Virus record (IMG/VR): IMGVR_UViG_3300013383_000018
Source: a virus
Lineage: Duplodnaviria > Heunggongvirae > Uroviricota > Caudoviricetes
Reading direction: 5' to 3' (one strand)
DNA length: 21,663 bases
In this document: in pieces, positions 1-21,663 of the stretch
Numbering within the stretch: position 1 is the stretch's first letter
Layout: every line of letters begins with the position of its first letter
Position numbers and translations under genes: made by a program
Notes under the pieces: model-generated
Databases searched by the model: none
The model's input: the letters and a program-made list of their open reading frames with translations, nothing else
What the model was told of the DNA's origin: nothing

Positions 1-660
1 ATACTCAGAGACGCTCTTCGCGGTTCCGAGCGCACCGAAATAATGAATGACGATGTACTTCGGAGTCATGTTGCCTGAACGGAAGTTAACCGTTGTCAGG
101 TTGTCTACAATTTTCAACTTGCATCCTCCTTCCTGTTCTGGTGTGTTGATTTGGATTTTGCCAGCGAACTTGTCGTAATAGGCTTGTCCGTAGCTGGCTC
201 GTTTTTCTTGGACGCTCTGCCCCTGATTGGCAGGACGCTCAAATTGAAGAAGAACTGCATTGGATGCCTCACGAACAGATGATGCACTCTTGAGGGTGCT
301 CAGCAGCCCAGAATAGCCCACAGACAGCTCTTTAAGCAGGAAGTTGAGCTGGGCATCCATGTCCCCTACGGACGCTCCTGCGGCTTTACAGGAGGCAAGG
401 AGGGCATCCTTGCGCGACCAGTACGTCCACTGGGCTAATCCGTAACCGGCACTGTCTTTCACAAAGTTGGAATAACTGCCACTATCGACGGCGGCAGTGT
501 ATTCCTCATCAGTCATGCCAAGTTTCTTCTCATATGTATTTTGGAGGTTCTTGGGATTCAGTCCGCTCTCTGCGAAAAGATTCCCCATCAAACCCGCGAC
601 GCCGAAATCATTCAGACCAGCAGATTTCAGATAGCGCCAGATTTTTTCGTCGGCGTTCAT
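1..660 (-). CDS. Endolysin, 5' part (runs off the left edge): phage-tail-lysozyme-like (Phage_lysozyme2-type) domain followed by the start of an N-acetylmuramoyl-L-alanine amidase (Amidase_2-type) domain
   Basis: Not in the ORF track because it has no stop in the window. Manual translation from ATG 660 (RBS AGGAGGT at 668-674) is open for 220 codons: MNADEKIWRYLKSAGLNDFGVAGLMGNLFAESGLNPKN...SAGYGLAQWTYWSRK...LLQFERPA...MTPKYIVIHYFGALG. GNLxAESGL, GYGLAQWT and FERP fit the lysozyme-2 family, and PKYIVIHY fits the Amidase_2 first Zn-ligand strand. Confidence 0.88.
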   Translation of the reverse strand, partial: MNADEKIWRYLKSAGLNDFGVAGLMGNLFAESGLNPKNLQNTYEKKLGMTDEEYTAAVDSGSYSNFVKDSAGYGLAQWTYWSRKDALLASCKAAGASVGDMDAQLNFLLKELSVGYSGLLSTLKSASSVREASNAVLLQFERPANQGQSVQEKRASYGQAYYDKFAGKIQINTPEQEGGCKLKIVDNLTTVNFRSGNMTPKYIVIHYFGALGTAKSVSEY

Positions 661-696
661 GCGAACCACCTCCTCGATAAAAGCATTGTTTTATAA

Positions 697-1122
697 TCAG
701 ACAATCTTGTAATGCGGCTTCTCTTCGCCGAAAAACCAATAACGAAGATAATCGTCAAACACGATTGCCACGACAGATAAGCCAACCCATGCAAAATAGA
801 ACGGTAGACAGACTTGCCCCAAAATGTTAAGAGGGAGTCCAGAATAATCCCAGACACCCAGCTTTAACCATATATTCACGATAACGCCGGTGATAAACTC
901 AAGGCAGGTCACCATTGTTCCGCCGATTAAGGCTTGCCACACGATTCCTAATTCCCACGGGAAGAGCTCGTTGATTAAACCAATAGAAACAAAGCACAGT
1001 CCACCGAGAATAAACATGGATGGATGACTGTGCCCCCGCCAAAGCATCTCAATGCCGACATAGATTGCACCGCCGATAACAGCAAGCACAAGCAGTTTGA
1101 GACATACCTTCAGCCGCTTCAT
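697..1122 (-). CDS. 141-aa membrane protein with about 4 TM segments, resembling the putative ABC-transporter type IV / CmpB-like permease family
   Basis: Four hydrophobic stretches, with motifs YVGIEMLWRGHSH, LEFITGVIVN and WDYSGLPLNILGQVCL. The start lies 1 nt after the upstream stop (TAA-T-ATG), suggesting translational coupling. Confidence 0.7.
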   Translation of the reverse strand: MKRLKVCLKLLVLAVIGGAIYVGIEMLWRGHSHPSMFILGGLCFVSIGLINELFPWELGIVWQALIGGTMVTCLEFITGVIVNIWLKLGVWDYSGLPLNILGQVCLPFYFAWVGLSVVAIVFDDYLRYWFFGEEKPHYKIV

Positions 1123-1123
1123 A

Positions 1124-1693
1124 TTAGTTGCCCAGCTTTTCTGTGATAGCGTTCATCTGAGCCTGTGCAACAGCAAGCTTTGCGTTCATCTCAGACAGGT
1201 ACGGCTCTGGCAGCGTCATGCCGTATGTAACAGCAGAGATTTCTTCAGCACCTTCCAGTGACTGTACATACGCTTTCAAAGCATTGTGATAAGTTGTCTG
1301 AGTGGTAATAAGAGTTTGCACCGCAATATAGATTTGGGCAATCTCAGCGGCTGTGTAGATACGGCAGATACCACCGTCTGATTGATATGGGAACTCTGTG
1401 CCACCAAGTTCAACGACACGGAACAGGTTTGCAATATTCGCTTGGTCTTCGATGCTGAGATTGAAATGGACTTCACCTTGAGTCAGCTCCAAATCGATGC
1501 CAGCAACAATGATAGCGTTGCAGCTCTTTGAGATTTCTGCAATCTTCGCCGCCTTGATAACAGCAAGAGAATTGTCTTCGCCGACAATTTCAATCACATC
1601 TTCCATCGTGACCCAGCCTCGCTCAACAGCCTTCAGAAGACCATTCATATCAATAGCGCCAGACTGGTACATAGCTTTCAGTTTTTCTTTCAT
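1124..1693 (-). CDS. Putative tail-fibre assembly chaperone: XkdX-like N-terminus fused to a DUF4376-like domain
   Basis: RBS GGAGGTG. The first ~38 aa (MKEKLKAMYQSGAIDMNGLLKAVERGWVTMEDVIEIVG) resemble XkdX peptides. The rest (AKIAEISKSCNAIIVAGI...HFNLSIEDQANI...TTYHNALKAYV) resembles DUF4376. Recognised by eye. Confidence 0.6.
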   Translation of the reverse strand: MKEKLKAMYQSGAIDMNGLLKAVERGWVTMEDVIEIVGEDNSLAVIKAAKIAEISKSCNAIIVAGIDLELTQGEVHFNLSIEDQANIANLFRVVELGGTEFPYQSDGGICRIYTAAEIAQIYIAVQTLITTQTTYHNALKAYVQSLEGAEEISAVTYGMTLPEPYLSEMNAKLAVAQAQMNAITEKLGN

Positions 1694-1696
1694 TGA

Positions 1697-1966
1697 TTAC
1701 ACCTCCAGCGCAGAAAGAATCAGTTCGTCAACAAGGTCACGTTGATGGGCGACCAAAGAGCCGCCGTCACATTTGGCAACGACTACAGTGCCAGCACCCT
1801 CAATTTCGTCGTGACCAACCAGATTATACGGTTCGCTGTTGAATGCTACGCCAATCGCTTCGTCAACAGAGCATGGCGTAAAACTGCCGCTGTTGCCAAT
1901 TTTGATATACAGAACGGAGTCGGTCATACCAAGCTCGGTTCCGTCCAGTGTGATAATTCGATACAT
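1697..1966 (-). CDS. 89-aa hypothetical phage protein (position suggests a fibre-associated chaperone)
   Basis: RBS GGAGGT, ATG directly after the upstream TAA, and 3 nt from the next gene. Function inferred from synteny only. Confidence 0.7.
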   Translation of the reverse strand: MYRIITLDGTELGMTDSVLYIKIGNSGSFTPCSVDEAIGVAFNSEPYNLVGHDEIEGAGTVVVAKCDGGSLVAHQRDLVDELILSALEV

Positions 1967-2368
1967 TTAAGCAACCTCCTTTGCTCCTACCAACTTTGCG
2001 ATGTGTCGGAGCGTATCAATATCGGCGTTGAAGAAATCATGGTTCCACAGCCAGAAGTCTGCGTACTCAATGCGCTTATACGGCTGACAGGTTGGGTCTT
2101 CCCAGACCTTGTCCCATCGATTTTGATAATTCGCATCGCGCTTTGCGAGCGTCTTTTGAATGGCTTGTGTTAATTTTCCACGGAGCATTCCTGCGCCATC
2201 GTCGTCACGGGCAAAGAACTGATGCGCGTTCTCGCTTGTTACAACGCAGAGGAGCTTGTCACCGTAAAAGATATATCCATTGGCTTCTTCACACATGGTC
2301 ATAGCGGGAAGATTTACTTCGCCGCAAATTGCTTTGTCCTTGAAGCGTCTATGCACAACATATTTCAT
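1967..2368 (-). CDS. 133-aa hypothetical protein overlapping the RT 3' end (start revised from 2479 to 2368)
   Basis: ATG at 2368 (MKYVVHRRFKDKAICG...) is preceded by GAGGAAAAAAGG and overlaps the RT stop (2349-2351) by 20 nt. The 37-aa extension in the ORF track lies inside RT and is probably not translated. Confidence 0.75.
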   Translation of the reverse strand: MKYVVHRRFKDKAICGEVNLPAMTMCEEANGYIFYGDKLLCVVTSENAHQFFARDDDGAGMLRGKLTQAIQKTLAKRDANYQNRWDKVWEDPTCQPYKRIEYADFWLWNHDFFNADIDTLRHIAKLVGAKEVA

Positions 2369-3518
2369 CCTTTTTTCCTCTTTCTCTAAAGTTTTCAATT
2401 CGCTCCGGCGAAAAACCGAAAACCGAATAAAAAAGCCTACGCAACCGAAGCACGCGATTGTGGTCGTCGTAGGATTCAAAGTATGCGAGCATTCCGTTCA
2501 CCGAAGTCCAGAGGTCATCGTATGACATTTCTCCATTCTGGATTTTTGTACGGAATGCTTTTATTTTTCTTCGTGCCCGCTTTACTCCATCACGATTTCC
2601 GTTCATCACAACACGACCAGTTTCGGTCAAAATAAATTTTGCTTTGCAATAACGGAACGGCTTTGTGAGCGGGATAATTCTTGACTTTGCTTTGCTGACA
2701 GTTAGCTTGAGACTCTCTGCCTTTGCCACAATCAGAGCCATGATTTCTTTAGCGTCTCGGTCAGGTGGAACAATGACGTAATAATCGTCCATGTAATGAC
2801 CGGCGCACTTGATAGAGAGCTGGCATTTGATAAAGTTGTCCAGTGCAGACGGAAACGCAATCATTTCTGCCTGACTTGGTTCAACACCAAGGGGCAGACC
2901 AACTCCGCCCGAAACAGTGTTGACAACATCGTCTCCGATTTTTCTGATATCTGGGTTCAGCAATAGCTTCTCATGCCGCTTGAAGATTTCTTCATGGGAC
3001 ACAGATGGGAAGAACTGTTTGAAGTCAATCAGAATCACATTCCCATCTCGTCCATAACGACGGAAGTGCCAGCGTAAGTCCTCTTTTAACATTCTCTTTG
3101 AGAACTCAAAGCCCTTGCCTTCAAGACTGGCGCCGTTGTTGTAAATCATCTCAGGACGATACAACGGTAGAAGTACCTTCTTGGTATAAACCTTGTGGAC
3201 TTGACGGTCTTGGATTCTCGGTGCATCAATAGGGCGGGTCTTGCCGCGCTCTGAAATCGTGAAATGTACATATGCACCCGGAATCCATTTTCGCTCAAGC
3301 AATAAACGTCGTCTGCGTGCTGTTCCAGAGAATAGGTGCATCTCAAAACGTTGAGTGCTATTCTTCCAACGAACACCGTTGCAGCATTTCTTTCCGGCTT
3401 TGTACATATCATCGTATCCAAAGACATCATGCAGACCGCCAACTGTGGCGGCACGCCTTAACCTATTCTCTTCGCGCCTTGTCTTACGCCTTTCGTAACG
3501 TCCTTTACGTCTACTCAT
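2349..3518 (-). CDS. DGR reverse transcriptase (389 aa)
   Basis: RT motifs QDRQVHK, LIDFKQFFPSV, GLPLGVEPSQ (the GxPxGxxxSQ form typical of DGR RTs) and YMDD. No group II intron maturase/endonuclease tail. Adjacent to TR and avd. RBS GGAGGGTG at 3529-3536. Confidence 0.96.
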   Translation of the reverse strand: MSRRKGRYERRKTRREENRLRRAATVGGLHDVFGYDDMYKAGKKCCNGVRWKNSTQRFEMHLFSGTARRRRLLLERKWIPGAYVHFTISERGKTRPIDAPRIQDRQVHKVYTKKVLLPLYRPEMIYNNGASLEGKGFEFSKRMLKEDLRWHFRRYGRDGNVILIDFKQFFPSVSHEEIFKRHEKLLLNPDIRKIGDDVVNTVSGGVGLPLGVEPSQAEMIAFPSALDNFIKCQLSIKCAGHYMDDYYVIVPPDRDAKEIMALIVAKAESLKLTVSKAKSRIIPLTKPFRYCKAKFILTETGRVVMNGNRDGVKRARRKIKAFRTKIQNGEMSYDDLWTSVNGMLAYFESYDDHNRVLRLRRLFYSVFGFSPERIENFRERGKKDEICCA

Positions 3519-3955
3519 AAAAATTATTCACCCTCCGTACAGATGTCTTGTAGGGCATCGTCTAATCTGCTTAATTTATGACACATGAAACGAGGTAAGA
3601 TGCATCTCTCGCCATGCACGCACGGAGACTCCGGCGGCGTTCGTGTCAAAATATCAAAGGGTAGTTTCGGATTTTCATCACGGGAAGTATTTCTCCTTTC
3701 GTAAGGGTCATAGTTCACCCTTTGGGCTACTACGATTGACCCAGACCATTTCTGGTTTACGAAATCCGGGGCGACGCCGTTGGAATACCTTGCGTTGTTA
3801 TTGTTCGCGTTGCCGTTCGTGTTCACATTGCAGAAGTTGTTGCTGTTGTTGTAATTAGGAGAACGCTCCCACCACCAAGCAGTGGAACAGAGAGAGGCAA
3901 AAGCCTCCCAACCGACAGGTTTTACAGAAATACACCCATAAATTTTCATAGACGT
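3519..3955 (-). ncRNA. Putative DGR template RNA (TR plus structured flanks/spacer between avd and RT)
   Basis: Lies between avd and RT as in Bordetella BPP-1. Stems 3' of TR on the minus strand: ACCA-GAAA-TGGT (3745-3756), AAGGGT/ACCCTT (3703-3722), and CAAAGGGT/ACCCTTTG (3717-3724 with 3655-3662). Boundaries are inferred. Confidence 0.6.
3761..3888 (-). repeat. DGR template repeat (TR), 128 nt
   Basis: Ungapped match to 4630-4757 with 19 mismatches, every one at a coding-strand A of this copy. In the VR frame it reads STAWWWERSPNYNNSNNFCNVNTNGNANNNNARYSNGVAPDF, with 14 AAY codons and 37 adenines. Confidence 0.97.
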
Positions 3956-4411
3956 TTACCGGCTCTTATCGCTTTTCAACACATTGGTCAAAAGACCATT
4001 TTCTGCATCGATTAAATCACCAAGTTCCTGCGCCATGTGCTCCAGCTTTTTCTTCGCGTCTGACGCACCGACAGAGTTTCCGCTACCGGTCGTAAAACAA
4101 CCGGACGGGTTCGTCATCATCAAGTCGTAACAATGAGCAAGGTGGACATCAAGAGCCATCAGGGAGGCTCTCGCTTCGAGCAGATGCTGCTTACGAAGTT
4201 CTTTTCGTGCCGCATCAGATGGATAGATGCTGTTTGCTTTTTCTGCGTGGTCTACAACTTCTGAGGCAAGCTCCGACACGGACTTAGATACGAGCCGGGA
4301 GTACCGAGATGACAACCTCGACAGGAAAGCGATGGTTTGGATGTAGATTTTGTTCGCCACGTTGACGAATTCAGCCTTACTTTCAGACCTGTGTGCTTTT
4401 AGGACTGACAT
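3956..4411 (-). CDS. avd: DGR accessory variability determinant (Avd-like four-helix-bundle protein, 151 aa)
   Basis: Size, predicted all-helical sequence, MSVLKAHRSES start and position immediately 5' of TR/RT. Strong RBS GAAAGGAG at 4419-4426. Confidence 0.85.
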   Translation of the reverse strand: MSVLKAHRSESKAEFVNVANKIYIQTIAFLSRLSSRYSRLVSKSVSELASEVVDHAEKANSIYPSDAARKELRKQHLLEARASLMALDVHLAHCYDLMMTNPSGCFTTGSGNSVGASDAKKKLEHMAQELGDLIDAENGLLTNVLKSDKSR

Positions 4412-4483
4412 AAGAATCTCCTTTCGTTCTTGGATTTATTAGCTCCGAATGCACTATTCTGGAGCCGTTCGCCACTAATCGCA

Positions 4484-4560
4484 AAGGGTGTACCCTTGCT
4501 AATTATAGGATGGGGAGGGGGACGAGGTTCCCTTGCATTTACCGCAGAGGGTGTACCGTC
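4484..4560 (-). promoter_or_regulatory. Candidate promoter/operator region for avd-TR-RT: TATAAT between two 14-bp palindromes
   Basis: TATAAT on the minus strand at 4502-4507. AAGGGTGTACCCTT at 4484-4497 and GAGGGTGTACCGTC at 4547-4560. No consensus -35 (GAACCT at 17-nt spacing). Confidence 0.4.
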
Positions 4561-4584
4561 CCTCTCCCTTAATGATTTGAACAC

Positions 4585-4600
4585 GCCCACTTCCGTGGGC
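4585..4600 (-). other. DGR target-recognition hairpin/cruciform downstream of VR
   Basis: GCCCAC-GGAA-GTGGGC is a perfect 6-bp GC-rich stem with a GRNA loop, 20 nt after the target stop. It matches the hairpin type required 3' of IMH in BPP-1, and there is no equivalent after TR. Confidence 0.75.
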
Positions 4601-4620
4601 TTGATACTGTTGATGCAGGA

Positions 4621-6678
4621 TTAGACGCGGAAAGCCGGGGCGACGCCGAAGGAACACCTCGCGAAGTTATTGTCCGCGTTGCCGTTCGTGCCCACATCGC
4701 AGAAGGCGCCGCTGTTGCCGTAACGAGGAGAACGCTCCCACCACCAAGCAGTGGAACCTGTTGCGCTGTGACGGTATTTCACCTTCGAATTTCCAGCAGA
4801 GTAATAGGCATACTGCGCCTGATAGTTCTTTTCGGCAGAGTTCGCATAGGTGCGTGTACCGAAAATCTCATACTCAGCCAGCAACGGAAGGTAGTCTGTG
4901 GTCTTAGTAACATAAGACGCATTGTCACTACCACCGCCCGTATTGTCTGTGTAGATAGTCATCGGCTGCATCACAGCGCGGAGGTCTGACGGAAGTGCAG
5001 CCATTAGCGTATTTGCGACAGGGTTTGTTGCAGTTGTTGCTGTGGCATCACCATCATTCGTGTTCGTTGAGCCGAGTACATCGTATCGCAGGTCACAGCC
5101 CTTCCAGCCACCAGAGTTGGTGTTTGAGCTGTGGTTCATATTGAAATACTTGGTTCCGTTTGTTGAGTAGCCATCGTACTTGCCATCAACTAAACAAATA
5201 TCTTTGCCACCAGACAATGCGGTTTTGAATGTGCCAAATGTGATACCGTTACCTTCCTTGCTGCTATTGTGGTTAAAGCCAATAATGTAGGCATAGTAAG
5301 TACCGGTCACAGCCTGTGTGCCAACAGTACCATTTACGGTCACAGCTTTGCAGTCTCCAACCGACCAATAACTTGCACCCGTACCAGAAACACTGTGAAT
5401 AGCCGCCCAAGAGTTGTCATTCAGCGTAGCAAGAATAAACTCTGCTGTAACTTTGACAGTCTTACTTGCCGGTGCAGAATAGTTCGTACCAGCAGTGCAG
5501 CTCACGGTGATAGTAGCTTCGCCATTTGTTTGGTGGACGTGAGAAACGGTAACTGTATTCCCGCTACGGGAAACAGTGGCAACGCCAGTTGCGCTGGAGG
5601 TCACGCTCAGCGTGCCATCGTGGTTGCCGCCAATCGTGAACGTATCAGTAAGCTTACTCAAGCTAAGCTTGATTGTTGTCTTACTCACAGTCAACGTACC
5701 AGTCGCTTTACCAATAGACCAAACAACGTTCTTGGCGGTAGTCACCCCATCAGACCAGCGATAGTCGGTTTTCGGCGTAAAAGAAGCCGTGTAATTGCCT
5801 GCGTTCGTGCCGGATGTCGTACCGCCAATCGTCATATAAGTCGTGTTATAATTGCTCCAACTCGGAGACTGAGAAGACTTATTGTAGGTCAGTGTACCGC
5901 TCTGGGCGGGTACGTTCGCAATCGTGATACGGTTTGCTGTACCAGTCGTCCGCTGAGACGTAGAGGTGTTGATGCCGCCGTCCGTGGTCTCTGGGAAGAA
6001 AGCAATGTAATACTTCGTTCCGTTTGTCAGACCGGTAATCGTCAACGGCGTGCTGGAATATTGGTTGCGTGTCGTGACCTTTAGCGTATAAACAGCGCCG
6101 GAATCATCCTTGCTTGTAGGGTAGCTGCCGCTCTTCACAACAATTGTGGTGCTTGCCCACGATGCCAGAGTCACGCCATCGGCAGAGATAGAAGCAGAAG
6201 GGTCAGTCCACTTAACGGTCATCTTGCCGTTGCCTGCTTCAGAAGAGGCACTCATGCCGGTAACATTCCAGCTTGTGATGCCTGCAACCTGAACAGTCGG
6301 AATCGCATTGAATTCGTCATCCGTGCTGTCAGTGTAGGCGTTTGCAGTTGTATAGGGGAAGAACTTATAGTAATACTTCGTTCCGTTGGACAGACCACTG
6401 TCACAGAAGTAAGTATTCTTATAAGCGTCTCGTGTTTTACTATCGAGAACGATAGTGCCGTCACGACGGCTTGTAGGCGCGGAGCCCGCCTTACGAACAA
6501 GCAGGGTACCGCCCCAAGCAGCAATCGTAGAACCTGCCACAACGAGGTCATCGGGGTCAGTCCACTTCACATAGACTTTCCCAGAAGAAACCTGCGTGGT
6601 AATACCGGAGACAGCCGCAAGTGTCAGACCGCCACTGCCTGAACCTGCGCCGCCGGGGAAGTTAGATAAAATAGGCAT
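4621..6678 (-). CDS. DGR target protein (685 aa), putative receptor-binding/adhesin: two FN3-like repeats, two Ig-like segments and a C-terminal DUF6273-like (C-type-lectin-fold) variable domain
   Basis: RBS AAAGGAGG. Duplicated KWTDP...GL(S/T)NGTKYY..FFP domains. Thr/Ser-rich beta-sandwich segments. The C-terminal domain (SWAAI...IIGFNH...GGWKGCDLR...WWWERSP) carries VR. Confidence 0.9.
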   Translation of the reverse strand: MPILSNFPGGAGSGSGGLTLAAVSGITTQVSSGKVYVKWTDPDDLVVAGSTIAAWGGTLLVRKAGSAPTSRRDGTIVLDSKTRDAYKNTYFCDSGLSNGTKYYYKFFPYTTANAYTDSTDDEFNAIPTVQVAGITSWNVTGMSASSEAGNGKMTVKWTDPSASISADGVTLASWASTTIVVKSGSYPTSKDDSGAVYTLKVTTRNQYSSTPLTITGLTNGTKYYIAFFPETTDGGINTSTSQRTTGTANRITIANVPAQSGTLTYNKSSQSPSWSNYNTTYMTIGGTTSGTNAGNYTASFTPKTDYRWSDGVTTAKNVVWSIGKATGTLTVSKTTIKLSLSKLTDTFTIGGNHDGTLSVTSSATGVATVSRSGNTVTVSHVHQTNGEATITVSCTAGTNYSAPASKTVKVTAEFILATLNDNSWAAIHSVSGTGASYWSVGDCKAVTVNGTVGTQAVTGTYYAYIIGFNHNSSKEGNGITFGTFKTALSGGKDICLVDGKYDGYSTNGTKYFNMNHSSNTNSGGWKGCDLRYDVLGSTNTNDGDATATTATNPVANTLMAALPSDLRAVMQPMTIYTDNTGGGSDNASYVTKTTDYLPLLAEYEIFGTRTYANSAEKNYQAQYAYYSAGNSKVKYRHSATGSTAWWWERSPRYGNSGAFCDVGTNGNADNNFARCSFGVAPAFRV
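4630..4757 (-). repeat. DGR variable repeat (VR) at the 3' end of the target gene
   Basis: Encodes STAWWWERSPRYGNSGAFCDVGTNGNADNNFARCSFGVAPAF. It has 12 A>G, 4 A>T and 3 A>C changes relative to TR, giving 11 amino-acid changes plus one silent change. A 14-nt GC-rich tract (4635-4648) lies at its 3' end. Confidence 0.97.
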
Positions 6679-6692
6679 TTTGCGCCCCTCCT

Positions 6693-7097
6693 TTAACCTA
6701 AGAGAATGATGTAAACAGGAATGTCACGCTCTGGCATCTCGCCATCAGCGGCGATAGTCAATGTACCATCAGCCTGTCCGATAACTGAGAGCATTGCCTC
6801 ACGAGCAATTTCACGCTGTTCTGCAGTCGCATTATGAGCAACAGAGATTGTGCCGTTCTGCGATGCAGTAAGACCGCTAATCGTGAGGGTTTGCGTGTAG
6901 GGCGCATCGACACCAACCCATGCAGAAGCAAGCAGGGTGGTATTGATTGCCACGCTGCTGTTTGCTTTCTCACCAAGGGCAGCATCGATTTTTACCATAT
7001 TGGAGTTCTCGGTTCCATTCATCTGGTTGCGCCATTCCTGAAAGCGAGTTGAACTGTCATCGGTCAAATAGAGGTTGTAGTTTGGTGTATTACTCAT
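6693..7097 (-). CDS. 134-aa putative short fibre/adaptor protein
   Basis: RBS GAAAGGA. The N-terminal TPNYNL...KIDAAL pattern is typical of fibre anchors. The C-terminal ~85 aa are paralogous to the C-terminus of 7114-7578 (both end DIPVxxILLG). Confidence 0.75.
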   Translation of the reverse strand: MSNTPNYNLYLTDDSSTRFQEWRNQMNGTENSNMVKIDAALGEKANSSVAINTTLLASAWVGVDAPYTQTLTISGLTASQNGTISVAHNATAEQREIAREAMLSVIGQADGTLTIAADGEMPERDIPVYIILLG

Positions 7098-7113
7098 TTA
7101 CTGCACCATCCTT

Positions 7114-7578
7114 TCAACCAAGCAGAATAACAACGACTGGAATATCACAAGTGGGTACAGCCCCATTTGCGGCAATCGTTACAGAACCCGCTGCTTGACC
7201 ACAGATATACATTTCTGCTTCAGACGCAGCAGAGAGCTGTTCATCGGTAATGCTCTGAGACAAGCCGATAACACCATTCTGCGTTGCACCAAGTCCAGCA
7301 ATAGTAAGTGTCTGTTGTCCACTCGCCCATCCTGCCGCAGTCAACGTAGCGGTAACAGCATTGCTTGCATCACACTTTCCAGCAAGAGCAGTCAGCATCT
7401 CTTCATCATCAAAGGGGAGCTGAGAATACTTCTTTGTACCGTCTCCAACTTTCTTACGAACGCTACCACTGGCTGTATCAACAATGATGATTTCGCCATC
7501 CAAAAGGATGGGGTCTTTTGCTGTCCAGTTTGCGCTCGTGTCTCGCTTTTGTCTGATTCGTGCATTATATTCAGCCAT
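7114..7578 (-). CDS. 154-aa fibre/adaptor protein with an Mtd-N-like domain (start revised from 7620 to 7578)
   Basis: GGAGG at 7586-7590 lies 7 nt before ATG 7578. RIRQKRDTSANWTAKDPILLDGE...KVGDGTKKYSQLPF matches the major-tropism-determinant N-terminal / hyaluronidase-N pattern. Confidence 0.8.
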   Translation of the reverse strand: MAEYNARIRQKRDTSANWTAKDPILLDGEIIIVDTASGSVRKKVGDGTKKYSQLPFDDEEMLTALAGKCDASNAVTATLTAAGWASGQQTLTIAGLGATQNGVIGLSQSITDEQLSAASEAEMYICGQAAGSVTIAANGAVPTCDIPVVVILLG

Positions 7579-7594
7579 ACAGTAGCCTCCCTGT

Positions 7595-7642
7595 AAGCGA
7601 AGCCCCGCCGTGCATAACACACGACGGGGTTGCTTGTGTTTT
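7595..7642. terminator. Intergenic GC-rich hairpin (terminator or mRNA-stabilising stem)
   Basis: CCCCGTCGTG-7 nt-CACGGCGGGG on the minus strand (10 bp including one G.U, 7603-7629). A T-rich tail is present only on the plus strand. Confidence 0.5.
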
Positions 7643-7650
7643 ATTTATGC

Positions 7651-9117
7651 TCAGATGTTAACAGAGGCGCTGCCACAGTTGAACACAATATAACCGGAAG
7701 CCTGCTTCAGCTCGGTAATATCATGCTCATGGTTGCCAGCAGCCTTGCTGTCCCAATCCGCGACCTTCTCAGCGGAGATACCGTCGAGAACGGTCTTGTT
7801 TGCGTGCTCATGCTGCTTGGCAACGGCACCATCCCACGCATCGACCTTATCCTGAGAGATAGTGTCGAGGATAGTCTTGTTATCATGCTTGTGCGCCTTC
7901 TGTTCAGCGGCGTCCCACTTTGCCTTATCGCCGGTAACAATCTTGTCCAGCTCAGCCTTGTTCGTATGGCTGTGCGCCTTGCCGATAGCAGACTGCACGT
8001 CAGCATGGAGCTGTGCCAGAGTCACGGAACCCTCGGTGAGAGTAGCAGTCACCTTATGGTCAGCGCTGACATCAATCACAATCTGGTCGCCAACCTTGGA
8101 GCCAGAAGTGACGTACTCAATCAGGCTGCCAACATTGATGTAGATGTTGTCTTCAGTAGCGTTGGCAAGAACCAGATGCAGGTATGTACCAGCCTCGCCC
8201 CATGCACCAGCCTCAGCCTTTGTCTCAACCGTACCGGACTCAACAACCATATCCTTGGGGATATCGATATTCACATCCAGATTGGTAGCCGTCTGCTTGA
8301 TGTTGTAGCGCTTTGCCACGCCATCCGGGGTAGAAGGAGTGACAGTTACGGTATAGTCGGTCTGAGCAGGAATCTTACCGATTTTCTCATCGACGTAACC
8401 AACAACGGTCGTAGCAGTAGCACCTTCGGGCAACGCACCGACGCGCTCACCCAGAGCGTCAACGGCAGTTTGCGCATCATCGCCAGCCTTCTTCGCTGCC
8501 GCAATTGCTGCGTCCTTACCATCTGCGTAGGTCTTTGCATCTTCCAGCGCCTTAGTCGCAGCGCCAGCCGCGTCAAAAGCACCTTCGTCTTTATAGGCAG
8601 CAGTGCCAAGACCGTGAACCTTCACGTCTTCGCCATTGAACTTGACAGTACCATTTGCAGTGCCTTCAGCCAGCGTATAAACGGTCTCGTCAGGAATAGT
8701 GATTGTGCTCACCAAATTCCAAGTAGATGTACCCTTTGCCTGAGAATACAGGTGGAACTTGCGGCTATTGTCCGCATCGACCTCCAGCTTGTACTGGGTA
8801 TCAGTATCCTGAATCTCGCCTGAGATGTAGTCGGACAGACCCTCAATCTCGTTTGCGGAATAGGTGGGTTTGGAAGCTGCTTTTGCCCAGTCGTACACGT
8901 CAGCAGCCAAACCAGCAGTGAACTGCAGCTCGCTGAATTTGTGTGCGCCGTCGCCAACCTTAAACAGAACAGCAGGCTCCTTCGCTACGGCACCAGTCTC
9001 AGCCGGAACGACAACAACGGCGACTTCACCGACAAGCAGTTGGGGGTCTTTTTCAACCCACTGTGCGTAGGTGTCATACTTCAGAGAAATGCGGGTATTA
9101 AATGTTGTAGTAGCCAT
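7651..9117 (-). CDS. 488-aa tail/head fibre protein with an Mtd-N-like domain and C-terminal HxH repeats
   Basis: TRISLKYDTYAQW...DPQLLVGE...FKVGDGAHKFSELQF, an Ala-rich coiled-coil and three 27-aa HxH repeats. RBS AAAGGACGG. Confidence 0.8.
   Translation of the reverse strand: MATTTFNTRISLKYDTYAQWVEKDPQLLVGEVAVVVVPAETGAVAKEPAVLFKVGDGAHKFSELQFTAGLAADVYDWAKAASKPTYSANEIEGLSDYISGEIQDTDTQYKLEVDADNSRKFHLYSQAKGTSTWNLVSTITIPDETVYTLAEGTANGTVKFNGEDVKVHGLGTAAYKDEGAFDAAGAATKALEDAKTYADGKDAAIAAAKKAGDDAQTAVDALGERVGALPEGATATTVVGYVDEKIGKIPAQTDYTVTVTPSTPDGVAKRYNIKQTATNLDVNIDIPKDMVVESGTVETKAEAGAWGEAGTYLHLVLANATEDNIYINVGSLIEYVTSGSKVGDQIVIDVSADHKVTATLTEGSVTLAQLHADVQSAIGKAHSHTNKAELDKIVTGDKAKWDAAEQKAHKHDNKTILDTISQDKVDAWDGAVAKQHEHANKTVLDGISAEKVADWDSKAAGNHEHDITELKQASGYIVFNCGSASVNI
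7723..7977 (-). repeat. Three 27-aa repeats plus a fourth HxH motif
   Basis: AHSHTNKAELDKI..WD / AHKHDNKTILDTI..WD / QHEHANKTVLDGI..WD / NHEH, with an exact 81-nt period. Confidence 0.9.
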
Positions 9118-9152
9118 AAATGATTACCGTCCTTTTTATGTGGTTTTAGTTA

Positions 9153-9185
9153 GAGCGGAGCACAAAGCTCCGCTCATTGTGTTTT
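9153..9185. terminator. Intergenic perfect 9-bp hairpin (terminator or mRNA-stabilising stem)
   Basis: GAGCGGAGC-ACAAA-GCTCCGCTC at 9153-9175, followed on the plus strand by ATTGTGTTTTT. Confidence 0.55.
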
Positions 9186-9188
9186 TAA

Positions 9189-10484
9189 TCAGACAGCGGC
9201 ATTACCGCCATCGAGAATCAGTGTATCACCATCAGACTGAACCAGTTTATTCATGTTAAGGCTATTGACCTCCATGCTTCCGTCTTTAGCGACAGCGACC
9301 TTATTCTCTCCGGTGGAACTGGTGACAACACCAGCAGTATCACCAGCAAATGGAATGTTAACTGCCTTCTCAGAGATGTTCAACGCGGCACCAGCCAGCT
9401 TGATAATCTCGATGAGGTTCTTGTTTGCGCCCGCTTCAACGCCGCCAAGCTTTTCTTTCTCTTCATCGGTGTAGTCGTTGGCACTCAAGCCTTTACCTGC
9501 AACTTTATCAACCTTACCAGCCAGAGCATCAGGGAGACCAGTAACTTTAGCCGGAGCGACCTCCTTGACTTCGAGTTTACCCTCTGCAGAAACAGTGAAC
9601 TCGTCAGAAACACTCTTGACGTAATTGGCTTCTGCGCCCTCTGGCAGAGCAACCAACTTTTCCTTCAGCGCAGTCGTAAAGTCCTCGGTAGAGAGCCCCT
9701 TACCATCTACCTTGTCAACTTTGTTGGCAATGGCAGTAGCAATAGCTTCGTTCATCTGCTCTGTGGTGGAATAGTTGTCGAGGTTTACACTCACATCATC
9801 CAGACGAACAACTTCGGTACCTACCTTTGCGTAGATGTCGTAGAAGCCAGTGTCGGCATTCATCACGAGATAGAGAACATTATCCTTGGCTTCAGAAGCC
9901 GCAGGGACTGCATCAACCTTCGTGAAGCTGGCATGACCGGTCTCGGCGATAGCCGTCTTGATTGCCTCCGCGATTGCAGTAGCGGTCATAGCATCAGTGA
10001 TACCATAACCTTCAAGTGTGGTAGCCTTATCAGCTTTACCAGTCTGGAGGTTTTGAATGTCCTGTGTATGACCAGCGACGGTATCAGCCAGACCGGAAAC
10101 GGTGCTGGTATCGGGTGTGTACCACTCAATAGCAGTACCAGCCGCATTGATGCGAGGCTGCTGACCTGCGGTGGCGGAACCAAAGCCCTTCAGAGCGACC
10201 TTGCCATCAACAATCTCGATGGACTTGCCATCGCCAAGGACGGCAGAACCGACTGCCTTCAGGGTCTTGTCCGGCTGAATAATGTACAGGTCGGCGGAAG
10301 ATTCCGTTACGACGCAAACATTTTCGCCATAAAAATAAGTGCCGTCCGAACTACCGACTTCAACAGCGGTAGCGGCGGCAGCTTCAGCAGCACTCAGAGA
10401 AGAGAAGTAATAACGTGCGTCCAGAGGGAACGCAGTTTGCGGATTAAATGAAACCGCAAAATTCAGTTTGCCAAAATCAGCCAT
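9189..10484 (-). CDS. 431-aa fibre-like structural protein
   Basis: RBS GGAGGTG. It has an N-terminal FPLDAR motif, two KVDKVxGKGLSxxD(F/Y)TxxxKEKL repeats typical of phage fibre shafts, and ends ILDGGNAAV. Confidence 0.8.
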   Translation of the reverse strand: MADFGKLNFAVSFNPQTAFPLDARYYFSSLSAAEAAAATAVEVGSSDGTYFYGENVCVVTESSADLYIIQPDKTLKAVGSAVLGDGKSIEIVDGKVALKGFGSATAGQQPRINAAGTAIEWYTPDTSTVSGLADTVAGHTQDIQNLQTGKADKATTLEGYGITDAMTATAIAEAIKTAIAETGHASFTKVDAVPAASEAKDNVLYLVMNADTGFYDIYAKVGTEVVRLDDVSVNLDNYSTTEQMNEAIATAIANKVDKVDGKGLSTEDFTTALKEKLVALPEGAEANYVKSVSDEFTVSAEGKLEVKEVAPAKVTGLPDALAGKVDKVAGKGLSANDYTDEEKEKLGGVEAGANKNLIEIIKLAGAALNISEKAVNIPFAGDTAGVVTSSTGENKVAVAKDGSMEVNSLNMNKLVQSDGDTLILDGGNAAV

Positions 10485-10501
10485 TATGCGTCACCTCCAT
10501 A

Positions 10502-11734
10502 TTAGATTGTCACTTTATAGGTGTTTGCAGTATCGTTGGCATTAGCCATATCCATCACATACACCTTATAGTCGATTGCCTGATAACCGTTCGCGCCCTC
10601 GACAGAAACGACGGTCTTGGTGAAAGCGGTCTTGACCTCCGCGTTCATACCATTCACGTCCTGCACGGAGCTAACATCACGCAGCGTTGCGGGATACGCG
10701 AACACAACGCGAATGGCGCCAACGGGGATTGCGAGGTTGAAGCTGTTGCCAGCCGCCAGAGCCTTACCACTCTTACCGCTAAGACCACGCACAAGTGCAG
10801 AGTTCACTTCGCCATCCTTCGCTTCCAGCGTTCCGTAGAAGCTGTTGCGGTAGCCAGTGATTTTGCCTGTCGCCTTGCTCTTATTACCGGCAGCAATTTT
10901 ACCGGCGGCATACTCATTACCGAGGTTCGTTACAGGAACAGCACCCTCACCGTGAGTCGCAGTAGCCGTAATAGCGTAGCTGGTAACGTCGCCAACTGTC
11001 AGCTCATCGAACGAACCGGAGGCAGTATCCTTGGTAGCAGTACCGTCGGTTACACTCCAAGCGGTAGCAGTAATACCAGTTGCAGGACCGTATGTATAGC
11101 TACCCGCGCTCAGAGAAGCGGTGTACGCAGGAACGACTTTTGAACCAACCTCATACGCTGCAATTTGCTTACAAGTAATTGTCACGGCGGGTTGTGTTGC
11201 TGTCGGATTCTTTTCCTTCGCCAGAATGGACGCGAGAACATCCTTAACATTCTTGCCAGATGCGGCAATCGTACCAGAGCCAGAGCTCGGAACGGTCAGA
11301 ACACCAATGGCAGCAGTGTACGTCAGGTCATCGGCAAAGTAAACATTCTCGGCACTGTAGTTTCCATCCATCGCAGCCCACACAGAGCCATCGTAGACAT
11401 AGGCAGTGTAAGAATACTTGCCATCGGCAATCAGAGATTTGACAACAAAGATGTCATCTTTCTCAGCAGTAACGCCAGCCGCAGTCAGAACGCGAGTAAT
11501 GACATCATTGTCACTTTCGCCCTCTGCCCTTACGCCTTCATAATGGGCAGCACTTGCTCCACTGATAGCCTTCAGGTTCTCATAAGTGGTAACGCCATCA
11601 CCAATCTTGAGAGTGCCAAGCTCCAAGTCAAAGCAAGGCTCACCAGCGGCAGGTACAACGTCTTTGTTAGCAAGCCAATTTGCCGTTGTGTCACGCCGGA
11701 CTTGGATTTGGGTTTTCATCGTAGTATTGGGCAT
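10502..11734 (-). CDS. 410-aa fibre protein with an Mtd-N-like domain
   Basis: RBS AAGGAGG. QIQVRRDTTANWLANKDVVPAAGEPCFD...LKIGDGVTTYENL is followed by Thr/Ala-rich beta domains. Confidence 0.8.
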   Translation of the reverse strand: MPNTTMKTQIQVRRDTTANWLANKDVVPAAGEPCFDLELGTLKIGDGVTTYENLKAISGASAAHYEGVRAEGESDNDVITRVLTAAGVTAEKDDIFVVKSLIADGKYSYTAYVYDGSVWAAMDGNYSAENVYFADDLTYTAAIGVLTVPSSGSGTIAASGKNVKDVLASILAKEKNPTATQPAVTITCKQIAAYEVGSKVVPAYTASLSAGSYTYGPATGITATAWSVTDGTATKDTASGSFDELTVGDVTSYAITATATHGEGAVPVTNLGNEYAAGKIAAGNKSKATGKITGYRNSFYGTLEAKDGEVNSALVRGLSGKSGKALAAGNSFNLAIPVGAIRVVFAYPATLRDVSSVQDVNGMNAEVKTAFTKTVVSVEGANGYQAIDYKVYVMDMANANDTANTYKVTI

Positions 11735-11770
11735 AACTTTCCTCCTTCAAAATATTTTTGCAGAATGGTT

Positions 11771-12133
11771 TCATTGGATACCGTTCGCAGCGCCGCCATC
11801 AATCACTTTAACATCGCCAACGCTAATGTCGCCTGCATTAACAGGAGACAATTTCCCGTCAGCAGAAACGATATACGGAACCCAATCAGAACCGTTATGC
11901 ACTGAAATAATGTGTCCAGCACAATCGTAGGTCTTGACCCACGCTTGTGCCTCGGTTAACGTCTCAAACTGTTTGCGCTCGGAGATATTTTTCATCTCAC
12001 CATTCGCATCGTAGAAATACAGTTCGGACTCTTTGCTGTCGCTGGTGATAATCAGACTATCTTTCGGGATAGTACCGGAAGCAATTGCAGCGGAAATTCT
12101 ACCTTTCTTTCCGTAAGCGACTCTCACGCCCAT
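11771..12133 (-). CDS. 120-aa hypothetical structural protein ending in IDGGAA
   Basis: RBS GGAGGTG 7 nt upstream. In-operon and co-oriented. Confidence 0.75.
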   Translation of the reverse strand: MGVRVAYGKKGRISAAIASGTIPKDSLIITSDSKESELYFYDANGEMKNISERKQFETLTEAQAWVKTYDCAGHIISVHNGSDWVPYIVSADGKLSPVNAGDISVGDVKVIDGGAANGIQ

Positions 12134-12152
12134 CTCATATCACCTCCGTCAA

Positions 12153-12716
12153 TCAGAATTGAATCACGGCATCTTCGTCCACTGGGTCGTTGCCGCTATT
12201 GCTTGTAAAATGAATAACGTCATCATCTTTAACGAGTTTGTCAATCTCCTTTTGGATGGCGTCCATATTGCTCTCCGTGTCCTCTGTTTTCTTCTGCATC
12301 TCGTAAATAGCCGAAAGCTGATGGTCGCAGATATAGTCGTCCATGTTCTTGGATTCCTCGACATAAAGCAGACACTCGCCACTCTTTGCGATGGTCGGGT
12401 TAGACGGCGTGCCCGAGAAGATTTGAAGCCATGAGCAAACTTCTCCGGGGAACTTTGTCAGTCGGCAAGAAACCGGAAATACATATTGGTAATAGGCTTC
12501 TTTGTATTTCTCGCTTTGGCGTTCCAGCCGCACGATGTCAGCTACACCGTCTGCACGGATGTAGCTCAAATAAGGGGTCGCAGTCAGCATATCGATTTCG
12601 CCGACCTGCAACGGAATCAGGTAGATGATTTTCTGATTCAAGTTGTCGCCCCTATAAATCGGTTCATTCACAGTGATAACGAGGTTCATACTGTCATCCA
12701 GCTTGATATAAATCAC
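12153..12716 (-). CDS. 187-aa baseplate-associated protein, BppU-N-like (start revised from 12725 to GTG 12716)
   Basis: GGAGGT (12724-12729) overlaps the GTG at 12725 but sits 7 nt before the GTG at 12716. LTKFPGEVCSWLQI...KS..CLLYVEES resembles BppU-type Ig-like domains. Confidence 0.6.
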   Translation of the reverse strand: MIYIKLDDSMNLVITVNEPIYRGDNLNQKIIYLIPLQVGEIDMLTATPYLSYIRADGVADIVRLERQSEKYKEAYYQYVFPVSCRLTKFPGEVCSWLQIFSGTPSNPTIAKSGECLLYVEESKNMDDYICDHQLSAIYEMQKKTEDTESNMDAIQKEIDKLVKDDDVIHFTSNSGNDPVDEDAVIQF

Positions 12717-12734
12717 TCGCGTCACCTCCGTTCG

Positions 12735-13661
12735 TTATAGGATAATGTAGTCGATGTCTTCCAGCGCCATATCGTCATAAGTCAGCAGCGTATCTGCGTC
12801 CATTTCGTTGAGCAGTCTATGCCGCTTCAAGATTGGCGTGGCTGCTGCTGACAACAAAATGCCACCCTTTTCCGGTGCCATAAATTGTGTGATTTTCTCC
12901 GTGATGCCAGCAAGGATTTCGACTGTACTCTGTATTGCCTCATACTTTTTTGCCGTTCCATCTGCACTTGCGGAGAGCTCAATTCCAGATTCGCCGCTAC
13001 CGAGAGAAAAGTGAATCTCTGTTTCAATGACAGCGGCGGCAATCTGCATAGCTGTCCCCGCCGCAGTATAGAAACGGTAGCAAAGGTCAACGATTTCCGC
13101 ACTCGGTTCGACCGGAGCATCAATGGTCAGGAAATTTTGTTCTGAAATCTGGCGCACCTTGGTGTCAACTGGAAGTGCCGCCGCAGGGCGGAGAAGACTA
13201 TTCTTGAGAGACTGGCGCACTTCAGCGTCAATGTTCATTCTCGAACCGCCTTCGCCCAACGACTTAGCAACCATAGCATCTATAGATGCGGCGGTGATTT
13301 GCAGCTTGTCTTCAACGCTCATAAACATATTCCGAAGCGTTTGCAAATCATCGTTTGGAGCAATCTCAATGACGGTTGGGACAGGATTGAGAACATAGTG
13401 CGTTTGGAACTCCAAATCGATGCTCCAAGTTGATGCCATGTGCAGCCGCTCATTACAGGTCTTAATCATCTTGTCGATATGCGAGACCAGCTCGGAGCCA
13501 GTTTCAACAGCGATGAACTTCTGGAGGGTATAGCTCTCAAGGCAACTCTCCAAAATCATACGGTTCGTCGCGGTCAATCCATCACGGAATGGAATGGAGT
13601 AGACGATAATGTCGCATTCAGTAAGTCGTTTGTTTAGGTAAATATCAAACTCTTTTGCCAT
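12735..13661 (-). CDS. 308-aa hypothetical virion protein
   Basis: RBS AAGGAG, in-operon, with an acidic C-terminal tail. No recognisable family. Confidence 0.7.
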   Translation of the reverse strand: MAKEFDIYLNKRLTECDIIVYSIPFRDGLTATNRMILESCLESYTLQKFIAVETGSELVSHIDKMIKTCNERLHMASTWSIDLEFQTHYVLNPVPTVIEIAPNDDLQTLRNMFMSVEDKLQITAASIDAMVAKSLGEGGSRMNIDAEVRQSLKNSLLRPAAALPVDTKVRQISEQNFLTIDAPVEPSAEIVDLCYRFYTAAGTAMQIAAAVIETEIHFSLGSGESGIELSASADGTAKKYEAIQSTVEILAGITEKITQFMAPEKGGILLSAAATPILKRHRLLNEMDADTLLTYDDMALEDIDYIIL

Positions 13662-13679
13662 ATGCGACTCAACTCCTTA

Positions 13680-14087
13680 TCAGGTGGGGTTCTGAGCAGA
13701 CAGAGACAGGTAGCCTTCCTTGATGGTCATAATGGTTGCAGTCTCAACGCTACGCGGTGTAGAGAGCGTACCATACATCAGGAGATTGCCCTCGCCAACA
13801 GTGGCGGAATCGTAAATAACGAAATGGGTAATCGTGCCCCAGCTCGCAGTTGATTCATTGAAGTTAATAGCCTGACTGTTGGTGACAACGCCGTCAACCG
13901 GCTCACCAAGGGAACTCAACTTTACACGAGCATAGCCAGCATCTGTGGACGGCTCGTTTACACCAGTACCATTGATAGCAGGGGCGCTGGTGCTCAAGCC
14001 AATGTAATAGGTCTTTGGCAGAGCAGGAGACGTTTTCGTGTTGAAAATATTGCCTGCCGCACAATTCAGAAAGTAGGTTGTATTCAT
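13680..14087 (-). CDS. 135-aa minor tail / fibre-base protein
   Basis: RBS GAGGAGG. The YIGLSTSAP...EPS...GYARV...WGTITHF.IYDS..G.GNLL.YG.L pattern is common in phage tail modules. Confidence 0.7.
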   Translation of the reverse strand: MNTTYFLNCAAGNIFNTKTSPALPKTYYIGLSTSAPAINGTGVNEPSTDAGYARVKLSSLGEPVDGVVTNSQAINFNESTASWGTITHFVIYDSATVGEGNLLMYGTLSTPRSVETATIMTIKEGYLSLSAQNPT

Positions 14088-14111
14088 AGAATCTGTCCTC
14101 CTCTAAAAATG

Positions 14112-14151
14112 GGCATAATAAAAGCCGGTGCATACGCCCCGGTTTATTGCC
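14112..14151 (-). terminator. Candidate intrinsic terminator after the 127-aa gene
   Basis: Minus strand AATAAACCGG-GGCGTATGCA-CCGGCTTTTATTAT: a CCGG/CCGG stem followed by a U-rich tract, overlapping the stop codon. Confidence 0.4.
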
Positions 14152-14527
14152 TGATGAAACTCTTGTTGATATTATTGGTAATAAATAAGATGCCTTGTTT
14201 GGGAATCTCAATATTGCCGTTAATATCTTTGATAGTGATTTGATAGATGTACTTACCACACAAATCTACCGTGTCCAACGGGTCTAATGTAACCGCCAAC
14301 ACATTTTCTGCGGTGACATCATCGTTAAAATGTGATTCCATTGGCTTCGTAAGAATCGGTACACCTGTCTTGTTGGTAAAGCTAACAATAGAGAAGTTTG
14401 CCGTACACCCACTCAGCGCAAACGGCTGGTGGTTCTTATAGAAGTAGGTGTAGAACGCAAAGTCCTGCGTCTCTCCAGCTACGAAGTCAATGGTCGGTAA
14501 CGTATATGGGCTGTAATCACAGGGCAT
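14144..14527 (-). CDS. 127-aa baseplate-associated Ig-like (BppU-N-like) protein
   Basis: RBS AAAGGTGGTG. The pattern GETQDF.F...LSGCTANF...VTLDPLDT..L.GKYIYQITI..G.L.I fits this fold. Confidence 0.6.
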   Translation of the reverse strand: MPCDYSPYTLPTIDFVAGETQDFAFYTYFYKNHQPFALSGCTANFSIVSFTNKTGVPILTKPMESHFNDDVTAENVLAVTLDPLDTVDLCGKYIYQITIKDINGNIEIPKQGILFITNNINKSFIRQ

Positions 14528-14542
14528 ATAGGTTCACCACCT

Positions 14543-14728
14543 TTACTTTTTCTTTTCGCCATCTGCTGCGGAAGCCTTTTCGATAGAAGCATCACTCAGC
14601 ATAGCGGCAACCTCCTCGATAACAGCAATGCTGCCACTCAGATTTGCAAGGTTTTGTTTGCCGTTTACACTAACTGCGTTCAACGCATTCAGAACAGCGG
14701 CAAGTCGATTCATAATCTCGTCTTTCAT
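14543..14728 (-). CDS. 61-aa helical hypothetical protein
   Basis: RBS AAGGAG, and it fills the gap between Tal and the next gene. Confidence 0.7.
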   Translation of the reverse strand: MKDEIMNRLAAVLNALNAVSVNGKQNLANLSGSIAVIEEVAAMLSDASIEKASAADGEKKK

Positions 14729-14833
14729 ATGGCTCTCCTTTATATCTTTTGGGTAAATAAAATCGGGAGCGGAACACCATAGGATGTGCCACTCCTTACA
14801 AAAGCCTTCGGGTGCTTTTCAATCGTGGAGTTA

Positions 14834-17800
14834 TTATGCTTCAATTGCTTGAAGTTTCTGTTCGAGCTCGTCAATACGCCGGTACAATCGCTGAATCATG
14901 TAAGTGTTCAGGGAAATGAATTCTGCATAGCGCAGGGAATACTCGTCTGTATATTTTGAATGTGCATCATTCAGTCCGGAGCACTTTACTAATCCAGCAA
15001 AATCCTGCGTACTAAGACCACTATCACGCAATGCGTCTTCTACTTCTTGCGCGATAAAGCCAGTATGGAACCTACCACTTCGACCAGAATTAAACCGATA
15101 GACGCTCGGCTGCAAACGCATAAAAAATGGGATGTACCTGTCTAAGTCGGACGAGATATTGTTTTTCAATCGCCTGTCCGAAGAGGTGTCTATATCCGTA
15201 CTTGCAACAATACGGGTACTTGTGACAACAAATGATTCACCATCGGATTGCATACGGACACCAGCATTTGTAGCGATAAAATAAAACTCCTCATTAGACC
15301 CATACATTTTAGCACCATAGGTGTAACGACCAGTACCGTCAGAACCAAGTGCACACTTGAAGCCACCCCAATCACTGCCGAGAGTTATAATATCAGCATC
15401 AATAGTACCAGAGCGGATGTAATTTGCATTGATATATAGCCTGTTCGATGTTGAATCGCTAAAAATGCCAAACCGCGTGCTTCCGTTAGTAAGCATATTG
15501 AAAATATCTCTGTCGCTCAATGCATTATCGTAGGCAGCCTGCAAAGCGGTGTTCGCCAAGTTGTATGCATCACCTGCATTTGAGTTCGCGGTGTTTGCAA
15601 GGTTGTAGGCGGTATTAGCTCTCTGATATGAGCTGCTATTTCCAACGTTTGATTCTGTGACAGAAGCCCAGTTGATTGATGAACCAGCAGCCATTGTGAT
15701 GCTACCTCGAACAGAAACATTACCACTGGCATCGACTGTAAAATTGCCGTTTCCAACATTCAGTCCATTGAGATTGAGGTATCCAGCGGTGAACTCATAG
15801 TTGCTATTCATCATGGAATTGCCAGACTTGTCCTTGAACGATGCGCCAGACACGACACCTTGAAACGTACCACTCTTTGCATACATATCGCCATTCTTTT
15901 TTACCCAGAATTTCGCAGATGCGGGAGCGGCTGCACCAGCCCACATTGCATAGGCGGAGTTAGCATTTGTGCCAGAACCGTTCAGAGCGATATAGTCACT
16001 TCCACTACCAGCGTGGAGGTAATCGTCTTCAATAGTGAAACCACCGATTTTACCGGAAGTAGCAGAAACCTTACCACGGATGTAGACGCTGCCATCATCG
16101 ATATCGAGATAGAAATTTGCATTCTGAGGCATCCCGTCATCGTCGAACAGAATGTTATCACGACTGCGACCAAGGCTAATAAATGACGGATAAACAGTTG
16201 TGCCATCTACGGAGTACAGGTCGCCTGTGCCTGCAGCAATACCATACATAGGGTCAATGAGAATCTTGCCGCCATTGTCCTTTTGGAGAACAAATGTGGA
16301 GTTATTCAACCATGCGCCACTTGAGTCCACCTTGAACTGCATGACACCGTCGTCGGTCTCATTCTCAATAACAAGATTGTTACCAACAATAAGCTTACCG
16401 CCGATAACCTCTGCGTTCACACCAAAGTACGTTCCAACCTCGTCGGACGCAAACAGACCAATAGCAAGCTTTGCGGTCGCCCAGTTATCGTCGGTCATAG
16501 CAATCATGCTATCTACAATGCGAAGCTGATACTTGGAATCACCTCCGACATGGATACCGCTACCGTTGATAACAACACTTTGGTTCTTGGCGGCAATAAT
16601 TGTATTGACTGCCGCATCCAATGAGCTCTTCATAAACTTCGAGACTGACGCGGCTTGATTTGCAGCCTGATTATACAAATACTTGTTGGCATCGAAGCTG
16701 CGGCTGGTAGAGTAGCTGGTCTCTACCATATCTTTCAATGTATTGACATAGTCTTTTCGCTTAAAACGATTTGAGAAGACAACCGAGAAATTGCTGTGCT
16801 TTTCAAAATCTAACTCAAACTCGATGATATATGGCGTGATTGTCTGCTTACCGCCGACGTTGAGATACACGCCCTTACCAAGTTCCAAACGGTTTCGAAA
16901 CGGTGCGAATTCTTTGGCAAATACGAAGTTTGCAGAGTCAACCGAAAATTCATATGTAGGTGTAGCCAAATCTGCAAGAACATCCAGCGCGTAGTCATAC
17001 AGTTCCAACTGCACAGAGTATTTTTGGTAATCACTGACATTTGCCGTCAAATACATAGAGCCAGTGCCGCAGACAAACGAAATCTTGCTGCCTTCCCGTG
17101 TAGTTACCTCATCGATGGTCACATCTCTAATGTCAGATGAAAAAGATGACAACGAACCGACAAGCGTGATTGTGCCGCTTGAAGCCTTTGTCGTATTGAC
17201 AGTGATTGACCCTGCGTACAAACTCAGCACATACTGGTTATCTGAACCAACCTCCAGTGTGCCACGAATAATATCGCCAGTGATATTGTGGCTTCCACTG
17301 AAAGCAAAGTTGCCACCAGAAAGTACATACATCTTCTTTTGAAACTCGTTGGTCAAATCGACCTCAGAAATTGAAGAGGCATCTACGGAAACTCTTTCGT
17401 TTACCAGTGAGTAGGAACTACCAGATACAGTCGTATCAACACTTGTGGCGACAAAAGTGTCTTCGGTAATATCCTGCTCAATAATGTACTTGCGCAAAAT
17501 TGCATACTCTTCTTCTGAAAAAAACTTACTGATAGACAGTTCGTTGACAACAGCTTGAATCTGCTCTGCATACGGCTTGATGTTCGCTTCAAGCGCAGCA
17601 ATCTCATCTTCTTTTGCAGCAATCTCAGCCTTCTTCGCGGCAATCTTCTGGTTGATTTCATCAAGCAACTTCTGCTGGTTAGCCTTGCCGGTTGATGTGG
17701 TTTCCATTGCAAGCGCCTGAATCGTAACGCTTTGCTGTGCAGTAAGCGTATCAAGCTCACCCTTCAAATCCGCGAGTGCAGCTTGCGTTGCAAGTAACGT

Positions 17801-18718
17801 GGAAGATGCGGATGCCTGTAACGCTACCAAACCTTTGTAGTATGTTTGGCGATTGAGGACAGTACGTTGCCATGCTTCCCACTTTGCAGCAAGGGCATCA
17901 GGAAGGTCACCGTTCGCAATGAAATAGCTAAGGTCGTAAATCCAGTTGGAGCCGATGGGGTTGACCTCTCGGATATCTACATCATCACTACCATACGGTC
18001 TGATTGCAGTAACCAATTCATCGGTCACCTCTTCGATATCAAGGCTCTCAACCAGATTATCAAAGTCCAGATAAATGGGAAGCGTCTCTAATTCGATATC
18101 GGCGTCATAGACATTGATACTGCGCTCGTAAGGGTCAAACACGAACACACAGCGGAACTTGTCTTGGCAGTCGCCATACAGGAAGGACATAAGGTAATCG
18201 TCATACCCATCGAATGTACGATAGCGCTGGGCAACAGACGGAGCAACATAGCCCATATGCCAGCCATCGGCAACCTCAAGGACTCTACCGATGATAGTGT
18301 CCGGGTCGTTATGGTTTGTCTGATTGAAGAACTTGAATGTACTACCGTCATCGCCGTCTTCAAGGAAGAATTTCTTTGTGTCGAGAACTTTTTCCAAAGA
18401 GTAGCACTGAACGTGTTTCACATCGGAAATACCATCAGCACTTGTTGTCGGGTTCATAACAACGTAGATACCATAGTGTTCGGTGTAGATGACCTTATAT
18501 CCAACAAGCTCGTCATAAATCCAGTTCTTCTCGCCATCAAGGATGGCAGGAACATCGAATGTCATTTCGCTTGGTTCTGCAAACTTGACGGACAGCTTTA
18601 GGTTATAGACACCGGGGATAACCCCAATAGTCTCCTCATGCATCGTCTTCAGGACGAGCGTAGGCGTTTCGGGCGTGCCGTTTTTATCAAACGCCAATTT
18701 GGAATAATCAAGATACAA
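14834..18718 (-). CDS. Tal / tail-tip spike protein (1294 aa) with a C-terminal peptidase-S74-like intramolecular chaperone
   Basis: TTG start 8 nt after AGGAGGT (18727-18733), and it follows Dit. It has a prophage-tail-type N-terminus, a coiled coil at about aa 290-400 and Gly-rich beta repeats. The C-terminus TS-SDRRLKNNI...GFIAQEVE...LRY.EF...IQ.L..RIDELE is the S74 chaperone signature. Confidence 0.88.
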   Translation of the reverse strand: MYLDYSKLAFDKNGTPETPTLVLKTMHEETIGVIPGVYNLKLSVKFAEPSEMTFDVPAILDGEKNWIYDELVGYKVIYTEHYGIYVVMNPTTSADGISDVKHVQCYSLEKVLDTKKFFLEDGDDGSTFKFFNQTNHNDPDTIIGRVLEVADGWHMGYVAPSVAQRYRTFDGYDDYLMSFLYGDCQDKFRCVFVFDPYERSINVYDADIELETLPIYLDFDNLVESLDIEEVTDELVTAIRPYGSDDVDIREVNPIGSNWIYDLSYFIANGDLPDALAAKWEAWQRTVLNRQTYYKGLVALQASASSTLLATQAALADLKGELDTLTAQQSVTIQALAMETTSTGKANQQKLLDEINQKIAAKKAEIAAKEDEIAALEANIKPYAEQIQAVVNELSISKFFSEEEYAILRKYIIEQDITEDTFVATSVDTTVSGSSYSLVNERVSVDASSISEVDLTNEFQKKMYVLSGGNFAFSGSHNITGDIIRGTLEVGSDNQYVLSLYAGSITVNTTKASSGTITLVGSLSSFSSDIRDVTIDEVTTREGSKISFVCGTGSMYLTANVSDYQKYSVQLELYDYALDVLADLATPTYEFSVDSANFVFAKEFAPFRNRLELGKGVYLNVGGKQTITPYIIEFELDFEKHSNFSVVFSNRFKRKDYVNTLKDMVETSYSTSRSFDANKYLYNQAANQAASVSKFMKSSLDAAVNTIIAAKNQSVVINGSGIHVGGDSKYQLRIVDSMIAMTDDNWATAKLAIGLFASDEVGTYFGVNAEVIGGKLIVGNNLVIENETDDGVMQFKVDSSGAWLNNSTFVLQKDNGGKILIDPMYGIAAGTGDLYSVDGTTVYPSFISLGRSRDNILFDDDGMPQNANFYLDIDDGSVYIRGKVSATSGKIGGFTIEDDYLHAGSGSDYIALNGSGTNANSAYAMWAGAAAPASAKFWVKKNGDMYAKSGTFQGVVSGASFKDKSGNSMMNSNYEFTAGYLNLNGLNVGNGNFTVDASGNVSVRGSITMAAGSSINWASVTESNVGNSSSYQRANTAYNLANTANSNAGDAYNLANTALQAAYDNALSDRDIFNMLTNGSTRFGIFSDSTSNRLYINANYIRSGTIDADIITLGSDWGGFKCALGSDGTGRYTYGAKMYGSNEEFYFIATNAGVRMQSDGESFVVTSTRIVASTDIDTSSDRRLKNNISSDLDRYIPFFMRLQPSVYRFNSGRSGRFHTGFIAQEVEDALRDSGLSTQDFAGLVKCSGLNDAHSKYTDEYSLRYAEFISLNTYMIQRLYRRIDELEQKLQAIEA
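15546..15610 (-). repeat. 14-aa tandem duplication AYNLANTA in Tal
   Basis: gcggtgttcgccaagttgtatgc (15546-15568) and gcggtgtttgcaaggttgtaggc (15588-15610), 42-nt period. Confidence 0.8.
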
Positions 18719-18732
18719 TCCGCAACACCTCC

Positions 18733-19518
18733 TTATCCTGCAACATTGTATAAGAACCTGCCAGAGATGGTCAGCACGCCATCACCGGTTACTTTGATAT
18801 TATTGTCTCCGTGAACCAAGCGGAAGAAGTTGAGATTGAATCCATCGTATAGGTTGTAACCACTTGAGAGCTCTTGAATGATGCCGTTGCTGTTGTTGAC
18901 GAAAACAGATGCACCGCTTGGAATGCCAGTCAACTTGAACTCTCGGTTGTCATCATTCAGATTTACAAGAGACAAAGTTCTTGTGCTGGATGCAGGTGCG
19001 AACGAAATCTCAGGCTTGAGATATTCACGCACCGAGCTTTCGTTGCGGAACAGAATGGTAGTCTCACCGGAAATCGTGTACTGCTTTTCAAACGGGTAGC
19101 TATACGCATAAGGGCAATCGCATTGAATGGTCGCCTGAAATGCGACGGGTAACCATCCATGTGAGATGGGGGTCAACTCAGTGACCATGCAGCGAAATTG
19201 AAGCTGCTCCATGTCCTGTTGCCCGATGGAAAGCCACTTGTACTCTTTGCGTCCAGTCAACCAATAAGCGATATCTTCAAGCTCATACCGGTCGAGCTCG
19301 CGCTCGGCACCAAAAACCAACTTGAATTCAAGTGGCTTACTGTGGTAATTCGTTCCAAAGTAAATTGGCTGAATCCGATTGTTTGTTCTCGTTTCGACGA
19401 TGGATGCTTTGTTACCAAAGCTCACATCGCTTTGACCTCTGCCACCAATGTCATAGACCATAAGCCCATACATCGCAGAGGACTCTCCGTCAAAAGTAAA
19501 CTCATAACAGTTAAACAT
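18733..19518 (-). CDS. Distal tail protein (Dit, siphovirus-type tail component), 261 aa
   Basis: Lies between tape measure and Tal. It has the FTFDGESS.MYGL start, LEFKL.F, IAYWL, ATIQCDCPYAYS and a final F.LVHGDNNIKVTG. Confidence 0.85.
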   Translation of the reverse strand: MFNCYEFTFDGESSAMYGLMVYDIGGRGQSDVSFGNKASIVETRTNNRIQPIYFGTNYHSKPLEFKLVFGAERELDRYELEDIAYWLTGRKEYKWLSIGQQDMEQLQFRCMVTELTPISHGWLPVAFQATIQCDCPYAYSYPFEKQYTISGETTILFRNESSVREYLKPEISFAPASSTRTLSLVNLNDDNREFKLTGIPSGASVFVNNSNGIIQELSSGYNLYDGFNLNFFRLVHGDNNIKVTGDGVLTISGRFLYNVAG

Positions 19519-19553
19519 GGTTTACCGCATCCATCTCCTTTCATAAAATATCA

Positions 19554-19583
19554 GTGGGAGGGAGACTGAAGCTCCCTCCGCAC
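19554..19583. terminator. Hairpin after the tape measure gene
   Basis: GGAGGGAG-7 nt-CTCCCTCC (19557-19579), 8 bp plus 3 bp beyond a bulge. The U-tract is weak. Confidence 0.4.
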
Positions 19584-19585
19584 CG

Positions 19586-21663
19586 TTAACGTTTTATATT
19601 CAGTTGTTTGATGACATCATTGGTGAACTGCCGATTGATTTCACGATGTTTCTCAACCGTTTCTTCATTTGCTCCATAAATGATAACATCGCCAAAGGAC
19701 ACGCTGGGTGCCTGTGTGTTATTGATTGGAGCGAAAGCAGAAGCAGCCTTCGTAACATCACCTTGCATCTGACCGAACATACGGCTCATATCCGTAAGGG
19801 TGAGCAACTTGCTAAGCTTGTCCGACAGTGCGGTAGTGAAATCAATAATGCGATAGAGACCGGCTTCTTTCTTCGCGTCGAGAACCGCCTCACCCTTTTC
19901 GAGGACAGCGAGAATCTCATTTTGCTTTAGAGTCGGCTGGTCGCCTGCGATACCACCAGTGTGGTAAATGTACTTACGATACTTCTCATAAAGAAGTGCA
20001 CCACCATCCACATACCACGTTCCGTTTTGGCGGTAAGCATTCACGCCGTACTGACCGAGCATTGCGCCAAGGGTCAGGTTGCGCTTGTCGAGCCGCGCTT
20101 TCTCTTCCTTACTGGCAGTATGGTGCGCTTGGCTATTCGCATACATCTCCTTGATGATAGCATGAATCATTTCCTCGTTGGAGGAACTGTTGTCATATGT
20201 CGTTTCACCAACAATGTAATTTGAACCAGCACCATTTGCAGCGTCGATATCAGCGCCAATGCTATTCAACGCATTGACGTAGCTTCCATATCTCTGTGCG
20301 GCAGCTAAGGCGTTTTCCCAAGCTGTCGTGATAGTGCTGCTCAGTTCATCGCCGTATTGATAGTTCCAAGCAATTAGCTCATCATATAATGAGCCCCAGT
20401 TTGACTGGATATATGCAATAGCCATATCATACAGCTTCTGATAAGAAGAGATGCTGTCCTCAAGCACTTTGATTTCTGCGTTTTTCTGCTCCTCATACGC
20501 TTTCTGCATATTGTCAAGTGCGCTTTTCTGAGCATCTACTGCATAATCTGACTGTGTGTCAGCAAGCTCTTTCTGGAGCTGAGACATTTCCTCTTCGAGC
20601 TTTGCCTTTTGCGCCTGTGCATCGCGGCTGTCATCTAAGGAAAGTGCATTGATACGAGCCTGCAATTTAGCGAGCGCCTTAACCTTCTCTGCTACCTTGT
20701 CTTGGTAATCTGCTTCCGACTTTGCAGCCTCCAAAGCTTCTTTGCGCAAAGAAATAATGTCAGCGTAGGCATCTTTCATATCCTCAAGCGCATCAATCTG
20801 GTCGTTGATACGTTGCTTGAGCATATCCATAACATACTTCAAGATGTCATCAAGACCATCTTTCATGTTGTTTAGTTCCTCTGCCGTTTTACCGGCAGTT
20901 TGACCGATACCACTAACGGCACTATCAGCCAAAGAACGAATTGCATTGATGTTATGGAGCGCAGCTTGATATTGGTCATCGTCCAGTCCAAGCAAGGCGA
21001 GGTTGGCGTACACCAATCCCCAAGTGGCGTTCGTAGCCTCTGTAGTGGCGTACAGAAGGTTATTCAGGTCTTCAATGGAGTTCTCCTGCAGCGCAAGACG
21101 GAGACGCTCGACATAGGTCATAGCCTGATTGAGAGCTAATTCTTGCGTCTTTGCAGCAAGCACCTTATTGATGTTCTCTTCGTTGATAACCAGCAATCCG
21201 TTTTCATCCATGAGGTATTGCATATACTGCGCACCCAGTTCGATAATAGACTGCAGGGTATCAATCGTGATATATCCGTTTGCGGCATATTCATCGGCTG
21301 CATTATGGAGCGTCTCATACACATTTTGGTATGCATCGACAACATCGCTTGCAGCAGTAACAATCTGCTTTAAGTAATCAATAATAGATTGCTTTGCAGA
21401 TTTGATGTCAGCCTTTAACGTGCGGAGAGAGGAAGCTCCCTCTTGGTTTGAGTCATTGAGAGACTCCATCGTATCGATGAGCTCTTCGGTTTTCTTCCTG
21501 AGTTCGTTAGTCTCTTCCTGAGTAGCACCATAAAGCTCGTTAAGGTGCTCCATGTTATGAACCATGAACTCGTTGGTCGTAGCGTCATAGCTTACACTGA
21601 ATCCAAGAGCTTCGAGTTCTGCCTTGCCGTTGGCAATGGTTTCACTACGAAGACTGTTCAGAA
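19586..21663 (-). CDS. Tape measure protein, 3' part (continues beyond the right edge)
   Basis: The frame stays open upstream of the ORF-track Met at 21565 to the window end (...LNSLRSETIANGKAELELAGFSVSYDATTNEFMVHN). It has long coiled-coil heptads and the C-terminal YHTGG...NEILAVLEKGEAVL motif, and lies directly upstream of Dit. Confidence 0.9.
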   Translation of the reverse strand, partial: LNSLRSETIANGKAELEALGFSVSYDATTNEFMVHNMEHLNELYGATQEETNELRKKTEELIDTMESLNDSNQEGASSLRTLKADIKSAKQSIIDYLKQIVTAASDVVDAYQNVYETLHNAADEYAANGYITIDTLQSIIELGAQYMQYLMDENGLLVINEENINKVLAAKTQELALNQAMTYVERLRLALQENSIEDLNNLLYATTEATNATWGLVYANLALLGLDDDQYQAALHNINAIRSLADSAVSGIGQTAGKTAEELNNMKDGLDDILKYVMDMLKQRINDQIDALEDMKDAYADIISLRKEALEAAKSEADYQDKVAEKVKALAKLQARINALSLDDSRDAQAQKAKLEEEMSQLQKELADTQSDYAVDAQKSALDNMQKAYEEQKNAEIKVLEDSISSYQKLYDMAIAYIQSNWGSLYDELIAWNYQYGDELSSTITTAWENALAAAQRYGSYVNALNSIGADIDAANGAGSNYIVGETTYDNSSSNEEMIHAIIKEMYANSQAHHTASKEEKARLDKRNLTLGAMLGQYGVNAYRQNGTWYVDGGALLYEKYRKYIYHTGGIAGDQPTLKQNEILAVLEKGEAVLDAKKEAGLYRIIDFTTALSDKLSKLLTLTDMSRMFGQMQGDVTKAASAFAPINNTQAPSVSFGDVIIYGANEETVEKHREINRQFTNDVIKQLNIKR

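Follow-up and report, generated by a model that had tools for sequence, protein, structure and literature searches.

In prokaryotes and phages, diversity-generating retroelements (DGRs) are to our knowledge the one natural means by which proteins undergo targeted hypermutation, and they are abundant in gut phages. In Bordetella phage BPP-1, the parts follow each other in the order mtd-avd-TR-brt. The cassette type studied here has been published for the Faecalibacterium phages Taranis, Pioen and Roos (PMC11792537, PMC5883640), and for the DGRs of Roos and Pioen variation of VR was seen at the read level (PMC11792537). Gut-phage DGRs with two targets have been described as well, namely in Lelie, CP11 and Lagaffe (PMC11792537) and in the “tentaclin” phages nd4 and nd12 (PMC10743442). 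Tentaclins have an N-terminal lectin domain, in which the VR lies, then Ig-like domains and, at the C-terminus, an anchor Ig domain (PMC10743442).

The locus described here lies in a window of 21,663 nt, by which we mean the whole stretch of viral DNA that was analysed. It is very probably a complete DGR of BPP-1 architecture, with a mechanism proposed by analogy with BPP-1 and a target that is most likely a tail-associated binding protein. An earlier note on this DNA had claimed the BPP-1-type architecture, and we indeed found the order target(VR)-avd-TR-RT with every part intact; all features given below are on the minus strand. The locus shares with BPP-1 an RT homologous to bRT, an accessory protein of Avd-like fold and a target whose variable domain is predicted to be of the C-type-lectin type. 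In contrast to BPP-1, where the spacer RNA is RT-10 (PMC5737381), the spacer RNA of the window is Rfam RT-2. The DUF6273 domain of the target is lectin-like, larger than usual and not Mtd-like (Z 3.9 to 1yu0), IMH and IMH* differ by a single base within the shared 18 nt, the Avd is without sequence-level similarity, and relatives of the window have a second target ~55 kb away. While all parts listed in the earlier note are present, that list had missed the RT-2 RNA, the IMH/IMH* mismatch and the probable second, remote target.

The phage is a large (estimated ~120 kb), temperate phage of human-gut Oscillospiraceae (Clostridia), e.g. Hominicoprocola, and the cassette stands at the end of its tail module. 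Megablast gave no match between the cassette and the phage collection; Taranis, Pioen and Roos were reached from it only by blastn and tblastn. The Faecalibacterium cassettes share with the window a DUF6273 target with a C-terminal VR (49% identical over residues 207-685), the succession of target, ~150-aa helical protein, TR and RT, an RT that is ~70% identical at the DNA level, and a position between tail fibres and lysis genes. The phage backbones, however, are different, since the window encodes siphovirus-type tail genes (tape measure-Dit-Tal) of a phage with Oscillospiraceae hosts. In addition, the target of the window has two extra N-terminal fn3-like repeats, and in FP_Taranis, unlike in the window, an Arc-like gene is inserted before avd. 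The earlier note was right that DGRs are a known class, but the novelty that it placed in this locus is reduced by the published cassettes of the same type (PMC11792537, PMC5883640). The picture of what DGRs are is not changed by this locus, the cassette family being already published with read-level activity in Faecalibacterium phages. The locus is rather a clean and fully parsed DGR example in which all cis elements are mapped and for which a large natural series with every VR different is available.

The RT gene (2349-3518) encodes 389 aa with the motifs YMDD and LGVEPSQ. It was said to be uninterrupted, and the open frame bears this out, being of the same length as in relatives. Pfam RVT_1 (E 6e-11) and phrog_1423 (E 1.6e-67) match the protein, and its only PDB match is bRT of BPP-1 (8ub7_A, E 1.9e-7), with which the blocks DFxxFFPS, GxPxGxxxSQ and YMDD align. 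On the basis of the YxDD and [LIV]GxxxSQ motifs and the bRT match, the protein encoded next to TR can be assigned to the DGR clade of reverse transcriptases. Scores against the NCBIfam models for group II, retron and Drt enzymes were far under the cut-off; NCBIfam holds no DGR-specific RT model. The spacer between TR and RT is filled by an RT-2 structured RNA (Rfam RF03077, 3510-3744), which matches the Rfam model over its full length with 143.4 bits against a gathering score of 40. RT-2 was found in the same position between TR and RT in 14 of 14 diverse relatives, and compensatory changes occur at 17 of its 37 predicted pairs. The orphan Rfam motif RT-2 is thereby firmly tied to the TR-RT spacer of a DGR clade, where it presumably serves as scaffold and priming region of the DGR RNA. 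A 141-codon ORF (3524-3949) that reads TR in the VR frame was rejected as a gene: in diverged relatives the frame shuts 6 to ~90 nt past TR, the stretch is RT-2 RNA, and the DUF6273 match of the ORF is spurious. Also rejected, as a DGR accessory factor, was the gene for a 133-aa protein after RT, which is more likely a partner of the DUF6273 gene.

Between VR and TR lies an avd-like gene (3956-4411) of 151 aa, whose frame is open throughout and as long as in relatives, again in agreement with the earlier note. Its product matches phrog_30516 (E 4e-68). Pfam gave no match for the protein of the window and, for its relatives, one weak match each to 23S_rRNA_IVP (E 0.007) and bAvd (E 0.04). Nothing meaningful was found in the PDB with phmmer and a 17-sequence profile, nothing in NCBIfam, and no match with E < 0.001 by Foldseek. 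AlphaFold predicts a four-helix bundle (pLDDT 87), and Avd-family chains came first only in exhaustive structural alignment. The best four of 48,161 chains were 2gsc (Z 15.9), 2rld (14.1), 8ub7_B, the Avd of BPP-1 (13.4), and 4dwl, likewise Avd (13.2), values of 13-16 being near the range in which helical bundles match through their arrangement alone. By predicted fold and position, we assign the accessory protein to Avd (four-helix bundle, 23S-IVP/bAvd family).

The target gene (4621-6678) encodes 685 aa, the last 42 of which are encoded by VR. From the N-terminus, the protein comprises two fn3-like repeats and roughly two more segments rich in beta structure, and it ends in a DUF6273 or enlarged C-type-lectin-like domain. 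The N-terminal repeats (residues 17-111 and 133-232) are 45% identical and match fn3 weakly (E 5e-4, below the cut-off). Pfam DUF6273 covers residues 520-684 (E 1.8e-9), and phrog_37900 is matched with E 1e-150. DUF6273-like domains have been described as C-lec (PMC10743442). In a model of residues 405-685 (pLDDT 75), the best structural match of the domain is the C-type-lectin-like N-terminal domain of the Thomasclavelia ramosa IgA peptidase (9qa6; Z 11.9 over 188 residues, Foldseek E 1.3e-4, 16% sequence identity), and nearly all other matches are C-type-lectin folds; the DGR variable proteins TvpA, Mtd and TaqVP reached only Z 4.9, 3.9 and 3.7 against this model. With Z scores that are low apart from 9qa6, the model suggests that the VR-bearing domain may be lectin-like. 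The T. ramosa domain is, like that of the window, about twice the usual size, but it belongs to a cellular protein that is, as far as known, not diversified by a DGR, and it is dispensable for catalysis (PMC12237041). The target is not a tentaclin, because its lectin domain with the VR is C-terminal and its repeats are N-terminal.

The target gene is the last of the tail-fibre block, immediately before the lysis genes, and upstream of it stand four more genes resembling fibre genes, whose N-terminal modules are of the tail-fibre or tail-assembly type. Judged from this gene order and the modelled lectin-like fold, the target is most likely a virion-surface, tail-associated binding protein that may be used for tropism switching or mucus binding. 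By gene order, it may be a receptor-binding protein at the tail-fibre tip, like that of BPP-1. The target could instead be a decoration or adherence protein for mucin glycans, immunoglobulin or gut polymers, or could act outside the virion, and not be a receptor binder that switches tropism. A stalk of fn3-like repeats and beta-rich domains is also found in Hoc-like adherence proteins (PMC11792537, PMC10743442), the nearest solved structure comes from a gut-bacterial IgA peptidase (PMC12237041), and the four upstream fibre-like genes could provide the primary receptor-binding proteins. Moreover, relatives diversify a second, small DUF6273 protein, whose gene lies in a tRNA island, remote from the structural genes. 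Against this alternative, the target stands at the end of the fibre block before the lysis genes, in the same position as the DGR target of the myovirus FP_Taranis, which follows baseplate and tail-fibre genes. BPP-1 Mtd and other lectin-fold phage DGR targets have a receptor-binding role, which also counts against it. We consider a target without a part in tropism switching rather unlikely and retain the tail-associated binding protein as the preferred reading.

The VR in this gene (4757-4630) ends 6 nt before the stop codon and has the same length of 128 nt as TR (3888-3761). Our alignment on the minus strand reproduced the gap-free match over 128 nt reported before, with 19 mismatches that all fall at TR adenines (19/37) and no difference at the 91 non-A positions; both edges of the homology are abrupt. 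TR is composed of 37 A, 36 C, 29 G and 26 T, and the changes in VR relative to TR are A>G (12), A>T (4) and A>C (3). Not all of the 19 are due to mutagenesis. Position 124 of TR, located 3' of the GC tract, is A (window 3765) and its counterpart in VR is C (window 4634); since VR has C and TR has A here in all relatives examined, this mismatch is a fixed one between IMH and IMH* rather than a product of mutagenesis, so that 18 mutagenic differences remain (18 of 36 mutable adenines). The VR had also been called heavily diversified, but 18 changed adenines are just the median of the family (range 7-31; 49% of adenines changed; 57 distinct TR/VR pairs). Codon analysis in the VR frame gave the same 14 AAY codons as before, with 15^14 = 2.9e16 protein variants from these codons and 3.6e20 if all A-bearing codons are counted. 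Whichever adenines of a TR codon are substituted, alone or together, no stop arises.

The GC tract and the GGAA-loop hairpin announced in the earlier note were both located. The IMH (4630-4647) is composed of the GC tract GGCGTCGCCCCGG (4635-4647) followed by CTTTC, while the IMH* within TR (3761-3778) reads GGCGTCGCCCCGG-ATTTC. The hairpin GCCCAC-GGAA-GTGGGC (4585-4600) is situated 29 nt downstream of the end of the VR homology. In most lineages of relatives this distance is 21-32 nt, in one (L074) 47 nt, and in some diverged lineages a hairpin was not detected. The loops are GGAA, GAAA, GCAA, GACA or AAAC, and the stems differ by compensatory changes.

The anatomy of a DGR and adenine-restricted differences between TR and VR are thus observed directly. 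The comparison with relatives indicates in addition that the element is recently active, rewriting the tip of the predicted lectin-like surface protein. In the nearest viral record (98% identical), TR is the same as in the window, while VR differs from that of the window at 21 positions, all in TR-adenine columns. Among 15 near-identical loci, VR is polymorphic at 36 of 36 mutable A columns vs 2 of 91 non-A columns, and TR at 3 of 128 columns. Both polymorphic non-A columns of VR are sites where the TR alleles differ; at position 110 (T or C, non-A in both TR alleles) each VR matches its own TR. In genomes 94-98% identical to the window, TR is nearly constant, and the VRs are different solely in TR-adenine columns, apart from sites at which TR itself varies. 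The mean pairwise difference is 21.5 per 128 nt in VR vs 5.7 in the rest of the target gene, and VR is the sole hypervariable stretch among the near-identical genomes. A search of human-gut metagenomes with nothing but the 3' flank yielded 36 full VRs, on contigs that each come from a different assembly, and all 36 were distinct. Because genomes that are 98% identical carry unrelated VRs and no two of the 36 metagenome VRs are alike, VR turnover must be fast relative to genome divergence. At the level of the lineage, these sequence comparisons demonstrate the flow of information from TR to VR and the turnover of VR. The statement that the element is probably active is supported at this level, as the variation among VRs of relatives falls in TR-adenine columns and cognate VRs take up the non-A variants of their TR; by extrapolation from the relatives, this particular copy would be active now.

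It is improbable that the cassette is intact but silent in this copy, for instance because it is repressed in the lysogen or needs a particular condition or host factor, so that the VR differences record past retrohoming. A scan for promoters and terminators found fewer promoter-like sites than in shuffled sequences and none on the coding strand upstream of avd, between VR and avd, and a consensus scan detected no sigma-70-like promoter for the cassette. Furthermore, the DGR signal differed among phages and samples, e.g. Mushu was without a peak in one sample (PMC11792537), and parts of the cassette do get lost: one relative (L082) no longer has avd, TR and the greater part of RT. In the window, however, the ORFs are of full length and equal to those of relatives (RT 389 aa, Avd 151 aa), TR, IMH, hairpin and RT-2 are all canonical, and VRs are unrelated already at 98% genome identity and unlike in all 36 metagenome contigs. 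That TR and VR are a plain duplicated segment which diverged by point mutation or recombination, with the adenine bias due to chance, has in its favour only that a repeat exists and is already refuted, with practically no probability left to it, by 19 of 19 mismatches at A although A makes up 29% of positions, by 1198 of 1216 mismatches at TR adenines in 63 related loci with TR/VR pairs, by the consistent direction, the placement of VR at the 3' terminus of an ORF and the adjoining RT, Avd and RT-2 RNA, and by the VR polymorphism among near-identical loci.

By analogy with BPP-1, we infer the biochemical steps of an active DGR as follows. A complex of RT and Avd would bind a transcript spanning the 3' end of avd, TR and the RT-2 structured spacer, and the RT-2 RNA may set the priming site beside the 3' end of TR. 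During cDNA synthesis, misincorporation would take place opposite template adenines only. The cDNA would then replace VR, with the GC tract (IMH in VR, IMH* in TR, C vs A) as the 3' boundary and the GGAA-loop hairpin probably helping the replacement. As the outcome, up to 22 codons would be randomised, among them the 14 AAY codons, each of which could yield 15 residues and never a stop. These codons would lie in the last 42 residues of the predicted enlarged C-type-lectin-like (DUF6273) domain, on a fn3-like and beta-rich stalk. The natural VR series could serve as a data set on residue tolerance at each position of the lectin surface and on the boundaries of TR-to-VR transfer.

In complete relatives, a second VR is found on the other strand at ~55 kb distance from the cassette; it lies within a tRNA cluster, outside the stretch corresponding to this window, and one TR serves a large and a small DUF6273 protein. 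No second VR was seen within the 21,663-nt window; the remote target that the element probably has would lie outside it. We tentatively suggest, with slightly less than even confidence, that in this phage lineage one TR rewrites in trans both the adjacent tail-module adhesin and the small DUF6273 protein ~55 kb off on the opposite strand in a tRNA island, and that RT-2 is the self-priming scaffold of the DGR RNA for a whole clade of gut-Clostridia phage DGRs. If so, RT-2 would offer a second, independent model besides the BPP-1 spacer RNA (RT-10) for the priming of adenine-mutagenic cDNA synthesis, and the remote VR would reveal the range of IMH-guided retrohoming in a 120-kb genome. The pairing of large and small DUF6273 targets resembles the two-target DGRs of Lelie and CP11 (PMC11792537), whereas the second VR at ~55 kb from the cassette, on the opposite strand and in a tRNA cluster, distinguishes the relatives of the window from the two-target DGRs of gut phages. 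Roseburia phage Shimadzu is also grouped with these two-target DGRs.

All genes of the DGR region are carried on the minus strand, and the region qualifies as a DGR on all structural criteria tested. The target gene (6678..4621, −; 685 aa) carries a Pfam DUF6273 domain over residues 520-684 and ends in the VR (4757..4630, −), which stops 6 nt before the stop codon. The accessory avd-like ORF (4411..3956, −; 151 aa) is followed by the TR (3888..3761, −), which lies between this ORF and a spacer RNA (3744..3510, −), and by the RT gene (3518..2349, −; 389 aa) with the motifs YMDD and LGVEPSQ. TR and VR align over 128 nt without gaps and with abrupt homology edges on both sides. All 19 mismatches are located at adenines of the TR, which has 37, and none of the 91 non-adenine positions differs. 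Read in the frame of the VR, the TR contains 14 AAY codons, and no combination of adenine substitutions leads to a stop codon. The AAY codons alone permit 15^14 = 2.9 × 10^16 protein variants, and 3.6 × 10^20 are reached with all adenine-bearing codons. Recomputation thus bore out the earlier note in its description of adenine-only mismatches, 14 AAY codons, absence of stops and a variant number of 15^14.

Position 124 of the repeat, 3′ of the GC tract, reads A in all TRs and C in all VRs of the relatives examined. It is the difference between the VR 3′-end element IMH and its TR counterpart IMH* and not a product of mutagenesis; this single-base difference is a modest extra of the locus. Since position 124 is not mutagenic, the changed adenines amount to 18 of 36 mutable ones. 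The family's median, taken over 57 distinct TR/VR pairs, is 18 changed adenines (range 7-31); changes affect 49% of adenines (22% to G, 18% to T and 9% to C). The VR had been called “heavily diversified”, a wording that is relative: its 18 changed adenines equal the family median and are not an unusually high number.

The GC tract GGCGTCGCCCCGG (4647..4635, −) and the GGAA-loop hairpin GCCCAC-GGAA-GTGGGC (4600..4585, −), the latter 29 nt past the end of VR homology, were both found as previously reported. The hairpin is kept in most diverged lineages at a distance of 21-32 nt (47 nt in locus L074), and in some diverged lineages none was detected after the VR. Its loop is GGAA, GAAA, GCAA, GACA or AAAC, and the stems differ yet remain complementary, for example CCTGCCCTC/GAGGGCGGG or CACCAC/GTGGTG. 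Palindromic elements of the GGGTGTACC type recur in the 209-nt spacer between VR and avd (window 4412-4584, −), and a consensus scan of this spacer found no sigma-70-like promoter.

Evidence for activity comes from relatives, among them a viral record with 98% and a bacterial genome with 94% identity. The TR of the 98% viral record is identical to that of the window, and its VR has 21 differences from the window VR, each in an adenine column. Scanning IMG/VR with the target protein as query yielded 76 loci, 63 of them with a TR/VR pair, and 1198 of 1216 mismatches in these pairs fall at TR adenines. In 15 near-identical loci with 14 distinct VRs, the TR is polymorphic at only 3 of 128 columns, and the VR is polymorphic at all 36 mutable adenine columns in comparison to 2 of the 91 others. 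These two columns are exactly TR-allele sites, namely position 102 (T/A) and position 110 (C/T). At position 110, where neither allele is an adenine, every VR has the base of its own TR, which we take as direct evidence of information flow from TR to VR. The mean pairwise difference in these loci is 21.5 per 128 nt in the VR and 5.7 in the remaining target gene. A further 38 human-gut metagenome contigs were retrieved by the VR 3′ flank alone, so that this sample is unconditioned on VR content. The 36 full VRs among them are all different and none is identical to the window VR; where contigs include their own TR, 338 of 346 mismatches are at A. From these relatives, we infer that the window's own copy is active.

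The spacer between TR and RT matches the Rfam family RT-2 (RF03077) over its full length with 143 bits (gathering score 40), beginning 16 nt past the TR. RT-2 RNA was found at this place in all 14 diverse relatives examined, with its start 5-18 nt past the TR in 13 of them, and an alignment of the 14 copies shows compensatory changes in 17 of 37 predicted pairs. By analogy with the BPP-1 spacer RNA, reportedly described by Handa et al. in 2018, the RT-2 RNA may have a role in priming. For the RT itself, the sole match among solved structures is the BPP-1 bRT, with the catalytic blocks aligned. In the work of Weinberg et al., RT-10 was the only motif assigned to a DGR (that of BPP-1), and DGR membership of further RT motifs was raised as a speculation (PMC5737381). 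At this locus RT-2 clearly belongs to a DGR, and this firm assignment is a modest extra of the locus. A 141-codon ORF tiling the gap between avd and RT (3524-3949, −) was rejected as a gene: its DUF6273 match is spurious, as it reads the TR in the VR frame, its frame closes shortly past the TR in diverged relatives, and the stretch is RT-2 RNA.

The accessory ORF matches no Pfam family, and it has a strong match to phrog_30516. Its model, built with an alignment of 17 relatives, is a four-helix bundle (pLDDT 87). Exhaustive structural alignment against 48,161 chains ranked two members of the 23S-IVP family first (2gsc, Z 15.9; 2rld, Z 14.1) and BPP-1 Avd third and fourth (8ub7_B, Z 13.4; 4dwl, Z 13.2). 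It is this structural ranking, and not sequence methods, that points to an Avd-like protein.

The target protein has two repeats with 45% identity and a sub-threshold fn3 match, at residues 17-111 and 133-232; for residues 240-445, no Pfam family is significant. Residues 405-685 were modelled with a pLDDT of 75 and a pTM of 0.81. The solved structure closest to the DUF6273 variable domain (model of window 4624-5466, −) is 9qa6, the domain at the N-terminus of Thomasclavelia ramosa IgA peptidase (Z 11.9), described by its depositors as C-type-lectin-like, of double size and of unknown function (PMC12237041). For the DUF6273 variable-domain family, this domain may be the first with a structure determined by experiment. 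The remaining matches are nearly all lectin folds, including Legionella Lcl, intimin and the DGR variable proteins TvpA, Mtd and TaqVP, with Z scores of only 3.7-6.1. DUF6273-like DGR targets have independently been described as C-lec with a variable beta-hairpin (PMC10743442). The AAY-templated codons of close relatives encode mainly N, Y, G, S and D.

The coding strand has, upstream, a tape-measure fragment, Dit, a minor tail protein of 1294 aa and four fibre-like genes whose N-terminal modules are of the tail-fibre or tail-assembly type; downstream it has an XkdX/DUF4376 protein, a membrane protein and an endolysin. The tail block therefore ends with the target gene, just as in the myovirus FP_Taranis it ends with the 49%-identical homologue, and a function as tail adhesin is a reasonable inference. 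Several consecutive fibre-like genes (window 7114-11734, −) have a common N-terminal module (phrog_19976/tail-fibre N-terminus) and different C-terminal parts. Isolates of Hominicoprocola fusiformis (88%), Dysosmobacter and Flavonifractor contain close relatives, which makes a member of the Oscillospiraceae the probable host. Judged by CheckV-type estimates for related records, the genome would be ~120 kb in size.

Published DGRs of the Faecalibacterium phages Taranis, Pioen and Roos are of the same cassette family, and for two of them activity is seen at read level (PMC11792537). The window phage differs from these in phage backbone, host and target N-terminus, and probably by a remote second target. 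Similarity to their homologues begins at target residue 207; the tandem fn3-like repeats (residues 17-232; window 6270-6630, −) are absent from them.

A second VR-type IMH is present in three relatives, namely two related records classed as complete (133 and 123 kb) and the bacterial genome with 94% identity (loci L115, G003:C1:69500-73500; L116, G007:C1:60900-64900; L004:953-1615). In the two complete records this VR2 is on the strand opposite to the cassette, at a distance of ~55 kb. With an IMH of its own and a CACCAC-GGAA-GTGGTG hairpin, it ends a ~219-aa DUF6273 protein amid tRNA genes. Over its 106 nt it differs from the cognate TR at adenines only and follows the TR allele at position 110. 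Incomplete related records are without VR2, apparently because their sequence stops short of it. We regard the remote VR2 of these relatives as another modest extra. The L116 copy has a 3-nt deletion within VR2. In the 94% relative, the TR (L002:272-399, G001:C2) has 33 adenines in comparison to 37-38, the lost ones being mutable elsewhere, and both VRs bear the new bases of the TR. By these sequences, the TR itself drifts and the change is propagated to the targets.

A 133-aa gene (window 1967-2368, −; phrog_29409) overlaps the stop codon of the RT gene, and 67 loci show it in synteny. In L077-L080 it forms an in-frame fusion with the RT. Six loci without avd or RT (L065-L067, L075, L092 and L096) have it directly after DUF6273 genes, and one DGR lineage (L044 type) lacks it. 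It seems to move together with the target gene and not with the RT. In a MAG relative with 89% target identity (L082:6075-6275), only the last ~67 RT codons are left between target and 133-aa gene, which, judged by the sequence, is a naturally occurring deletion that removed avd, TR and the greater part of the RT.

What the first reader, a model, noticed from the sequence alone, without database searches (positions are those of the whole stretch)
7114..12133. Plug-and-socket code: every Mtd-N gene is preceded by a gene ending in a DGGxA-like peptide
Seen in 3 of 3 cases: 11771-12133 ends VIDGGAANGIQ and the next gene (10502-11734) starts with Mtd-N. 9189-10484 ends ILDGGNAAV and the next (7651-9117) starts with Mtd-N. 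7651-9117 ends VFNCGSASVNI and the next (7114-7578) starts with Mtd-N. Genes not followed by an Mtd-N gene lack the motif (for example ...TYKVTI and ...VILLG). Established: in BPP-1 the Mtd N-terminal domain is the fibre-attached end and is fused to the variable domain. Inference: here Mtd-N is uncoupled from VR and reused as a socket for a short C-terminal hydrophobic-(D/N)-(G/C)-G-x-A plug, building a daisy-chained, multi-gene fibre in gene order that ends near the DGR adhesin. I know of no description of this rule.
Basis: partly seen in the sequence, partly recalled or inferred. Interest (0 to 1): 0.7.

Follow-up and report, generated by a model that had tools for sequence, protein, structure and literature searches.

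The report
Peptide plug joining phage fibre proteins
In this gut prophage and in many unrelated phages, one fibre protein ends in a short peptide and the next gene starts with a small three-part cap that probably grips it, so separately encoded fibre pieces can be joined end to end; the binding is predicted, not measured.

Summary
Observation confirmed. All three Mtd-N genes follow a gene ending in a hydrophobic-[DN]-[GC]-G peptide; no other gene in the window ends that way.

The rule holds beyond this window. The motif ends 118/224 genes directly before an Mtd-N gene, against 27/1859 other genes of the same loci, in 34 of 60 unrelated upstream families. Selecting contigs on the plug alone, 28/49 have Mtd-N right after it. 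A Shine-Dalgarno artefact is excluded. A 3:3 model puts the plug on Mtd-N strand 1 (ipSAE 0.82, best control 0.05).

- This is probably Mtd-N's ordinary role, not a reuse. BPP-1 bbp9 and T4 gp36 end in a related plug.
- The 'code' has only two visible classes.
- Gene order is not always kept.
- DGG joints alone give two chain segments here. A second, different conserved joint probably bridges 10502-11734 to 9189-10484.
- The link to the DGR adhesin is untested.

I found no paper or PDB complex describing the motif. The scan noted the same rule before on other DNA.

The parts
11771..12133 (-). 120-aa adaptor; two predicted beta-alpha-beta-beta-beta repeats, then plug 1
11786..11809 (-). plug 1 (aa 109-116)
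10502..11734 (-). 410-aa fibre piece; Mtd-N socket at the N-terminus, no DGG plug
11555..11722 (-). Mtd-N socket 1 (about aa 5-60)
   Evidence: Pfam PF18454 E=4e-13
10502..10870 (-). C-terminal beta-sandwich of the 410-aa protein; candidate half of a second joint type
9189..10484 (-). 431-aa fibre piece; no Mtd-N, ends in plug 2
10239..10484 (-). N-terminal 'PLDAR' domain of the 431-aa protein; candidate partner of the beta-sandwich above
9198..9221 (-). plug 2 (aa 422-429), the peptide modelled on socket 2
7651..9117 (-). 488-aa fibre piece with both a socket and a plug
8908..9108 (-). Mtd-N socket 2 (with a loop insertion; missed by Pfam)
   Evidence: own profile E=1.6e-18; PHROG 19976
7666..7689 (-). 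plug 3 (aa 477-484, NCG variant)
7114..7578 (-). 154-aa protein: Mtd-N socket 3 plus a small C-terminal domain repeated in 6693-7097
6693..7097 (-). 134-aa protein with the same small C-terminal domain; possible holder of the DGR target (inferred)
4621..6678 (-). DGR target (DUF6273 at the C-terminus, VR at 4630-4757)
2349..4411 (-). DGR cassette context: avd-like gene 3956-4411, TR 3761-3888, RT-like gene 2349-3518 (gene names by position and sequence reading, not by profile scan)
   Evidence: 19 of 19 TR-VR differences at TR adenines

Best explanation
Mtd-N (PF18454, also the N-terminal cap of streptococcal phage hyaluronidases) is a trimeric socket. A short C-terminal peptide of another virion protein, hydrophobic-[DN]-x-G-x-A, lies along the first strand of each subunit, up to three peptides per trimer, and joins the two proteins end to end. 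The partner gene is usually the one directly upstream. In this prophage the joints are 120-aa to 410-aa, 431-aa to 488-aa, and 488-aa to 154-aa. A different conserved joint (C-terminal beta-sandwich to 'PLDAR' domain) probably links 410-aa to 431-aa, giving one five-gene fibre. Shown: motif, adjacency and enrichment. Modelled: the 431-488 interface. Inferred: the other two DGG joints, the second joint type, the assembly order, and display of the DGR target at the tip.
For: Forward: 118/224 genes before Mtd-N end in the strict motif against 27/1859 other genes of the same loci, odds ratio about 75 (kin inflate the p-value). After clustering on the non-motif body, 34 of 60 unrelated upstream families carry it. 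Reverse: contigs picked only by DNA coding for IDGGTA-stop have Mtd-N right after the stop in 28/49 non-redundant cases, and 60 of 77 such loci hold an Mtd-N gene. Named phages of five host phyla obey it: Xanthomonas DoCa10, Arthrobacter Popper, Streptococcus Javan290, Cellulophaga phi19:2, crAss001, Gordonia Dardanus, Microbacterium Hubbs, cyanophage S-TIP37. Complex of 3 sockets and 3 tails: ipSAE 0.82, 0.82, 0.78, best control 0.05, run agreement at least 79%, partner pLDDT at least 72. That mark was reached by 51 of 78 solved complexes and 2 of 108 mismatched pairs. Contacts are plug residues 421-431 on socket residues 3-15. No solved plug-socket complex turned up in sequence searches. BPP-1-type sockets follow a [DN]-[FLYW]-G plug in 8 of 10 phages, while only 2 of 168 HylP-type plugs have a large middle residue. 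T4 gp36 ends in D-F-G-Y-Y, gp37 starts with a weak Mtd-N match, and gp36 is known to bind the gp37 N-terminal region (PMC3004832).
Against: No binding has been measured, and only one joint was modelled. Blind neighbouring genes passed the same test in 7 of 44 cases. About 47% of Mtd-N genes lack a strict plug directly upstream (about 18% with a relaxed motif, among non-Mtd upstream genes). Some named phages have none (S-WAM1, GMA6, S-SSM7). About a dozen plug proteins, mostly one family, have no Mtd-N gene in the DNA held. Runs of plug-less Mtd-N genes exist (L261, L291). Loci were gathered from five seed proteins, not a random sample.
Confidence: 0.8

Rival explanations
1. The DGG ending is a by-product of the next gene's Shine-Dalgarno site (GGAGG) lying in the last codons of overlapping genes.
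For: In coupled pairs the first glycine codon is GGA in 38 of 67 cases, at a suitable distance from the next start.
Against: Enrichment is as strong when the gap is 20 nt or more (39/68 against 4/301). Coupled genes before other genes lack the motif (12/528 against 73/132). Spaced plugs mostly use GGC (23 of 31). In this window the gaps are 36, 71 and 72 nt, with separate ribosome sites.
Confidence: 0.03
2. The joint is real but promiscuous. Any plug fits any socket of its class, so the fibre is branched or mixed, and gene order does not give assembly order.
For: G, C, A and S plugs precede near-identical sockets. Many adaptors carry two plugs. Socket-plus-plug-only proteins of 64-97 aa exist. 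Plugs can be one or two genes from the nearest socket.
Against: In this phage family each position keeps its own plug and its own diverged socket across relatives. A natural deletion variant keeps the plug-socket order. A double plug does not predict two socket genes (6/86 against 3/66).
Confidence: 0.35
3. The pairing reflects a co-inherited DNA cassette (end of one gene plus start of the next, moved together) with no protein contact; the motif serves the upstream protein's own folding.
For: Fibre genes are mosaic and recombine at such junctions; the adjacency data alone cannot show contact.
Against: The motif sits on 34 unrelated protein bodies, from 65-aa peptides to central tail proteins. 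It is conserved as protein across variable gaps and codons. Its middle residue changes with socket class. The model places it on the socket.
Confidence: 0.1

Closest known systems
Bordetella phage BPP-1 Mtd N-terminal beta-prism (Pfam Mtd_N PF18454; PDB 1YU0)
   Same: Same domain family at the N-terminus. [quoted passage not shown] The upstream fibre gene bbp9 ends in a related plug.
   Different: No binding peptide is named in the papers I could read. Here the domain heads three genes in a row, none of which is the DGR target.
T4 long tail fibre, gp36-gp37 junction
   Same: Fibre built end to end from adjacent genes; trimeric gp36 binds the N-terminal region of gp37 (PMC3004832). gp36 ends in a D-F-G plug-like tail and the gp37 N-terminus matches my Mtd-N profile weakly (E=0.003 among 13 sequences).
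   Different: No gp36 structure was found, and the contact residues are not described in what I read. Homology is weak, so this is a likely distant case, not a proven one.
Streptococcus phage hyaluronidase HylP N-terminal cap (PDB 2C3F, 6X3M, 2DP5)
   Same: Closest solved homologues of this window's sockets (profile E=2e-16). Upstream genes in streptococcal prophages end in the plug.
   Different: My sequence searches found only the hyaluronidase chains, with no sign of a plug partner.
Conserved-peptide attachment of receptor-binding proteins to T4gp10-like branching domains (K1-5, SP6, G7C, Klebsiella KP32/KP34; PMC6872550)
   Same: A 7-11 residue peptide docks one virion protein on a domain of another.
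   Different: Opposite polarity: an N-terminal peptide on the distal protein and the domain on the proximal one. Different domain, and the peptide differs between phage groups.

Membership tests
Mtd_N (PF18454) | Profile match at the N-terminus | tested here: met
   10502-11734 is over the cut-off and 7114-7578 just under. 7651-9117 matches only PHROG 19976 and my own profile.
Mtd_N (PF18454) | Trimeric N-terminal cap | tested here: inconclusive
   Modelled as a confident trimer (pLDDT 88-89), but the copy number was my choice.
BPP-1 Mtd-type DGR adhesin | Mtd-N fused to the variable C-type lectin domain | tested here: not met
   The VR lies in 4621-6678, which has no Mtd-N; the three Mtd-N genes have no VR.
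T4 gp36-gp37 type junction | Mtd-N-like gp37 cap and plug-like gp36 tail | tested here: inconclusive
   Weak profile match and a D-F-G tail; no structure found.
T4gp10-like anchor-branch system | Conserved peptide at the N-terminus of the distal protein | tested here: not met
   The peptide is C-terminal and on the upstream protein.
T4gp10-like anchor-branch system | T4gp10-like branching domain | tested here: inconclusive
   No such Pfam or PHROG hit in these genes; no fold-level test was run for it.
Diversity-generating retroelement (context) | TR-VR pair with adenine-specific differences beside an RT gene | tested here: met
   19 of 19 differences are at TR adenines; the RT was read from sequence only.
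DGG plug / Mtd-N socket (proposed) | Physical binding of peptide and domain | not testable with these tools
   Only predicted.

The most novel reading that the evidence does not exclude
Mtd-N plus its plug is a general, sequence-readable connector of tailed phages, with at least two matched classes (HylP-type with a small middle residue; BPP-1/T4-type with a large one). Together with a second and a third joint type it builds, in this gut phage family, a five-gene fibre whose order can be read from the genome and whose tip carries the DGR-diversified adhesin.
Probability: 0.4. Interest if true: 0.8.

Novelty: new variant of a known kind. Interest (0 to 1): 0.62.

Why it matters
It assigns a concrete function to a Pfam domain usually read as 'tropism-related', and names the likely partner peptide. 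It gives testable answers to how BPP-1 Mtd, streptococcal phage hyaluronidases, crAss001 gp25/gp26 and possibly T4 gp37 are attached, where the structures I could check do not resolve the joint. It would let fibre architecture be predicted from gene ends, and would explain how fibre tips are exchanged between unrelated phages.

Tried and rejected
- Shine-Dalgarno by-product: rejected.
- 'Two plugs mean two socket genes': true in crAss001 and several Saccharibacteria loci, not in general (6/86 against 3/66).
- Residue-level code inside the HylP class: not seen.
- Natural fusions of plug and internal Mtd-N: none found. P0022, P0002 and P0062 are single-member mosaics, set aside as probable assembly chimeras; L513 also looks scrambled.
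- Is the 120-aa protein a cryptic Mtd-N? The profile comparison is not significant. The fold search gives only weak rows (collagen XV/XVIII trimerization domain Z about 5; Mtd 1YU0 residues 6-49 Z 3.3). Left open.
- The 410-aa C-terminal domain has no clear solved relative (best Z 5.4). Atlas look-ups named nothing.
- The window's own genome is not held. A phylum-wide genome search found Mtd_N in only 3 of 301 genomes.
- Literature: no paper with 'DGG motif' plus phage tail, or with PF18454. The BPP-1 cryo-EM paper was not held, so prior description cannot be excluded.

Full report
Setting. The window is the tail and fibre region of a gut prophage, all on the minus strand: tape-measure fragment, distal tail, a 1294-aa tail protein with an S74 chaperone domain, several small genes, then the fibre array and a DGR. 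The DGR is real: TR 3761-3888 and VR 4630-4757 differ at 19 positions, all TR adenines. Close relatives are gut viral contigs. The window's own assembly is not held.

Observation. The three C-termini and gene coordinates are as reported. Mtd-N is present in 10502-11734 (Pfam E=4e-13), 7114-7578 (E=2e-5, under the cut-off) and 7651-9117 (PHROG 19976; own profile E=1.6e-18). The strict motif occurs four times in the window's 21 genes, three of them as the terminal plugs. The chance per gene end is about 0.008.

Forward test. I gathered about 350 loci with four Mtd-N seeds, from viral contigs, genomes and named phages, built a profile and classed every gene end. The strict motif is in the last 16 residues of 118/224 distinct genes directly before an Mtd-N gene, and 27/1859 other genes. 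Many of those 27 are in fact next to or near an Mtd-N gene that my gene caller misplaced. With a relaxed motif, 82% of non-Mtd upstream genes score, against 7% background. Kin inflate the p-value, so I clustered upstream proteins on the part outside the motif: 34 of 60 unrelated families carry it. Plug carriers range from a 65-aa peptide in Arthrobacter phage Popper to the 771-aa tail protein of Xanthomonas phage DoCa10.

Reverse test. A DNA pattern for IDGGTA-stop alone returned 92 viral stretches, 80 of them listed. All 80 matches lay at the end of an open frame of at least 26 codons. Of 49 non-redundant cases, 28 have Mtd-N right after the stop (27 as the very next gene). About eight more have one 0.6-1.5 kb on, and about a dozen, mostly one family, have none in the DNA held. 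Mtd-N makes up 72 of 751 genes in those loci.

Artefact check. GGA-GGN could be a ribosome site for an overlapping gene. Enrichment persists at gaps of 20 nt or more (39/68 against 4/301) and against coupled controls (73/132 against 12/528). Spaced plugs use GGC. This window's gaps are 36-72 nt.

Model. Three copies of the 488-aa protein's residues 1-105 with three copies of the 431-aa tail (396-431) gave ipSAE 0.82, 0.82, 0.78 against a best control of 0.05, with at least 79% contact agreement and partner pLDDT at least 72. The mark was reached by 51 of 78 solved complexes and 2 of 108 mismatches; 7 of 44 blind neighbours also passed in an older run. The contacts are tail residues 421-431 against socket residues 3-15, the first strand. 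I read this as strand addition; that reading is inference from the contact list. Sequence searches of the PDB found only hyaluronidase chains for the socket, and nothing for T4 gp36.

Is there a code? Inside the HylP-type class, plugs with G, C, A or S in the middle precede nearly identical sockets, so no fine code is visible. Between classes there is one. Sockets like BPP-1 Mtd follow a tail with a large middle residue (F, L, Y, W) in 7 of 9 phages checked plus BPP-1 itself, against 2 of 168 in the HylP class. T4 fits the large-residue class weakly, and gp36 is known to bind the gp37 N-terminal region (PMC3004832). This lead came from an earlier scan note and was checked here. Double plugs are common but do not predict two socket genes.

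Is it one chain? DGG joints give 120 to 410, and 431 to 488 to 154. The 410-aa protein ends in a well-predicted beta-sandwich (pLDDT 92). It has 1031 representatives, and it is C-terminal in nearly all of the best 150. In the loci I could read, the next intact gene starts with the same 'PLDAR' domain as the 431-aa protein, whatever the flanking domains. This includes FP_Brigit; in a few loci an unrelated gene is inserted between them, and cr131_1 gave no clear match. A variant seen on 24 contigs deletes both domains and fuses 410-aa residues 1-260 to 431-aa residues 247-431, keeping plug-socket order on both sides. This suggests a second joint and one five-gene fibre, but that contact was not modelled. 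The 154-aa and 134-aa proteins share a small terminal domain. In relatives it is followed by a gene with a short glycine-containing N-terminal peptide, here the DGR target. That third joint is a guess.

Comparison with what is known. Mtd is thought to attach by its N-terminal beta-prism (PMC10743442), with two trimers per fibre (PMC2408619). The crAss001 fibres are poorly resolved (PMC10172136), and its gp24 has two plugs before two Mtd-N genes. Peptide docking of receptor-binding proteins is known with the opposite polarity (PMC6872550). I found no description of this C-terminal motif, but the library is incomplete and the BPP-1 cryo-EM paper was not available.

Verdict. A real, widespread and probably undescribed peptide-domain joint, of a known general kind. 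Confidence in binding is about 0.8, and in a strict gene-order chain ending at the DGR adhesin about 0.4. The scan recorded the same rule earlier in other genomes; my scores rest on the tests above.

Noticed in passing
window:10239-10870: Candidate second joint: the C-terminal beta-sandwich of the 410-aa protein is followed by a 'PLDAR'-domain gene in nearly every readable locus, with unrelated flanks; no Pfam, no clear solved relative.
   Followed up: partly
window:6600-7340: A small terminal domain is repeated in 7114-7578 and 6693-7097 and precedes genes with a short glycine-containing N-terminal peptide (the DGR target here); possible third joint.
   Followed up: partly
window:11771-12133: Two predicted beta-alpha-beta-beta-beta repeats with weak likeness to collagen XV/XVIII trimerization domains and the Mtd beta-prism; possibly a distant Mtd-N-like fold.
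   Followed up: partly
L510:5001-6326: Natural in-frame deletion fusing the 410-aa and 431-aa genes at a short similar stretch, seen on 24 contigs.
   Followed up: yes
L153:3554-6038; L162:4585-7067: Saccharibacteria genome assemblies carry a three-gene unit, a double-plug 135-aa gene and two Mtd-N genes, with no evident phage genes beside it.
   Followed up: no
L260:5000-5195; L140:4994-5288: Proteins of 64-97 aa that are little more than a socket and a plug, close behind a likely major capsid gene; could be spacers or self-stacking head-fibre units.
   Followed up: no
L031, L032, L046, L056: Unrelated genes, some endonuclease-like by eye, are inserted between plug and socket genes or between the second-joint genes.
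   Followed up: no
L357, L363, L364, L373, L384: A family of about 150-aa proteins ends in a perfect plug, but no Mtd-N gene lies in the DNA held.
   Followed up: partly
window:12153-12725: The gene before the 120-aa adaptor ends in a short hydrophobic tail conserved across relatives; possibly another terminal docking strand.
   Followed up: no
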